DNA of 64,000 bases from an uncultured Eubacteriales bacterium (GCA_900551855.1 URXM01000001.1:125804-189803), one strand, 5' to 3'; positions 1 to 64,000 are shown, counted from the stretch's first letter. Notes: generated by a model from the letters alone, not told the origin. A program made the numbers and translations.

Positions 1-1116
1 ACATTTAATACCTTTTTCGCTACACCATATTCAGCATTATGCATTGATATTGCTCCAGACTATAATGATCAGACAAAAATGCAAGGTTTTAAAACTGTTT
101 TTTACATCATGGGGCTGATTATGCCAAGTATTTTGATGTATGTTTTTATGCCGTCTTCTAGCATTGGAGTGCAGGGGCAGTTTAACCGTCAAGGCTATAT
201 AAACATTGCATTTGTAAATTCTGCTTTAGTTTTGATTTGTGGGATAATCACTGTTTTGGGGACGATAAAAAGAGTTCATTCAATGCCAAATTATGCTCAT
301 AGTGTAAATGAAAACAATAAAAATGGAAAAGTTGACACCGAAAGTGAAACAAATAAAGGAAAAAACAAAACGAAACACAGTTTTGCTACAATCCTTGCAG
401 GATATGTTGAGACTTTCAAGAAAAAAGATTTTAGAATTGTTATGCTTGGCTATTCTGTTTCTTTGATTGCAACTGTTTTTATTACTTCGGTCGGTATGCA
501 TCTTTTTACTTTCTGCTATCATTTTTCGAGCACTCAAATTTCTGTGTTGATGATCTGCCTTTTCGGTGGTGCTATTGTTTCGCAAGCATTATGGGTGAAT
601 ATTGTTAAAAAGTATGACAAAAAACAAACTTTAATTTTTGCTCTTTCGGTTATTTTGTTTGGAATCGCTATGACAAGCATCACATTTTTGTTTAGAATTT
701 ATTGCACAAGCGACTATATCTTTTGGTTTGTTTTGCCTTGTATGTTTGTTTGTGGAATTGGTTCTGGGGCATTGTATTCTTTGCCACATTCGATGTATGC
801 AGATGTTGTGACTATGGAGCAATACAAAACAGGCGTAAACAATGCTGGAAGATATACAGGTTATTACACTTTTACTTACAATTTTTCAAATTCGATTGCA
901 CTACTTTTTATTGGGCTTTTGCTTGATTTAGTCAAGTTTGATTCTTCTCAACCTGTTCAGGCATTATCTGTTCAGGCTGGACTTGGGAAAATTGTCTTTC
1001 TTGGCAGTGCTATTTCTTTAACTTTGGCAATTATTATTTTTTCTAAATATAGCATAAAGCGTTCTGATGTTTTGAAAGTTCAAATCAAAGCAAATGAAGA
1101 AAAAGAAGAAAGTTGA
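1..1116 (+). CDS. GPH/MFS-type cation:sugar symporter, C-terminal ~370 aa (5' end outside the window)
   Basis: Frame 1 is open from nt 1 (TFNTFFATPYSALCIDIAPDYNDQTK precedes the first Met at 79), so the gene starts upstream. It has multiple hydrophobic helices. The PYSAL..D..PDYN..T loop is typical of glycoside-pentoside-hexuronide symporters. The central loop is unusually Asn/Lys/Glu-rich (NENNKNGKVDTESETNKGKNKTKH). Confidence 0.7.
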   Translation, partial: TFNTFFATPYSALCIDIAPDYNDQTKMQGFKTVFYIMGLIMPSILMYVFMPSSSIGVQGQFNRQGYINIAFVNSALVLICGIITVLGTIKRVHSMPNYAHSVNENNKNGKVDTESETNKGKNKTKHSFATILAGYVETFKKKDFRIVMLGYSVSLIATVFITSVGMHLFTFCYHFSSTQISVLMICLFGGAIVSQALWVNIVKKYDKKQTLIFALSVILFGIAMTSITFLFRIYCTSDYIFWFVLPCMFVCGIGSGALYSLPHSMYADVVTMEQYKTGVNNAGRYTGYYTFTYNFSNSIALLFIGLLLDLVKFDSSQPVQALSVQAGLGKIVFLGSAISLTLAIIIFSKYSIKRSDVLKVQIKANEEKEES

Positions 1117-1166
1117 CAAGGTTTTATATATAGAATAATTTTCTAAATTTTAAACACAATAAAATT

Positions 1167-1679
1167 ATGAAAAAAATGAGATTTACTGTAGTTTTGTTGT
1201 GTATGCTTTTGCTGTTGCCTTTCATGAGTCTTGGATGTGGAAGCAAAGAACTTGAATCTGCCAGTATTGTTAGAGATGATGCAAGGACTGGCGGAAGTTT
1301 GAGTTTTGTTTATGACAAGAGTCAGAGGATTGTCTATATTGGTGGAGAAGATGAAGTTGTGCAATACAGTGAAGCTGACGAAACGAAAGACCTGTCAGAA
1401 GGTTGCAGAATAGGGCTGAAAATAACAGCGCCAAATGAAAGTTTAGATTTAAGCACAGCAACTTTGGAAATGAACGGAATAAATTATTCGTCAGGCAATT
1501 TTTTGGAAAGAATAAATGGACAAAAGCAAAGATTTTTCAATATTTATCCTATAGTATCCCAAGAAGATGACAATGTAAATTTTTCGATAACTTGGCAAGA
1601 CGGAACAAAAAAACAAGAGTATAAAATTGTTGTTGTAAGTGGAACAAAATTTATGCAAAAAGATGGCAGTATAGAATAA
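1167..1679 (+). CDS. lipoprotein of unknown function
   Basis: Signal peptide MKKMRFTVVLLCMLLLLPFMSLGC ends in a lipobox Cys. A hairpin terminator follows directly. No family recognised. Confidence 0.65.
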   Translation: MKKMRFTVVLLCMLLLLPFMSLGCGSKELESASIVRDDARTGGSLSFVYDKSQRIVYIGGEDEVVQYSEADETKDLSEGCRIGLKITAPNESLDLSTATLEMNGINYSSGNFLERINGQKQRFFNIYPIVSQEDDNVNFSITWQDGTKKQEYKIVVVSGTKFMQKDGSIE

Positions 1680-1725
1680 AAACAAAAAAGACTGAAAATT
1701 TTCAGTCTTTTTTTATCTTTGGCGA
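1662..1725. repeat. direct repeat copy A (CDS 3' end + terminator + TGGCGA)
   Basis: Collinear with 4310-4384. Exact shared blocks are aaaacaaaaaagactga (1679-1695 = 4337-4353), tcagtctttttt (1702-1713 = 4360-4371) and atctttgg (1715-1722 = 4374-4381). Weaker matches gaYggca and tatagaa lie upstream. Confidence 0.7.
1684..1714. terminator. rho-independent terminator (bidirectional shape)
   Basis: Stem aaaaagactga / tcagtcttttt with a 6-7 nt loop, flanked by an A-run and a T-run, 5 nt after the stop of the lipoprotein gene. Confidence 0.8.
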
Positions 1726-1799
1726 AACAAGAACGATCAAAATCGAAACAGATGTTTTAATATTTTTGCTTGCAAAATATACTTAATACTTGTCCAATT

Positions 1800-2042
1800 C
1801 TAACGTATTGTTTTCGCACATAAGTGATATTCAGTATTTATGTATGCCAAAAATACTTTATCTTTTGAATGTGTCAATGAAAACAATTTTGTGCACATTT
1901 CGTCAAAACTTATTCCGGTTTTAATCAAATAAGAAGATTCTGTGAGTCTTTCTGCTTTGATTTCTCTTAAATAATCATACAATTTAGTATAATCATCTGA
2001 ATTTCCGAAATATAAGTCATAAGTCAATAATCTCGTATACAT
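1800..2042 (-). CDS. hypothetical 80-aa protein
   Basis: ORF preceded by AGGAGG (complement of cctcct at 2050-2055). Diverse amino-acid composition with an alternating beta-alpha-beta pattern (RLLTYDL / DYTKLYDYLREIKA / ERLTESSYLIKT). No family recognised. Confidence 0.45.
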   Translation of the reverse strand: MYTRLLTYDLYFGNSDDYTKLYDYLREIKAERLTESSYLIKTGISFDEMCTKLFSLTHSKDKVFLAYINTEYHLCAKTIR

Positions 2043-2071
2043 TTATTTTCCTCCTTTGATAATATTTCAAG

Positions 2072-2100
2072 TTGACTATTAAGTTTTGCTTTGTTATAAT
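2072..2100 (+). promoter_or_regulatory. sigma-70-type promoter
   Basis: TTGACT (2072-2077), 17-nt spacer, TATAAT (2095-2100), upstream of the 2210 ORF. Confidence 0.5.
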
Positions 2101-2209
2101 AACATCAACTTTGAAGTAATAATAATTCGACTTTATTGTTAATAATAGGGTGTAAATATGCACTAATGCAACATATTGTTCAAAAAAGGAGAAATATTTT
2201 AAAACAAAA

Positions 2210-2647
2210 ATGGAAACTTTTAAAACTAAATCAGGGAAAATCGGAAGACTTTCTAATAGAGGTGATTATGTCGTTTATCAAACAATAGAAGAATTTAAAA
2301 GGGATAAAGAAATGTACAACAGAACAAAACCTTTACCAATCAATAACATATCTGAAAAGTTTTGTAAAGAGTTTATAAAATATAATTTTAGTATACAACT
2401 GAAGAAAGTTTTAAAATACATAGAACCCAACTACAATTATGGGTGGATTGAAACACTAACAGGAATAGAGCATTCCTGCATTGTTCGAACGCTAAACGGC
2501 CAAATAGTTCCTTCAGTTGAAAATTTTTATAAATTTTTATATTTAATTTATTCATATTTACCAGATTTCAATATCTGGTTTTTGCTTGATAAAAAAGCTT
2601 CAATGCAAAATAAAACTTCAAAAACAGAACCTCCGTTTATGCATTAA
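2210..2647 (+). CDS. hypothetical protein with a possible XRE-like helix-turn-helix
   Basis: 145-aa ORF. The segment IETLTGIEHSCIVRTLNGQIVPSVENFYKFLYLI resembles an XRE-type HTH. The GGAG at 2188-2191 lies 18 nt from the ATG, so the start is uncertain. Confidence 0.45.
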   Translation: METFKTKSGKIGRLSNRGDYVVYQTIEEFKRDKEMYNRTKPLPINNISEKFCKEFIKYNFSIQLKKVLKYIEPNYNYGWIETLTGIEHSCIVRTLNGQIVPSVENFYKFLYLIYSYLPDFNIWFLLDKKASMQNKTSKTEPPFMH

Positions 2648-2925
2648 GCAATTGATTTTTATATAAATATTTGCTCATATTTTTAATATTGACCATTATT
2701 ATATTTGAAAACGTTCTTTTAATTTAAATTATTGCCATTATTCGTTTTTTTTGAAATAATATTTTTAATTTATTAAATATAAATTGTTATTCTTTGAAAT
2801 TTGATGATATCTCTTAAAAAAGATTTCAATTTTTTATCATTCTCACTTTCAGATAATGGCACAACTTCAGCGTGAGGTGTTATACTGTGCGTTTACTAAA
2901 CTAAAAACAAGGTTCGATTTTTATA

Positions 2926-3780
2926 TTAATAATTATAATGAATTTGAATACTATCATTATCTAAATTTATTTCTAATAAATTAGTAGAAACATAATTTTG
3001 CCAATCTTGCTCACTGCCTGAATAATATATATTTTTTAAACGATTGTATTTAAATTTATATCCTGTGAAATATAAATTATATTTTTTATCTGGAAGGTAA
3101 ATATTATAGTAACCAGTTGTCGCTAAAGGAAGATCGCAGTCCAAACTACCATCTTTTATTTCTGTCGTAGAAGAGTATATTGTAATATTGTCAAATCCTG
3201 TATTATAAAAATCATAACTTTCTATCTTTTTCATGTTTTTCCCTAAAATAATATTACCAATTTTAGAATTTTGAAAAACATGTCCGCCAGTATTTATTAA
3301 AGAATTAGGTAATTTTATATTAAGTTTTTTATTTGATGTAACTGCACACATATTAAATGCACGAGAACCTATATATTCTAATCCTTCATTAAAATTGATT
3401 TCAGACAATTTATTGCAATTTTGAAAGGCAGAACTTTCTATTCGTTTTAGTGATTTTGGAAATGTTATTTTTTCTAAATTTATACAACCATCAAAAGCAT
3501 AACTTTCAATAACTTCTAAACAACTATTTTCTTCAAATATTATTTCTTTTACACTGCTATAAGCAAATGCATAAGAGCAAATAGTTTTAATATTTTTTGA
3601 AATAGTAAAAGTTGTTAATGTTTTATTGTTTTCGTATTGATGTGGATTAATTTGGTTAGAGGAACAACCTTGCATAAATAAAGGACTAATTAAAGCTATA
3701 GCCATCATCAATATTATAAAAAATAATTTTGTTATCTTGATAAAATTTATTTTATATTTATTTATGTTTATCGTTCTCAT
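2926..3780 (-). CDS. BspA-type leucine-rich-repeat surface lipoprotein
   Basis: Lipobox PLFMQGC. Repeated ~23-aa units of the form I.ESYAF.GC.NL..I.FP.SL..I (e.g. SAFQNCNKLSEINFNEGLEYIGSRAFNMC) are typical of BspA-like LRR proteins. Confidence 0.8.
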   Translation of the reverse strand: MRTININKYKINFIKITKLFFIILMMAIALISPLFMQGCSSNQINPHQYENNKTLTTFTISKNIKTICSYAFAYSSVKEIIFEENSCLEVIESYAFDGCINLEKITFPKSLKRIESSAFQNCNKLSEINFNEGLEYIGSRAFNMCAVTSNKKLNIKLPNSLINTGGHVFQNSKIGNIILGKNMKKIESYDFYNTGFDNITIYSSTTEIKDGSLDCDLPLATTGYYNIYLPDKKYNLYFTGYKFKYNRLKNIYYSGSEQDWQNYVSTNLLEINLDNDSIQIHYNY

Positions 3781-4192
3781 AAAAATATTGTAGCATATTC
3801 ATAAAAAAAATAAAACTATTTAAAAAATAATTTAGTATTTAGTTGTGTGCTTAGCATAGACAAGTAGTGTCGTTTTTCTCCACCATACAAGCAAACGCCA
3901 ATTTAACAAAACTGAACAAAAGAAATCTCACAAAAGAGTGTAGAAAATGGGGTTTGCACGCGAGATATCTGCAAAAACTCATTTTTTTATTTCCTACGTG
4001 ATTTTGTCTTACTTTGAGTAATGTTTTGGAGGAATACGGCAAAATATAGGTTTGTTTACAAATTGTTTGGGTGAGTTTCTACAGATTTTATTCCTTCACA
4101 TTTTTGTTGTTTCGTGCTAGTCTATTGCTGCAAGAACTTGTTGTATGTAAAATATTAAATTCTTGTAAGACAAATTAAATAAGACACGCAAA

Positions 4193-4333
4193 ATGGTAAT
4201 CTCGATATTTAGTAAATATGCTCGAGATGATATAGAGGATTTTAAAAAGAATAAAGATAGATACACTTTGGAAAAAGATAAAGATGGGACTCAAAGACTT
4301 GTTGCGATTGACGGCAAGCCTATAGAAATTTAA
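4193..4333 (+). CDS. possible 46-aa ORF or relic of a gene 3' end
   Basis: ATG..TAA ORF below the track cutoff (MVISIFSKYARDDIEDFKKNKDRYTLEKDKDGTQRLVAIDGKPIEI). It has no Shine-Dalgarno sequence. Its last ~25 nt and the following terminator belong to direct repeat copy B. Confidence 0.2.
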   Translation: MVISIFSKYARDDIEDFKKNKDRYTLEKDKDGTQRLVAIDGKPIEI

Positions 4334-4384
4334 TATAAAACAAAAAAGACTGATTTTTATCAGTCTTTTTTCAATCTTTGGTGA
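4310..4384. repeat. direct repeat copy B (ORF 3' end + terminator + last 6 nt of tRNA-Glu)
   Basis: See copy A. This copy runs into the CCA end of the tRNA (tggtga at 4379-4384, versus tggcga at 1720-1725 in copy A). Confidence 0.7.
4343..4372. terminator. rho-independent terminator (serves tRNA-Glu on the minus strand and the small ORF on the plus strand)
   Basis: Stem aaaaagactga / tcagtcttttt flanked by A- and T-runs, immediately 3' of the tRNA. Confidence 0.8.
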
Positions 4385-4453
4385 CCCCGACGGGATTCGA
4401 ACCCATGATACCGCCGTGAAAGGGCGGTGTCTTAACCGCTTGACCACGGGGCC
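4379..4453 (-). tRNA. tRNA-Glu (anticodon UUC)
   Basis: The reverse complement GGCCCCGTGGTCAAGCGGTTAAGACACCGCCCTTTCACGGCGGTATCATGGGTTCGAATCCCGTCGGGGTCACCA folds as a cloverleaf. The anticodon stem is CCGCC/GGCGG and the loop CUUUCAC gives UUC. The T-arm is GGTTCGAATCC and the CCA is encoded. It is very close to Bacillus-type tRNA-Glu. Confidence 0.95.
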
Positions 4454-4479
4454 AAAAATATACAACTCAATGCTTTGTA

Positions 4480-4509
4480 AGTATAATATAATTTATCAAT
4501 GTGTGTCAA
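4480..4509 (-). promoter_or_regulatory. promoter of tRNA-Glu
   Basis: On the minus strand: TTGACA (4509-4504), 18-nt spacer, TATACT (4485-4480), about 25 nt upstream of the mature 5' end. Confidence 0.45.
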
Positions 4510-4651
4510 GTGTTTTTTTAGAAAAAATATAAATTTTTGTTTTGCTGAAAGTTTATGTGTGCTTTAACTTATTAAAATCATATTATTTCAACAATTGACT
4601 TTGAATTTGTAAAAGTGTTAATCTATAAAAAACATTGGAGTTGCAATACAA

Positions 4652-5419
4652 ATGAAACAAAAATTTAAAGACAAAATGAAAGATTTAGGTAAGAAGTTTG
4701 CAAAGTGGTGTAATGATTTGTTGTTTCCAGAAAATTACAAATGCATATTTTGTGGAACTGATATTCCAGACTTTGAAAACAAACCATATTGCAACGAATG
4801 TGAAAAAGTTTTGCCTTTCAACAACAAAAACAAGTGTATAATTTGTGATGAACCTATTGACAATGAGGCTACTGTTTGTGATTCTTGTCAAAAACATAAA
4901 AGATATTTCAAAAAGGCATTTTGTCCTTTTGTTTATGAAGGTATTGTTCGCAGTGCAATACTTGGTTATAAAGATGACAACCAAAGATATAAAGCAAAGA
5001 CTTTTGCAAAATTTATTTCCAAAGAGATTGAAAGTAGTGATGTGAAAATTGATATGATTACTTACATTCCGTTGACGCCTAAAAAAGAAAGGAAGAGAGG
5101 TTTCAATCAAGCAAAACTACTTGCTGATGAAATAGGAAAGATTTTAAATGTTGAAGTTGTTTCTGTTTTCAACAAAGAGAGAGATGACAAAGAACAGAAA
5201 TTTTCTTCTTATCGTGAAAGACAAGAGAAAATGAAAGGGTTGTATTCTTTGAAGTCTGTTGCTTTTAAGAAAGAACAAAACGTGCTTATAGTGGATGATA
5301 TAATCACAACTTGTGCAACGGTAAATTATTGTGCAGAACTCATTTCAAAGAAAGTTAAAAATGTTTATGTTTGTGCAATTGCAAGGAACAAACTAAACAA
5401 TAAAAAAGGTGCCAAATAG
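4652..5419 (+). CDS. comFC: ComF family protein (ComFC-like phosphoribosyltransferase-fold protein)
   Basis: N-terminal Cys clusters (CIFCGT..CNEC, CIICDE..CDSC) and the C-terminal PRPP-type motif VLIVDDIITTCATV, with the length typical of ComFC. Confidence 0.85.
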   Translation: MKQKFKDKMKDLGKKFAKWCNDLLFPENYKCIFCGTDIPDFENKPYCNECEKVLPFNNKNKCIICDEPIDNEATVCDSCQKHKRYFKKAFCPFVYEGIVRSAILGYKDDNQRYKAKTFAKFISKEIESSDVKIDMITYIPLTPKKERKRGFNQAKLLADEIGKILNVEVVSVFNKERDDKEQKFSSYRERQEKMKGLYSLKSVAFKKEQNVLIVDDIITTCATVNYCAELISKKVKNVYVCAIARNKLNNKKGAK

Positions 5420-5423
5420 ACAC

Positions 5424-7652
5424 CTAAAACATTTTCTTTATTTTTTCATTTGCCAAGATAAGCAATCTTTTCAAGAGCGTGAATCTTGTTGCTGTGTATT
5501 TGTTTGAAACCATACGCTTTAGATATTGTTTTTCACCAACAATAACAACCATTTTCTTTGCTCTTGTGACAGCTGTGTAAATCAAGTTTCTTGTAAGGAT
5601 TATGCTTGGCCCAGCAATTGCAGGGATAACAATCGTGTCAAATTCAGAACCTTGGCTTTTGTGAATTGTTATGGCGTAAGAAAGTGACAAGTCAATCAAG
5701 TCTGGTCTTGTGTAAAGACAAATTCTTCCGTCTTCAAATTCAACAATCACTTCGCTTGTGTTTGGATCAATTGTGGAGATGAAGCCAATATCACCATTGA
5801 AAACACCTTTTCCTGTTTCATCTGCAAAACGGCCGTGTTTTTTCCATTCAAGGTCGTAGTTGTTGCTCATTTGCATAATTTTGTCGCCTTCTCTGAAAAT
5901 TGTATGCCCAAATTCTACTTGTCTTTTGTTTGATGAAGGAGGATTTATACGCTCTTGAAGAACTTTGTTTAAATTTTCAATTCCACACACGCCAGCTTTT
6001 AAAGGAGCAAGCACTTGAATGGTTTGTGGGTCAACACCCAAAAATTTTGGAAGGCGAGAGGTCACCAAGTCCAAAATTGTGTCTTTAATCACTTCAGGAT
6101 CGTTTTTGCTGTCAAAGAAGAAATCCATGCTTGTGTTGTCGATCAAAGGCATTTTCCCTTCATTGATAAGGTGTGCGTTTGTGATGATCAAACTTTTTTC
6201 ATTTTGTCTAAAAATTTTGGTCAACATGCAATATGAAATAACTCCACTTTGCAAAATGTCTGCCAAAACATTTCCAGCACCAACACTTGGCAACTGGTCT
6301 TTATCACCAACCAAAATCAATTTGCAATCTCTTGGCATAGCTTTGAGGAGAGAACTCATAAGTGCTGCATCGACCATTGAAACTTCATCAACGATTACAG
6401 CATTTGTCTTTAATGGATTTGATTCGTTGTGAACAAAATAACTTTCGTTTGATTGAATAACATTGACTTCCAAAAGTCTGTGAATTGTTTTTGCTTCGTG
6501 ACCAGTGCTGTCACTCATTCTTTTTGCTGCACGGCCTGTTGGGGCGACAAGCGAAACGGTTTTTTGTTGAGAAGTTAAGATTTCCAAAATGCATTTTATA
6601 ATTGTCGTCTTTCCAGTTCCTGGGCCACCAGTAATTACAAAAACACCGTTGTTTATTGCTCCAATAATTGCTTTCTTTTGTTCTTCATGAAAAGTGATGT
6701 GATTTCTTTGTTCGAAATTTGCAATTTCTTCATTTACATTAAACTCTTCTTCATTTTGACAATTTGCCAGCCATACCAATTTTTGTGCAATAGAGTTTTC
6801 GTAATAATAATATTTTGAAAGCATAACAATCTCTGTGTTGTCGACCCAAGTTGTTACCGCTGTCCTGTCTAGGCACAAAGAATCAAATGCTTCGGTAAAC
6901 TTTGCTTCTTGTTCTTGCAAAGAAAGTTCCAAGGCGTCAGCAGCCTGTTCCAACAACATATTTTTTGGCAAATATGTGTTTCCATTTTTTTCGCAAGATG
7001 TTTTCAAAACATAAATCAGTCCTGCTCTTAAACGGAACAGAGAGTCTTTTGGAAGTCCTGCATTTTGAGCAATTTTGTCGGCTGTTGCAAAGCCAATGCC
7101 GTCAATGTCTTCGACAAGTTTGTAAGGATTGTTTTTTACGATGTCAGTTGTTTTTTCGTGATAGACATTGTAAATTTTCAATGCCATGTTTGTTGTTATG
7201 TTGAAGTTTTGCAAAAACATAATTGTGTTTTGCACTTCTCTATGTTCTTTGAAAGAAAAACCAATTTCTGTCGCTTTTTTAGCGCTTATGCCAGAAACTT
7301 CTGACAGCTTTTGAGGGGTATATTCCAACACATCCAAGGTGTCCTTGCCGAAATGTTCAACAATTTTTTTTGCAGTAATTGGTCCAACACCTCTTATAAG
7401 TCCACTGCCTAAATATTTTTCTATGCCAGACAAAGATTTTGGCATAGAAATTTCATAGGAATCGAATCTGTATTGAATTCCATATTTTGTCTTTTCATAT
7501 TTTCCGTCAAGAGTCACAAGAGAACCCACTTGAACATCAATAAATTTGCCTACGACAGTGACAATAGAATCATCTTTTTCTAGTCTTGCCACTGTGTAGC
7601 CATTTTCATCATTTCTATATACTATATCTTCAATTGTACCAGTTAATGCCAT
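5424..7652 (-). CDS. recD2: RecD2-type SF1B ATP-dependent DNA helicase
   Basis: Characteristic N-terminus TGTIEDIVYRNDENGYTVARLE, HhH region, Walker A ITGGPGTGKTT, Walker B VIVDEVSMVD, LILVGDKDQLPSVGAG, and C-terminal YAITIHKSQGSEF. Confidence 0.9.
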   Translation of the reverse strand: MALTGTIEDIVYRNDENGYTVARLEKDDSIVTVVGKFIDVQVGSLVTLDGKYEKTKYGIQYRFDSYEISMPKSLSGIEKYLGSGLIRGVGPITAKKIVEHFGKDTLDVLEYTPQKLSEVSGISAKKATEIGFSFKEHREVQNTIMFLQNFNITTNMALKIYNVYHEKTTDIVKNNPYKLVEDIDGIGFATADKIAQNAGLPKDSLFRLRAGLIYVLKTSCEKNGNTYLPKNMLLEQAADALELSLQEQEAKFTEAFDSLCLDRTAVTTWVDNTEIVMLSKYYYYENSIAQKLVWLANCQNEEEFNVNEEIANFEQRNHITFHEEQKKAIIGAINNGVFVITGGPGTGKTTIIKCILEILTSQQKTVSLVAPTGRAAKRMSDSTGHEAKTIHRLLEVNVIQSNESYFVHNESNPLKTNAVIVDEVSMVDAALMSSLLKAMPRDCKLILVGDKDQLPSVGAGNVLADILQSGVISYCMLTKIFRQNEKSLIITNAHLINEGKMPLIDNTSMDFFFDSKNDPEVIKDTILDLVTSRLPKFLGVDPQTIQVLAPLKAGVCGIENLNKVLQERINPPSSNKRQVEFGHTIFREGDKIMQMSNNYDLEWKKHGRFADETGKGVFNGDIGFISTIDPNTSEVIVEFEDGRICLYTRPDLIDLSLSYAITIHKSQGSEFDTIVIPAIAGPSIILTRNLIYTAVTRAKKMVVIVGEKQYLKRMVSNKYTATRFTLLKRLLILANEKIKKMF

Positions 7653-7797
7653 ATACCTATTTTAAAGTTTTTTTCATTTAAAAGCAAGCAATAATAAGTG
7701 AATGTTGCTTTGACTTGGAGTTTATCTTTGGGGACTATTTCAAAAAGGTTTGATTTTGATATTTTCATAACTTTTTGTTTTATATTTAGCAATTTGG

Positions 7798-7826
7798 TTG
7801 CAAATTTTGGAGCATTTTTATATAAT
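7798..7826 (+). promoter_or_regulatory. promoter of the marR-cysS unit (near-leaderless)
   Basis: TTGCAA (7798-7803), 17-nt spacer, TATAAT (7821-7826). The ATG at 7835 begins 9 nt after the -10 element and has no SD sequence. Confidence 0.5.
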
Positions 7827-7834
7827 ATATTTGT

Positions 7835-8218
7835 ATGAAAAATGTTGACAAGATAATTGAAATTGAAGCTTTAACAGAAAATCTTACAAAACACTTTGCA
7901 AAAAACAATTTGCTTCGCATTAAGGTTTTGTATTTTATTTCCCAATACGAAAATTTATCTGTCAGTATGATTATTGACAAACTTGGCTTGAAAAAATCCA
8001 ATTTTGCATTGATGACAAAATCCCTTGAAGAGGAAGGATTGGTTGTTTCCAAACAGGGAGAGATTGACAAACGATGTCGTATGATGTTTTTGACTGAAAA
8101 AGGCAAAACAGAACTTGCCAATTTTATTCAATCTCTTGATGAGTTTTTCGGAGAGCAGAACTCTGAAGTTGAACATGCTCTCGAAACACTTTCTATATAT
8201 CTTAACAAAAAGATATAA
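7835..8218 (+). CDS. MarR-family winged-helix transcriptional regulator
   Basis: 127 aa. The wHTH core (SVSMIIDKLGLKKSNFALMTKSLEEEGLVVSKQGEIDKRCRMMFLTEKG) matches the MarR pattern. Confidence 0.7.
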   Translation: MKNVDKIIEIEALTENLTKHFAKNNLLRIKVLYFISQYENLSVSMIIDKLGLKKSNFALMTKSLEEEGLVVSKQGEIDKRCRMMFLTEKGKTELANFIQSLDEFFGEQNSEVEHALETLSIYLNKKI

Positions 8219-8234
8219 TTTGTTTGGAGGAAAT

Positions 8235-9593
8235 ATGGTTAAATTTTATAATTCGCTTACTAGAAGAAAAGAAGAAGTCCCATATCACGATGGAAAAGTT
8301 GTAAAAATGTATTCTTGCGGACCTACTGTTTATTATTATCCACATATTGGAAATTTCCGTGCTTATCTTTTTATGGATAATATAAGAAGAGTGCTCAAAT
8401 ACAACGGTTACAAACTTGATGGAGTTATGAACATCACTGATGTAGGGCATTTGACTTCTGATGCTGATGAAGGTGAAGACAAAATGCTTGTTGCATCAAA
8501 GAGAGAACATAAATCTCCTTGGGAAATTGCAAAGTTTTATACCAATGTTTTTATGAACGATGCAAAGCTTCTCAATATTGATATGCCAGAACATATCGTG
8601 CCAGCAACAAGTGTAATTCCTGAAATGATTAAGTTTGTTCAAGGACTTATGGAAAAAGGTTATGCTTACGAAACAAGCAAGGGCATTTATTTTGATATAG
8701 CAAAATTCAAAGACTATGGACGCCTTTCTGGTATGGACATAAATGAAAAACTTGCCGGTGCCAGAATTGATGTTGATGAAGAGAAACATTCTCCATACGA
8801 TTTTGTGCTTTGGGTAAAAGCTCCAAAAGAACACATTATGCAATGGGAAAGTCCTTGGGGTATGGGTTATCCAGGTTGGCACATAGAGTGCTCGGTTATT
8901 GGCGACAAATATTTGGGTGAGACTATTGATATCCACACAGGTGGTGTCGATCACAAGCCTGTTCATCACGAAAATGAAATTGCACAAAGCAATTGCTATT
9001 ATGGTCATCAGGTTGTAAAAATGTGGATGCATCTTGAGTTTTTGCAAGTCAATGGCGGGAAAATGAGCAAGAGTTTGGGAAATCTTTATACGCTTGCTGA
9101 TTTGAAAGAAAAAGGTTATGATGCAGAAGTCTTTAGATTTTTCTACTTTATGGCTCACTATTCAAAACAACAGAATTTTACTTTTGATGCACTCGATATG
9201 GCAAAAAGCACATTAAAGACAATCAAAAACTTGGTTGCAGAGCATAAAAACGGCACAGCCGTGGTTGATACTTCTGAATATGAAAAAGAATTTTTGGAAA
9301 GTGTCAATGATGACTTGAATATGCCAAAGGCAATCGCTACAGTTTTGAGAATGCTCAAAGAAGAAAGAAGCCAAAATGTTTATAAAACTTTCTTGAAATT
9401 TAATGAAGTTTTAGGATTGAGTTTGGAAGAGAAACAAGACATTCCAGAAGAAGTCAAAACAAAAGCAGAAGAAAGATGGAATGCAAAGAAAAACAGAGAC
9501 TTTGCTTTGGCAGACAAATTAAGACAAGAGATTTCTGATCTTGGATATGACATAAAGGATGCAAGAGAAGGTTATCAAATAAATAAGAAATAG
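8235..9593 (+). CDS. cysS: cysteine--tRNA ligase
   Basis: HIGN (HIGH) and KMSKS motifs plus WHIECS. Start set at ATG 8235, preceded by GGAGG (8226-8230). The track ORF start at 8115 overlaps marR and is rejected. Confidence 0.95.
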   Translation: MVKFYNSLTRRKEEVPYHDGKVVKMYSCGPTVYYYPHIGNFRAYLFMDNIRRVLKYNGYKLDGVMNITDVGHLTSDADEGEDKMLVASKREHKSPWEIAKFYTNVFMNDAKLLNIDMPEHIVPATSVIPEMIKFVQGLMEKGYAYETSKGIYFDIAKFKDYGRLSGMDINEKLAGARIDVDEEKHSPYDFVLWVKAPKEHIMQWESPWGMGYPGWHIECSVIGDKYLGETIDIHTGGVDHKPVHHENEIAQSNCYYGHQVVKMWMHLEFLQVNGGKMSKSLGNLYTLADLKEKGYDAEVFRFFYFMAHYSKQQNFTFDALDMAKSTLKTIKNLVAEHKNGTAVVDTSEYEKEFLESVNDDLNMPKAIATVLRMLKEERSQNVYKTFLKFNEVLGLSLEEKQDIPEEVKTKAEERWNAKKNRDFALADKLRQEISDLGYDIKDAREGYQINKK

Positions 9594-9627
9594 AAAAAAG
9601 TTGGTGTAAATTTCACCAACTTTTTTG
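9594..9627. terminator. bidirectional rho-independent terminator
   Basis: Stem aaaaaagttggtg / caccaactttttt between convergent cysS and the P-type ATPase gene. Confidence 0.8.
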
Positions 9628-9684
9628 TTTGTTATAGAAGCAAATAATTTTTTTGTCTATGGCTTTAAAAACAAAAAAATCAAA

Positions 9685-12501
9685 TTATGCATTTGATTTT
9701 TTCTTAATTTTTATGTTTTTAGTTCCAACATATTTGTCTTTTGTTGTTTTGCTTTTTGAACTTGTTGTGCTTGCAGTTTTCTTTGTAGCATTATTTGATG
9801 AAGATTTTGTAGCAGGTGAAGTCTTCTTTGTTGTCGTTTGTTTTGTTGCAATATTTTTTGTATCACTGCTATTTGATGTTTGAATATTGTTTTTGTTTTT
9901 AGACATAACAGTTGGCAAGTCATCTTCAACATCAGCTATTGTTTCTTCTTTTGTAAATTTTGATGAAATCTTTTGCCACAAATCCACTTTTTTCTTTTTT
10001 GATTTTTTGTCTTGAGGTGTTTCAACAACGACCTGTGTTATTTGTCCGTTTGCTGGATATTCTTCAGTGTTGTTGCTTTCAACTCCAGCTTTAGCCAAAG
10101 CTTTTGCTTCTTTTCTATTTAGATACCACTCTTTGAGATAGAAGACTGCGACTATAAGCATAATTGTGCAAAGAAGTAGTGTTGCAAGTGTGACTATAAC
10201 TGGGAAAGTGTAATCTGTGATTGAGAAGAATTGTCCTAATCCCCACAAACAAGAAATAATAAGGATTGCAGAAATTGTTATGCAAATACCTCTAAGCCAG
10301 TTGAGAGGCCAGCAGATCCAAACCAAATTTACAAATCCAACGAATGTCAAAAGCAATGTGCAAAGTGAAGTGTATTCTGTTGGTGACAATGTTGATGTGT
10401 TTTCATTTAATATTAAAACAATAAGAATGTTTATAAACATTAATAAAGAACAAGGGATAGACTTCTTCAAAACTTGAGGAATAAAATCACCTCGAATAAG
10501 TTTGTCGTTTGGTTGGAATGTCAAGATAAACGATGGAAGCCCAATAACAAACATTTCAAGAAGCAACAGTTGTTTTGGTGTGAATGGGTAAGATATTCTC
10601 AAAATCAAAGTTGTTATACAAAGCATAATAGTAAACAAAGTTTTCATCAAGTAAAGCACAGAAGAGTGTTGAACATTATTTACAATCTGTCTTCCTTCTT
10701 TAACGATTGAAGGAAGTGCAGAGAAGTTGCTTTCCATAAGCACAAGATGAGAGATGTTTCTTGCGACTTCGCTTCCATCAGCCATAGCAATAGAGCAGTT
10801 TGCTTCTTTAAGTGCCAAAGTGTCATTTACACCATCACCAGTCATTGCTACAACATTTCCTTGGGTTTTTAATGTTTTTACAATCACATGCTTTTGTTCT
10901 GGGGTGACACGGCCAAAAACAGTAAATTTGTTTGCAATTTGTGCCACTTCTTGAAGGCTCATATTTTCAAGAGATACATATTTGTCACTGTTTTCCACTC
11001 CAACTCTTTTTGCAATTTTTGAAACAGTAAGAGCGTCATCTCCAGAGATTATTTTAATGTCAACATTGTTCTTTTTAAACCAATCAATTGTTTCGATGGC
11101 ATCTTTTCTTATATGGTCTTCAAGGACAAAGAGACAAACAAGTTTTCCTCTCTTGCCGGCTGTTTTTTCTGTGTATGGGTTTGAGTCTTCAACAAGAGAA
11201 ATCACACGCAAGCCTTTTTCCATGTATTGATTCATCAAATTTTTTTGTTGAGCTGTCAAAGCACATTTTATAAAACCAACAGCACCAACATAATATGTTT
11301 TTCCATTGTTCAAAGTGGTAGCACTGTATTTTCTTTGAGAAGAAAATTCTATAACTTCTTTAACAGAAGAATTTAATTCTTTTCCAAACTTCTCCACCAA
11401 AGCAACACTTGTTGCGTTCATTGTTTTTTGATGAGGAAGGATTGTTTTCATTATTTTTTCTATTGACTGCAAAGAGAAGTTGTTTTGTGGCAACACTTCA
11501 ACAACATTCATTGTGCCGTCTGTGATTGTCCCTGTTTTATCAAGACAAAGCACATTTGCTCTTGCAAGCATTTCAATTGAATACAAATTTTTAACCAAGG
11601 TTTTCTTTCTGGCTAGTTTGATAACTCCAACAGAAAGACCAACGGTAATAAGCAGATACATTCCTGCCGGGATCATTCCAGTTAGTGCACCACTCGTGCT
11701 GGTGATTGCCTCTTCAAGTTTTATTCCTGTTACATAAATTTCTTTACACAATGTCAAAACGCCGATAGGAATTAAAATTATGATAATGATCTTAATCAAA
11801 CTGTTTAAGTCTTTAAAAAGGTTTGATGTTTGAGGTTTGAAGTCTTTTGTTCTTTCTGCAACAGTTTGAATGTAGTTATTTTTCCCGACCTTATCAACTC
11901 TTGCATAACATAACCCAGAAACAAGGAAACTTCCTGCTAGCAAATAATCTCCTTCTTTCTTTTTGACAAGATTAGATTCGCCAGTCAACAAACTTTCGTT
12001 TGCTTCAACAGTTCCATCAATAATGATGCAGTCTGCTGGGATTTGATTCCCGTTTTCCAAAATGATAATATCATCCAAAAGCAAATCTTCACCTTTGATT
12101 TCAAGTTGCACGCCCATTCTTATGACTTTAATTTTTGGGGCGGTAACCATAGAAAGTTTTTCAACAGTGTTTTTTGCTTTGATCTCTTGAAAAATTGAAA
12201 TTGCTGTGTTTGCAATTACGACAAACAAAAACAAAAGATCGCTCCAAGCATTTACGCACATCAATGCTATGGCAATCACAAGCCAAATCACATTGAAGAC
12301 TGTAAATATGTTTTTACAGAAAATTTGCAAATAACTGTTTGATGTTTTGATCTTTGTATCATTGACAAGTTTATGCTCTATTCTTTCGTTGATTTGTTCC
12401 TCAGAAAGACCATGTTCTTTATCTGTTTGATAACGAACAATTTGGATGTCTTGCAACACTTGTTTTTTCTTATTATTTTTAGCTTTCTTTATCTTTTTCA
12501 T
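9685..12501 (-). CDS. cation-transporting P-type ATPase with a long Ser/Thr/Lys-rich C-terminal tail
   Basis: LTGES actuator motif, DKTGTIT phosphorylation site, MTGDGVNDTLALKEA hinge, about 10 TM helices. The TM4 motif reads IPAGM rather than PEGL. The last ~150 aa are low-complexity (SSDTKNIATKQTTTKKTSPATKSSSNNATKKTASTTSSKSKTTK). Confidence 0.9.
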   Translation of the reverse strand: MKKIKKAKNNKKKQVLQDIQIVRYQTDKEHGLSEEQINERIEHKLVNDTKIKTSNSYLQIFCKNIFTVFNVIWLVIAIALMCVNAWSDLLFLFVVIANTAISIFQEIKAKNTVEKLSMVTAPKIKVIRMGVQLEIKGEDLLLDDIIILENGNQIPADCIIIDGTVEANESLLTGESNLVKKKEGDYLLAGSFLVSGLCYARVDKVGKNNYIQTVAERTKDFKPQTSNLFKDLNSLIKIIIIILIPIGVLTLCKEIYVTGIKLEEAITSTSGALTGMIPAGMYLLITVGLSVGVIKLARKKTLVKNLYSIEMLARANVLCLDKTGTITDGTMNVVEVLPQNNFSLQSIEKIMKTILPHQKTMNATSVALVEKFGKELNSSVKEVIEFSSQRKYSATTLNNGKTYYVGAVGFIKCALTAQQKNLMNQYMEKGLRVISLVEDSNPYTEKTAGKRGKLVCLFVLEDHIRKDAIETIDWFKKNNVDIKIISGDDALTVSKIAKRVGVENSDKYVSLENMSLQEVAQIANKFTVFGRVTPEQKHVIVKTLKTQGNVVAMTGDGVNDTLALKEANCSIAMADGSEVARNISHLVLMESNFSALPSIVKEGRQIVNNVQHSSVLYLMKTLFTIMLCITTLILRISYPFTPKQLLLLEMFVIGLPSFILTFQPNDKLIRGDFIPQVLKKSIPCSLLMFINILIVLILNENTSTLSPTEYTSLCTLLLTFVGFVNLVWICWPLNWLRGICITISAILIISCLWGLGQFFSITDYTFPVIVTLATLLLCTIMLIVAVFYLKEWYLNRKEAKALAKAGVESNNTEEYPANGQITQVVVETPQDKKSKKKKVDLWQKISSKFTKEETIADVEDDLPTVMSKNKNNIQTSNSSDTKNIATKQTTTKKTSPATKSSSNNATKKTASTTSSKSKTTKDKYVGTKNIKIKKKSNA

Positions 12502-12673
12502 CTTCGTATTTAAGTTTATTAAATTTTTGGCAAAATGTCAAATATAATTGACTTTTTTAAGTAATTATATTATTTTTATTCTATATGATTTATGCAGTTT
12601 GAAACTCGCTTTATGTTTAATTTTGACGATTGATATAATTTAATTTTGTGTATATTTTTGTTTGGGAGGCAAA

Positions 12674-13906
12674 ATGTTTATTCAAATTTCTGAAGATTTA
12701 AAAAAATTAGCAAAATTTTTCCCAGAAAATTTATATATCGTTGGAGGATTTGTTAGAAACAAAATGCTTGGGCTGTCAGAGGGTGATGTTGACTTGACAA
12801 GCAGTGTAAACATTGAAGAAGTGTCAAACAGACTTAAAGGGTCTGAGTTTTCTGTCAAAATAAAAAACTTAAAGTTGGGATCAATTTTGATTTTTAATGA
12901 CAAAGAAAGCTATGAATATACTTCTTTCAGAAAAGAAGTTTACGAAGAAAATGGATCACACTGCCCAGTTCAAGTCAAATTTACAGACAAAATTGAGGAA
13001 GATGCTGTTCGCAGAGATTTTACTGTAAATTCAATTTATTACAACATAAACAAAGATGAAATTGTGGACATTTATCATGGCATTGTAGATTTAAACCAAA
13101 AAATTATTCGTTGCAACATCAATCCTGACGAAGTCTTGAAGTATGATGGGGAAAGAATTCTTCGCATGGTTAGAATTGCTGGTGAGCTCAATTTTAAGAT
13201 TGATAAAAACACATTGAAATCGGCAATAAAATATGTATCAAACATAAAAGATATTCAAGGCAATAGGAAATTGCTTGAATTAGAAAAGATTTTATATTGT
13301 GACAAACGATATAATTTAAACAAGAAAGGTCTTAAAAGAGCATTAAAGCTTCTAAATCTTATGGGTGTTTGGAAGTATTTTGACTTATCAGTAAAAAAAA
13401 TAAGATACAAAATGGTTTACAAAACTGAAGACAGACTTTTGGGACTTTTAATTGACATTGTAGATTCTCAAAAACCAGAATGTTTGCAAACATTCTTGGA
13501 AGTATTTTTGAAAGACCAACTTGGTTTCAATCAATCTTGGATAAAAAAAGTTTTTGTCTATTTGTCAGGATATTACAACGCAATCAAAGGGATGAAAAAC
13601 AAAAATTATTTCTTTAAGTATTATCAAGACTGGGCATACATTTATCCTTTGCTTGGAAGCAAATCAAAGAGATTGCAAAGTAAATACAACTTTTTCTATC
13701 AATACATCATCAAGCACGGACTCGTGATTGCTGTTTCTGATCTTGAGATAAACAATGCGGATATAAAACAAACTTTCCCAGATATTGACAAAAGAAATTA
13801 TGAGAGAATTTTAAACAATTTGCTTTCAAAGGTTTTTGATGGAAAAATCAAAAATGACAAAGAGTCTTTGCTTAAAGAAATCGAAAAAAACTTACAAAAT
13901 TATTGA
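12674..13906 (+). CDS. cca: CCA-adding enzyme / poly(A) polymerase-family tRNA nucleotidyltransferase
   Basis: Motifs GGFVRNKMLG..DVDL and RRDFTVNS of the pol-beta tRNA nucleotidyltransferase head domain. ATG 12674 is preceded by GGGAGG. The track start at 12662 is a TTG inside the RBS. Confidence 0.8.
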   Translation: MFIQISEDLKKLAKFFPENLYIVGGFVRNKMLGLSEGDVDLTSSVNIEEVSNRLKGSEFSVKIKNLKLGSILIFNDKESYEYTSFRKEVYEENGSHCPVQVKFTDKIEEDAVRRDFTVNSIYYNINKDEIVDIYHGIVDLNQKIIRCNINPDEVLKYDGERILRMVRIAGELNFKIDKNTLKSAIKYVSNIKDIQGNRKLLELEKILYCDKRYNLNKKGLKRALKLLNLMGVWKYFDLSVKKIRYKMVYKTEDRLLGLLIDIVDSQKPECLQTFLEVFLKDQLGFNQSWIKKVFVYLSGYYNAIKGMKNKNYFFKYYQDWAYIYPLLGSKSKRLQSKYNFFYQYIIKHGLVIAVSDLEINNADIKQTFPDIDKRNYERILNNLLSKVFDGKIKNDKESLLKEIEKNLQNY

Positions 13907-13985
13907 TTTATTTCAATAATTTTTTTATTACAAAGAATGAAATCCTTGGTTTAATATTTTTGATTTTATTTGGCATAATAAATTT

Positions 13986-15575
13986 ATGAAAAAAAATCAA
14001 GACGAAAAAAAATCAAAGATAAATAAAAAAGATGACAAAAAAAATGCCAACAGCTCTCACAAAAAAGAGAAAAGTCAAAAAGGTTTTTTATGGTTTTTGG
14101 GAGTTTCTGCTATGTCAGTTGCACTTTTGATAGGGTGCCAATTTTTCTTTGAAAACACTATTACGGGCAAAGAAAAATTTTACGATAACACAAAAATAAA
14201 CGGGATTGATGTTGGTGGGATGTCAGTTGCAGAAGCAGAGAATGTTGTTTTGACGGATATGTTAAACAGCAGAAAAGAGATTGAAATAGAACTTACAAGC
14301 AAAGACAAGAGTTGGACTTTATGTGGAAGTGACTTTGAAGTTTCAAACAAAATACAACCACTTATAGAACAGATTTCAAAATATGGCAAAGATGGAAACT
14401 TTTTTCAAAATATGCAAAAGGCAAAACAAATCAAGGCAGAGGGGAAAGATTTTCAAATTTCTTACACCAATGTTTTGGCAGATATAGATGAAAAAATAAA
14501 TGATATTATTGATGAAGTAGAACAAGAAAGCAAACCTGCTTGTTTGGTTTTTCAACCAAATGAAGAACAGGTGTTTGCTGTTGATGAAGGACAAAACGCC
14601 ATAATTGTAAATCGTGATCAACTTTATCAAGAAATAGACAATGCTTTGACAAACAACAAAAAGGTAAAAATTGAAATACCGATTATTGAAATAGAAAATC
14701 AAATTGACATTGAAGCATTGAAAGATAGCGTGGTATTGCGTGGAGAATTTTCAACATCTTATGCCACAAGTTCTGCAGAAAGGAAAAACAATGTGAAAAA
14801 GGCTATTGAAAGTTTCAATGGAATGATTGTTGAACCTGGACAAACGGTGTCATTTAATGAAACAACTGGTCCAAGAACGGAAGCACAGGGATATAAAAAT
14901 GCACATATCATTGTAGGTGGAGTTTATGTTGATGGTGTAGGTGGTGGTGTCTGTCAAGCTTCCACAACTCTTTACAATGCCTTGCTTTTGTCTGATATAG
15001 AAATTTTGAGTGTAAATCATCATTCGTTGCCGGCATCTTATGTGCCATTGTCTTTTGATGCAATGGTTTCGGGAAGTTATTCTGATTTGGTATTTAAAAA
15101 TACTCTTGATAATCCTATTTATATCAAAACTTTTGCGGATGATTCAAATGTCACAGTGCAAATTTATGGTCAAAAATTTGAAGAAGGGTTGACAATAAAA
15201 AGAAGGGCGGAACTTGTCAAAATTTTACCTCATAATGGGGACAAAATCATTCCTGACACAAAAGGAGAATATTCAAACAGAATTTTATATAAGGGAGAAT
15301 ATTTAAGAATAAAATATCCAAGAGAAGGGTATGAAAGCAAAGGATATTTGCAGTATTACAAAAACGGAGAATTGGTGGAAGAAAAAGAGATAAGACACGA
15401 TTATTATTTGCCACAAGATGGAATTGTTATGGAAGGAGTTGAAAGTCCTGTTGAGGGGATGATTATTCCTGCAAGCGATGTAAAAATTATAAAGCCTCAA
15501 AAAGTCACAAAGGCATCAGAAGAAATTGTCAAAAACAAACTCGAAAAAACCAATCCAAGCGAATATAATCCATAA
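13986..15575 (+). CDS. VanW-family protein (membrane-anchored)
   Basis: Lys-rich N-terminus followed by a TM helix. The GGGVCQASTTLYNALL motif is characteristic of the VanW domain. Confidence 0.8.
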   Translation: MKKNQDEKKSKINKKDDKKNANSSHKKEKSQKGFLWFLGVSAMSVALLIGCQFFFENTITGKEKFYDNTKINGIDVGGMSVAEAENVVLTDMLNSRKEIEIELTSKDKSWTLCGSDFEVSNKIQPLIEQISKYGKDGNFFQNMQKAKQIKAEGKDFQISYTNVLADIDEKINDIIDEVEQESKPACLVFQPNEEQVFAVDEGQNAIIVNRDQLYQEIDNALTNNKKVKIEIPIIEIENQIDIEALKDSVVLRGEFSTSYATSSAERKNNVKKAIESFNGMIVEPGQTVSFNETTGPRTEAQGYKNAHIIVGGVYVDGVGGGVCQASTTLYNALLLSDIEILSVNHHSLPASYVPLSFDAMVSGSYSDLVFKNTLDNPIYIKTFADDSNVTVQIYGQKFEEGLTIKRRAELVKILPHNGDKIIPDTKGEYSNRILYKGEYLRIKYPREGYESKGYLQYYKNGELVEEKEIRHDYYLPQDGIVMEGVESPVEGMIIPASDVKIIKPQKVTKASEEIVKNKLEKTNPSEYNP

Positions 15576-15640
15576 CAAATTTTATTTTGGAGGTTTAACT
15601 GAAAATTTAAATAAATTTTGAATATAATAAAATTATAATT

Positions 15641-16438
15641 ATGGCAAAAAAAGAAAGGAAGGAAAGAAAGACCTTATCTAAAAAATCAAAAATAATTCGT
15701 TCGTTGATTGTTATTGCAATTTTTACAGCAGTTATTGTTTTGGCATATTATGTTTTGGTTTGGACTGGTGCTTGGGAATATATAAACTCTGTTGACAAAA
15801 TTAGACAACTGATTCTGTCTATGGGATTTTGGGGTAGATTTGCTTTTGTTATGTTGCAATTTTTGCAAGTCACATTTTTGCCAATTCCTTCAACAATTTC
15901 CACACTTGCTGGAGTGCTAATTTATGGTCCTTTGCAGACGGCTCTTTTAAGCCTTGCCGGAATTATGCTTGGAAGTGTGTTGGCATTTTGGCTTGGAAGA
16001 CAATTTGGAAGAAAGCTTGTTGCATTTATGGTAGGCGAAGAAACTTGCAAAAAATGGACTGACTTTTTGACAAAGGCAAAGTATTCATTTTTTGTGATGA
16101 TGGTTTTGCCTATTTTCCCTGATGATGTTTTGTGTTTGGTGGCTGGGCTTACTAATATGACTTGGAAATTTTTTGTCATTACAAATTTGATTGCAAGACC
16201 GATTGGAATTTTTTTGACTTGCTATATAGGAAGCGGAGAGATAATACCTTATTATGGCTGGGGACTTGTTGCGTGGGCGTTTATAATTGTTCTAGTTGGA
16301 GTTTTGCTTTTTCTGTCTTTCAAATTTCGACCACAAATAGAATCTTTTTTAAAAAACAAATTCAAATCAAAAAAGACCATTTGCAATGTTGAGGCTGGGA
16401 AAGAATGTTTAAAAAGTGAAAGCGATAAAGATGATTGA
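15641..16438 (+). CDS. TVP38/TMEM64 (DedA-related) family membrane protein
   Basis: Polytopic membrane protein with the VLPIFPDDVLCLVAGLT motif typical of the family. Confidence 0.8.
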   Translation: MAKKERKERKTLSKKSKIIRSLIVIAIFTAVIVLAYYVLVWTGAWEYINSVDKIRQLILSMGFWGRFAFVMLQFLQVTFLPIPSTISTLAGVLIYGPLQTALLSLAGIMLGSVLAFWLGRQFGRKLVAFMVGEETCKKWTDFLTKAKYSFFVMMVLPIFPDDVLCLVAGLTNMTWKFFVITNLIARPIGIFLTCYIGSGEIIPYYGWGLVAWAFIIVLVGVLLFLSFKFRPQIESFLKNKFKSKKTICNVEAGKECLKSESDKDD

Positions 16439-16471
16439 AAAAAATGCTTCAAAAAACGAAGAAAAGAAGGA

Positions 16472-16633
16472 CTAATTTTTGTTTAACACAATGAAAATTC
16501 CTTCTTTTATTTGTTTTGGAGAGAGATTGTTGTCAAGCAATATTTTTGTGCTGTCTATATTGTATTTTTGTGAAATTATTTTCAAGTTTTCGCCTTTTTT
16601 AACTTGATAATATGGAAAAGGTATTTTTTTCAT
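16472..16633 (-). CDS. 53-aa LysM-domain protein (below the ORF-track cutoff)
   Basis: My own minus-strand translation is MKKIPFPYYQVKKGENLKIISQKYNIDSTKILLDNNLSPKQIKEGIFIVLNKN. It fits the LysM consensus (Y.V..GD.L..IA.ky......L...N.l......l..Gq.l.i). Stop TAG is at 16472-16474. Confidence 0.55.
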   Translation of the reverse strand: MKKIPFPYYQVKKGENLKIISQKYNIDSTKILLDNNLSPKQIKEGIFIVLNKN

Positions 16634-16720
16634 ACTCATACTTTGTCTTAATTCTCCTTTATTTTGATTGATATATCTTATTAGTCATAAATCAGCAAAA
16701 ATTCTTATAAATTAAAATAT

Positions 16721-18283
16721 ATGAAATCAATCTTTAAAAATGTTGCAATTATCACAGTTTTTTCTTTGCTGACAAGGATGTTGGGATTTTTCTTTCGCAT
16801 TTTTCTTTCCAGAACAATTGGAGCAGAAGCACTTGGCATGTATCAAGTGGCTCTTTCTATATTTATGGTGCTTTTGACAATTGTTTCAAGTGGGTTTACT
16901 TTGATTATTTCAAGAATGACTGCAAGTTATAGGGTTGGTGCAAAAAGAAAAGAAATTGGAAGTCTTGTCACTTCAAGTTTGTTTGTTGGACTTGCTGTAA
17001 GCGTGCTTCTTTGTTTGATAATACTCCTTTTCAGAAATTTGTTTGCAAATCTTTTTACTGACAAAAACTGCATTTATATATTGATTATTTTGTTGCCGTC
17101 TCTAATTTTTTCTGCAATTTACAGTGTTTTTCGTGGGGCAATGTGGGGAGATGACAACTACTTTGGGCTTTGCGTTTCCGAACTTTTGGAGCAAATTGTC
17201 AAAATTGCTATCTGTGTGCTTTTGCTCGCGTCAGGTATGACTGCTTTGCAAAATGCAATGTCTGTTGCGTGGTCTTTTACTCTGTCCTGTCTAGTTTCGG
17301 CATTTTTTGTGATGTTGCTATATTTTTTCTATGGTGGAAAATTAAACAAACCAACCAAAATATATAAAAAAGTTATCAGACAATCTGCACCAATAACAGG
17401 AGTAAGAGTCGCAGGTAGTTTTGTCCAACCGCTTGTTGCATTGATTTTGCCTGCTCAACTTATGGCAGCAGGATATACTTCTTCTCAAGCTATGAGTCTT
17501 TATGGTATTGCACTTGGAATGACCTTTCCTTTTTTGTATCTTCCTTCTGCACTGATTGGCTCGCTTGCGACAGCGCTTGTCCCTGACATCTCTATGGCGA
17601 TGGTGCAAAATGACACAAAACATATTGAAACAAGAGTTCAATCTTCTCTTTTGTTTTCTATGTTTGTTTCGTTTATGATAGTTCCTGTGTTTATGGCAAT
17701 AGGGGACAAGTTTGGAGTTTTTATTTATGACAACGAATTGAGTGGAAAACTTTTGCAGTATGCTGCTTGGATCATGATTCCAATGGGAATAACAAACATT
17801 TCTTCTGCCGTTTTAAATTCGGTTGGGTTGGAAGTGAAATCGTTTATCAATTATATTATTGGTGGCGTTTTCTTGTTTGTTTCAATTTTGTCTTTAACAA
17901 AATTTATAGGCATCAATGCACTTGTGATAGGAATGGGCGTTTCTTCAATTATTACTTCAGTTTTAAACTTGATTATGTTGAGGAAAAAATTGAAGATAGA
18001 AATAAATATCAAAAAAAATCTTTTGCAATTTATTTTGTTTTCCATTCCAACTGTGGCACTAACTTCGTTTATTAGTTCTTTGCTTTCCTATATTTTTCCT
18101 ATGTTTTTTGACATTGTGATTTCAACATTTATTGGAGTGATTGTATATGTAATTTTATGTTCTTTTTTCAATGTTGTAAACATCTCTGTTTATGCGGTAA
18201 AACTTAAAGAAAAAATATCTGAAAAATCAAATATTTTGAAAATTAAAAGAAAAAATAGAAAAAAATCACAAAAAATCCAATAA
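16721..18283 (+). CDS. MOP-superfamily flippase (SpoVB/MurJ-like polysaccharide biosynthesis protein)
   Basis: About 14 TM helices. The N-terminus ITVFSLLTRMLGFFFRIFLSRTIGAEALGMYQVALSIF closely follows the SpoVB/MurJ-like pattern. Confidence 0.8.
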   Translation: MKSIFKNVAIITVFSLLTRMLGFFFRIFLSRTIGAEALGMYQVALSIFMVLLTIVSSGFTLIISRMTASYRVGAKRKEIGSLVTSSLFVGLAVSVLLCLIILLFRNLFANLFTDKNCIYILIILLPSLIFSAIYSVFRGAMWGDDNYFGLCVSELLEQIVKIAICVLLLASGMTALQNAMSVAWSFTLSCLVSAFFVMLLYFFYGGKLNKPTKIYKKVIRQSAPITGVRVAGSFVQPLVALILPAQLMAAGYTSSQAMSLYGIALGMTFPFLYLPSALIGSLATALVPDISMAMVQNDTKHIETRVQSSLLFSMFVSFMIVPVFMAIGDKFGVFIYDNELSGKLLQYAAWIMIPMGITNISSAVLNSVGLEVKSFINYIIGGVFLFVSILSLTKFIGINALVIGMGVSSIITSVLNLIMLRKKLKIEINIKKNLLQFILFSIPTVALTSFISSLLSYIFPMFFDIVISTFIGVIVYVILCSFFNVVNISVYAVKLKEKISEKSNILKIKRKNRKKSQKIQ

Positions 18284-18330
18284 AAATCAAATTTTTGTGT
18301 TAATTTTTGAAAATTACTTATAATATTTTT

Positions 18331-19050
18331 ATGTTAACAATAGTTGTAAGAGCAATAATTATTTATTTAGTGGTTTTGTTTTTATACAGGCTTATGGGCA
18401 AAAGGCAACTTGGACAAATGCAACCTTTTGAGCTTGTTTTGACTCTTATTATTGCTGATCTTGCCACAATACCTATGGCTGAAGTTTCTGTCCCTGTTTT
18501 GCACGGGATAGTCCCTTTGTTAACACTTGTTATTGTCCATTTTGTATTGACTTTGCTGTGTAAATTAAGCAATAAATTTTCCTCTTTTTTGAGTGGAAAA
18601 CCTGTGATTGTGATAAATCCAAATGGGATAGATTATAAGGCACTAAAAAATTTAAACATATCTGTTGATGATGTTTTTGAAGCAATAAGAGGGTGCGGGT
18701 ATTTTAAAATAGAGCAAATTCAATATGCAATTATGGAAACCAATGGAAAAATGAGTGTTTTGCCTAAGAGCCTTTATTCTCCAGTTACGATTGGAGATAT
18801 GAAAATAAAAACAGAGAAGAGTGCCATTCCTGTAAACATTATCAATGAAGGAAAAATTGTAAAACAAAATCTTGCAATTGCAAACATAAGCGAAATTGAT
18901 GTAAAAAACATTTTGCAAAAAGCAAATATAAAAAAAGTTAAAGATGTGCTTATTTTGACTGTTGATAAAAACGGTGATGTTTACATACAAAAATTTAATG
19001 ACAAATATCTCACGATGCAACTTAAACAGTTGGGGTCGGTGGAAGAATGA
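18331..19050 (+). CDS. DUF421 (YetF-like) membrane protein
   Basis: The YRLMGKRQLGQMQPFELVLTLIIADLA motif is typical of DUF421. The ATG at 18331 is preferred over the TTG at 18307, but the start is uncertain. Confidence 0.7.
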   Translation: MLTIVVRAIIIYLVVLFLYRLMGKRQLGQMQPFELVLTLIIADLATIPMAEVSVPVLHGIVPLLTLVIVHFVLTLLCKLSNKFSSFLSGKPVIVINPNGIDYKALKNLNISVDDVFEAIRGCGYFKIEQIQYAIMETNGKMSVLPKSLYSPVTIGDMKIKTEKSAIPVNIINEGKIVKQNLAIANISEIDVKNILQKANIKKVKDVLILTVDKNGDVYIQKFNDKYLTMQLKQLGSVEE

Positions 19051-19448
19051 CTAAGTATATGTGGTTTAAATTGGTGTCTGTTTTTGTGATTGTTGGGACT
19101 CTGATTGCTATTTGTGTGGTAGAGGACAGACTGATAATAAATTCTTTTAAAGAAATTCAAAATTATTGCTATGAAATTGAAGAAGTGGCAAAAAACAATG
19201 GCATTGTTGATGGAGAAGTGGCAAGCTTGGTTGACAATTTGGAATATTCTTGGACAGTCAACGAAAGCAAAATGTGTTTTATGGTCAATCATAAAGCTAT
19301 CGAACAAATGGGTGTGGAAATAGTGAGACTAAAAACATACATAGATGAAGATGAGCCTATTGAATTTTTTGTTTCTTTGGAACTTATAAAACATTATCTT
19401 GAAACTTTTCAACATTTCATGGGGGCAAGTTTTCACAACATTTTATAA
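19047..19448 (+). CDS. DUF4363-like small membrane-anchored protein
   Basis: ATGA overlap with the DUF421 gene. N-terminal TM helix followed by a helical domain. The DUF421/DUF4363 pairing is common in Clostridia. Assignment is from context and architecture only. Confidence 0.5.
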   Translation: MTKYMWFKLVSVFVIVGTLIAICVVEDRLIINSFKEIQNYCYEIEEVAKNNGIVDGEVASLVDNLEYSWTVNESKMCFMVNHKAIEQMGVEIVRLKTYIDEDEPIEFFVSLELIKHYLETFQHFMGASFHNIL

Positions 19449-19451
19449 AAC

Positions 19452-19499
19452 AAAAAAAAATAGTGAGTTTTAGTCAAGCAATTTTGAAACTAGCGGTAT
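19452..19499. repeat. left terminal inverted repeat (attL-like)
   Basis: aaaaaaaaatagtg (19452-19465) and gcaattttgaaactag (19478-19493) reappear in inverted orientation at 27093-27106 and 27068-27085. Confidence 0.55.
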
Positions 19500-19511
19500 T
19501 TTTAGAGAAAG

Positions 19512-19553
19512 AAAAGAGTATAAATTAAGTTTTATCTTAAAATATACTCTTTT
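19512..19553. terminator. bidirectional terminator just inside the element's left end
   Basis: Extended hairpin AAAAGAGTATAaaTTAAGttttatCTTAAaaTATACTCTTTT with T-rich sequence on both strands. It lies downstream of the recombinase gene (minus) and of read-through from the host DUF4363 gene (plus). Confidence 0.7.
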
Positions 19554-19645
19554 TCTTTTGTTTTATTATTGCTCTAGAGAAAATAGAATAAGTTTAATAT
19601 GGGGAACAAATATTTACATATATTTTTTGTATTAAGTTTGTATAG

Positions 19646-21148
19646 TTATATTACCACATACACATCATAAGATTTGGAGTAAATTCTTGTTGTGCCACCT
19701 TTGAATGTGCGTTGGGTGGTGTGGGTTTCGGTGAAAAGTTTTTTAGATGCTTGCTCGGTGGTTTGTGGCTGGTTTATAGAGTAATTAAGATAGATTTCAA
19801 TTTTCTCGTCATACACCCTAATCTGCTTTATGAAAAGTTCTATGGCTTTATTTGGGCATTTTTTCATTGTGTATTTAAAGAAATTTTGAATATCTTCTTT
19901 TGTTAGATCAAAGCGTTCTTTTGATTGCTCTACAACTAACTTTTCTTGCAAATCTTTCTTTTGTTTTTCTAGTTCTTCAAGTCGAGATTTTGTTGTGTCT
20001 GTTAATATCCCTTTTTCTATTGCTATCATAATATTTGAAATAGCGGTATTGGTTCTTTGCAATTCATTTTTTAATGCATTAAGAGAGTTGTTATTTCCAA
20101 CTCTCTTTTTATGAAGTTCATAGATTTTGGTAGAAAGTTCTTCTAAATTTTCTGGAATATTGAATTGAGATATTAAGAATTTATCAATCACGCTTTCAAT
20201 AAAGGTTTTATCAATGATTCCAACTAAACAATTTCTTTTCTTGGTAGTTATGCATTTGTAATATCGTATAGTTTGTCCATTAGAAGAAATTGCAGACACA
20301 GGATACATTTTTCTATCACAACACCCACAATAAATTCTATCTTTCAACCTAAATATTTCGTGATTGTCTTTTCGGCAACCATATCGGTTTGCGTCAAGTC
20401 TTTTCTTTACATTTTGGAATAGTTCTTGTGATATGATAGGTGGATAGATTTTATCGTAAACTTTACCATTTAATCTATAAACACCTGTGTAAAATTCATT
20501 CTTTAAATAGTGCCTTATGGTTTCTGGAATAAACTTTTTACCTTTGTTGGTTATATTTTCTTTTTCAAAATCTCTACAAATTTGAAGTATTGTTTTACCA
20601 CTCGCATAATCTTCAAATACTCGTTTAACAATACTTGCTTCATCTTCATTTATTTTTAGCATTTTGTTTTCTTTTACATATCCAAATGGAACTGAGCCTA
20701 TACAATGTCCTTTCATTCGTGATTCGTGAAGTCCACGACTTACTTTTTGTGCTAATTCTTCGCTGAAATATTGGTTCATACCTTCAAGCAGGCTTTCAAG
20801 TAAAACTCCTTCTGGTGTTTCAGGTATGTTTTCCATAGCGGACAATAGTTTTATTCCATTATCTTTTAGGTGCTTTCTATGAATTGCTGATTCATATTTG
20901 TTTCTTGCAAATCTATCAAGTTTATAGACTAACACATAGTCCCACTTTTTGTTATTGCTGTCCTTTAACATTCTTTGAAAGGCTTCTCTCTCGTCCGTTG
21001 TGCCAGAGATTGCTCGGTCTATGTATGAATCTACGATAACTATATCATTCCGTTTAGCAAAATCTTGGCAAACATGAACTTGACCTTCGATTGATTGCTC
21101 TGTTTGGTTGTTGCTACTGTATCTCGCATATATTACTGCTGTTTTCAC
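19646..21148 (-). CDS. large serine recombinase (integrase)
   Basis: Resolvase-type catalytic domain AVIYARYSSNNQTEQSIEGQ...LVYKLDRFARN, recombinase domain, Cys-rich zinc ribbon (YCGCCDRKMYPV...YYKC) and a C-terminal coiled coil. Start set at GTG 21148, 7 nt after AAAGGAG. The upstream part of the track ORF is non-protein-like. Confidence 0.9.
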   Translation of the reverse strand: MKTAVIYARYSSNNQTEQSIEGQVHVCQDFAKRNDIVIVDSYIDRAISGTTDEREAFQRMLKDSNNKKWDYVLVYKLDRFARNKYESAIHRKHLKDNGIKLLSAMENIPETPEGVLLESLLEGMNQYFSEELAQKVSRGLHESRMKGHCIGSVPFGYVKENKMLKINEDEASIVKRVFEDYASGKTILQICRDFEKENITNKGKKFIPETIRHYLKNEFYTGVYRLNGKVYDKIYPPIISQELFQNVKKRLDANRYGCRKDNHEIFRLKDRIYCGCCDRKMYPVSAISSNGQTIRYYKCITTKKRNCLVGIIDKTFIESVIDKFLISQFNIPENLEELSTKIYELHKKRVGNNNSLNALKNELQRTNTAISNIMIAIEKGILTDTTKSRLEELEKQKKDLQEKLVVEQSKERFDLTKEDIQNFFKYTMKKCPNKAIELFIKQIRVYDEKIEIYLNYSINQPQTTEQASKKLFTETHTTQRTFKGGTTRIYSKSYDVYVVI

Positions 21149-21240
21149 TTCTTTTTCTCCTTTTATTCTATTTTTCTGTCTTTCGACAGGGGCGAAACAA
21201 ACGGAAACGAATTGTTGTTTTTTAATTTTAAATTTTAGAA

Positions 21241-21286
21241 CTATTGTCAAAGGTTGTGAAACAATGCACTTTACCTTTGACAATAG
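21241..21286. promoter_or_regulatory. 14-bp perfect inverted repeat in the rep-recombinase intergenic region
   Basis: ctattgtcaaaggt (21241-21254) pairs with acctttgacaatag (21273-21286) across an 18-nt loop. The right arm overlaps aatagtgagtttt (21282-21294), which is identical to 19459-19471 in the attL-like repeat. Confidence 0.6.
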
Positions 21287-21318
21287 TGAGTTTTCGTTTA
21301 AACTTCGCACCCGAAAGA

Positions 21319-22185
21319 CTAATTACTCTTTGGCATTTCACTGATAACTTCTGGACTAACTTTACCCATAACAACACCTTCGTCAATGCAAAGAAAGTCA
21401 TCAAAGAGAAGTAGTTTTCTATCTTCCTGTCCTATGGTGCAAACGATATCACTTTCTAAAATGTCCGAGATAAAGTATGTTTGCAGATGCTTTGAGTAGA
21501 CAACTCTTTCGCCAGTCTTTCTAATATATTTGAGAATATATGAAATTGCTTGATAGACAAGAGAACTATGTTCAATCTCTTTAAAATCGTTTCTACCAAA
21601 TCTATCTAAAAAGAAAGTGTTTTGGTATGTTATCTGCATTTTATGAGTCTTTGTAGAATAGTCTTTGGTTTCAATAATCTCTCCAATCATTTTCGGTATC
21701 ACAAAAATTCCGTGAAAGTGGAGTCTATTATTTATAGGGCTTCGTTCCCAAACTCCAATATATTTCCAGCCTTTGCGGTTAGATAGATGTCTTAAACAAT
21801 TTAGTAGTTTCTTTTTAAATTCTTCTTCGCTTAATTTTTTACTATCATAGGTAAATGTGCAAAAGTGCGTCCATTGTTGTAAATTCACTTTTCTATATAG
21901 CCTTGTAAGTCTAACAATTCGATTTCGCTTTTCCTTATTTAAAACTTTCTTAACTATCTCTTTTGACTTCTCAATATCTTTAACTTCTTTATCTATTTCT
22001 TCAACTGCTTCTTTAATTTTTTCACTCTTAACTTTATCTTTCTTACTTTCTAAAATTTCCTTAACTTTTTCTTCGTTTTTATCTTTCTTAACTTTTCTTT
22101 TCTTACTTTTCCACGGTTGCGTGGTATGAGGAATAGCGATGTAATGACTACCGTCAAAATATACTTTACTTTTTGGATAGTGCAT
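21319..22185 (-). CDS. HUH-superfamily rolling-circle Rep / non-canonical relaxase-like protein
   Basis: Motif I FCTFTYD, motif II (HUH) RLHFHGIF and motif III YILKYIRK (catalytic Tyr) occur in the canonical order. There is a Lys/Glu-rich N-terminal region. RBS GGGAGG lies 6 nt upstream. Confidence 0.65.
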   Translation of the reverse strand: MHYPKSKVYFDGSHYIAIPHTTQPWKSKKRKVKKDKNEEKVKEILESKKDKVKSEKIKEAVEEIDKEVKDIEKSKEIVKKVLNKEKRNRIVRLTRLYRKVNLQQWTHFCTFTYDSKKLSEEEFKKKLLNCLRHLSNRKGWKYIGVWERSPINNRLHFHGIFVIPKMIGEIIETKDYSTKTHKMQITYQNTFFLDRFGRNDFKEIEHSSLVYQAISYILKYIRKTGERVVYSKHLQTYFISDILESDIVCTIGQEDRKLLLFDDFLCIDEGVVMGKVSPEVISEMPKSN

Positions 22186-22288
22186 TTTGTTCCTCCCTTG
22201 CTTTTGTGATTAGATTTAAAATTTCCAAGAAAAAATCTTCTTTAAGAAGTGATAAATCTAACACCTTTTCAACTTTTAATGTTCGCAT
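22166..22288 (-). CDS. possible 40-aa protein overlapping the rep start
   Basis: ATG 22288 is preceded by AAAGGAG. The product is MRTLKVEKVLDLSLLKEDFFLEILNLITKAREEQNALSKK. It overlaps rep by 20 nt, suggesting coupling. No family recognised. Confidence 0.35.
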   Translation of the reverse strand: MRTLKVEKVLDLSLLKEDFFLEILNLITKAREEQNALSKK

Positions 22289-22329
22289 TTCTTTAACTCC
22301 TTTTTTGTAAAATTTGGAATTAAAAAAGA

Positions 22330-22351
22330 CATAGAAAAATATTTTTCTATG
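22330..22351 (-). promoter_or_regulatory. perfect 22-bp palindrome (operator or attenuator-terminator) upstream of the small-ORF/rep operon
   Basis: catagaaaaatatttttctatg is its own reverse complement. On the minus strand it is followed by TCTTTTTTAATT, about 40 nt before ATG 22288. Confidence 0.5.
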
Positions 22352-22623
22352 CCCATAAAATGCAACCACTGACTCTTAAATTTTGGCTCAGAGCATACCA
22401 ATAAACTAACTTCTCGGCTTGCCATTTTGCGTTGTCTAATTTAATTTCAAGAAGAGAATAGCATAAATGATTTAAAAATGTAAGGAACTAAACTAGTACA
22501 AAACTAGTACTTTTTCCCAACAAAACCCAAACAAACTTGTAGTTTTTGGTAAAAAGTTGCACGATTTTTGCTATTCTTCTCTAAATACAGCCACAAAAAA
22601 GGGTGAAAGTTAAGGCAATATTC

Positions 22624-22656
22624 AAAAAATATTCCACTTTTTATCGTGGAATATTT
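22624..22656 (-). terminator. rho-independent terminator of the sigma-like gene
   Basis: On the minus strand: AATATTCCAC gataaaaa GTGGAATATTTTTT, immediately after the stop at 22663. Confidence 0.7.
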
Positions 22657-22662
22657 GAAATA

Positions 22663-23295
22663 TTACATATAATACATTGCATATCTATCTTTGAATTTTC
22701 TTCTTCGTCTGTAAACTCTATCTACGCTTATGCCTAAAAATTCTGCTATAAGTTTAGGTTCTACTCCGTTGTAATAGAATTCAAATACTTGATATTCAAG
22801 TTTGTTCTGTATGATTTTTGAAAGTATTTCTTTAACTTTTGTATAGTCTGGTTTTTCGTTTAATATTGGTCTATCGTCTATGAGTTCAAAACATTCATTT
22901 TCATCTACAATGTTGTTATGAAATTTTAATTCTTTTCGCAAGTACACTTGTAATACTCTAATGCAAGCATTTTTAAGATTGTCTATCTTGCCAGATTTAG
23001 ACTTTGAGTTTTTGCAAAGTTCACCAAGTCTGTGCCCTATGAATTTGCAAAGAAACAAACTTGCTTCTTGGACTAAATCGTATGCGTCTGAATAGTTATC
23101 TAGTTTCTTGTGATAGCAAATATCTTGTTTCAACTGACTTTGCAATCTCTCAACTTTTGGTGTTGCACTGTATGCATATTTCTTAATGCCTTTCAATGCA
23201 CATAGAGCGAAACATTGAGATAACTTTTCAATGTTTTCTAAGGTAATAACCGTGTTTTCATCTAAAATACCTTTTTTCTTTTTTACTTCTTTCAT
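22663..23295 (-). CDS. sigma-70-family (region 2 + region 4) transcription factor of the element
   Basis: A region-2-like DAYDLVQEASLFLCKF and a C-terminal region-4 HTH (YQVFEFYYNGVEPKLIAEFLGISVDRVYRRRRKFKDR). RBS AAGGAG lies 6 nt upstream. Confidence 0.55.
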   Translation of the reverse strand: MKEVKKKKGILDENTVITLENIEKLSQCFALCALKGIKKYAYSATPKVERLQSQLKQDICYHKKLDNYSDAYDLVQEASLFLCKFIGHRLGELCKNSKSKSGKIDNLKNACIRVLQVYLRKELKFHNNIVDENECFELIDDRPILNEKPDYTKVKEILSKIIQNKLEYQVFEFYYNGVEPKLIAEFLGISVDRVYRRRRKFKDRYAMYYM

Positions 23296-23540
23296 ATATA
23301 ACTCCTTTTATTTGCCTTTTGGCACAAACAAAAAAGAGCATAGTTTGACTGAAAATTTAAAACATTAGAATCTTATATACAACAAGTCAAGGAAGAAGAA
23401 ATATATATTTTATGCAAAGAAAAAAGACTAAGGTAAAACCTTAATCTTAAAAGAAAACTAAAATATATATTTCCCTTGAATTGTTGTGAGAACTATGCCA
23501 CAACCACCAGCCAAAAGGCGAAGAAAAGGAGAAAATACAA

Positions 23541-23622
23541 AAAACGGCATCGTAAAAAAATGAGAAGGCGTTTGGCAAAGAGGGTTTACCCCTTGCCAGC
23601 CTCTCATTTTAGATGCCGTTTT
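23541..23622. terminator. 82-nt multi-segment hairpin (bidirectional terminator-like)
   Basis: Pairings counted by hand: 23541-23551 with 23612-23622 (11 bp), 23557-23565 with 23602-23610 (9 bp), GGC/GCC, TGGCAA/TTGCCA, GGG/CCC, with loop TTTA. On the minus strand it is followed by TTTTTTGTATTTTCTCC. Confidence 0.6.
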
Positions 23623-23643
23623 GTTTTGCGGGAGAATATTTTA

Positions 23644-23669
23644 TTAAATTGCAATATTTTAAATTGCAA
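23644..23669. repeat. iteron-like direct repeat
   Basis: ttaaattgcaa occurs at 23644-23654 and again at 23659-23669, a 15-bp period. Confidence 0.6.
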
Positions 23670-23721
23670 GTTTTTGTTATTTTTAATTAAAAAATTTTTT
23701 GTTTTGTCAGTTTTTGCGTGT

Positions 23722-23777
23722 GTGTGCTTGTCTTTCGGTGGAGCGAAGCGACACCGACTTGTATATGGCAAGCACAC
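23722..23777. other. GC-rich nested hairpin in AT-rich non-coding DNA
   Basis: Outer stem GTGTGCTTG (23722-23730) pairs with CAAGCACAC (23769-23777). Inner stem TCGGTG (23735-23740) pairs with CACCGA (23752-23757). It is conspicuously GC-rich against the local background. Confidence 0.5.
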
Positions 23778-23796
23778 GTCTAAATGCCAATATTTG

Positions 23797-23958
23797 TTAC
23801 AATTGTTGTATATCAAAAAATTCAAATTGGCTGTGTTTAATTTTATTTTGAGCCCAATTAACAACAAAATTTCTATCACCGCTGATTGTTTCATAAAAAG
23901 CAGGCACTCCTGACCTAAATGAATTTTCTGTTATATAATAATTAATTTTCCATTTCAT
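23797..23958 (-). CDS. possible 53-aa protein
   Basis: My own translation is MKWKINYYITENSFRSGVPAFYETISGDRNFVVNWAQNKIKHSQFEFFDIQQL. Composition is protein-like but the RBS is weak. It lies between promoter 24189-24216 and the 23541-23622 terminator. Confidence 0.3.
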   Translation of the reverse strand: MKWKINYYITENSFRSGVPAFYETISGDRNFVVNWAQNKIKHSQFEFFDIQQL

Positions 23959-24008
23959 AAACATTTAAACCTTTTAAACTTTTTCTTCCCATTTGCTACA
24001 TGCCGAGT

Positions 24009-24158
24009 TCATACAGCCTTGGTTTCCATTCCCTCTAGCATGAATTTTACAAACATGTGTAGAAAGCGACTCCCATTGAACATTGCTTCCCATCCTTTTT
24101 GATGGATTTCCAAAATACTTGCATGTGCAACATACTCTTTGTCTTGCTGGTGTTGAAT
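24009..24158 (-). CDS. possible 49-aa protein with a non-canonical (ATT) start
   Basis: A strong SD AAAAAGGAGG (GGAGG = 24173-24169) follows the promoter, but no ATG, GTG or TTG lies 5-12 nt downstream. The in-frame ATT at 24158 sits 10 nt after the SD. The product would be (M)QHQQDKEYVAHASILEIHQKGWEAMFNGSRFLHMFVKFMLEGMETKAV. Confidence 0.25.
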   Translation of the reverse strand: MQHQQDKEYVAHASILEIHQKGWEAMFNGSRFLHMFVKFMLEGMETKAV

Positions 24159-24188
24159 TCGTATACTACCTCCTTTTTCAACAATAGA

Positions 24189-24216
24189 ATTATAACATAA
24201 AAATTTTAAGTTACAA
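24189..24216 (-). promoter_or_regulatory. extended -10 promoter (minus strand)
   Basis: On the minus strand: TTGTAA (24216-24211), 16-nt spacer, TGTTATAAT (-10 at 24194-24189). Confidence 0.55.
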
Positions 24217-24291
24217 AGAAAAAGCAGTATTTTAGTGTCCATATTTTGGGACATATATTTTGATATAATCTATTTGCAAAAAGGAGAAATA

Positions 24292-24876
24292 ATGAAAGAT
24301 AAAACTTACAATTACAATTTAATTACGCGTGAAAAGATTATCACAGAAAAAGATTTAAGTAATGGTAATTTAATTTTATTAGCAAGTAGACCTTGTATTG
24401 GGAAGACCAAAACTTGTTGTTATTTATTTGAATATTATTCAAAGAAATATAGTTGTCTATATTTTGATTTGTCTGGTAGTTCAAGCTCATATTTTCTTGG
24501 CAACAAAGAACAAAATGGATTAATATTTGATTTTACGCCTTCTGTTGAGATGATTAAAAAAATACAAAATGGAATAAAGTATGATAATTTGAAAATTGTT
24601 TTTATTGATTATTCGCAATTGTTAACAAACACAGACAATTGGTTTTTAAATATGCTGTTGGAATTATGCTCCAACCATAAGATAGTGATAATAATCACAA
24701 GCCAATTATCAAGAAAGATTGAAAAACGCAGACAACATTTGCCAAAATATAAAGATTTAAGAAATATTAAAAACATTTTCTATGCTTGTCGAAAATGCGT
24801 TGTGATAACTTGTCCATATGCTTACGGCGAAAGCGAAAAATACGAATTAGTCTATTTACTTTATAAAAGCAATTGA
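24292..24876 (+). CDS. minimal DnaB C-terminal-domain-like (RecA-fold) ATPase, 194 aa
   Basis: LILLASRPCIGKTKT matches the DnaB Walker A (ARPsMGKT). VFIDYSQLL matches Walker B (IDYLQLM). IIITSQLSRKIEKRRQHLPKYKDLRN matches SQLsRavEqR..krP.lsDLR. There is no N-terminal helicase domain. ATG 24292 is preceded by AAAGGAG, with TGATATAAT at 24261-24269. Confidence 0.65.
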   Translation: MKDKTYNYNLITREKIITEKDLSNGNLILLASRPCIGKTKTCCYLFEYYSKKYSCLYFDLSGSSSSYFLGNKEQNGLIFDFTPSVEMIKKIQNGIKYDNLKIVFIDYSQLLTNTDNWFLNMLLELCSNHKIVIIITSQLSRKIEKRRQHLPKYKDLRNIKNIFYACRKCVVITCPYAYGESEKYELVYLLYKSN

Positions 24877-24935
24877 AAATATGCCGATTGTTTGCTTTTT
24901 ATTGACTTTTATGATACACTTAATTTGAGGTTTTT

Positions 24936-25922
24936 ATGGCTACTGATACAAACAAAAAATTGTCAATTATATACATATATGAAATATTAAAAGAATATAG
25001 TGATGAAAATCACTTACTTAAACAACAAGATATAATCAAGTTGATTAAGCAAATATATGATATGGATTGTGAGAGAAAATCGATCGGAAATAACATTGAT
25101 TTTCTCATTGATTTAGGTTTTGATATCATTAAAGTTCCACATAAAGGTTGCTATCTTGGAGAAAGAGTGTTGGAGCCAAGCGAAGTATCGTTTATAGTTG
25201 ACGCATTGTTTTCAAGTAAATCAATTAGTGGCAAGCAAGCAAAAGAGTTGTCAACTAAATTGTCAAATTTGCTTAGTAAATATCAACGGAAAAAATACAA
25301 TTACATATTTAAAGCTGATGAGGTTAACCGAACAAGCAATAAAGAACTTTTTTATAACATTGAAATCATTCAAGAAGCTATTGAAAATAATAAAAAAATT
25401 TCATTTAATTATATAAGACCGCATTACGAAAAGGATAATCTACAAAAGGTTTATATTGTCAATCCATATTTTTTAGTGAATAATCAAGGTAGATATTATT
25501 TAATTTGCAATTTTGATTATTACAAAGAAATTGGTAATTATAAAGTTGATTTTATTAAAAATATCAAAATTTTAGATGAAGAACGAAAACCTATTACAAA
25601 CATTAAAGGTTTTGAAAGGGGAATTGATATTTCTAAATACATAAATGAACATATATATGTGTTTGGAGATAAAACAATAAATGCTACTATAAAACTTGCT
25701 GACGACAATTCAATAACTTATGTTATGGAATGGTTTGGTAAAAACGCTAAAATATATAAAAAGAACAACACAACTTATGCTGATATTGTAAGTAGTGAAA
25801 AAGCTCTTGTCTATTGGTGCTTGCAGTATGGTGAAAGTGTGGAACTAACTGAACCAACAGAAACTAGGAACAAAATTAAAGAAAAAGTCAAAATGATTTG
25901 TGAAAAATATGGAGAATTATAA
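24936..25922 (+). CDS. wHTH-WYL-WCX transcriptional regulator (BrxR/CapW/PafBC-like architecture)
   Basis: N-terminal wHTH (LSIIYIYEILKEYSDENHLLKQQDIIKLI). WYL domain (ISFNYIRP...VYIVNPYFLVNNQGRYYLICN...YKVDFIKNIKIL). C-terminal extension domain (ATIKLADDNSITYVMEWFG...LVYWCLQYGESVELTEP). Confidence 0.85.
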   Translation: MATDTNKKLSIIYIYEILKEYSDENHLLKQQDIIKLIKQIYDMDCERKSIGNNIDFLIDLGFDIIKVPHKGCYLGERVLEPSEVSFIVDALFSSKSISGKQAKELSTKLSNLLSKYQRKKYNYIFKADEVNRTSNKELFYNIEIIQEAIENNKKISFNYIRPHYEKDNLQKVYIVNPYFLVNNQGRYYLICNFDYYKEIGNYKVDFIKNIKILDEERKPITNIKGFERGIDISKYINEHIYVFGDKTINATIKLADDNSITYVMEWFGKNAKIYKKNNTTYADIVSSEKALVYWCLQYGESVELTEPTETRNKIKEKVKMICEKYGEL

Positions 25923-25926
25923 AATT

Positions 25927-27000
25927 ATGAGATATTTAGACAATAATATAAATCTATTGCAAGAGAAACTCGATAAAGTTAAAATTACCAAGCCACAAAT
26001 CAGTTTTCTTCAAGTTATCAATAGATCTATGCGTGAAGTGGTCATCTCAAAATACCTGGCTTTTTTGCTAGACGAAAGAAATACAACATTTAAAGTTCTT
26101 GAAAAAATTTTAACAAAAACTCATGAAGGAGTTGAAAAATATAATGTAAATTTTAAAGAAAGCCAACTTGAAGGGGTATATACCGAGTTCCAAATTTCAA
26201 AAAACGACCGAATAGATATATTTATTAAATATTCCAATTTTTGGATTGTAATTGAAAATAAAATTTTTACTGGAGAGTCAAAAGAAAACCAAACAGTAAA
26301 ATATAAAGAAAAACTAACTAAAATAAATACAAGGAATTTGCCTATATTGTATATATATTTAAAGCCTAAAGCGAACCCCTCAAAGCCAAGTGAAAGTGCT
26401 TTTAAAGTATTAACATATGAAGATTTATATTCTATCTTAGATGCCATAAAAGAAAAAGATTTATGCCAAATAGAAAATTATAAGTTTTTACTTGATTTTA
26501 AAATTCATACAAAGGAGATATTGATGAAAATGTTTAATCTTGATACAGACGAAATGAAGTTTTATCTTGATAATCAAAATAAATTGCAAAATGTAATAAA
26601 TGCATACAATAAAAATTGTAAGCTTGTTAAAAATGCTTTGGTTGATGCTTTTAAAGATAGATTTGGATATGAGTTTGAAATTCATGAAACAAACAGATAC
26701 ATACAAGTTTATAAAAAAAATTGGGATGATGGAACACATTTTGAATTGTTGTTTAAAGATGGTGAGAATTTTGAAAATATTATTTCTGAAACCGATAGAA
26801 CTTTCTTCTTCTGTCTACATACAGAAGGAAAATCTCGTAACAAGTATCCTAAAATTAAAGAAAAAAGCCAAGAAGAAAAATTTAAATTTAATAGCAATGA
26901 GAATATAATGTCATCTATAAATAGTATTGTAGATAAATTTGATAACTTATTGATTAAAAAAGATACGGAAATTATTGATTCGAATTTTACTAAAAACTAA
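25927..27000 (+). CDS. PD-(D/E)XK-superfamily nuclease
   Basis: Core motifs appear in order: helix Glu (SMREVVISKYLAFLLDE), D in RIDIFI, E-x-K in WIVIENKIF, then ENQTVKY. The start is ambiguous: GTG 25900 and ATG 25909 lie inside the WYL ORF, and ATG 25927 lies 5 nt after its stop. Every option implies an operon with the WYL gene. Confidence 0.7.
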   Translation: MRYLDNNINLLQEKLDKVKITKPQISFLQVINRSMREVVISKYLAFLLDERNTTFKVLEKILTKTHEGVEKYNVNFKESQLEGVYTEFQISKNDRIDIFIKYSNFWIVIENKIFTGESKENQTVKYKEKLTKINTRNLPILYIYLKPKANPSKPSESAFKVLTYEDLYSILDAIKEKDLCQIENYKFLLDFKIHTKEILMKMFNLDTDEMKFYLDNQNKLQNVINAYNKNCKLVKNALVDAFKDRFGYEFEIHETNRYIQVYKKNWDDGTHFELLFKDGENFENIISETDRTFFFCLHTEGKSRNKYPKIKEKSQEEKFKFNSNENIMSSINSIVDKFDNLLIKKDTEIIDSNFTKN

Positions 27001-27020
27001 ATTTTGATATATTTAAAAAC

Positions 27021-27058
27021 AAAAAGGAACCTAACTATTTTGTGAAGTTCCTTTTCTT
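27021..27058. terminator. rho-independent terminator of the cargo operon
   Basis: Stem aaaaggaac (27022-27030) pairs with gttcctttt (27047-27055), followed by a T-run. Confidence 0.75.
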
Positions 27059-27060
27059 AA

Positions 27061-27106
27061 TTTTATACTAGTTTCAAAAGTTTGCACCCTTGCACTATCT
27101 TTTTTT
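27061..27106. repeat. right terminal inverted repeat (attR-like)
   Basis: The reverse complement reads aaaaaaagatagtg-caagggt-gcaaacttttgaaactag-tat. It matches 19452-19499 in two blocks: a 12-nt exact block, and a 14-nt block with 1 mismatch. Confidence 0.55.
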
Positions 27107-27115
27107 ATTTTTATA

Positions 27116-28225
27116 TTACCAAACTTTGTCTCGTTTTTTGTAGAACACGATTAAAGTGATTACACTTGCTAAAATCAAAACAGAACAAATAATCAATAAG
27201 ATTAGCCAAACATAAGATTTTGCTTGTTGTTTCATAGTTGAAAGGTTTTGAACAGACAAGTTTAGTTTGTCGCTTCCGTCAGAATTTTTTATTGTGCAAT
27301 AAACTGTCCATTTGCCTTCTATATCATTTGAATCGAAAACAAAACTCGTACCTGTGACTTTGTCTTCTGGCAATGACTGCCAAATAACTTTTGAATTTGC
27401 ATAATTTATATTTTCATCTTTAATTTTTTGAGTTAAGACATAACTTATATTTGTTTTATCATTTCCAACAACATTCCATTGTATGTATTTTGGATTTACA
27501 TATTTGTAAGTGTCATTTGAAAGATATAAATTGAAAATATTCATAAGTTTGTTTGAGCTTGAGATAGAATACAAAATGTTTATTTCTGAAACAGGAATTG
27601 AGTCTATGTCATCAGGCAAAATGGCGATGTAAATGTCTCCAACAGATCTTTTTATCTCAACATTGTCTTCTGTGTAAGTGTAAACAAAATCAAATTTGTA
27701 AAGTCCAAAATCGTTTCCTGTGCATCGTGTTGAAGTTTCTGTTATGTTTGCATCATCATCGATATAATAATAAAAATCAAACTGTGAAAAGGAATTGTTT
27801 GAAATTGTGCCTTGATATAAGATTTCAGGTTCAATTACACCGAGTGAAGTCTGTAAATCATCGGTTTGTATGTTTGTCAACAGAAATTGGTAATAACTGA
27901 AAGTTTTTGTGCTGTCTTTTATAGTGGAAGTGAAACGAAATCTAAAATATTCAAGTTCGCTCCATTTAAAGCAATAATATGTTATGCTTTCTCCAACAAC
28001 TGTGGTGACTTGTCTTTCATCAAGGGGCAACGCTGTTTGAGTTCTTGAATTTGCTTCAATTGACATTGAAAAGTTGTCATCTTGAATGTTTTTTGAGACA
28101 AAAGAATCTGCATAAGCAATATTGTTTAAAGGCAGAGTAAAAAATCCTACACCAAAGATAAGTGCAATCAAAAAAAATGCAAATATTTTATATATAAGAT
28201 TTTGTCTGATTTTTGTTTTCATCAA
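27116..28225 (-). CDS. type-I membrane / surface protein of unknown function
   Basis: N-terminal signal sequence (IFAFFLIALIFGVGFFTLPLNNIAYADS), a ~300-aa beta-rich ectodomain, and a C-terminal TM anchor (YVWLILLIICSVLILASVITLIVFYKKRDK). Confidence 0.6.
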   Translation of the reverse strand: MMKTKIRQNLIYKIFAFFLIALIFGVGFFTLPLNNIAYADSFVSKNIQDDNFSMSIEANSRTQTALPLDERQVTTVVGESITYYCFKWSELEYFRFRFTSTIKDSTKTFSYYQFLLTNIQTDDLQTSLGVIEPEILYQGTISNNSFSQFDFYYYIDDDANITETSTRCTGNDFGLYKFDFVYTYTEDNVEIKRSVGDIYIAILPDDIDSIPVSEINILYSISSSNKLMNIFNLYLSNDTYKYVNPKYIQWNVVGNDKTNISYVLTQKIKDENINYANSKVIWQSLPEDKVTGTSFVFDSNDIEGKWTVYCTIKNSDGSDKLNLSVQNLSTMKQQAKSYVWLILLIICSVLILASVITLIVFYKKRDKVW

Positions 28226-28351
28226 TATTATTCTAACATAATTTTATAATTTTTAAAAATAAATTGAAATAATTTTAAAATAATAATTTTACATCTCAAT
28301 TATAATGGTTTCTTTGTTGACAAAAAAAATAAATGATTTTATAATATTTCT

Positions 28352-29185
28352 ATGGAAATTGATAACGAATTGGAAATTGAAGTAAACGAAAATCAAATCA
28401 GTTTTGATTTTTTGCAAAATATGGAAAAAGAGCCTTTGCAACAAGCAGAAAATTATGAATGGGTTGCAGATGAGACTTTGGTCGTCATTATAAAAGCCAA
28501 GGGAGATATTTCACCTAATTTTGACATCTGTGGCAAAAAGATGATTGATTGGGTTGCTCTTGCGACTTCTGGTTGCACACAAAAAATTATTGAAGAGCCT
28601 GATGAAGAAAACTTGTTGCAAACAATAAAAGATTTATCTGATGGCTACAACTTTGTTGCCGTTTTTTATAGTGATACTCCACTTTTGAAAAAATCCACTT
28701 TTTTGGAGATTATGGATTATTTTTCAAAACGCAGAATGAATGTTTTAAAACTTGTCAGAGGATATGTTTTTAAAACAGAATATTTGCAAAATGCGAAAAT
28801 GCTTTTGTCTACAACTGTTGAAGAATTTGATAAAGAAGATTTTACTATTGTAAATTCTTCAAAAAAAGCTTCTTTTGCTTTCAAAATTTTGAATAACAGA
28901 ATTTTGAATTATCACAAAGAAAGAGGGGTTGTTTTCTTTGGGGAAAACACAATTTTTATTGATGCAGATGTGGAAATTGAAGAGGGCTGTGTGATCTATC
29001 CAAACAACATCATCAAGGGCGAAAGTTATATTGGGAAGAATGTAATTTTGGAAAGTGGAAATTATATTTTTGACACAATTGTTTGCGATGAAGCTTTTGT
29101 TTGCCAAAGTTATTTGGAAAAAAGTAAGGTAGAAAAAGGAAAGGTTGTTGGACCTTTTGCGAAACTTATAAATCAAAAAATTTAA
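28352..29185 (+). CDS. truncated, degenerate GlmU-like protein
   Basis: It keeps GlmU-like blocks: GKKMIDWV, FYSDTPLL (cf. LYGDVPLI), ILNNRIL, left-handed beta-helix hexapeptides, and it ends at VVGPFAKL (cf. IGPFARLRPG). The LAAGKGTRM motif is replaced by IIKAKGDISPNF, and the C-terminal acetyltransferase half is absent. It occupies the glmU-(prs)-pth-mfd synteny slot. Confidence 0.55.
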   Translation: MEIDNELEIEVNENQISFDFLQNMEKEPLQQAENYEWVADETLVVIIKAKGDISPNFDICGKKMIDWVALATSGCTQKIIEEPDEENLLQTIKDLSDGYNFVAVFYSDTPLLKKSTFLEIMDYFSKRRMNVLKLVRGYVFKTEYLQNAKMLLSTTVEEFDKEDFTIVNSSKKASFAFKILNNRILNYHKERGVVFFGENTIFIDADVEIEEGCVIYPNNIIKGESYIGKNVILESGNYIFDTIVCDEAFVCQSYLEKSKVEKGKVVGPFAKLINQKI

Positions 29186-29196
29186 GGGGAATTTTT

Positions 29197-29700
29197 ATGA
29201 ATATCGTGGTTGGACTTGGAAATCCTGATGACAAATATAAAAACACATATCATAATATCGGTTTTGATGTAGTTGATGCCCTAGCAAAAAAGTTGGGCAT
29301 TTCTTTTGATAAAAACAAATTTAAAGCTCTTGTTGGAGAAGGAACTTTGAACGGAGAAAAACTTTTGATTGTAAAACCTCAAACCTACATGAATTTGAGT
29401 GGTGAGTCAGTCGTTATGCTTAAAAACAAATTTAAAGATGCTCGTATTTTGGTCGTGGTTGATGATATTGATTTGCCAAAAGGAAACATAAGATACAGAG
29501 AACATGGTTCTGCAGGCACACATAATGGGCTTAGAAGCATTGTTTCTTACATTGGTGAAGATTTTGAAAGAATCAAAGTGGGTATAGGCAGAGATATAAC
29601 TATGGATCTTGCTGACTATGTCCTTTCAAAATATGATAAAAATGTTTTTGCACCAATTATTGATAAAGCAGTAAACGAAATTTGCGAGAGATTGTCTTAA
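29197..29700 (+). CDS. pth: peptidyl-tRNA hydrolase
   Basis: Shows VGLGNP...Y..T.HNIGF, the PQTYMNLSGESV motif and GTHNGLRSI. RBS GGGG/AAGGGG lies upstream. Confidence 0.9.
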   Translation: MNIVVGLGNPDDKYKNTYHNIGFDVVDALAKKLGISFDKNKFKALVGEGTLNGEKLLIVKPQTYMNLSGESVVMLKNKFKDARILVVVDDIDLPKGNIRYREHGSAGTHNGLRSIVSYIGEDFERIKVGIGRDITMDLADYVLSKYDKNVFAPIIDKAVNEICERLS

Positions 29701-32700
29701 TGGAAAAATTTTTAAAACTTCTTCAATCAACACAGTTATCCAAGAAAGCAAACTTGGGTGGTTTTTTTGTTGGCGAAAAAGTTTTGTTTTGTGCTTTGCA
29801 TGACAAACTTGTTTATTTGTGTGGTGATTTTGTCACAGCAAGCAAACTAAAAAGAGGACTTTTAGACTGCGGGAGAAAAGTTCAGATTGTCTCTTGTGGC
29901 AGAGAAAACGAAGATGAAAAAGATTTCAATTTGTTTCCTTTTGCAGATGCCGTTTCTTCTTTTTTGGAAAATAAGATTGATGTGCTTATATTTTTGCCTT
30001 CGTCTCTTACAACAAAATTTGATTTAAATTTTTTGCGCAGTAAGTTTGTAATTCAACAAGAAAAAGAGATCCCTTTTGAAGAATTATCAGAAAAATTGAT
30101 TTCTTTTGGATACGAAAGAGTTGATTATGTCACAAGCGTAGGACAGTTTGCAGTAAGGGGAGATGTCGTAGATATTTTTGTTTCTGGACAGGAATATCCT
30201 TACAGAATTGAATTTTTTGATGATGAAGTTGAAAAAATAATAAATTTTGATTTTGCAACCATGAAAACTCAAAAAATGGTTGAAAAAATTGAAATTTTCC
30301 CTATTTTTTTGAAAATTGGAGAAAACTCGGTTTTTGATCTGTGTGAAAATATTGTTGTTGATGAACCAATAAAAATCGAAAACGAATGCAAAATTTTAGA
30401 GAAGAGCAGAGAGGAATTGTCTTGGAATTCTGATGGCCTTTTCTTGAAATTTGAAGATGTTGACTTAAAAAAATATGTTGTTTTGTCAAACACTAATGAT
30501 AGTGATTTTGAAAATAAAACTGTTGGACAAAAAAGTTATATAACAGATTTCTTGTCTTTGAAAAAAGATATAACAATTTATGCTGATGGACATATCAATG
30601 TTTTTTTGTTTGCAGGAGAATATTTTGATATTCTAAGAGAATTTTTGTTGACAAACAAAATTCAATTTAAAGTTTTTGATGGAGAATTGGTAGAAAACCT
30701 GCACATTTATTTGTGCAAAGATTATTTCCCATATTCTTTCAGTTTCTTGGAATTTGGTATCGTTGGTATTGGTACTGACGATATGTATAAAAACAAAAAA
30801 GTTGATTACAGGTCTGGGAAACAAAACTTTTCTTATCTTCCAAAGGTGGGAGACTATGTTGTTCACTCTTTCTATGGGGTTGGACGATGCAAAGATATTG
30901 TCAGAATGAAACTTTCTCACTTTGAGAAAGATTATTTTGTAATTGAATACAAAAATGGTGCCCTTTTATATTTGCCATCAGAGCAGGCAAATCTTGTTTC
31001 TGCTTATATTGGTGGAGAAAATCCGAAACTTAACGCTTTGGGCTCTAGTGAATGGACAAAATTAAAACAAAAAGTCAAAGAAGACTTAAAAGAAGTTGCT
31101 ATTTCTTTGGCTAAGATTTACAAGGAGCGTGAAGAAAAGAAAGGTTTTGTTTTTGTCAGAGATGAAGAACTGGAAAAACAATTTTCGGATGCTTTTCAAT
31201 ACGAACTTACACCAGATCAGGTGCAGGCTATTGCTGATGTTGACAAAGATATGGAAAGTGACAAAATTATGGACAGATTGATTTGTGGTGATGTTGGATT
31301 TGGGAAAACAGAAGTCGCTTTCAGAGCAATTTTTAAAGCCGTATACAATGGAAAACAAGTTGCGTTTCTTTGCCCAACCACTATTTTGTCAGAGCAACAT
31401 TATCGTTCTACAAAACAGAGAATGAATGGTTTTGGTCTTAGAATTGAAATCTTAAACAGATTTAAAACGGACAAAGAAACTAAAGATATTTATAAGCGTC
31501 TTGCAGAAGGAAAAATTGATATTTTGATTGGGACTCACAAAATTTTAAACGAAAATTTGAAGTTTAAAGATTTGGGTTTATTGGTGCTTGATGAGGAACA
31601 AAGATTTGGTGTCAAGGACAAAGAAAAGATCAAAAAAATGAAGACGGATATCGATGTTTTGACACTTTCAGCTACTCCTATTCCAAGAACTTTGCACATG
31701 TCACTTTCTGGGATTAGAGATATAAGTGTTATTGCAACGCCTCCTAGAGATAGGCTTCCAATACAAACCTATGTAAGTCCTTACAGCGACCAACTTTTGC
31801 AAGATGTTGTTTCAAGAGAGTTATCAAGAAATGGCAAGGCACTTATTCTTTTCAACAGAGTGGCAGAAATTTATGAATTTAGAAGTCATGTTGCTTCACT
31901 CTTACCACAAGCGAAAATTGGCGTTGCACATGGACAAATGATGGAAAACGAATTGGCAAAAGTGATCAATGACCTTTACGAAGACAAATTCAATTTGTTT
32001 ATTTCTACAACTTTGATAGAAAACGGAATTGATTTGCCAACTTTGAACACTTTGTTTGTGGTTGATTGTGATATGTTGGGGTTAAGTCAACTTTATCAAA
32101 TTAGAGGTAGAATTGGTCGTTCTGACAAACTGGCATATGCATATTTGACCTATAATGGCGGAAAGGTCTTGACAGAAGATGCATACAAGCGTCTGGAAGC
32201 GATAAAAGAATTTAGAGAACTCGGAAGCGGATTTAAGATTGCTATGAGAGATTTGGAAATCCGAGGAGCTGGAAACATTCTTGGAAAAGAACAACATGGT
32301 CATATGCAAAAAGTTGGCTACGATATGTATGTTAGACTTTTGGAAGAAGTCACAAAAGAGATTTCTGGACAAAAAACTCATGATGCAAAGGAAATCAAGA
32401 TGGAGCTTGTGCTTGATGCGTATATCAGTGAAGAATACATTCCATCTCAAGAAGAAAGAATTGTTTTCTACAACAAAATCAGCAATATTTCTTCTGAGTC
32501 TGAATACAAACAGGTGCTTACGCAACTTCAAGAAAGCAATGGAGATGTACCTGTTGAAGTTGTCAACTTGTGTAAAGTCGCATTTTTGAAGAATTTGGCT
32601 GGCAATTTTAATGTCAAGAAAATCAAAATTAATTCTGCTGATTGCTTGATTTATTTCTACAAAAGTGAAGAGATTATTGATAAAAGATTGTCGAATGTTG

Positions 32701-32834
32701 GCAAATTTTATGATACCTGTTTAAAATTTGAAGATCTACCTATTCTAAAGGTGAATACAAAAGGAAAAGTTATTGACAAAGTTGATTTACTTATAGATAT
32801 GTTTTCAAATGCTTTAACCAGCAAAAAAGATTGA
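29700..32834 (+). CDS. mfd: transcription-repair coupling factor
   Basis: CarD/TRCF RNAP-interacting domain (GDYVVHSFYGVGR), Walker A CGDVGFGKTEVA, DEEQRFGV, RGRIGRS and a C-terminal TRCF domain. The ATG at 29700 overlaps the pth stop (TAATG). Confidence 0.95.
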   Translation: MEKFLKLLQSTQLSKKANLGGFFVGEKVLFCALHDKLVYLCGDFVTASKLKRGLLDCGRKVQIVSCGRENEDEKDFNLFPFADAVSSFLENKIDVLIFLPSSLTTKFDLNFLRSKFVIQQEKEIPFEELSEKLISFGYERVDYVTSVGQFAVRGDVVDIFVSGQEYPYRIEFFDDEVEKIINFDFATMKTQKMVEKIEIFPIFLKIGENSVFDLCENIVVDEPIKIENECKILEKSREELSWNSDGLFLKFEDVDLKKYVVLSNTNDSDFENKTVGQKSYITDFLSLKKDITIYADGHINVFLFAGEYFDILREFLLTNKIQFKVFDGELVENLHIYLCKDYFPYSFSFLEFGIVGIGTDDMYKNKKVDYRSGKQNFSYLPKVGDYVVHSFYGVGRCKDIVRMKLSHFEKDYFVIEYKNGALLYLPSEQANLVSAYIGGENPKLNALGSSEWTKLKQKVKEDLKEVAISLAKIYKEREEKKGFVFVRDEELEKQFSDAFQYELTPDQVQAIADVDKDMESDKIMDRLICGDVGFGKTEVAFRAIFKAVYNGKQVAFLCPTTILSEQHYRSTKQRMNGFGLRIEILNRFKTDKETKDIYKRLAEGKIDILIGTHKILNENLKFKDLGLLVLDEEQRFGVKDKEKIKKMKTDIDVLTLSATPIPRTLHMSLSGIRDISVIATPPRDRLPIQTYVSPYSDQLLQDVVSRELSRNGKALILFNRVAEIYEFRSHVASLLPQAKIGVAHGQMMENELAKVINDLYEDKFNLFISTTLIENGIDLPTLNTLFVVDCDMLGLSQLYQIRGRIGRSDKLAYAYLTYNGGKVLTEDAYKRLEAIKEFRELGSGFKIAMRDLEIRGAGNILGKEQHGHMQKVGYDMYVRLLEEVTKEISGQKTHDAKEIKMELVLDAYISEEYIPSQEERIVFYNKISNISSESEYKQVLTQLQESNGDVPVEVVNLCKVAFLKNLAGNFNVKKIKINSADCLIYFYKSEEIIDKRLSNVGKFYDTCLKFEDLPILKVNTKGKVIDKVDLLIDMFSNALTSKKD

Positions 32835-32945
32835 TGAAAATGCTTGCTTTTGCTTGAAATTTATTGTTTTATAGTTTATAATATCAAAGTTAGAATATTT
32901 ATTAAAGTGAAGGATCTTCGCTTTAAAATTTGCTTGGAGATTGAT

Positions 32946-34799
32946 GTGAAAAGAAAATTTGCAGCGTTATTTATGATGGTGATTATGTGCTTGTCTGTTT
33001 TTACAGGCTGTTCTTTAGTCACGAGAAATGATAAAAATTATTTTGAAGCAGTTGTTGCGACAATTACTTATACTGATGGAGAAAAAGAAAACATAACAAA
33101 AAGAGATTTAATCTCTGCTTACAACAGCTATGGATACAACTATGTTGACAACTATGGTTATACTATGGAACAAGCAGTTAACCAAACATTGGAGACCATT
33201 ATTGACAACCGTTTGACAATTAAAGCCGTTGAAAATTATTATGAAGAAAATCCTAGTGAAGGAGAAATGTTAAACGGAAACGAAACAACATATCTTTGGG
33301 ATACAACTTACAGTTCTTTGTATTCAAATTTAAAAGAATATTTGAACGAAGTTTTAGAAAATTCTTCTGATGATAGTACCGACGATGCAGAAAGTGACAC
33401 AAATGCTTCAGTTTATACACCATACGACAAAACAGCTTATCTTGATGTTGATGCAAATGGGAAATATGTAATTAGAAAAACCACACCTGCAACAACTATT
33501 AGAGCAACATACCAAGGCAGACAAAATGCAAGTGGTGTTTATTGCGACTATGATTATAAAGATGCAGAAGGAAATTATCCTTTTAAAGAAGCAATGTATG
33601 AAAAACTTTATTCTTTGATCGACTCAAGCAATTCTACAAGTGCAAAAAATTGGAGAAGTGCTTTCAACAAATATCTTGCAGATATAAAAGAAAACTATGG
33701 ATATAAAGATTTCAAGACTGACAAAGAATGGTTCTTGTTTGAAATGGACAGAGTTTACAACATTCTTAGAGACAACTATATTGTTGAAAAATATGAAGTT
33801 ATTTTCAATACTCAATCTCATCAAGATGCAGACATTTCAAATATAACAGTTAAAGATGTATTGTCTTATTATTCAGCAAAAGTTAGAGCAGACTATGCAA
33901 CATACAAGATTGGTGGTGATACAGAAACTTATGCTAGCACAATGCTTTCAGACGTTGGAAGTGTAGATTACATTTTGGAAGGCAGTGGTGCTTCAAATTA
34001 CTTCTATGTAGGTTATATCAAATTGGAAATGACAGATGACCAAAAGGCAGAATATTCTGCACTTAAAACAGCACTGGAAAGTCAATCAATTGGATATAAT
34101 GAATATGAAGAAGCTATGAACAATTTATATAGCAGAATTAGTGCAACAGTAAGAGATGCAGAAACTGGAGAAAAAACAACAGAAACAATTTCTGCTCAAA
34201 ACTTGTTAAACAAAATCAATGAAGATATTGCAAATTATCAATATATTTCTGATTCAACAATGACAGAAACAGAACTTGCAAACTACAATAAACAAATTTC
34301 TTACAACAAGGCAGATGCATTTAGAAAATATCTTTATCTCTACAATGATGATGACACTTTGAAAGGTGCAGAATACAATGCAGTGTTTGGTGTTGATTCT
34401 TCAAACAAAGTTTTGGCAAATGATACATTTAGTTCAAATGATGATGTTAAAGAAGCAATCTTAAAACTCTATGACAATGGAAATGCTCAAGTTGGTGATA
34501 CAACTGATTTTGTTAGAGCAGAAGATGGACTTTATATGTTCTTCTATGCAGGAGAAATCAAAAATTTGTTTAGTGGAATAACAGCTGATTTTGATGCTTC
34601 AACAAACCTTGACAACATCAAATTGTTGACTTCAACAAGATTAAACATCTTCTCTGATAAAACTGTATTTGATAAGATTTACGAATCTCTTACAAAAGAC
34701 AACTTCTCTGTTTTCCAAAACATGAACATGAACTATTTAAGAACATACATGACAACAAAGATTGAATCTATAACAAACAATATTAAAGATTTATATTGA
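32946..34799 (+). CDS. lipoprotein with a SurA-N/PrsA-like N-terminal region and no recognisable parvulin domain
   Basis: GTG 32946 lies 5 nt after GGAGA. Lipobox LSVFTGC. The N-terminal FEAVVATITYTDGEKENITKRDLISAY resembles the SurA_N chaperone module. It sits in the post-mfd position where Clostridia usually carry prsA-like genes. Confidence 0.5.
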   Translation: MKRKFAALFMMVIMCLSVFTGCSLVTRNDKNYFEAVVATITYTDGEKENITKRDLISAYNSYGYNYVDNYGYTMEQAVNQTLETIIDNRLTIKAVENYYEENPSEGEMLNGNETTYLWDTTYSSLYSNLKEYLNEVLENSSDDSTDDAESDTNASVYTPYDKTAYLDVDANGKYVIRKTTPATTIRATYQGRQNASGVYCDYDYKDAEGNYPFKEAMYEKLYSLIDSSNSTSAKNWRSAFNKYLADIKENYGYKDFKTDKEWFLFEMDRVYNILRDNYIVEKYEVIFNTQSHQDADISNITVKDVLSYYSAKVRADYATYKIGGDTETYASTMLSDVGSVDYILEGSGASNYFYVGYIKLEMTDDQKAEYSALKTALESQSIGYNEYEEAMNNLYSRISATVRDAETGEKTTETISAQNLLNKINEDIANYQYISDSTMTETELANYNKQISYNKADAFRKYLYLYNDDDTLKGAEYNAVFGVDSSNKVLANDTFSSNDDVKEAILKLYDNGNAQVGDTTDFVRAEDGLYMFFYAGEIKNLFSGITADFDASTNLDNIKLLTSTRLNIFSDKTVFDKIYESLTKDNFSVFQNMNMNYLRTYMTTKIESITNNIKDLY

Positions 34800-34835
34800 T
34801 AGAGGAGAAAAATTTAGGGCAACTCTTGTTTAAAA

Positions 34836-34864
34836 TTGACAAGGGTTGTTTTTTTTGCTAAAAT
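34836..34864 (+). promoter_or_regulatory. consensus sigma-70 promoter
   Basis: TTGACA (34836-34841), 17-nt spacer, TAAAAT (34859-34864). This overlaps the first ATG of the downstream ORF, so ATG 34875 may be the real, near-leaderless start. Confidence 0.5.
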
Positions 34865-36245
34865 GCAAATTGAGATGAAAAAAGAAGAACAACAAGTAGA
34901 ACAAATTGAAAACACTGAATCTACTGAAAGCGTTGATGTAAAATCAAAGCAAAATTTTTTTTCTCGTCTTAGAACCAAATACAAAGCAAAACAGATTGAG
35001 AGATTAAAAAAAGAAGCTCTTTCTGATGAAGAAAACAAGAAAGTAGAAGAAAAGCTTGAAGAAGTCACAAAAGAAGTAAACGAAAAAGCAAAAGACAAAC
35101 GAAAGAAAATAATGAATGTCGTCTATTTCGTTTTCAACATTTTGTTGGTTGCTGGGATCCTTGTTTGGAATATTCTTTCTAGTGACGATTTTACTCCTTT
35201 AAGAATTGTTGATATAAACTTTTTATATATATTTATAATGTTGTTGTTTCTTTTTATTATTGTTGTTGTTGATGTGTTTTCTGTACACAGAATGATATAT
35301 AGAAAAACTTTGCGCTCGAGATGGTTTTTGTCTTACAAATCTTTGGGTATTTTAAGATATTATGATGCTGTGACCCCAATGTCAAGTGGTGGTCAGGCTT
35401 TTATGGTGACTTACCTTAATGCAAGAGATATACCAGCTTCAACATCTCTTTCGATCCCTATTTCTAAGCTTGTTTTTCAGCAAATAGCATGGCTTATTGT
35501 GACTTCTGTATGTCTTATAACATCTTTTACAAACGGAATGTCTCAAAGCTTTGTTTCTGCAGCAAGTATTATCGGTTTTTGTTTGGCATTTTTGGTTGTT
35601 GCGTTTATTTTGTTTGTTTCTTTGTCAAAAAAACTTGGGGAAAAACTCGTCTCAGGAAGTTTGAAATTGCTTGTAAAAATGCGTATTTTGAAAAATTATG
35701 AGAAGCATTATGACAAAGTTATGAATTTTGTTCGCGATTATCAAAATATCATGAAAGAGTATAGCAGATCTAAATGGGATGTTTTATACCAGATTTTGTT
35801 GCATGCTATAAGATTTGTTTTGCTGTTCTCTATTCCATATTTCATTTATTTGGCTTTCCCTTATCAAGGCGGGAAACTTGGTAATTATGGAGATTTCTTC
35901 ATCTATGCAGCATTGATTGATTTGGCATCAAGCTTTATTCCTCTTCCAGGTGGAACTGGTATGAATGAAATTACATTTGCGGCTTTGTTTAAAGATTATT
36001 TGGGCGGTTATACTTTCTGGGCATTGCTTTTGTGGAGATTTTGCTCTTACTACTTCTATTTGTTGCAGGGGATTGGAATTATTTCTTATGATACAATTTA
36101 TGGAAATAGAAAATATCGTTGGGTAAAAAAGAAGTTTGAACTCCAAGAAGAGAGCTTGGAATTTAAGAAAATACAAATAGAAAATTTTAGACAAGAAAGA
36201 AATAAGAGAAGAAAAAAACAAAAAAAAGTATTTAAAGCAGAATAA
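34863..36245 (+). CDS. flippase-like / lysylphosphatidylglycerol-synthase TM-region family membrane protein
   Basis: Charged N- and C-terminal tails and about 8 TM helices. The motif YDAVTPMSSGGQAFMVTYL is typical of the family. The start is 34863 or 34875. Confidence 0.65.
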   Translation: MQIEMKKEEQQVEQIENTESTESVDVKSKQNFFSRLRTKYKAKQIERLKKEALSDEENKKVEEKLEEVTKEVNEKAKDKRKKIMNVVYFVFNILLVAGILVWNILSSDDFTPLRIVDINFLYIFIMLLFLFIIVVVDVFSVHRMIYRKTLRSRWFLSYKSLGILRYYDAVTPMSSGGQAFMVTYLNARDIPASTSLSIPISKLVFQQIAWLIVTSVCLITSFTNGMSQSFVSAASIIGFCLAFLVVAFILFVSLSKKLGEKLVSGSLKLLVKMRILKNYEKHYDKVMNFVRDYQNIMKEYSRSKWDVLYQILLHAIRFVLLFSIPYFIYLAFPYQGGKLGNYGDFFIYAALIDLASSFIPLPGGTGMNEITFAALFKDYLGGYTFWALLLWRFCSYYFYLLQGIGIISYDTIYGNRKYRWVKKKFELQEESLEFKKIQIENFRQERNKRRKKQKKVFKAE

Positions 36246-36273
36246 TAACAAATTCAAAGTTTAAACTATTGTT

Positions 36274-36813
36274 ATGAGAAAAAATAGTTGTACAGGTTTG
36301 ATATTTGCTGTTGTTATTCTGTCTTTTTTATTTGTCCTATCGCTTATTTTGGGTGCTACAGGCTATTATTTTTCAATATCCTATATAAATTCCGATTCTG
36401 ATCTAACTGTTGGCGATTCTTTTTCTATTGGAGTGAAATCAAATCAATCAAATGTTGCTTCTTTGACATTTTATGGTTCTTATTTGCCAGGAGAGATGAT
36501 TCCGCAAACCATTCAAATAAATGCTCAAGACTTAAATTCTGACATGAGAGTAAGAGTAAAAGCGAAAATTTTTGGGAAAAATCAAGATGAAACATTTGAT
36601 TTCGTGACATCAGAACATTTTGAAAAATCAGAAGATGGATATTATTATTATGACGATGTATTGCGAGGAGGGAACAAAATTACTTTTTGTACATATTTAA
36701 TTGTGCCAGAAGACTCAAACCTTGTTAGTAAAGAAAAATACATTATCACTTTTGTGGTTGAAACTCTTGAAACTAAGTATGACGAGCAAAATATTTGGAA
36801 AAATGTCCAATAG
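36274..36813 (+). CDS. secreted or membrane-anchored hypothetical protein (weak TasA/camelysin-like pattern)
   Basis: N-terminal TM/signal sequence. The motifs MRVRVKAKIFG...DGYYYYDDVLRGGNKITFCTYLIVP...ITFVVETLE are reminiscent of SipW-cognate TasA-like proteins. This assignment is tentative. Confidence 0.4.
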   Translation: MRKNSCTGLIFAVVILSFLFVLSLILGATGYYFSISYINSDSDLTVGDSFSIGVKSNQSNVASLTFYGSYLPGEMIPQTIQINAQDLNSDMRVRVKAKIFGKNQDETFDFVTSEHFEKSEDGYYYYDDVLRGGNKITFCTYLIVPEDSNLVSKEKYIITFVVETLETKYDEQNIWKNVQ

Positions 36814-36882
36814 TGTTGAAATTTGTTGGACTTTTTTTACTGTAATAATATAAAATATATCTAAATAGAGAAGGAGTTTTAA

Positions 36883-37212
36883 ATGGAAGATAAAAAAGTT
36901 GTTATACCACCTCCACCAAAAGAACTTAGGAACATGCCACCACCTCCACCAGCTTTTAGAAATGAAAAAGGTGATGATCCTAAAAATGCAAAAACAAACG
37001 ATGTAAATAACAAGTCTGTTGAAAATCAAGGACAAACTGTTGTGTCCAGGACAGAACAATCTCAGAATTTAACAGAAAATGTTAAACCTGATACAAAAGT
37101 TGAGAAAGTTAAGAATAAACCTAGCGGTGGGCTTAAAACTGCTTTTTATTGGATAGGTTTTGTTGTTTCTTTGGCAGCTCTTGGTATTTTGATTTTTATG
37201 CTTGTAAAATAA
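36883..37212 (+). CDS. proline-rich, tail-anchored membrane protein
   Basis: RBS GGAG lies 8 nt upstream. It has PPPP and PPPPP runs (VIPPPPKELRNMPPPPPAF), a polar linker and a C-terminal TM helix (FYWIGFVVSLAALGILIFMLV). Confidence 0.55.
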   Translation: MEDKKVVIPPPPKELRNMPPPPPAFRNEKGDDPKNAKTNDVNNKSVENQGQTVVSRTEQSQNLTENVKPDTKVEKVKNKPSGGLKTAFYWIGFVVSLAALGILIFMLVK

Positions 37213-37233
37213 GTAATATAAAATAAAAATGAG

Positions 37234-37262
37234 AAAAGAAGTGTACGCACTTCTTTTTTTTG
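37234..37262 (+). terminator. rho-independent terminator
   Basis: Stem aaaagaagtg / cacttctttt followed by a T-run. Confidence 0.75.
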
Positions 37263-37295
37263 TTTAACAATGCCTAAATTGGGAATAGTTATTTT

Positions 37296-37757
37296 ATGAA
37301 AAAACTTTTAGTGTTTATTTTAATTTTGGCGTGTTGCATTTCAAGTGTATTTATAAAAAATGACATAAATCCAATTTTCAATTTTTCAAACATTGACAAG
37401 GTTTGCATTGTATCTGCTTCAAATTTTCAAAATGACGGCGAAATTGAATCTGTTGCTTGTGGAGACAAATATTTCAATTATTGTTCGTTGGATGTTGCGA
37501 GAACGAAGATTAGAGAATTGAAGAATGATTTTGATGCTATACAATTTTATTTGTCAGGAAATGTTGATGAATTTTTAAACAAAATGAAATTTCAGCTTGT
37601 TTCAACTTCTTTTATTGAAGGTATTGAAATTTATTATGGTTATACTCCATATTATCAAGATTGTGTTTTTGTTGATGGCAAAAAGGTTAATATGCAAGTC
37701 GCTGTTGTTGGTGAAAGTATAATAACAGGTTTTCCATTGATATTGACTGGATATTGA
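37296..37757 (+). CDS. secreted protein, possibly YwmB/DUF1779-like
   Basis: It has a signal peptide. The C-terminal VNMQVAVVGESIITGFPLILTGY resembles the YwmB-family terminus. This assignment is tentative. Confidence 0.4.
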   Translation: MKKLLVFILILACCISSVFIKNDINPIFNFSNIDKVCIVSASNFQNDGEIESVACGDKYFNYCSLDVARTKIRELKNDFDAIQFYLSGNVDEFLNKMKFQLVSTSFIEGIEIYYGYTPYYQDCVFVDGKKVNMQVAVVGESIITGFPLILTGY

Positions 37758-37834
37758 TTTAAAAATGATAAAAAATTTTTAAATTTTATGTTTAATTTAA
37801 TTTTTTGTGTCAATTATTAGTGTGTGGAGGTAAT

Positions 37835-38392
37835 ATGGAAATAAACGAAGAAGGTAAATTTAAAAGATTATTCAAAAGATATGGTGCGTTGGGTGTTGCT
37901 TGTGTGGTTTCGCTTGCCCTTGCACTTGGAATTGGTTTGGGAGTGCAAAAAGGAGAGCCTGTATCAACAAGCAGTATTCAATTTGCTTTGCCTATGACTG
38001 ATGCTGTTATTGTGAAAGATTATGCTGATGACAAGTTGCAGTTGAATGAAAGTTTAAACAGATGGGAAATTCATCTTGCTGTTGATCTTTCTTCAGAAAA
38101 TGATGCTGTTTTTTCAATCTATGATGGAATTGTAGATTCTGTAGAATCAAATTCTCTTGATGGATGTGTTGTCACAATAAGTCATTCTGATGGATTTGTA
38201 AGCGTATATTCTTCATTAAACGAAGATGTAAAAGTTTCTGAAGGTGACAGTGTAAAGAAAGGACAACAAATTGGCAACGCTTCTAATTCTGCCACAAATG
38301 AATCAAAAGATGGTGCTCATTTGCATTTTGTTCTTATGAAAGATGGTGTTGAAGTAGATCCAAACAATTACCTTGATTTGCAAAACAAGTAA
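37835..38392 (+). CDS. membrane-anchored M23 (LytM) peptidase, SpoIIQ-like position
   Basis: ATG 37835 follows GGAGG. N-terminal TM helix. HLAVD (HxxxD) and GAHLHF (HxH) metal ligands are present. It sits upstream of spoIIID as in many Clostridia. Confidence 0.8.
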   Translation: MEINEEGKFKRLFKRYGALGVACVVSLALALGIGLGVQKGEPVSTSSIQFALPMTDAVIVKDYADDKLQLNESLNRWEIHLAVDLSSENDAVFSIYDGIVDSVESNSLDGCVVTISHSDGFVSVYSSLNEDVKVSEGDSVKKGQQIGNASNSATNESKDGAHLHFVLMKDGVEVDPNNYLDLQNK

Positions 38393-38461
38393 TATGTCAT
38401 TATTTCAATTTAGTTGATTTTTAAGTGTGTTTTGTGATATTATAGCCATGTGGAGGTTGAC

Positions 38462-38692
38462 ATGGTTATTGATAAGGTAAAAGAATTGGTTGCAGAACAA
38501 CTTGGAATCTCTAAAGATACTATTACAGCTGAATCAAACATTGTTGAAGATTTGGGTGCAGATTCTTTGGATGTTATTGAAATGTTGATGACTCTTGAAG
38601 ATGAATATGGTATCACAATTCCAGATGAAAAAATTGGCCAAATCAAAACAATCGGTCAAATCGTTGAATTGATTGAAGAATGTCAAAAATAG
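38462..38692 (+). CDS. acpP: acyl carrier protein
   Basis: Shows DLGADSLDVIEMLMTLEDEYGITIPDE with the phosphopantetheine Ser in DSL. 76 aa. GGAGG RBS. There are no fab genes nearby. Confidence 0.9.
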   Translation: MVIDKVKELVAEQLGISKDTITAESNIVEDLGADSLDVIEMLMTLEDEYGITIPDEKIGQIKTIGQIVELIEECQK

Positions 38693-38716
38693 AACGAAAT
38701 CGTTCTATTTTTTTCT
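38689..38716 (+). terminator. rho-independent terminator
   Basis: Stem tagaacg, loop aaat, stem cgttcta, followed by a T-run. Confidence 0.75.
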
Positions 38717-38822
38717 TTTTATTTATTCGACAAATTATGGCATAATATGACAAGTTCTCTCATAAAAATTATTATGACAATTTTAAAGAAATTTAAATTA
38801 TCAAATTTTTATGGGAGGAGAG

Positions 38823-39083
38823 ATGAAACCTTATATAAAAGAAAGGACCCTTGAGGTCGCTCGTCATATTTCTGAAACGCAAGATACAATAAGAAAAACT
38901 GCAAAAATTTTTGGCTTAAGCAAAAGCACTGTCCACAATGATTTGTCAAAAAGGTTGCAAAAAGTAGATAAACAAATGTATGAAAATGTTCAAAAAATTT
39001 TGGATCATAATTTTGCTGAAAAACATATTAGAGGTGGAATGTCCACAAAACACAAGTATGAGAATAAAAATCGAGAATTATAA
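38823..39083 (+). CDS. spoIIID: sporulation transcriptional regulator SpoIIID
   Basis: Near-collinear with Bacillus SpoIIID as I recall it: YIKERT..V..I.ET..T.R..AK.FG.SKSTVH.DL..RL...........V..IL.......H.RGG..TK.KY. ATG 38823 follows GGGAGG. Confidence 0.9.
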   Translation: MKPYIKERTLEVARHISETQDTIRKTAKIFGLSKSTVHNDLSKRLQKVDKQMYENVQKILDHNFAEKHIRGGMSTKHKYENKNREL

Positions 39084-39199
39084 AAAATAAAAAAATATTA
39101 AAAAATAATCAAAAAATCGCAAAAAATGCTAAAAAAATTGATTTTTTTGGCATTTTTTTATAATTTTTATTTATTTTTATAATTTTTAAACAATTTTTT
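39082..39199. promoter_or_regulatory. helically phased A-tracts then T-tracts (predicted curved DNA) upstream of the giant gene
   Basis: A6-7 tracts start at 39082, 39089, 39100, 39111, 39121 and 39131. T5-7 tracts start at 39142, 39153, 39164, 39174, 39183 and 39194. Spacings are mostly 10-11 bp. The switch point is a 17-bp AT palindrome (39121-39137 / 39142-39158). Confidence 0.7.
39121..39160 (+). terminator. AT-rich hairpin, possible spoIIID terminator
   Basis: AAAAAATGCTAAAAAAA ttga TTTTTTTGGCATTTTTT forms 17 bp with one T-G pair, followed by T-rich sequence. The stem is weak. Confidence 0.45.
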
Positions 39200-39356
39200 C
39201 AAATAAAAATATTGTGAAATTTTTATATAAGTTTTTGTATGGAAAGAAAAAATATTTTAAAAATTCTAATTAAAAATTGTTAAAAAATGTTTTAAAAATA
39301 TATTTTTTGTCATTTATTTATTTTTTTAATTTTAATTAAAATTATTTTGTCAGAAT

Positions 39357-39386
39357 TTGACTTTAGGGCTTTTATTTATTTATAAT
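39357..39386 (+). promoter_or_regulatory. promoter of the giant gene
   Basis: TTGACT (39357-39362), 18-nt spacer, TATAAT (39381-39386). This leaves a leader of about 40 nt before AGGAGG and ATG 39435. Confidence 0.55.
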
Positions 39387-39434
39387 ATATTATATAAAAA
39401 TTTGCTTATTGCAAATATTAACTTAGGAGGACAC

Positions 39435-42400
39435 ATGAAAAAAGTTGCTCTGGGAATTTTAAGTGTTTTTATACTCTTGGGAGGATTGTTGTTGTCTGCT
39501 TGTGAGAAGAAAGTTTCTCTTTCTGTTTCTACGGAAGAAGTGGTAATTTATACCAATGATGAGCAAGCAGAAAATTATCTGTCAAAAGAGATAAGTGTCT
39601 CTCTTGAGAACTCTTCCTCTGGCATTAATGTTGAGATTTTAAATGGTGGAGATAGCATCCGTCTTTCTCCTGTTACTGTAAAAAATTCCAGCAATTATGC
39701 CTTCACAATTTTTGGTGATAAAAGTGGTGAAGCAGAAGTTAAGGTTTCAGCAAAGGCTGATAGCAAACAGAGCAAAATAATTACTGTTCATGTTAAGACT
39801 ATTTTGGAAGACATTGAGTTGGCACCAGATGACAGTGTTGACGGAAGAACAAATCTTTATGTGACAAAAACAGTTGGCAAAAAACTTAATGTTGAAGATT
39901 ACTTTAATCTAGAGCCTGTCACTGCAAATGTTAAGGACATCGTTTGGACTTTTGAAGGTTCTGAAGAAGAAAATTCTCAACAGTTCGTTAAAGATGGAGT
40001 TGTTTATGCAACAATTCAAAATGATGTTTTGCTTGTAAACAACGATTATGATTTGCCTCAAATAAGCTTGAGAGCATCTTTTGCAAACAACACTGCAATT
40101 TTTGGAAGTGTAAGTTTTGAAGTTTTGGAAAACAGCACTATCAATTATTTGAGTATTGATGGTAGGACCTTGTATCAAAACAACTCAGTTTCTGACAGTG
40201 AAGAAGTTTTTAATATGGTTAGAAACAATGCAAACGAATCTAGCGTAGAAGGAACTATCATCATAAATTCTCCATACGAAATCGCATTGACTCCTATTGT
40301 TTATGAAAAACTTGATAATGGTTCTTTGCAGTTGTTGTCAAGTTCCGTATATCAAAATTACTTAACATTGGAGATTGATGCTCCGATTGTTGATGAAACT
40401 GCAAATCAAATAAGATACAATTTCAGAATTGATGCTTTGGACAAGTTTTCTATAAATAAATTTGGGACTTTCTATTTTTATTTGAAAGTTGGATACAAAG
40501 ATTACAATTATGACATTGTTTCTGATGGAACAAATGCAATTTTGAACACTTACTATTCTGCAACAAGAATTGAGCTTTCAAACACAAATGGTGATATTTT
40601 AAACAATAATGTCATTGATGTTTTCTCAAATTATGCGAGTGGAAATGGATATAAGATTTCTACAACTGTTTTGCCAAGTGAAGTAGCAATTGACAACAGT
40701 ATGTTTTATATTTCTGTTGATTTGAACCAAGATGCTTTAAAACAATTGACACTTGACCTTGATAATCCAGTTTCATCTTTTGCAAAAATTTATTATCGTG
40801 GACAAGAATTGACCTTTACAAATGAGACTGGATCAAGTGTTTATACATCTTCAATGATGTTGAATGGAAGCGATGTTTATTTTTCAAGTGCTGAAAATTT
40901 TGATATCCTTGAAGGAGTAGAGTTTAACTTCACTTCAGCAAGCAATGCTGATGCAAGCACAACTCTTACAACAAATTTTTATAAAATTTCAACTGATGAA
41001 ACATTGACGGTTACAACAGAAGAAGATGAAGATTTGCCTACAACGACATATATGTCTTCAAGTATTTCTGCTGTAAAGACTCAAACATTTACGGTAAAAA
41101 TTAAAGATTTGTCAACAATCTCTGGATTGTCATTAAAGCATGATGAAAATTTAAGATTTGAGTTCTCTGATATTCAAGCAATTTCTTCAAGTTCTGATTC
41201 GGAAAATGGAATGTATGTCATTGTTAGATTTAATTTGACCCTTAATGGCTATAACTTTGACGCTTCTGTAAACTTCTGGTTTGAACATGTGACAGGAAAA
41301 GTTTCAGATAAATTCGCAGTAAGAGCATTTGTACCTTTGACATCTGCAACAATTTCTAATGCTGATAAGGCATCTTCTGATGTTTATAAAGATGATGAAA
41401 GTTTGCAAAGTTATGTTGATGTTGCTGGAATTATTGATTCAGACGACACAAGACAAAGTTTGTCTATTTCAAGATTGATGCTTGAAGCAGGAATTAGCAT
41501 TTCTTTGAATACAAATTATCAAAATGCATCTTTGTCAGAAGCTGGAATTTCTTATAGAGTTCTTACTTTTGACAATTTGATTGCGGCAGTAAAAGCAGCG
41601 GAAGGATTGCAAGATGATGAAACAGCTTTGGCTAGAGCAGAAGAAATTTTTGCTGGCAACTCTTTGGATACAATCGCTTTGGATTATAACTATTACAGAT
41701 ATTTCATAGAAAATGATGGGCTTTATTTTACAATCAACGAAAACAGATTGTCTTTGACTGACAATGAGTTTAAAGGTTATGTTTGTGTGTTGTTTAATGG
41801 TTATGATGAACAACATAATGATGTTGTGATTGCAAGATTCTTTGCTTTGGAAAGTTTCTATTCTGTAAGATATCTTTCTTCAAGTGTAAAGACAGCATTG
41901 TTATATACAACTGAAACATTGAGCCAAAATGATATTGGTATGTCTAGGGTTGATGTCACAATTTCTATGCGTCCTGATGAAAAAGCTCCTACATATTCAA
42001 ATGAAATTTCTTACTTTAGTTTTTCTTCTGCTTTGGAAGATTTTGAAGTAAGTCAGGGCGGGGCTTATTTGAAGAACAAATACTATGAGATAAGCAATAT
42101 TTCTTATTCAACATCTGGAAGATATTTCAATTTTAGAATTACTGCAAATTCTACAAATTTACAAACTTCTGTTAGAGATATTTTGACGATTTATTATCGT
42201 GACGAAAATGGTTTTGAACGCAGAACAGAAATCCAAATAGAGATAAGAAATGTAAAACGCGTTGAAAGTGTTCAGTGGCTAAACAGAACAGAAGACAATG
42301 AAATCTATTTGAATTTGACAACGACTGTAAGCAGTGAAAGAAGCTTTACTATCTCTGCTTCTGTTTCTCCAAGTGATGCGTATGATATCAATCTCGCTTA

Positions 42401-45400
42401 TGCTTATTTTGCGACATCAGGTTCAAGCAGTGATTTGGCTATTACCACCTCTTCTATTGGACAATCATTCAATTTGAACATCAATACAAGCAAGGGTGGT
42501 TATGGAAACCTTTACTTGTTGCCAAATGATATGATTAAAACGGTTGATGGCATCAATCAAATTTTGGTTTACAAATATTCTGAAGACTCTGATGGAAACA
42601 TTGTAGAAACACCTATTTATAAAAGATTGTCAGAATTAAACAGCTATTATGACAACCTTATAAACGAAAATGATGAAATTTCTACATATTTCTATAACAA
42701 TGACGGAGAAAAAATCTATTACAAAGATTTGATCGTAAAGATTTCTATTACCATTGCTGATGGTATGAGTGAAGGTACTGCTATTAGAGTTTATAATGAA
42801 GCAGATTTGAAAAATATTGATACAGCAAAATATTACAGAATTATGAACAATATCACTCTTACAAACTGGACAAGTTACAACGAATTTAGTGGTATGTTCT
42901 TTGGTAAAGATAAAAATATTACTTTGACATTTAGCGGAACAAGCCAAAGCTTTGTAAACACTCTTCTTGAAAAGGGAACTATTAAAAACCTTACTTTTGT
43001 TGGAAATGTTTTGAGCACTGGTACAGAATCCGCAGGTATTGTTGCTAATACAAACAGAGGTACAATTGATGGCGTGGCAATTGATGTTTATTACTCTGAT
43101 GGTTTGTATAAGAGCAGTACATTGGATGCAACTGCATCGTTTGTGGGTGGCTTGGTCGGAATAAACTATGGAACAGTTAAAAACTCTTATTCTTATGGTG
43201 TGACAATAAATTCTGTAAACGCATCTTATGTTGGTGGTCTTGTCGGAGAAAACTTTAACAAAATTGAAAATTGTGGAGTTGAGTTCTATAATTTTGTCAC
43301 AGATGATGATGATACCACAGCAGTAAGCAACAAAATTACTGCAAACAGTGCAGTTGGTGGAATTGTCGGCTTTGGTGGGGCTTCAAGCATTATCAACAAA
43401 TCTTATGCTTATGCTTATTCTTTGATGGACTCAAGCAGTTTTTCTATCAACAATGTTTTTGACAATAGTACAAGTGCAAAAGCTATATTTATGGCAGGAT
43501 TTGAAGCAGGGGCTAGAATAAATGAAAGTTTTGCATTTATGGGCAGTTTGCAAGCGCCTGTTCAGTCAAATACAAGTGCACAGTTTATAAATGTCACTAA
43601 CTCTTATATATCTTATTACAATTCAAGTTCGGCACAAGTTGAAACAAGAATTTTTGAAAATGCTGTGTTTGCTTATGCAAACAATTCTTACAATCCACAA
43701 CTTGGTTATGCAGACCAAACAAGTGATGACAATGTTTTGACACAATCAGACATCCCTAGTGATTATGCAAATCCAAGTGAAACAGAAACAAAATGGACCA
43801 ATTTGGTTGCTAGATTGGATAGTTCAATTTGGGAAACTGTTGATATTGATGGCGAAGTAAACTTTGGTTATATGTATCTTAAAAACACAAAACCAAGTGC
43901 ATCTGTTGATGTCTCTCAAGTCGAGATAGCAAACAATGTTTCACCTTTGAAATCTTTGAACGCTGGAAATGATAAAGGTATTTTGTTTGTTTATAATGTC
44001 AGTGCAACAATCTCTAACGCTGCAGAGCAATCTGCTTTGACAAATTATAATACAATTTCAGTGGCAGATTTGTTTGGTGTCACAGCAGAGCAAGCAAAGA
44101 GTTTGCTTCTTACAAGTGATAGTAAAAACATTTCTATAAGCACAAATTCTATTAAGATTTTGTCAAAAAATGTGGAAGAGTTTGAAATTGATGTTCATTC
44201 AAAAATGGACTTCACATCTTACAAAACATTTAAGTTTGTTGTATTGAATTTCTTACCAGAACTTGTGACAACAATTGATTCTGTTGAACTTAAAGAAGAT
44301 CAAACAGTTTTGTTGCAAACTGGTTTAAATAATTCAAGAACTGTTATGTTTAACATGAATAACACTATCTACTTAAATGGAAATGGTTATTCAACTGTTA
44401 GAGATGCATTTTCTGTTGAATATGTCTTGACTGGAAATTCTTATGAAGAAGGAACAGACGGACAAATTGTAAACAAAGATTATGTGACAATTTCTAAGAG
44501 CAACAATTCTTTGAAACTTTTGGGAAACAAAAATCATGAAAATGATGATGTGACAAGTGTTGAAGCATATGTTGTTGTTGATGACATAGCTCAAAACAGT
44601 GATTATTCAAATGCAATTAGACAACAAAGAGTAAGAAATTTTGATATTTCTGTTTATAATGGTGCAACATCTTTGGTTATTGATAACGCTACAAATTTGA
44701 TTGTAAAACCTTCTCAATATGCTGTTTTTGATGTGACTATGGAGTCAGATGCAGAAAACGACAATATTGTAGTTGGATTGAAATATGGTGAAATTGACAT
44801 TCCAAACGAATTGTCTTCAGATGAAAATTCTGCAAAATTTGTTGTTGACAGCAAACTTGTTTTGAATGTTTCTTGGACAAAAACCACAACTGACAGTGGA
44901 TTTAAATTTAGAGTTTGGGTAAAAGTTGATGATGCATGCAAACATTTGATCGAACAAAATTATACCGATTTGTCAATCAGTGTTGATGCTGCAAGTCAAA
45001 ACAAAGGACAAAATTCTCAATACGCAAAAACTATTGGGCTTTCTGTTTTGACACAGGAAATTGAAGATTTTAGCATTTCTACATACAACATTGAAAGTCG
45101 TCAAATCAAAAATTCTGTTTTGTACTTGAATCCAGCTGATGAAATTACAAATACTTTAACTCCTTCTTCTGATGCAATTATGGCAGTGACAGTTGATCCT
45201 GCTTATGCTTTGATGACAAGATTTACATTGACTTATTCTGCTAGTGGAACAGGAAATGTGGGGACTGTAAACATTTCAAAACTTGCATTTGATTCAAGAT
45301 ATGGTTATTATGTAAATTCCAACTCTACTTCTTTGATTGAAAATGGAATTGAAGTAAGTTTGACAGAAGCTGACAAGACTGGAAATGGAGTGTTCTATTT

Positions 45401-48400
45401 CAGAGTCTATATTTCAAGTGCATTTACATCTTCAACTTCTTTGAAATTTACTTTGACTTATTATAATGGCTCAACAGAGTTGGCTTCTGGTACTCACAAT
45501 CTTAACATAGATTATTTGCAAGGTGCCAACATAAAAGTTAATGGGGCTTCAACATATGTGCTTGCAAAAGGTGGCTCTGCGACCGTAACCGTAACTGTTG
45601 ATGCAAATCAAGAACTTGACAATTTATATTTGCAAAACAATGGTGCAAATATAAGTCTTTCTGCGGTCACAAAAGAAGAATTTGACACATACAAAGTTTA
45701 TACTGCAACAATTTCTGCTGCCGTTGACGCAAAATTGTCAGGAAACAAAGATAGTGGAATTTTCTATGTTTGTGCAACTGTTAAGAAAGTGATAAACAAT
45801 GTGCCAGAAATAAAGGAAAGCAGAGCAACTATTTGTTTGGTTGACTTCTCAGTGGATGGAAGCAATATTAAACTTTCTTCAAGCGGTGGAACTTCAACAT
45901 ATAATGGAAAAACTTATGATGTGTTCTATTCTTATATAAATGCAACAGACACATTGAATTTTGATTATCCATTCACTCCAGAAAATTATGAATATGACAA
46001 GAATGATGCAAGTGAAGTTGCTGCAGTAGAAAAAATTATGGAAGAAAGATCTCGTTTCGAACGCAGCAATACTTACAAAGATGATGATGTTGGATATTAT
46101 ATTAACTATAATTTCAACAGTACAACTGGACAATATGAAGAAGTTGCTTTGAAATATCAACTTTGGTATGCTTCAGATGAAAGTCATTCTTCTGCAATTT
46201 GCAATGATTCTGGTATCGTTCAAAATGGTGCATTTAGAATTGATGAGGCTGAAGGTAAATACAGCGATGGAAGTGCTTATAGTTATTTGACAATTACTGG
46301 TATAAAAACTGGTAGACAGTTGATGAAGCTCAGAACAACAATCATATATCAAGGAATTGAATTCTATTATGATTATTACTTCTTGATTGTTGTTGATGTA
46401 TGGTCAGATGAAGACACCCCTACTCAAATCTTTACCGCTGATGAGTTTATTGATTATGCAACAAATTCTGAAAAAGCAGATGATTATATCTTGATGAATG
46501 ACATTGTTTTGACAGACTATTCTCCAATCAGCACAGATTTAATCGACAGTCTTGATGGAAATGGTTATACAATTCATATAAATAGTTTTGCTTATCCTGA
46601 AGAAGGAAACACTCTTAGTCTTGCTTTGTTTAACACTGTAACAGAAAACACAACATTGAAAAATGTCAGAGTAAACATTTACAATGGTGGTCAGATTTCT
46701 GTTGACATATCAAGATATACAAACATCAACATTGCTGGTTTTGCTGTTGAAAACAATGGTGTAATTTACAATTGTGAAGTGTTGTCTTATTATGATGAGT
46801 CATATCAATCTAGCTCTATATCAGGTGATACTGGATTGGTTGTTAAGTACACAATGGGGCAAAATACCGATCCTATTGAAATAACTTCTTCTATGGTTTC
46901 ATCTTTGGGAATTGATAGCAAAGTTTCTGGATTTGTAGTGACAAACAATGCTTCAATCATGAACAGTAGAGTTGGCGGTGAATCATTTAGACAAATTGTT
47001 AAAATTGCCGGAACAAATTATATCAAAACTCAAAGTTTGAATTTGTTTGTTGTAAGAGGACAAGTTGAAGTTTCAGGTTTTGTAAACGACAATGCTTCTT
47101 CTGGTTATGTCAGTGCATCTTTCGCTGATAACATACAAATTTACAATGATATGGCAAGCACGACTTCTTTGACTGCCGGTTTTGCAGTTTACAACCACAA
47201 CAATATTCAAAACAGTTATGTTGAGGGTCAAGGTAGTGATTATATTGGAGATGACGGAGAAGTAAATATTTACAACAATTTATCAAATATTACTTCTATA
47301 GGTATCATTGGTGGTTTTGTATATCAAAATGACGCTTTAATCAAAAATTCTTATTCTAATATTGCTATTGAAAACAGTGAATCTAAAGCTTCTTTGGTTG
47401 CAGGTTTTGTTTATATAAACAATGAGTCTGCAGAAATTTCTCTATGCTATGCGGCTTGTGATATTACAAAAACAGATATCAATCAAATGCAGTTCTCAGG
47501 GGTAAATGATTTTGCTGAATCATTAAATTATGGAACTATTAGTTTCTCTTATTTCTATAATGAATCTCTTATTGATGACACAAATCAAAGTTCTTTAACA
47601 AGTGGTGCTTTGTCAGTAAGTGATGTTATGAATGAAGACACATTCTATGGATTTAGTTTTGCTTCAGAGCCTGGTGCTTACAATGGTATTTGGAGCGTTT
47701 CTAAGACAGAAAAGTTGACTCTTGTTAGTGCAAATCAAATTTCTTTCTCAAATCGTTATGCTGTTACTAATGGAAGTGTGACATCAATTTTCTATAGCAA
47801 ATCAATTATTGATGCTGATACTATGAGAAGTGTTGATTTGTCTTATGGTGGAGAAAACAACCCTATCATCATAAGAGACGCTTATGACTTTGCTATGGCA
47901 ACAGGAAAGGCCGGAAATACAGAAATTTCTTCTTATAAAGAATATTATAGTGACACCGAAGTATTTGGTAATTATAGAATTGTAAACAATATTGATATGG
48001 CTGAAATTGATCAAAATTCTGAAGGTGACAATTCTATCAAATTGCAAACAACAAAGAAGACATTTACTGGGTTGCTGGATGGAAATGGATTTACAATTTC
48101 TAATATCAGTTTGGGTAGCAGTGAGGCCGCTGAAAACTATGGTTTGTTTGCAAAACTTGATGGTGCTGTAATTATGAACTTGGATTTGATTGTTGAATCT
48201 ATCCACAACTCAAGAGCAAACATTGTAGGAACTTTGGCAGGTACTGCTGTTGATTCTAGAATTTTGGCTGTAAGTTTGTCACCAGTCACATCTCAAGGCG
48301 AAGACAGAACATCAATTTTGGGAAACAATGTTGTTGGTGGCGTTGTTGGTATGTTGTTCGGAGAAAGCAAATTAAGTGATATCAGTGTTGTCGACATTGA

Positions 48401-51400
48401 TGTATATTCTGCTTACTATTTAAGTGGCAAAAATGTTGGTGCAAATGACTCTTATGTTGGTTCAAATTTAAGAGGCTATGCTTCAAACGGAAATTCAATT
48501 GCAACTTATGCATCAAGAATTTCATATGCCGGAGCAGTTGCTGGATATGTTGATATATATGACTCTTTAAACAGCGAAACAGTGACATTCTCTTCTTCTT
48601 TGGAAGTTAGTGATTATGACATAATTACAGTTCATGTTTCTGATGCTGTAAACATTTATGGTGAAGTAGCTGGCGGTTTGTTTGGATATGTTGGAAACTC
48701 TACTTTGATTTACGATGCAACTCTTGAACTTGATGCTGACATGAATTTGTCAAAACCTTCTTACATCATCTCTAAAAACCTTTATGCTGGTGGTTTGATT
48801 GGAGAAAACTATGGCGGATTGTTTGCTGTTTCTGCAAGCTATTCTGAAACTTTGCAAAAGTCTATGATTGAGGCTAACGAAAACAGCTATTACTCTGGAA
48901 ACCTTACGGTAGAAAGAGGACAACAATCTATATTCTCTTATACTCCAAGTGATGAAGGATATAATTCAAACATCAACAATCCTCTTTATATTGGTGGACT
49001 TGTTGGATACATGGGTGGCGGTTATATTTACATTGGTTATAACAAACTCAATGTTATCTCTCACTCTGCTTCAACTTTGGCTGTTGGTGGAATTGTTGGT
49101 CTTGCTGGTTATACTGACAATCAATATGATTTGGCATTCTTGACATCTACACCAAAAGTTAATGTGCTTTTGAATGATGTCTATGCTTCTGGAGATGTGT
49201 ATATTGACAGCACAACAGGAAACGGATATAGTTCTGGTATTATTGGCGCATTGGAAAGAAATGCTGAAGGACAAGTTTCTGTAGTTGCTTTGAAAAATGT
49301 TATTGCCGTAAATTACTATTCTTACAATGGATCTAAACTTGTTGGGGACAGAACGGCAAGCACAGATGCTGTTGGTGGCTATGTAAGTGATAGACACTTT
49401 ATGATTGTTGGAAAGATTGTAAACTCAAGAGATAATACAGAAAACCAAACATTGAGTACAAGTTTCTATATTATTGACTCTGACAATAATTATTTGGATA
49501 TTTCAAAAGGTTATAAATATACAGGCACTCACCAATCTAACACTGTTGGTGGTTATTCAAGTGTAGTAGTTGGTTCTAGTCAAGTTTCTTTGAACTTAAA
49601 ACCTTATGGATTTAATCTCTCTTGGGAAAATGGAGACGATTCTAGATTTTATGATGTGCTTGTAAATGTTGAATCTATAGGAAGCAGTAATATGCAATCA
49701 ATCACTGCAGCATATGCAAAAATGTATAGCTACTTCCTTGCAAATGGTTGGGATGATTATTATTGGGAACATACAGAAAATGAACTCTTCCCACATATTC
49801 AACTTTTGCCTACACTCAATATTATTTTCTGGGATGTTTATAATACAAAAGATGTTCTTGAAGCTATGGACAACGGAAACATTACCGTAGTATTGAGAGG
49901 AAAGGTTGATGAAGATTCAAATATTTATCAGGATATTGACTTGAGAAGTGTAAGCAAGCAGGATCATGACAAATATGGTGATGGAGCTGGAAGTGCAGTA
50001 GATTTTGAACCTATCAAAAACTTCCATGGAGAATTGATATCATACTATGATTATGCAAACAGTGAAACAGAAGGATTTGTCACACAACCAATTTATGGGG
50101 CAAACACAAATATCATTATTGGTGGCGATCAAGGTGATGGCGTAAACAATGCAGACAAAGTCGGTATCATTGTTGATCAGTCATTGTTTGCTGGCTTGAC
50201 TGATGGCGCAAGTGTTGAGGGTATCAACATTTATATGTGCGGAGAAAATGAAGGAGATATTGAATATTCTTTGATTCAAGATAACACAGGAAATGCTGTT
50301 TTGAGAGATGTAAACATTGTTTTAAATCAAAATGTTTATATTGAAACAGAAGCTGACAATATAAATGATGAAATGATTTACAATGCAGGTTTGATCACTA
50401 GAATTGCACATGAAACATCATTTATAAATATCAATTTTACCGTAAGAGACAATGCTTCAATCAATTTCAATCACAGAATTAACACAGACAACAAAGAAGT
50501 TGATGTTCATATGGGATTGCTTGCTGGATATATTGAACAAACTTCAGCGTTTACTCAGATAAACATTCAAAAAATCAAAATTTACAATGAGAAATCTACA
50601 AAAGATAATCCATTAAAAACTAATATAAACTTCAATGTTGATGAGGTAAATTATTCAAAATTAACTTTGTATGCTGGAGTCTATGCAGGAAAAATAACAA
50701 AAGGCTCTGGAAGGGCAGACATTTCTCTTGGACTAGCAAGCATAGGTTATGTAAATGCTAATTTTGAAATTAAATCTGAAAATACAGAAAGCACTGATGT
50801 GTATATTGGTGGATATGCTGGAGAAATTGTTTCTGTTGACACTGTAACATTTATTGATGAGGCTGATGGTTCAGATGAAAATTCTGATTTGAGCATCAAT
50901 CAAAAAACAGATGTAAATAATTTATTTGCAGGTTTGGCATTTGGATCAATAAGTAATTCTTACCTTGATATTTCAAATGTTGGAAGCGGAAATATTATTC
51001 TTCTCGGAGGTATTTATCAAGTTGAAGAGAATATTTCAACCAATAGAGCAAATATTGGGGCAATTGCTGGAACAATAAATTCAACTACTACAATTCAAAG
51101 CCTTTCAGTCAATTTCAATGTTGGTAAAAAACAAGATGAAAATGACTCTGCAAATGATTATGTTGTAGATGAAGAAACAGGTGAGACCTTATTTGATCAA
51201 AACTTGTATAATTATCCTGTTGAAGATGGAGGATTGACTCCATTTGTGACAAAAGGCAATGAAGATTCAATTGGTGGCTTCTTTGGTTCTGTTGTAGGAA
51301 CCGCTATCAATATTTCTGGTAGTTGCAATTTGTCAGGAAGCATTGATGTTGAGATTGCAGAAAATAGTGATGCTGAAATTGGCTCACAAAGCAAACCTGC

Positions 51401-54400
51401 AATTTATATTGGTGGTTTTATTGGTTTGTTGCAGGGTTCTGTAAATATGAATTCTATTGTCAACAACAACTTCAACATTTCTGTAAGAGAAGATTTGACA
51501 AGTGGTGCGTCAACTTCTTCAAGTGGCAAAACAACAGCTTATGTTGGTGGTCTTATTGGAGAAATGACAAATGTTTCTTCTGATACAGGTATCAGTGGAA
51601 ATGCTGCTTCTTCTACAATAAACAGCACCCAAGGACAATATCATGTATACTACAATGGAAATGTTTTGGCTTCAATTGGAAATTTGGTATTTGGTGGAGC
51701 CGTTGGATACATTGCAAGAACAGACTTTGTAGATAGCAACAGAGCTATACAAATTTCAAACATTGTATATGGTGGTGCTGTAAAGATTTACGGACAAGAA
51801 AACAATGATAAATATTATTTACCAACAAATATTACTGCCGGGGGTGTTGTTGGTGAATTTGCAATTGGACAACTTTCTTCATCAGCAGAAAGAGTTTACA
51901 CAATTGAAGATTGTTATACTTATGGAGATGTTTTTGTAAACTATTTGTTTGATTCTACAAGTGAATCAAACAGTACTGTTTATAATTCTCGTATAAATAC
52001 TTACAATTTTGGTGGCATTGTAGGTATAGGATCTTATATATCTATTAAAAATTGTTATTCTCTTATGACTTCATTTAATGAAAGAATTTCTATGGATGAA
52101 TATTCTATTGATGGAGGAGAAGATTATTCAAATACAAATGCTATTGTTGGAAGAAATAGTAGCATTGTTGAATATGAAGGAAACAAATACAATTCATCAG
52201 TATGTATGGCATATCAAGAAGAGTCTGGAAATGAAGACATTATGTATGGTGATGCCGTAACTTATAGTGGCTATACAAACATTTATGACAAGACAGAAGG
52301 TGTAGATTCAACCAAATTAAGTTCTGAAGAGAATATTTTAAAAGCATTTGAAAATATTGGAATTAACTTAGACAATGTTGAATCTGGACACAAATTGAAA
52401 CCATATGCATGGGGTCAAAGCAATGGTGGAGACAGCGAAATATTTGTAAAACAAAGTGATACAGATCAACCTGAAGATTACGAAGTTGTAATAAACGGAA
52501 GTTATCACAATATCACTTGGGTTGCAATAACAGAAGATATCTCTACATCTAGACCAATGGCAGAAGATTTGAAAAATTATGCTATTATTGGAAATGGACA
52601 TATTTTAACAAGAACAGACAGTTCTACAGAAGATGAAAATTCTGAAACAAGTTATGGTGCTTTGATCAATAATTTGGGTGAAGGATTCGATAAGAAAGTT
52701 TCAGAACTCAATTTCAATGTTGTTTCTGGTTTGTTGATGAATCTTGAAATTTCATCTTTTGACATAAACAGTGAAGATGGAGGAAATGCTTCAATTCCTG
52801 CTTATGGTGGACTTGTAGGAACAATGAAAGGAAGTTCGTTCATTTATGGTGTAGGAGTAAAAGGCGAACTCTCAGTTGGTGGTGCAAACTCACAACTCCA
52901 TCTTGGTGGACTTGTAGGGCTTATGGAAAGAGGTATCATCAATGAATGTTATGTTGATGCTGACATGATTTATAGAGCTTCTGAAAATGGTAGAATGGCT
53001 GGCATTGCAAACATGACACAGGGAAATACTACTATTAAGTCAACATACTCTTCTGGTCGTTTGGAAACTTACATTGATATAAATATGTATACTTTCGCAG
53101 ACAGTTATAATAATGATGGAATTAGATCTGCAGACATCTTGGATTGTTATTCTATTACACAAATTAAGAAAAACAATGCATTGGGTGAGGAAGTAAATGC
53201 AAAAGCATATTTCATCAACAAATTTGATGCAGAAACTGATTCTGCAGGAGTAAACATAGTAGGTAATGTTATTAGCGGAAGCAACGAATCTCTTGATTCT
53301 GCTTACAACAATGGCACTATTACTGTATCTATGTCCAATTTGTCTGTTCCTTATTATGGAATTAAAGATGAAAAAGAAAATGTATACAACAATGGCTGTG
53401 CAGTTGATTCTCTTTTACTTGATGGAAAAATCACAACAGAACATACTTGGTACTTCAATCGTTATGTAAATTACGGATATGCTTCACATGGATTTGGTTA
53501 TTTAAAGAATGTGACAACATATGTAATTGGACAAGAAACAACTTTGGTTGAAGATGGTGAAACAAAAGAAGCTGTGACTGTTGAGAACTATCAACCAATT
53601 TCTTATAAAGATGTTGTTGAAAATGGAAGCACATATGGTGATGGAAATGAGGACTGGTATTTGGGAGTTTTGAATCAAGGCAAATTTGATCAAATGTATG
53701 AAACTGTGAAATCAAATGCTAGTGATTCATTGAATAATCCAAATGAAAAATATAATCTCGATTATAAATTTGTTTTGAGATATGACTTTGCTGTTTCAAT
53801 AAACAATCTTGGAGCTGACCTAGGAGACTCAACAAAGGGATTGGTTATTGATGGACAAAACAACACAATTGATTTGTCTATATCAGGAAATTCTGGTTTG
53901 TTTGGAAAATTTGTTGGAACAATCAAGAATTTGAGAATTAGCGGACTTAAACTTTCTTCAATTAAAGATAATGTAATTGGAGGCTTGGCAAAAGTTGTTG
54001 TTGGAAGTCTTGAAAATATAACGGTAAATGGAGAAATAAAAAACAACAATGTAAATACACAAATTATCGGTGGAGTTGTTGGTGTTTTGGAAGGAACTGC
54101 TAAAAATGTAAATTCGGTAGTTGTAATAAATTCTTCAAATAGTTCAACTATTATTGGTGGAGTTGTTGGATATCTTACTGGAAACGGAACGGTAAGTGAA
54201 TCTTCTAACAACGGAACTATTGTACAAACCGTTAATTCAGATAAAAATGTAAAGTATTACAATGAAACAGGTTTAGCAGGAGTAATTGAGTTATCTACAT
54301 ATAAATATTTGCAATCTACAACCGATGTTGAGGATACAGAGTTGAACGGTATTGCAGGAGGAATTGTAGGATTTGCTGATAAAGGAACAAAAGTATCTGA

Positions 54401-57400
54401 TTCTTACAATACAAATGCAGTATTGAGTGGATTTACTCAATCAGCCAATGTTGCTGTTGTAGCAGGAGGTGTTGTAGGTTTTGCTGACACATCAAGTTTG
54501 AGCGACAGTTATAATACAGGTTTTGTTGGCGCGGGAAATACATCAAACAATATGTCTTTTGCAGGTGGTATTATTGGATATGGTAGCAGCACAACTGTAA
54601 GAAACTGTATAAATGATGGTGCTGTTCAAGCAATTAGTGCTCCAAATAACAATGAAACAAAATATAATATTAATGTTGAACGATATTCTGGAGATGAAGA
54701 TATTGATGAATATACTTCTAATCCGGTTGATTTGTCTTATAAAATTACTTTAACTTATAATCCAGGACAAATCAGAAATGTATTTGCTTTTGGTGTTGGA
54801 TATGTGTTTGGTGCTAATAGTGAAATTTCAGACAGTAATACAAGTGTAAATAATATCAAAAATGATGGTAATTTAGGACAAATTGTTTTGACAAAGAAAC
54901 TGACTTTTGATAGAAAATACATGTTGGATGGTGTAGATAATGATTATAAAGCAAAATATTCTGTTGTAAGAGCTGAAAGTGGAAATGCTGCAATTTATGT
55001 CAATGCAAAAGATTCTTATGGGTATGCTTTCCGTGTTTATATGCAAGATGAAATTACAAGAGGGTACTTTGGCGGGGCTCAAAATGATTATATAAATGAA
55101 ATAGCTTATAGTGCGCGTAATATGTATAATGCAACAGGAAGTGATTATGTTTATTATTACGGCGATTATGTAGTTGGAGAAGACAGTACTTCAAGCGTAG
55201 TGTCTAACGATTATGGAACACTTGGAATTGAAAACTCTATCTTTGAAATGTCAGCACAAACGACATATTATAAATCAATTGACTTTATAAAATATGATGA
55301 TTTGTTGACCAACAATATTATTATGTCAAGTTCTGAGTATGACAATGGAGAAAATGAATTGTTGAATAGTATTATTGGTTTTGACCAAAAGAATGGTTAT
55401 ATAAATATAGATACTTCAAGTGATTTATATAATGAAACTATAAGAGACAATGTAGATACAAACATTGAAAATATCGAGAGCTCAAAAGAAAGTCAAAACA
55501 ATTTGAAATATTTCACAATAAATGGTGAATTTGCAGCTGTAGTATATAATTCTTCAAATATTAAAACTGCATATGCTCCATATGGCACAGAATTCTCTAT
55601 TTACTTAGATATGAAAAAAAATGGCGTTGATTATATTGATTATAACTATCTAAATAAAGAAAGTTTTTATATTAAAAATGTTATCGTTAATGGTGGAATA
55701 TATAAGAATCCTCAATTTACAACTGTAAATTATGAGAGAGTTGATCAAGATGATCAGGGGAAAGCCGGAGATTTTGTAAAAGTTACATTCGGTGTATATT
55801 TTGATGAAGCTGTTACTGGAACTATCGTTTATGAAATAAATTGCAGAACATCACAACAAAGTATTGCTTTAGGAAAGAATAATGTTGAATATAGCAACGG
55901 TTATATAAGCATAAAACTTGAAGATGATGCAAATATTAGTAAGCTTACAGAAAATGATATAAACAATATAAATTCTGATAAAGAAGGAAAATACAACTTA
56001 GATATTGATATAGATGGAAATACTAATTTCACAGATTTGAAATTGGAATATAGAGATGAATGCGCATGGGTTGTATTTAAAGGTAATGAAGAAGAAAGCA
56101 AAGCATTGAATGGTAAAAAATTGACAATTTCAGTCAATGTTACTATTAGAGAAACTGGTTATGAAAATGGTAGCGTTACAACTTCAAGCTCTGATGCAGA
56201 ATTTTCAATTGGAGATATAAATAGAACAGAGACAGAAGTGTTCAGAGGATATAATTACGGCACACTTGAATTAAGTGATATAAATGAAGATATTATAACA
56301 ACAAAAGAAGATACAAATTATGTTACTGGTATAAAAATACCTTTGCAACAAGTTTTAGACAACTACAATTTAAGATTCGCTTTTGGAAAAGAAAATGTAT
56401 TTAATGTACAATATGTAAATTCTGTATTTAATATTGGTGATGACGCTGTAGATGGGTTTAAATTTAGTGTCAATTATGAAAATGGACAATATTATCTTTA
56501 CATTGAAAAAGCAGATACTACGGATGGAACTGAAGTTGTTATTGATTCAAATTCTGATAAACTTGCAGATTATAAACAAGAATTGCTAGAATTTATCAAT
56601 TCTAATGTAATGAGTTCAACAATTTATTATGATTTAGAAAAGATAATGACAACTCCTCCATCTCAAAACATTGGAAGCAGTGTCACAGATGGGAACTTTA
56701 GATTTTCATATACAGCGACTCCAGTTGATAATGGAAACTTTACTACATCAGGTAACTATATTGGAGATAATTTTAATGCTGAAGCTAATCCTTCACAAGG
56801 AATAGTCGCAAGTACAATTACTGTTTTTGGCTTGTCATTCTATACTATGAATGTAACATATTCATATCACATTACAAGTGGAAGCTTAGTTAATATTGGT
56901 ACAGATTTAGGTTATGAAATGACTATGTCAAATGATGGTGTAATAAAAGGAAGAATCCAAGGATATCTTAAAGAGAATGAAAGTTATGATTTAAGTGAAA
57001 ATATTATTTCAAATATTGATCAGATTAACATTAGATCATATACAACAACAAATGCTTTAGCTGATGGTGTTATAGGTGATATTATTGAATATTCAATAAA
57101 TGGTGGCAAGCTTATTGGTTCTATAACATATAATGGATATTCATATTCAATTTCATCAGGTGAAGAGAAATGCCCTCTTTGTGCAGAAGGTACTTGTTCG
57201 TATGTTATGACATCAGGTCAATTTGAAGATGGTTCTACATATTACACTTATGAATACAAAATCTATGATTGTGGTACTATAAGTGTTGGATATAAGGTAG
57301 ACAACAAAAAAGGACTAAATGTTAACAAATGGGAAAATTCTAGAATGTTTGTAACCAACATTGATAAAATGTTTGAAAGAAATCCTGTTATGTATGAATA

Positions 57401-59417
57401 CAGATTGAAAGAAATAAAAATTGTAGAAGGAGATGAAGAGGCAACTGTTAGAGAATGGGATTATGATAGCAAAGAAGAAAAAACATTAGATTTGGGAGTA
57501 TTCTCTTCATTCAGACCAGAAGGTGCTTGGACTCCTGATGAAGAAGGAAACTTCAACTTTAAAGAAATTAAGGCAGATTTAGTGGTTTCATATTTTGATA
57601 AAAATACTTTGCTGTTCGCTAGAAATCCTTCTGCAAATGGTAAATTGGAATCAATCAATTTTAAGTATGAGTATAACAATATAACAACATTGGAAAACAA
57701 TAAAACAATAAAACTCTATGCTGGGCAACAGGATACTTTTGTTCAAAACAGTGATAAAAACATGAGTCAGGGAAGTTTCCAATATCGTGCAGAAAATAGT
57801 GGTACATGGATAAATTCTTCGGATGCAACAATCAATGCAACAAGTTATGAAATGCAAAACTTCTTGTATAGGTACAATATTGTGGTTTCAAATAATGTTG
57901 GAATTGCAATTGACAGCGAAACTGATCAACAAACTTTTGAATACATTATTTTAGGAGATGATATAAATCTTAAAGAACTTACTTTTGATGAGAACAACAA
58001 AATGATTTTGGGTAATGGATACAATATGACTTTCATTAGTAGCACTCAAAAATATACAGACAATGATAATACAGATTTCTATTCTTTGTCTTTGTTTAGA
58101 AAGAATAGTAATACTATAAAAGACTTGAATGTAATTGGCATTGTCTCTGGATTGTCAAACGAATCTAGTTCAAACTTGTCATTGTTTGTAAGAAAGAACA
58201 CTGCAAGTATTGTTAATGTAAATGTTTATGGAAATATTAGAAATATTAATGATGCAAATAGTGGAAATGTTTACACGACTATAGAATCTAATAGTTCGGC
58301 TGTCAAATTGATTATAAACAGCAATGTTTCTGTAAATGTGTTAGACGCAGACAAGTCTGATGATGTTTTGGTCACACTTGTTGACAATATTAAAATAAAT
58401 AATACTGTTGTCGATAATAGTGAAGAAAATGGATCAAAATACAATTCATCAAACATCTTAATTTCTGGTAATGGTGGAAATGGAGATGATGGTACAAATG
58501 GAACTGACATCGGAGAACAAGGTAAAGTCGGAGAAGATGGTGGTAATGGTGGAAATGTTGAGATTGAATATCTTACATTTAACGGATATTACAAACTTGG
58601 TATAAAAGGTGTCGGTGGCAATGGTGGTAATGGAGCTAACGGACGATTTGACTCTGAAGATCTCAAAGCAATAGGCGGTGGAGATGGAGGCGACAACGGT
58701 GATCCTGGAATTGATGGACAATTAACTGCCAGTGGAGAAGATTTAAATGATAAAGCAATAACTCAAAACACAAGATCAGATAATTCTATGGGAGGTAATG
58801 GAGGTGTTGGAGGCTTTGGTAGAGCCAATATTGAAATTACTGATTACATTTATGGAACAAACCAAACAACAAATTATTATTATTGCTTCTCGGCAAGCAG
58901 TGGTTATGCTTCTACATCTAATCCTTTATCTGGGAAAACGAATTCTAGAGTTTCTACTATTATGATAGGCGAAAACAATGTCTCAAAATGGAAGGTGTTT
59001 AAGCAAGCAAGAAGCTCGGATGGCGACGAAAATCACTATGAAAGAACTTATGCCTATGGTGTGATGGCAGAACAGAATTTTATGATAAATCCAAACATTG
59101 GTAATAATTTCCCTAGTGAAGAAAATAAAAACATAAATGAACAAAAAACTATATTGCAAGATAAAACCGATGCTAATATTTTAGGTGGTAATTACTATAC
59201 GATTTTAAATACATCAGGGAAAACTGGATATGTTGTAAGACCAACAAAAGTTTATGTAATTTCTCAAACATTTGAACAAAGACATGGAATATGGTCATGG
59301 GGATTCTGGGGTTGGAGAGACTTCCGTGATGGCTATAGAATTTCATGGATGAGTGGAGAAGGATTGAACTCAAGTGTAAGTGCATTGTGTACAGGGGGAA
59401 ATCCATATAACAACTAA
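39435..59417 (+). CDS. giant (6,660-aa) surface lipoprotein with repeated GLUG-like beta-helix modules and a Gly-rich C-terminal region
   Basis: An uninterrupted 19,983-nt ORF from ATG 39435 (AGGAGG 6 nt upstream). Lipobox LLLSAC, with Cys at residue 23. An Ig-like N-terminal segment. Repeated modules open with I..A.EF......Y.L.NDI.L......F.G.LDGNG[YF]TI and continue with many (V/I)GG(L/I/V)VG rungs. A GGNGG-rich region spans 58467-58825. There is no LPXTG motif and no C-terminal TM helix. Confidence 0.9.
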   Translation: MKKVALGILSVFILLGGLLLSACEKKVSLSVSTEEVVIYTNDEQAENYLSKEISVSLENSSSGINVEILNGGDSIRLSPVTVKNSSNYAFTIFGDKSGEAEVKVSAKADSKQSKIITVHVKTILEDIELAPDDSVDGRTNLYVTKTVGKKLNVEDYFNLEPVTANVKDIVWTFEGSEEENSQQFVKDGVVYATIQNDVLLVNNDYDLPQISLRASFANNTAIFGSVSFEVLENSTINYLSIDGRTLYQNNSVSDSEEVFNMVRNNANESSVEGTIIINSPYEIALTPIVYEKLDNGSLQLLSSSVYQNYLTLEIDAPIVDETANQIRYNFRIDALDKFSINKFGTFYFYLKVGYKDYNYDIVSDGTNAILNTYYSATRIELSNTNGDILNNNVIDVFSNYASGNGYKISTTVLPSEVAIDNSMFYISVDLNQDALKQLTLDLDNPVSSFAKIYYRGQELTFTNETGSSVYTSSMMLNGSDVYFSSAENFDILEGVEFNFTSASNADASTTLTTNFYKISTDETLTVTTEEDEDLPTTTYMSSSISAVKTQTFTVKIKDLSTISGLSLKHDENLRFEFSDIQAISSSSDSENGMYVIVRFNLTLNGYNFDASVNFWFEHVTGKVSDKFAVRAFVPLTSATISNADKASSDVYKDDESLQSYVDVAGIIDSDDTRQSLSISRLMLEAGISISLNTNYQNASLSEAGISYRVLTFDNLIAAVKAAEGLQDDETALARAEEIFAGNSLDTIALDYNYYRYFIENDGLYFTINENRLSLTDNEFKGYVCVLFNGYDEQHNDVVIARFFALESFYSVRYLSSSVKTALLYTTETLSQNDIGMSRVDVTISMRPDEKAPTYSNEISYFSFSSALEDFEVSQGGAYLKNKYYEISNISYSTSGRYFNFRITANSTNLQTSVRDILTIYYRDENGFERRTEIQIEIRNVKRVESVQWLNRTEDNEIYLNLTTTVSSERSFTISASVSPSDAYDINLAYAYFATSGSSSDLAITTSSIGQSFNLNINTSKGGYGNLYLLPNDMIKTVDGINQILVYKYSEDSDGNIVETPIYKRLSELNSYYDNLINENDEISTYFYNNDGEKIYYKDLIVKISITIADGMSEGTAIRVYNEADLKNIDTAKYYRIMNNITLTNWTSYNEFSGMFFGKDKNITLTFSGTSQSFVNTLLEKGTIKNLTFVGNVLSTGTESAGIVANTNRGTIDGVAIDVYYSDGLYKSSTLDATASFVGGLVGINYGTVKNSYSYGVTINSVNASYVGGLVGENFNKIENCGVEFYNFVTDDDDTTAVSNKITANSAVGGIVGFGGASSIINKSYAYAYSLMDSSSFSINNVFDNSTSAKAIFMAGFEAGARINESFAFMGSLQAPVQSNTSAQFINVTNSYISYYNSSSAQVETRIFENAVFAYANNSYNPQLGYADQTSDDNVLTQSDIPSDYANPSETETKWTNLVARLDSSIWETVDIDGEVNFGYMYLKNTKPSASVDVSQVEIANNVSPLKSLNAGNDKGILFVYNVSATISNAAEQSALTNYNTISVADLFGVTAEQAKSLLLTSDSKNISISTNSIKILSKNVEEFEIDVHSKMDFTSYKTFKFVVLNFLPELVTTIDSVELKEDQTVLLQTGLNNSRTVMFNMNNTIYLNGNGYSTVRDAFSVEYVLTGNSYEEGTDGQIVNKDYVTISKSNNSLKLLGNKNHENDDVTSVEAYVVVDDIAQNSDYSNAIRQQRVRNFDISVYNGATSLVIDNATNLIVKPSQYAVFDVTMESDAENDNIVVGLKYGEIDIPNELSSDENSAKFVVDSKLVLNVSWTKTTTDSGFKFRVWVKVDDACKHLIEQNYTDLSISVDAASQNKGQNSQYAKTIGLSVLTQEIEDFSISTYNIESRQIKNSVLYLNPADEITNTLTPSSDAIMAVTVDPAYALMTRFTLTYSASGTGNVGTVNISKLAFDSRYGYYVNSNSTSLIENGIEVSLTEADKTGNGVFYFRVYISSAFTSSTSLKFTLTYYNGSTELASGTHNLNIDYLQGANIKVNGASTYVLAKGGSATVTVTVDANQELDNLYLQNNGANISLSAVTKEEFDTYKVYTATISAAVDAKLSGNKDSGIFYVCATVKKVINNVPEIKESRATICLVDFSVDGSNIKLSSSGGTSTYNGKTYDVFYSYINATDTLNFDYPFTPENYEYDKNDASEVAAVEKIMEERSRFERSNTYKDDDVGYYINYNFNSTTGQYEEVALKYQLWYASDESHSSAICNDSGIVQNGAFRIDEAEGKYSDGSAYSYLTITGIKTGRQLMKLRTTIIYQGIEFYYDYYFLIVVDVWSDEDTPTQIFTADEFIDYATNSEKADDYILMNDIVLTDYSPISTDLIDSLDGNGYTIHINSFAYPEEGNTLSLALFNTVTENTTLKNVRVNIYNGGQISVDISRYTNINIAGFAVENNGVIYNCEVLSYYDESYQSSSISGDTGLVVKYTMGQNTDPIEITSSMVSSLGIDSKVSGFVVTNNASIMNSRVGGESFRQIVKIAGTNYIKTQSLNLFVVRGQVEVSGFVNDNASSGYVSASFADNIQIYNDMASTTSLTAGFAVYNHNNIQNSYVEGQGSDYIGDDGEVNIYNNLSNITSIGIIGGFVYQNDALIKNSYSNIAIENSESKASLVAGFVYINNESAEISLCYAACDITKTDINQMQFSGVNDFAESLNYGTISFSYFYNESLIDDTNQSSLTSGALSVSDVMNEDTFYGFSFASEPGAYNGIWSVSKTEKLTLVSANQISFSNRYAVTNGSVTSIFYSKSIIDADTMRSVDLSYGGENNPIIIRDAYDFAMATGKAGNTEISSYKEYYSDTEVFGNYRIVNNIDMAEIDQNSEGDNSIKLQTTKKTFTGLLDGNGFTISNISLGSSEAAENYGLFAKLDGAVIMNLDLIVESIHNSRANIVGTLAGTAVDSRILAVSLSPVTSQGEDRTSILGNNVVGGVVGMLFGESKLSDISVVDIDVYSAYYLSGKNVGANDSYVGSNLRGYASNGNSIATYASRISYAGAVAGYVDIYDSLNSETVTFSSSLEVSDYDIITVHVSDAVNIYGEVAGGLFGYVGNSTLIYDATLELDADMNLSKPSYIISKNLYAGGLIGENYGGLFAVSASYSETLQKSMIEANENSYYSGNLTVERGQQSIFSYTPSDEGYNSNINNPLYIGGLVGYMGGGYIYIGYNKLNVISHSASTLAVGGIVGLAGYTDNQYDLAFLTSTPKVNVLLNDVYASGDVYIDSTTGNGYSSGIIGALERNAEGQVSVVALKNVIAVNYYSYNGSKLVGDRTASTDAVGGYVSDRHFMIVGKIVNSRDNTENQTLSTSFYIIDSDNNYLDISKGYKYTGTHQSNTVGGYSSVVVGSSQVSLNLKPYGFNLSWENGDDSRFYDVLVNVESIGSSNMQSITAAYAKMYSYFLANGWDDYYWEHTENELFPHIQLLPTLNIIFWDVYNTKDVLEAMDNGNITVVLRGKVDEDSNIYQDIDLRSVSKQDHDKYGDGAGSAVDFEPIKNFHGELISYYDYANSETEGFVTQPIYGANTNIIIGGDQGDGVNNADKVGIIVDQSLFAGLTDGASVEGINIYMCGENEGDIEYSLIQDNTGNAVLRDVNIVLNQNVYIETEADNINDEMIYNAGLITRIAHETSFININFTVRDNASINFNHRINTDNKEVDVHMGLLAGYIEQTSAFTQINIQKIKIYNEKSTKDNPLKTNINFNVDEVNYSKLTLYAGVYAGKITKGSGRADISLGLASIGYVNANFEIKSENTESTDVYIGGYAGEIVSVDTVTFIDEADGSDENSDLSINQKTDVNNLFAGLAFGSISNSYLDISNVGSGNIILLGGIYQVEENISTNRANIGAIAGTINSTTTIQSLSVNFNVGKKQDENDSANDYVVDEETGETLFDQNLYNYPVEDGGLTPFVTKGNEDSIGGFFGSVVGTAINISGSCNLSGSIDVEIAENSDAEIGSQSKPAIYIGGFIGLLQGSVNMNSIVNNNFNISVREDLTSGASTSSSGKTTAYVGGLIGEMTNVSSDTGISGNAASSTINSTQGQYHVYYNGNVLASIGNLVFGGAVGYIARTDFVDSNRAIQISNIVYGGAVKIYGQENNDKYYLPTNITAGGVVGEFAIGQLSSSAERVYTIEDCYTYGDVFVNYLFDSTSESNSTVYNSRINTYNFGGIVGIGSYISIKNCYSLMTSFNERISMDEYSIDGGEDYSNTNAIVGRNSSIVEYEGNKYNSSVCMAYQEESGNEDIMYGDAVTYSGYTNIYDKTEGVDSTKLSSEENILKAFENIGINLDNVESGHKLKPYAWGQSNGGDSEIFVKQSDTDQPEDYEVVINGSYHNITWVAITEDISTSRPMAEDLKNYAIIGNGHILTRTDSSTEDENSETSYGALINNLGEGFDKKVSELNFNVVSGLLMNLEISSFDINSEDGGNASIPAYGGLVGTMKGSSFIYGVGVKGELSVGGANSQLHLGGLVGLMERGIINECYVDADMIYRASENGRMAGIANMTQGNTTIKSTYSSGRLETYIDINMYTFADSYNNDGIRSADILDCYSITQIKKNNALGEEVNAKAYFINKFDAETDSAGVNIVGNVISGSNESLDSAYNNGTITVSMSNLSVPYYGIKDEKENVYNNGCAVDSLLLDGKITTEHTWYFNRYVNYGYASHGFGYLKNVTTYVIGQETTLVEDGETKEAVTVENYQPISYKDVVENGSTYGDGNEDWYLGVLNQGKFDQMYETVKSNASDSLNNPNEKYNLDYKFVLRYDFAVSINNLGADLGDSTKGLVIDGQNNTIDLSISGNSGLFGKFVGTIKNLRISGLKLSSIKDNVIGGLAKVVVGSLENITVNGEIKNNNVNTQIIGGVVGVLEGTAKNVNSVVVINSSNSSTIIGGVVGYLTGNGTVSESSNNGTIVQTVNSDKNVKYYNETGLAGVIELSTYKYLQSTTDVEDTELNGIAGGIVGFADKGTKVSDSYNTNAVLSGFTQSANVAVVAGGVVGFADTSSLSDSYNTGFVGAGNTSNNMSFAGGIIGYGSSTTVRNCINDGAVQAISAPNNNETKYNINVERYSGDEDIDEYTSNPVDLSYKITLTYNPGQIRNVFAFGVGYVFGANSEISDSNTSVNNIKNDGNLGQIVLTKKLTFDRKYMLDGVDNDYKAKYSVVRAESGNAAIYVNAKDSYGYAFRVYMQDEITRGYFGGAQNDYINEIAYSARNMYNATGSDYVYYYGDYVVGEDSTSSVVSNDYGTLGIENSIFEMSAQTTYYKSIDFIKYDDLLTNNIIMSSSEYDNGENELLNSIIGFDQKNGYINIDTSSDLYNETIRDNVDTNIENIESSKESQNNLKYFTINGEFAAVVYNSSNIKTAYAPYGTEFSIYLDMKKNGVDYIDYNYLNKESFYIKNVIVNGGIYKNPQFTTVNYERVDQDDQGKAGDFVKVTFGVYFDEAVTGTIVYEINCRTSQQSIALGKNNVEYSNGYISIKLEDDANISKLTENDINNINSDKEGKYNLDIDIDGNTNFTDLKLEYRDECAWVVFKGNEEESKALNGKKLTISVNVTIRETGYENGSVTTSSSDAEFSIGDINRTETEVFRGYNYGTLELSDINEDIITTKEDTNYVTGIKIPLQQVLDNYNLRFAFGKENVFNVQYVNSVFNIGDDAVDGFKFSVNYENGQYYLYIEKADTTDGTEVVIDSNSDKLADYKQELLEFINSNVMSSTIYYDLEKIMTTPPSQNIGSSVTDGNFRFSYTATPVDNGNFTTSGNYIGDNFNAEANPSQGIVASTITVFGLSFYTMNVTYSYHITSGSLVNIGTDLGYEMTMSNDGVIKGRIQGYLKENESYDLSENIISNIDQINIRSYTTTNALADGVIGDIIEYSINGGKLIGSITYNGYSYSISSGEEKCPLCAEGTCSYVMTSGQFEDGSTYYTYEYKIYDCGTISVGYKVDNKKGLNVNKWENSRMFVTNIDKMFERNPVMYEYRLKEIKIVEGDEEATVREWDYDSKEEKTLDLGVFSSFRPEGAWTPDEEGNFNFKEIKADLVVSYFDKNTLLFARNPSANGKLESINFKYEYNNITTLENNKTIKLYAGQQDTFVQNSDKNMSQGSFQYRAENSGTWINSSDATINATSYEMQNFLYRYNIVVSNNVGIAIDSETDQQTFEYIILGDDINLKELTFDENNKMILGNGYNMTFISSTQKYTDNDNTDFYSLSLFRKNSNTIKDLNVIGIVSGLSNESSSNLSLFVRKNTASIVNVNVYGNIRNINDANSGNVYTTIESNSSAVKLIINSNVSVNVLDADKSDDVLVTLVDNIKINNTVVDNSEENGSKYNSSNILISGNGGNGDDGTNGTDIGEQGKVGEDGGNGGNVEIEYLTFNGYYKLGIKGVGGNGGNGANGRFDSEDLKAIGGGDGGDNGDPGIDGQLTASGEDLNDKAITQNTRSDNSMGGNGGVGGFGRANIEITDYIYGTNQTTNYYYCFSASSGYASTSNPLSGKTNSRVSTIMIGENNVSKWKVFKQARSSDGDENHYERTYAYGVMAEQNFMINPNIGNNFPSEENKNINEQKTILQDKTDANILGGNYYTILNTSGKTGYVVRPTKVYVISQTFEQRHGIWSWGFWGWRDFRDGYRISWMSGEGLNSSVSALCTGGNPYNN

Positions 59418-59426
59418 AGAGGTATT

Positions 59427-60170
59427 ATGAAAAAAGATAATGATGGCAAAATGCATGAGGGGCACAGACAAAGACTGCTGGAACTGGCTTTGAATGCTGG
59501 GGTTGACAATATGAGTGAAGTGCAAGTTGTAGAACTTTTCTTGACTTACATTTTCCCTCGTGGAGATGTCAACCCTCTTGCCCATCGTCTTTTGCAAGAA
59601 TACGAAACTTTCACTCAAATTGTTGATGCTGATGTAAACGACTTGATGAGAATTGAAGGCATCAATGAGCGTGCAGCGAAAAAAATTTGTATGTTTGGAG
59701 AAATGTTCTATTACTACACTTCTGCAAAGATGGGCAGAAAATATGCCGTAAAATGCATTGGTGATATCCTTGATGTTGTGGAAGACAATCTCCGTTTTAG
59801 AACATCAGAGAATATGATTATTCTTGCTATCAGTGCGGGAAACATCATCACTCACAAACGCAGAATAAACTTAAACAGCTCAAACAGAGTTGGTTTACCT
59901 GTTTTGGAATTTACAAAATTTTTAGCTACTGCAAAACCAGCATCTTTGGTTATTGCTCATTGCCATCCTTATGGAAAATCAACACCTTCTCAAGAAGACA
60001 AAGAAGGGTGCAAGGTTATTGAAAATTTGTGCTATAATTGTGGGATCAATTTTATAGATTCTTACATTGTCGGAGAAGACGGTGTTTATAGTATGAAAGA
60101 AAATAAACTTGTTAGATATTATTGCGATATGGAACAGCTTGCACAGGTTTTCCTTAAGAAGACAGAATAA
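59427..60170 (+). CDS. radC: RadC-family JAB/MPN-domain protein
   Basis: N-terminal GHRQRLLE plus an HhH segment (LMRIEGINERAAKKI). C-terminal JAMM-like motif AHCHPYGKSTPSQEDKE. It starts 9 nt after the giant gene's stop, with an AGAGG RBS. Confidence 0.85.
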   Translation: MKKDNDGKMHEGHRQRLLELALNAGVDNMSEVQVVELFLTYIFPRGDVNPLAHRLLQEYETFTQIVDADVNDLMRIEGINERAAKKICMFGEMFYYYTSAKMGRKYAVKCIGDILDVVEDNLRFRTSENMIILAISAGNIITHKRRINLNSSNRVGLPVLEFTKFLATAKPASLVIAHCHPYGKSTPSQEDKEGCKVIENLCYNCGINFIDSYIVGEDGVYSMKENKLVRYYCDMEQLAQVFLKKTE

Positions 60171-60175
60171 AAAAC

Positions 60176-60207
60176 AAAAAAGTTCGGCGAAAGCTGAACT
60201 TTTTTTG
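60176..60207. terminator. bidirectional rho-independent terminator
   Basis: AAAAAGTTCGGC gaaa GCTGAACTTTTTTT between convergent radC and the 60214-60600 gene. Confidence 0.75.
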
Positions 60208-60213
60208 TGTCTA

Positions 60214-60600
60214 TTAAAATATTTTAAGCAAAAAATAACAGACAATTATGCCAAGCGTAGTGCCGACAAATGCTGACAAAAAAGATAGAAGAATGGTGGT
60301 GATATTTATGCTTTTTTCTTTAGATTTCTCTCTTTTTATATATTTTGGCTTGTCGTTTTCTAAAGCTTCAAACTCATAAGGCATAACTGCCAAGCAATAT
60401 ACATCATCATCGTCATATTTTATTGAAATATATTCTTGACGCTCTAGATGAGTTATTATATGCTTCACAGCTTCGCTATCCATTCTGAAATGCCTTGGAA
60501 GTGCCATTATAATATCGGATAGCTCCACTATTTTATAGTTTCCATCGTTGCATTCATTGGCTAAAATTTTTAAAACCAATTTTGATTTTGTGTCTAACAT
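60214..60600 (-). CDS. winged-helix-like protein with a C-terminal TM anchor (paralog A)
   Basis: 128 aa. The N-terminal ~70 aa have a wHTH-like pattern (KSKLVLKILANEC...IVELSDIIMALP...DSEAVKHIITHLERQEYISIKY), followed by a Lys-rich linker and one TM helix. It is paralogous to the divergent neighbour. Confidence 0.55.
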   Translation of the reverse strand: MLDTKSKLVLKILANECNDGNYKIVELSDIIMALPRHFRMDSEAVKHIITHLERQEYISIKYDDDDVYCLAVMPYEFEALENDKPKYIKREKSKEKSINITTILLSFLSAFVGTTLGIIVCYFLLKIF

Positions 60601-60693
60601 AATTATATTTTTTTCTTTTTTATCAGTTATTATACCAATTTGGTTCTCGCATAAATTGAAATGTTTTTGGGCAAATTAAAGAAAAAGGCGATT

Positions 60694-61050
60694 ATGACAA
60701 GAAAAGAAAAAATGGTTATGTCTTATTTATGTTTAAAATGTCAACAAAAGAGGACATATCTTATTTCGCCGCAAGAAATCACGCAAGCGTTGTCAAAAAA
60801 ATATGTGTTGTCTATAGAAGAGATAGATGAAATAATGGTGCAATTATCAAACGAAAATTACATTGATTTTGTAGTTTCCGACAGCAAAAAAGGATATTTC
60901 TATTGTGTAAATTTAAAAAAATGCGGTCAAACATTTAATGCTGACACAAAGAAGAACAGAAGGACTTTTGGACTGCTTATCCTTAGAAGTATGTTTTTGG
61001 CTACGGTGAGTTTTGTGTTTGGAATTATTTTGAAAGCAATTTTCAAATAA
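60694..61050 (+). CDS. winged-helix-like protein with a C-terminal TM anchor (paralog B)
   Basis: ATG 60694 follows AAAAGG and is preferred over 60661. KEKMVMSYLCLKC...ISPQEITQALS...SIEEIDEIMVQLSNENYIDFVV aligns position by position with paralog A. C-terminal TM helix. Confidence 0.55.
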   Translation: MTRKEKMVMSYLCLKCQQKRTYLISPQEITQALSKKYVLSIEEIDEIMVQLSNENYIDFVVSDSKKGYFYCVNLKKCGQTFNADTKKNRRTFGLLILRSMFLATVSFVFGIILKAIFK

Positions 61051-61131
61051 TGGAATTTTAAAAATTTATCTTTGAAATGTTATTTGGTGTAATTTGTATA
61101 AATTTTTGTTGAAATGTGTTAAAATACAACT

Positions 61132-63102
61132 ATGGAAGAAAAATTTGAACTTAAATCTAAATATAAACCTGCAGGCGATCAGCCAGAGGCAATAGACAAA
61201 CTTGTCGAAGGTATTGAAGATGGTTTGAAAGATCAAGTATTGTTGGGTGTTACCGGCTCTGGTAAAACTTTTACTATGGCAAATATCATTCAAAGAGTGC
61301 AAAAACCTACATTGGTTATTGCTCACAACAAAACTTTGGCTGCTCAATTATGCAACGAGTTTCGTGAATTTTTTCCAAACAATCGTGTGGAATATTTTGT
61401 TTCATATTATGATTATTATCAGCCAGAAGCATACATAGTTTCAACTGATACTTACATTGAGAAGGATATGAGTGTAAATGAAGATATTGATAAACTTCGT
61501 TCTTCGACAACTTCTTCTCTTTTGGAAAGAAGAGATGTGATTGTTGTTGCTTCTGTTTCTTGCATTTATGGTTTGGGGAGTCCTGAAGAATATCACAATT
61601 TGCATATTTCTTTGCGTGAAGGCGAGGAGTATGACAGAGATGATCTTATAAATCATTTGATATCTATTCAATACACAAGAAATGATATTGATTTCAAAAG
61701 AACAACATTTAGAGTTAAAGGTGATGTTGTTGATATTTTTCCTGCCAACCAAAGCGAAATGGCGATTAGGGTTAGATTTTTTGGCGATGAGATAGAAAAG
61801 ATTTTTGAATTTGATCCTGTGAGTGGAAATTTGCTCAACGAAGTGAGTTATGTTGCAATTTATCCTGCAACGCACTATGCTGTTGGAAGCAACACATTGA
61901 AAAACGCGATTGCAGAAATAGAAAAAGACAGAGAAAAAGCAATCAAAAAATTTGAGGACGAGCACAAACCTATTGAAGCGGAAAGAATTGGTCAGCGTGT
62001 GGCTTACGACATTGAAATGATGAAAGAAGTGGGCTATTGCAGTGGAATAGAAAACTATTCAAGATATTTTGATGGTAGAAAACCAGGAGAACCACCTTTT
62101 ACACTTATTGATTATTTCCCAAAAGACTTTTTGACAATTATTGACGAAAGTCATATGACTTTGCCACAAATTAGGGCAATGTATAATGGCGACAGGGCAA
62201 GGAAGAACTCTTTGGTTGAATATGGTTTCCGTTTGGAAGCGGCAAGAGACAACAGACCATTGAAATTTGATGAGTTTGAGAAAAGATTGAAACAGACTAT
62301 CTATGTTTCTGCAACTCCAGGACCATACGAACTTGAAAAGGCTGGACAGGTTGTTGAACAAGTTATCAGACCTACTGGACTTTTGGATCCTAAAATTGAA
62401 CTTAGACCTATTGAAAATCAAATTGAAGTTTTGATGGAAGAATGCAGAAAAACAATTGCTAGAGGAGCAAGAGTTTTGGTCACCACTTTGACGAAGAAAA
62501 TGGCGGAAAGTTTGACAACATACCTTGCTGACAGAGAGTTTAAAGTCAAATATTTACACTCTGAAATTGACACTATGGAAAGAGTGGAAATTATCAATGG
62601 ACTCAGACAGGGAGAGTTTGACATCTTGGTTGGTATCAATCTTTTGAGAGAAGGACTTGATATGCCAGAAGTTGAATTGGTGTGCATTTTGGATGCAGAT
62701 AAGGAAGGCTTTTTGAGAAGTGAGGGTGCGCTCATTCAAACGATTGGAAGAGCGGCAAGAAATGCAAATGGCAGGGTTATTATGTTTGCTGACACAGTGA
62801 CAAAATCAATGAAAAATGCTATTGATGAAACTGAAAGGCGTAGAAGTTTGCAAGAAGCATACAACAAAGCGCACGGAATTGTCCCTAAAACAATCATTAA
62901 AGAAATCAAAAATACTTTGGATATCAGCAAGAAAGTTAGTGAACATTCTATTGCAAAGAAAGACATTCCAAAGGAAATTGACCGTTTGACTTCTATGATG
63001 AAAATTGCTTCTTCTCAACTTGATTTTGAAAGAGCAATTGAATTGAGAAACAAGATAAATGAATTAAAGAAAAGACTCAACAGAAAGGACAAAATTGAGT
63101 AA
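61132..63102 (+). CDS. uvrB: excinuclease ABC subunit B
   Basis: [15 protein letters not shown], the [10 protein letters not shown] beta-hairpin region, [14 protein letters not shown] and a C-terminal UVR motif ([17 protein letters not shown]). Confidence 0.97.
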
Positions 63103-63157
63103 AGGGGTATTGACTTTTGATGACTACTCTGCTAAGATATTTAGCGAGGTGTAAAAA

Positions 63158-63643
63158 ATGAGATTGAGTTTTGCTGATATAAGAACTTTGATACTTGCTA
63201 AAAAAATTAAACCAGTTGTAAAATTGAAAGTTGGTGCTCTTCCTATAAGTCAATTGTGTTATATAGAACCTGTTGATTTGAAAAGACCAGATTATGCTCA
63301 AAATGCAAAAGCGGTTTGCAAGGCAGAAAGACTTGTAAAATTGGCATCTGTGAATATGTATTTCCACGCAGTTGGATATAAAGTTCCATTTAAGCCTACA
63401 ATTGAACAAGTTTTAAATCAAATTCCTGTTGAATATTTGAAAGATGCTGTTGCATTTAGAGTTGAACCTGCGTTTACTATAAACGACTATTTGAATGACT
63501 TGAACTATTTGAAGGGAAAAACAACATTATACAAACTTGCAGACAATGCTGAAGTTCCTGAAAAAGTTAGAAATCAAGATGTTGTTATAAAAGACAGGAA
63601 GATCCGTGCTAAAGACATTGATGAAATTTGTATAGGTTTATAA
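63158..63643 (+). CDS. hypothetical 161-aa protein inserted between uvrB and uvrA
   Basis: A clean ORF with protein-like composition, followed by a terminator. No motif recognised. Confidence 0.5.
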   Translation: MRLSFADIRTLILAKKIKPVVKLKVGALPISQLCYIEPVDLKRPDYAQNAKAVCKAERLVKLASVNMYFHAVGYKVPFKPTIEQVLNQIPVEYLKDAVAFRVEPAFTINDYLNDLNYLKGKTTLYKLADNAEVPEKVRNQDVVIKDRKIRAKDIDEICIGL

Positions 63644-63655
63644 TTTTTTAACATT

Positions 63656-63690
63656 GACAACACAAATTATTATGTTTGTGTTGTTTTTTT
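63656..63690 (+). terminator. rho-independent terminator
   Basis: Stem acaacacaaa / tttgtgttgt followed by a T7 run. Confidence 0.7.
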
Positions 63691-63749
63691 ATAGTTGTTA
63701 AGAGATGAAATTTGTGGTATAATAATATTTAGTATTTAATTGGAGAAAA

Positions 63750-64000
63750 AATGAAGAATTCTATTATCATTAAAGGTGCAAAGGAAAACAACTTAAAAAA
63801 TGTTAGTCTAGAGCTTCCAAGAGACAAATTTATTGTCTTTACAGGTGTCAGTGGTTCTGGTAAGTCTTCCCTTGCGTTTGGAACTATTTTTGCAGAGGGA
63901 CAGAGAAGATATATTGAAAGTTTGTCTTCTTATGCTAGACAGTTTTTGGGTGCAGCACAAAAGCCTGATGTTGAAGTGATTGAAGGTCTTTCTCCTGCCA
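63750..64000 (+). CDS. uvrA: excinuclease ABC subunit A, N-terminal 83 aa (3' end outside the window)
   Basis: [67 protein letters not shown] is the canonical UvrA N-terminus. GGAG RBS. The ORF runs off the window. Confidence 0.95.

Follow-up and report, generated by a model that had tools for sequence, protein, structure and literature searches.

The 64-kb window analysed here, a contiguous stretch of DNA from an uncultured Eubacteriales bacterium, contains two convergent host genes separated by a 7.6-kb segment with nested imperfect inverted repeats at its ends. This arrangement raises the question of how the segment came to lie between the two genes and how its target was chosen. An earlier note on this DNA had proposed that a large serine recombinase (LSR) inserted the segment into the terminator shared by both genes; the observation behind this proposal is confirmed by our analysis, and the interpretation is supported. 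We consider it highly probable (approximately 85%) that positions 19472-27089 represent a 7.6-kb integrative element, which carries its own LSR, uses a terminator loop as attB and belongs to a multi-target family with tract-reading recombinases. The features of the locus are listed in Table 1.

Table 1. Features of the integrative element and its host flanks (window coordinates)
Feature	Position	Strand	Basis
Host gene, DUF4363 family, left neighbour reading toward the insertion site	19047-19448	+	Pfam PF14276, E = 2e-9
attL host half-site (B): A-run, 5' stem ATAGTG and half loop of original terminator	19452-19469		Kept in all empty-site contigs
Crossover dinucleotide TT, attL	19470-19471		2-nt BLAST overlap, six empty-site contigs
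attL element half-site (P'): inner 10 nt AGTCAAGCAA, outer 12-mer TTTTGAAACTAG	19472-19493		Repeat search; arm recurs at family loci
Internal hairpin, U-rich tails on both strands; candidate terminator for recombinase gene and DUF4363 read-through	19507-19559		Fold z -3.3 (+), -3.95 (-)
LSR, 500 aa, GTG start at 21148 after GGAG, catalytic motif YARYSSNNQ	19646-21148	-	Pfam, PHROG
Conserved structured spacer between Rep and recombinase genes: 15-bp hairpin, 8-bp closing helix, promoter-like TTGACA	21149-21318	-	14-member alignment
HUH rolling-circle replication initiator (Rep)	21319-22185	-	Pfam PF23343 REP_ORF2-G2P, 42 bits (cutoff 27.8)
67-aa ORF, conserved backbone	22166-22369	-	Adjoins Rep across family
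210-aa backbone protein, C-terminal HTH, weak sigma-70 region-4 likeness	22663-23295	-	PHROG 1740 sigma factor, 5e-5; family-conserved
145-aa ORF, variable region	23476-23913	+	No family match
81-aa ORF, variable region	24009-24254	-	No family match
194-aa RecA/DnaB-C-like P-loop protein, cargo or accessory	24292-24876	+	Pfam DnaB_C 2e-13, partial; gene call in L001
WYL-domain regulator, cargo	24936-25922	+	Pfam WYL 1e-11, WCX 1e-3; PADLOC WYL 2e-27
PD-(D/E)XK_4 nuclease-family protein, cargo; defence candidate PDC-S26 match	25927-27000	+	Pfam PDDEXK_4 9e-18; PADLOC PDC-S26 2e-13
Internal hairpin between A-run and U-run; candidate bidirectional terminator for cargo operon and 368-aa gene read-through	27022-27055		Fold z -1.9 (+), -4.35 (-)
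attR element half-site (P): outer 12-mer CTAGTTTCAAAA, inner 10 nt GTTTGCACCC	27068-27089		Repeat search, family alignment
Crossover dinucleotide TT, attR	27090-27091		2-nt BLAST overlap, six empty-site contigs
attR host half-site (B'): 3' stem CACTAT and T-run of original terminator	27092-27106		Empty-site contigs
Host gene, 368-aa protein, right neighbour, convergent with DUF4363 gene	27116-28222	-	No family match

Empty sites and attachment sites

Nine contigs from the same species lack the element, and their flanks are 98-99% identical to the window. All nine encode an identical DUF4363 protein, which is present on 18 contigs. At the insertion position the empty sites read AAAAAAAATAGTGAGTT-TT-GCACTATCTTTTTTT, keeping the outer arms alone, joined as ...ATAGTGAGTT-TT-GCACTATC..., and these contigs hold the unoccupied site that the earlier note had suggested looking for, with its flanks joined at TT. 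For six contigs (L002, L003, L004, L007, L008 and L010), the BLAST alignments break at 19471 on the left and at 27090 on the right, with TT shared by both. The variant-allele contigs L005 and L006 break at 19470 and 27103, and L009 (also the variant allele) aligned with the left flank alone, ending at 19470. Since the left and right alignments overlap by exactly TT, the insert comprises 19472-27089 (7,618 bp), and comparison of the occupied and empty sites shows conservative insertion with this 2-nt overlap and zero nucleotides lost. The crossovers had been predicted at 19466-19477 and 27086-27092, and the real TT cores lie inside both intervals. The span originally given for the element (19452-27106) takes in the host half-sites, the inserted DNA being 19472-27089 plus one TT. 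Neither an excised circle nor an attP junction read turned up for the element, and no protein could be recognised as its recombination directionality factor.

The empty-site contigs also show that the outer arms are host attB half-sites and the inner arms element attP half-sites, as proposed before. All repeat strings quoted in the earlier note are present where it placed them, and the neighbouring stop codons (19448 and 27116) lie at the distances from the repeats that it gave. The inner arms share an exact inverted 12-mer, TTTTGAAACTAG (19482-19493 on the plus strand and 27068-27079 on the minus strand), which a repeat finder extended to 32 nt with 72% complementarity, and the outer arms aaaaaaaaatagtg and aaaaaaagatagtg match at 13 of 14 positions. 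Rejoining the element ends gives a 46-bp attP, CTAGTTTCAAAA-GTTTGCACCC-TT-AGTCAAGCAA-TTTTGAAACTAG (12 + 10 + TT + 10 + 12). In its general form, CTAGTTTCAAAA-N10-TT-N10-TTTTGAAACTAG, both 12-mers are spaced exactly 10 nt from TT and the symmetry about TT is perfect. The string gcaa, pointed out previously in both arms, is present in each, but lies 2 nt out of register and is not conserved across the family.

With one mismatch allowed, the 12-mer occurs in only two copies in the window, and so it is not a REP-like repeat here. When the intergenic intervals at the two ends (197 and 115 nt) were shuffled 3,000 times with their dinucleotides preserved, exact inverted matches of 12 nt or longer arose in 2.9% of trials, or about 1 in 35 instead of the 1 in 100 estimated earlier. 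The inner-arm repeat by itself is only suggestive, and the decisive evidence comes from the empty sites and from conservation in the family.

Recombinase and other genes of the element

Matches to Pfam, PHROG and NCBIfam profiles agree with the previous assignment of the recombinase as an LSR. The protein has an N-terminal serine motif (VIYARYSSNNQ) and a resolvase catalytic domain (PF00239, 1e-28), with the Recombinase (PF07508, 7e-20) and zinc ribbon (Zn_ribbon_recom, PF13408, 2e-6) domains C-terminal to it, the latter two matches both exceeding their cutoffs. Its length of 500 aa, which is also that of its homologues, falls within the range of LSRs (~450-700 aa), and it matches the PHROG 95 integrase family at 2e-99. 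The nearest PDB entries of the catalytic domain are the TP901-1 integrase and a clostridial conjugative-transposon recombinase. The att sites likewise have the form expected for this enzyme class, being imperfect palindromes of ~40-50 bp with exchange at the central dinucleotide and no bases gained or lost. A marginal and partial match of the recombinase to the major head protein family phrog_10 (E = 0.0056) was taken as spurious.

Judged from sequence conservation across the family, the backbone consists of the LSR, Rep, the 67-aa ORF and the 210-aa HTH protein, and the rest is exchangeable cargo, which in relatives includes restriction-modification systems, an ABC transporter, a kinase and others. 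Rep contains motif 1 (FCTFTYD), the HUH motif (HFH) and a catalytic tyrosine motif (YxxKY), invariant in all seven aligned members, and co-occurs with the recombinase down to ~40% identity. The spacer upstream of the recombinase gene shows compensatory changes in 11 of 25 predicted pairs (14 family members aligned); it matched no Rfam family, and no nick site was identified in the covarying hairpin region beside rep. The 67-aa ORF had no family match in Pfam, PHROG, PADLOC and NCBIfam-type profile searches, and a role as recombination directionality factor would be a guess only. The 210-aa protein is probably a regulator; its match to TIGR02937 (5e-4) is below the cutoff of that model. In the variable region (23476-24254), the 145-aa ORF matches four related loci only (L011, L027, L050 and L080) and the 81-aa ORF has zero matches among the related loci.

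No match to relaxase families was found in Pfam, NCBIfam and PHROGs, and no oriT was recognised; the HUH Rep might substitute for a relaxase in mobilisation. The element lacks virion, packaging and hijacking genes and is accordingly not classed as a prophage or phage satellite. Its other PHROG matches are to integration, replication, regulation or unknown-function families, and IMG/VR contained no relatives of the LSR, Rep or arm. A lone match to Rep only was seen in an unverified faecal 'phage' scaffold.

The predicted host terminator and its loss

The empty site folds on both strands as A-run, stem, loop, stem and U-run, in agreement with the bidirectional terminator suggested earlier (L002 gave fold z-scores of -2.1 and -4.1, and L005, with the second allele, gave -4.8). 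On these folds, the target is predicted to be an intrinsic bidirectional terminator. We propose that the LSR inserted the element by conservative recombination between its 46-bp attP and a host attB formed by the loop of this terminator, common to the convergent genes for the DUF4363 and 368-aa proteins, with strand exchange at the central TT as shown by the empty sites. Insertion would split the hairpin, leaving the A-run and 5' stem as the outer half of attL and the 3' stem and T-run as the outer half of attR, and for this reason the junctions resemble nested inverted repeats.

The two internal hairpins, one near either end of the element, are plausible replacements for the lost terminator, which from their folds would serve both host and element transcripts. 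Bidirectional hairpins supplied by the element itself at either end suggest that insulation of the host transcription units has been selected for. The sequence of the left hairpin also occurs in L077 and L083. A consensus terminator scan called neither internal hairpin, which we attribute to their A+T-rich stems since the scan needs at least three G-C pairs. Because an HUH Rep gene adjoins a structured spacer, the excised circle may be able to replicate by the rolling-circle mode.

Target sites of related elements

The recombinase-proximal arm recurs beside 47 related recombinases, with a different host sequence at each; about 50 loci have this arm downstream of a recombinase homologue. For the family, an element end was assigned automatically where an arm-like 11-mer first appeared downstream of a homologue, and the junctions and cores of members other than the window element, the only one with empty sites, were inferred from the conserved arms and the fixed 10-nt spacing. 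Of the 47 distinct host flanks, 46 have a run of at least four T that begins 4-11 nt away from the core. Pooling both ends gave 65 distinct flanks, 64 of which have such a run within 4-11 nt, whereas matched random dinucleotides have one in 11% of cases (binomial P = 1.6e-59). In the pooled flanks, T is found at +10 to +13 in 56-63 of the 65, and +1 to +6 show no conservation. The attP carries the same T/A tracts at +/-11-14, and these are conserved across the family. The attB sites of the family have no conserved stem sequence and have in common a core matching that of the element and a T-tract ~10-13 nt away on each side, a layout generic to bidirectional terminators.

For 11 elements both ends were identified, and their rejoined flanks form a hairpin (A-run, stem, loop, stem and T-run) whose loop holds the core. 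In 10 of these 11, a perfect stem 5 bp or longer is present within 9 nt of the core, compared to 32% of control intergenic sites matching AAAA-N9-core-N9-TTTT. Where ORFs were called in the flanks, they place a gene end 13-78 nt away from one or both junctions in nine of the 11.

Recombinases at least 88% identical to that of the window are associated with 16 distinct attB flanks, and those at least 90% identical with 13. Five of them are at least 98.8% identical (over C-terminal portions of 95-255 residues) and have identical P' arms with five unrelated flanks. Durrant et al. 2022 define multi-targeting LSRs by more than three unrelated targets per 90%-identity cluster, a number exceeded here in a comparison based on attB sequences instead of target-gene clusters and including partial recombinases, several of the near-identical ones being C-terminal fragments at contig ends. 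Across the family, the recombinase is multi-targeting and not a one-site enzyme, which the earlier note had not foreseen. The loci are mostly from metagenome-assembled genomes of different species, and different sites for one enzyme within one genome were not directly observed. That dozens of unrelated terminators have relatives of the element in their loops suggests homing to terminator architecture and not to one fixed sequence.

Recognition of the target

The mechanism that we prefer is one in which each recombinase subunit would read an A/T-tract and tolerate nearly any sequence up to the core, and terminator hairpins would then be the commonest good sites as well as the least harmful ones. 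A tentative extension, to which we give less than even odds, is that this LSR clade evolved to read the architecture of bidirectional terminators (a dyad, flanking A- and T-tracts and a core-matching loop dinucleotide), perhaps via DNA shape or an extruded hairpin, and not a defined attB.

The terminator pattern could also be partly or wholly a product of selection against insertions elsewhere, and the fixed T positions a by-product of terminator geometry and not a recognition element. Here, an integrase of relaxed specificity would need only a matching core in A+T-rich DNA, and insertions in genes, promoters and leaders would be lost. The genomes have ~30% G+C, AAAA-N9-core-N9-TTTT control sites are common (374 distinct sites in ~1.1 Mb), and Durrant et al. 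described a multi-targeting LSR with 21 sites, a TT core and A/T-enriched ends, which they read as a sign of relaxed specificity (PMC10083194). Against this, stems are found in 10/11 rebuilt sites and in only 32% of the A4/T4-framed controls, T at +10 to +13 is nearly invariant in the 65 flanks, and the attP bears the same family-conserved tracts. Since selection could act inside intergenic DNA too, these observations only weaken this explanation, which we regard as unlikely but serious.

Recognition of an extruded hairpin, a cruciform or a transcription-engaged terminator in place of duplex sequence, whether by the recombinase or by an accessory protein, is improbable in our estimate. The stems of the rebuilt sites are complementary in 10/11 cases without a common sequence, the distance from core to T-run varies from 3 to 11 nt, and the element would make single-stranded DNA if Rep is active, all of which fit such targeting. 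However, known serine recombinases act as bound dimers on duplex sites, the attP is an ordinary duplex-type site, and in some sites the core lies as much as ~1.5 nt away from the centre of the dyad. A precedent for structural targeting is provided by IS1272/TnSha1, with hairpin targets lacking sequence specificity (PMC4923244).

A classical integrase with one cognate terminator attB per element, the variety of sites reflecting recombinases that co-diverged in different hosts, would agree with the behaviour of most LSRs (83-88% of clusters are predicted to be site-specific by Durrant et al., PMC10083194) and with the fact that only one site was seen in this species. This reading is largely refuted and very improbable, because recombinases of 98.8-100% identity in their C-terminal portions share P' arms and have five unrelated flanks, 16 distinct flanks occur at 88% identity or more, and the stems are wholly different while inner arms and cores are constant. 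A cut-and-paste transposon that is bounded by terminal inverted repeats and duplicates 2 bp (TT) of its target would formally give the same picture (inverted repeats near both ends, TT at both junctions) but is hardly credible, as Pfam, PHROG and NCBIfam searches revealed no DDE or other transposase and the LSR as sole recombinase, and the inverted repeat begins 10 nt inside each end with terminal 10 nt that are not inverted copies (AGTCAAGCAA vs GGGTGCAAAC), which is the layout of an LSR attP and not of transposon ends.

Implications

The element itself is a fully delimited serine-integrase island with attB, attP, attL and attR, useful but ordinary, and the family pattern carries more weight. 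If the choice of terminator loops lies with the enzyme itself, this would be a natural integrase with a generic, ubiquitous and functionally tolerant target instead of a unique sequence. Terminator loops would then be built-in, genome-wide harmless landing sites for small rolling-circle cargo or defence islands, which would explain the gene-sparing spread of small restriction-modification, defence and accessory islands among gut Clostridia. The family would also offer a tractable system for the relaxation of half-site recognition to a tract and a 2-nt core, and may provide a landing-site logic that is portable to the engineering of A+T-rich bacterial genomes.

Comparison with known systems

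The LSR has the same three-domain architecture as the TP901-1, phiC31, Bxb1 and A118 integrases and CcrA/B of SCCmec, and the attP of phage and island serine integrases is likewise an imperfect palindrome of ~46 bp around a 2-nt core. For each of these enzymes attB is a single defined site, which usually lies within a gene, whereas the family described here uses many attB of unrelated sequence and the element has no phage genes. TnpX of Tn4451 is a multi-targeting large serine recombinase. Serine-recombinase IMEs of Firmicutes are similar in their small size (4-10.6 kb), in combining an integration module with an HUH protein and cargo, and in having no conjugation genes. In contrast to IMEs, no relaxase or oriT was recognised in the element, and the family of its Rep, ORF2/G2P (PF23343), is to our knowledge not among the recognised relaxase families.

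Terminators are targeted by mobile elements of other kinds. Class C bacterial group II introns home to intrinsic terminators whatever the stem sequence; they are RNA-based retroelements that insert just past the terminator stem, and thus are alike in target but differ from the element in chemistry and position. The transposase of IS1272/TnSha1 (IS1182 family) is of the DDE type. In staphylococci these elements insert into terminator hairpins without primary-sequence conservation, as here, but they cut in the stem and delete part of the target (PMC4923244), whereas insertion of our element is in the loop, conservative and without loss of a nucleotide.

The closest likeness in targeting is to the multi-targeting LSRs of Durrant et al. 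2022 (e.g. Cp36), in which a cluster of ~90% identity is also found in many different attB, with a shared TT core, A/T-enriched target ends and a conservative 2-nt crossover (PMC10083194). DUF4368, typical of the known multi-targeting clade but not strictly defining (63% of the clade, PMC10083194), was not detected in the element's recombinase (Pfam, E ≤ 0.01). The arm sequence is absent from the text-format supplementary files of that study, and terminators, hairpins and palindromes have no occurrences in the paper (PMC10083194). Compared to those enzymes, the targets of the present family are specifically the loops of terminator hairpins.

Empty sites and boundaries of the element

A search of public assemblies for the exact DUF4363 protein returned 18 contigs, ten of which are listed here (L001-L010). 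L001 (SRR585755), which contains the element, matches the window at 100% identity along 20.4 kb. The earlier note had proposed looking for unoccupied copies of the site, and these were found in nine same-species contigs of the ten listed. There, only 43-48 nt separate the DUF4363 gene from the convergent 368-aa gene, of which L009 retains just a 3' remnant. BLAST alignments of the empty-site contigs to the window gave flank identities of 98-99%, except for the right flank of L006 (91.7% over 253 nt). For L002, L003, L004, L007, L008 and L010, position 19471 is the last base of the left-hand alignment and 27090 the first of the right-hand one. In the query the two share exactly two nucleotides, TT. 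The insert therefore occupies 19472-27089 (7,618 bp), and both junctions lie within the crossover windows predicted from sequence. Host bases were neither gained nor lost. In the variant-allele contigs L005 and L006 the breaks fall at 19470 and 27103, and in L009 only the left flank aligned, ending at 19470.

The intergenic sequence of the empty sites is AAAAAAAATAGTGAGTTTTGCACTATCTTTTTTT, with a second allele, AAAAAAGGATAGTGAGTTTACATTATCCTTTT, and the attB junction reads ...ATAGTGAGTT-TT-GCACTATC.... The empty site folds on both strands into an A-run, a 6-8-bp stem, a 6-7-nt loop, the opposite stem arm and a U-run, with the TT core within the loop. The stem arms of the two species alleles of this terminator are ATAGTG/CACTAT (L002, L004) and GGATAGTG/CATTATCC (L005, L006, L009), and the changes between them are compensatory, which supports a functional hairpin. 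Occupancy by the element was observed only in the first allele type. The locus is organised differently in L009 (525-760): downstream of the DUF4363 gene and an undamaged terminator, just ~130 nt remain from the 3' end of the 368-aa gene, after which comes a gene for a type I restriction enzyme R subunit. This arrangement would represent either a separate rearrangement at the same locus or an assembly chimera.

Junction repeats and att sites

All strings quoted in the first description of the junction repeats were found where they had been placed, including the exact inverted 12-mer TTTTGAAACTAG of the inner arms (19482-19493 and 27068-27079), and the outer arms are identical at 13 of 14 positions. 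A repeat finder extended the inner-arm inverted repeat (I7) to 32 nt with 72% complementarity, and no further copy of the 12-mer was present in the 64-kb window with up to one mismatch. Two details needed correction: the two "gcaa" copies are offset by 2 nt between the arms, and the chance of the inner-arm match is about three times the original estimate. Of 3,000 dinucleotide-preserving shuffles of the intergenic intervals, 2.9% produced an exact inverted match of 12 nt or more between them. Taken alone, the inverted 12-mer is weak evidence. It is the empty sites that identify the "nested inverted repeats" as a split terminator (outer pair) and attP arms (inner pair), in agreement with the earlier note.

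Joining the right end of the element to the left gives the attP CTAGTTTCAAAA GTTTGCACCC TT AGTCAAGCAA TTTTGAAACTAG, with the junction ...CTAGTTTCAAAAGTTTGCACCC-TT-AGTCAAGCAATTTTGAAACTAG... predicted for the circle. One perfect 12-mer lies on each side, exactly 10 nt from TT, and the inner 10 nt on one side are not the reverse complement of those on the other. This layout fits a serine-integrase attP but not transposon ends. The hairpins near the ends of the element are plausible replacement terminators. A consensus terminator scan called neither of them, which we attribute to their A+T-rich stems.

Features of the element and its junctions (window positions)
Feature	Position	Strand	Description
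TT at both junctions	19470-71 and 27090-91		BLAST overlap of empty-site contigs
End-proximal element hairpin	19507-19559	both	good fold, U-rich tails after
Recombinase	19646-21148	-	Resolvase, Recombinase and Zn_ribbon_recom domains
Spacer between Rep and recombinase genes	21149-21318	-	family-wide; L011-L048 counterpart ~9815-10010
Rep, ORF2/G2P family	upstream of recombinase	same as recombinase	PF23343 above cutoff
67-aa ORF	next backbone ORF after Rep
210-aa HTH protein	after 67-aa ORF		weak sigma-factor likeness
Right-half genes			two small ORFs, partial DnaB-C-like ATPase, WYL regulator, PD-(D/E)XK_4 protein
End-proximal element hairpin	27022-27055	both	good fold, U-rich tails after

Genes of the element

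The recombinase matches PHROG 95 (integrase, 2e-99), is distantly related to CcrB and XisF, and has the catalytic motif YARYSS. Its start is a GTG at 21148 with GGAG just before it, and its homologues are 500 aa long. A homology search counted 4,736 homologues. The exact recombinase sequence was found in no public assembly beyond the source contig. Seven family members share, without variation, the motifs FCTFTYD, HFH and YxxKY in Rep, the rolling-circle replication initiator. PDB sequence searches with Rep and the 210-aa protein gave no useful match. Excision, a directionality factor and replication of the excised circle in the rolling-circle mode are predicted. The right half of the element is transcribed in the opposite direction, and its PD-(D/E)XK_4 protein matches the PADLOC candidate system PDC-S26. 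The G+C content of this cargo half (23300-27000) is ~25-28% versus ~29-36% in the backbone half, which would fit exchangeable cargo of other origin.

The spacer that separates Rep from the recombinase gene folds as a 15-bp hairpin and an 8-bp long-range helix with compensatory changes at 11 of 25 pairs, and has a TTGACA box within the 3' arm. It has no Rfam match, the sole Rfam match in the window being a tRNA elsewhere. Candidate roles for this spacer are those of a rolling-circle origin, an operator and a leader controlling the recombinase.

Family, cargo and distribution

A genome scan with the recombinase as query yielded 65 loci, mainly from uncultured gut Clostridia, 'Candidatus Caccovivens' and misnamed 'Christensenella sp. 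UBA' MAGs. The family keeps a backbone of recombinase, Rep, 67-aa ORF and 210-aa ORF, with Rep accompanying the recombinase down to ~40% recombinase identity, and the remainder is exchangeable cargo. This includes type I restriction-modification (L026, L033), DpnII-type restriction-modification with methylases (scanned in L038, with which ORFs of L019 are colinear), an ABC transporter (L016), ankyrin and lyase proteins (L017), DegV (L048) and an APH-like kinase (L028). Complete elements span 4.0-10.6 kb. Three MAGs hold two different family members on separate contigs (L013 and L038; L021 and L069; L029 and L075). Numerous family contigs end inside the recombinase gene, as expected of repeated or strain-variable elements.

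A scan of metagenomes with a 24-nt arm pattern found eight loci, and the same pattern gave no match in a viral scan. No relatives were found in IMG/VR or PLSDB, nor any Rep relative among plasmids. The sole match in the phage and plasmid collections was to L085 (MT835493.1, 'Bacteriophage sp.', from human faeces), a 57-kb scaffold labelled as phage but unverified. It encodes a Rep homologue (56% identity) at 11602-12624, with neither recombinase nor arms near Rep.

Two loci depart from the family plan. A 1.7-kb copy in L076 (11756-13468) sits in a terminator loop with both canonical arms, lacks recombinase and Rep, and encodes one 403-aa ORF with no Pfam match; it looks like a non-autonomous derivative, possibly mobile in trans. 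In L083 the far junction was located by complementarity of the host flank (AAAAAAGGAGTCT...). It lies on the reverse strand, ~7.8 kb away from the end next to the recombinase, and no canonical arm comes after it, and L083 may therefore be a composite or rearranged element.

Target pattern across the family

Element ends were set automatically: going downstream from each recombinase homologue, the first 11-mer resembling the arm was taken. The recombinase-side arm ...CTAGTTTCAAAA TTGCTTGACT AA is conserved, and the host sequence past the core is unlike in every locus. Among 47 distinct host flanks defined by these ends, 46 have a run of at least four T starting 4-11 nt from the core. Pooling of both ends yields 65 distinct flanks, of which 64 have such a run, compared with a control rate of 11% at matched random dinucleotides (P = 1.6e-59). 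In this pooled set positions +10 to +13 are T in 56-63 flanks, and +1 to +6 show no conservation.

Rejoining the flanks of 11 two-ended elements (the far end of L019 was located via flank complementarity) produced terminator-like hairpins whose loop contains the core, each with a different stem sequence. In 10 of the 11, a perfectly paired stem of 5 bp or more lies within 9 nt of the core; at AAAA-N9-core-N9-TTTT control sites the same test gave 32% (intergenic) and 11% (coding). In nine of the 11 elements (where flanking ORFs were called), at least one junction is 13-78 nt away from the end of a gene, and the neighbouring genes are convergent in some and co-directional in others. The pairings for L020, L041 and L033 (4,646 bp) from a first automatic script were discarded, as the rebuilt sites did not fold.

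Sixteen different sites hold recombinases at least 88% identical to that of the element, and five of these recombinases, with 98.8-100% identity over the available C-terminal portions (95-255 residues), occupy five unrelated sites. The recombinase falls within the operational definition of a multi-targeting large serine recombinase (LSR).

Because no empty sites of other family members were found among the fetched loci, their cores could only be inferred. With a fixed 10-nt spacing, the apparent cores are AT in L026, L033, L068 and L021, TA in L038, L039 and L041, and GC in L036. On this spacing some sub-families appear to use palindromic dinucleotides, which would abolish orientation control for a serine recombinase.

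The established parts of the mechanism are a complete LSR, a symmetric attP and an insertion that was conservative and fell at TT within the loop of a terminator. Target choice would depend on two features, a matching core and A/T-tracts at a distance of ~10-13 nt from it. The attP bears the same tracts at +/-11-14, conserved family-wide, which suggests a half-site determinant common to attP and attB, with GAAACTAG as the putative mark of attP. Terminators would then be the commonest natural sites of this tract-plus-core shape, and insertion in the loop would be harmless once the element brings its own hairpins. Part of the terminator pattern may reflect selection rather than enzyme preference, and the dyad itself, or an extruded structure, may be what the recombinase senses.

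Comparison with known systems

The finding first made from the sequence is confirmed, and its interpretation as serine-integrase insertion into a terminator is supported. Among known systems, the family comes closest to the multi-targeting LSRs reported by Durrant et al. (PMC10083194), who described a TT core and A/T-enriched ends for one such enzyme and interpreted them as relaxed specificity. Terminators, hairpins and palindromes are unmentioned in that paper (PMC10083194), and the arm sequence is absent from its text supplementary files. The DUF4368 domain typical of the known multi-targeting clade was absent from the element's recombinase by domain search. A literature search of limited coverage found nothing relevant on serine integrases or recombinases targeting terminator loops. 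IS1272/TnSha1 also target terminator hairpins, but cut the stem and delete sequence. Class C group II introns likewise home to terminators. The element itself is a further member of an already known sort of mobile element; what is new among multi-targeting serine integration is the family-wide targeting of terminator loops, which merits experimental follow-up.
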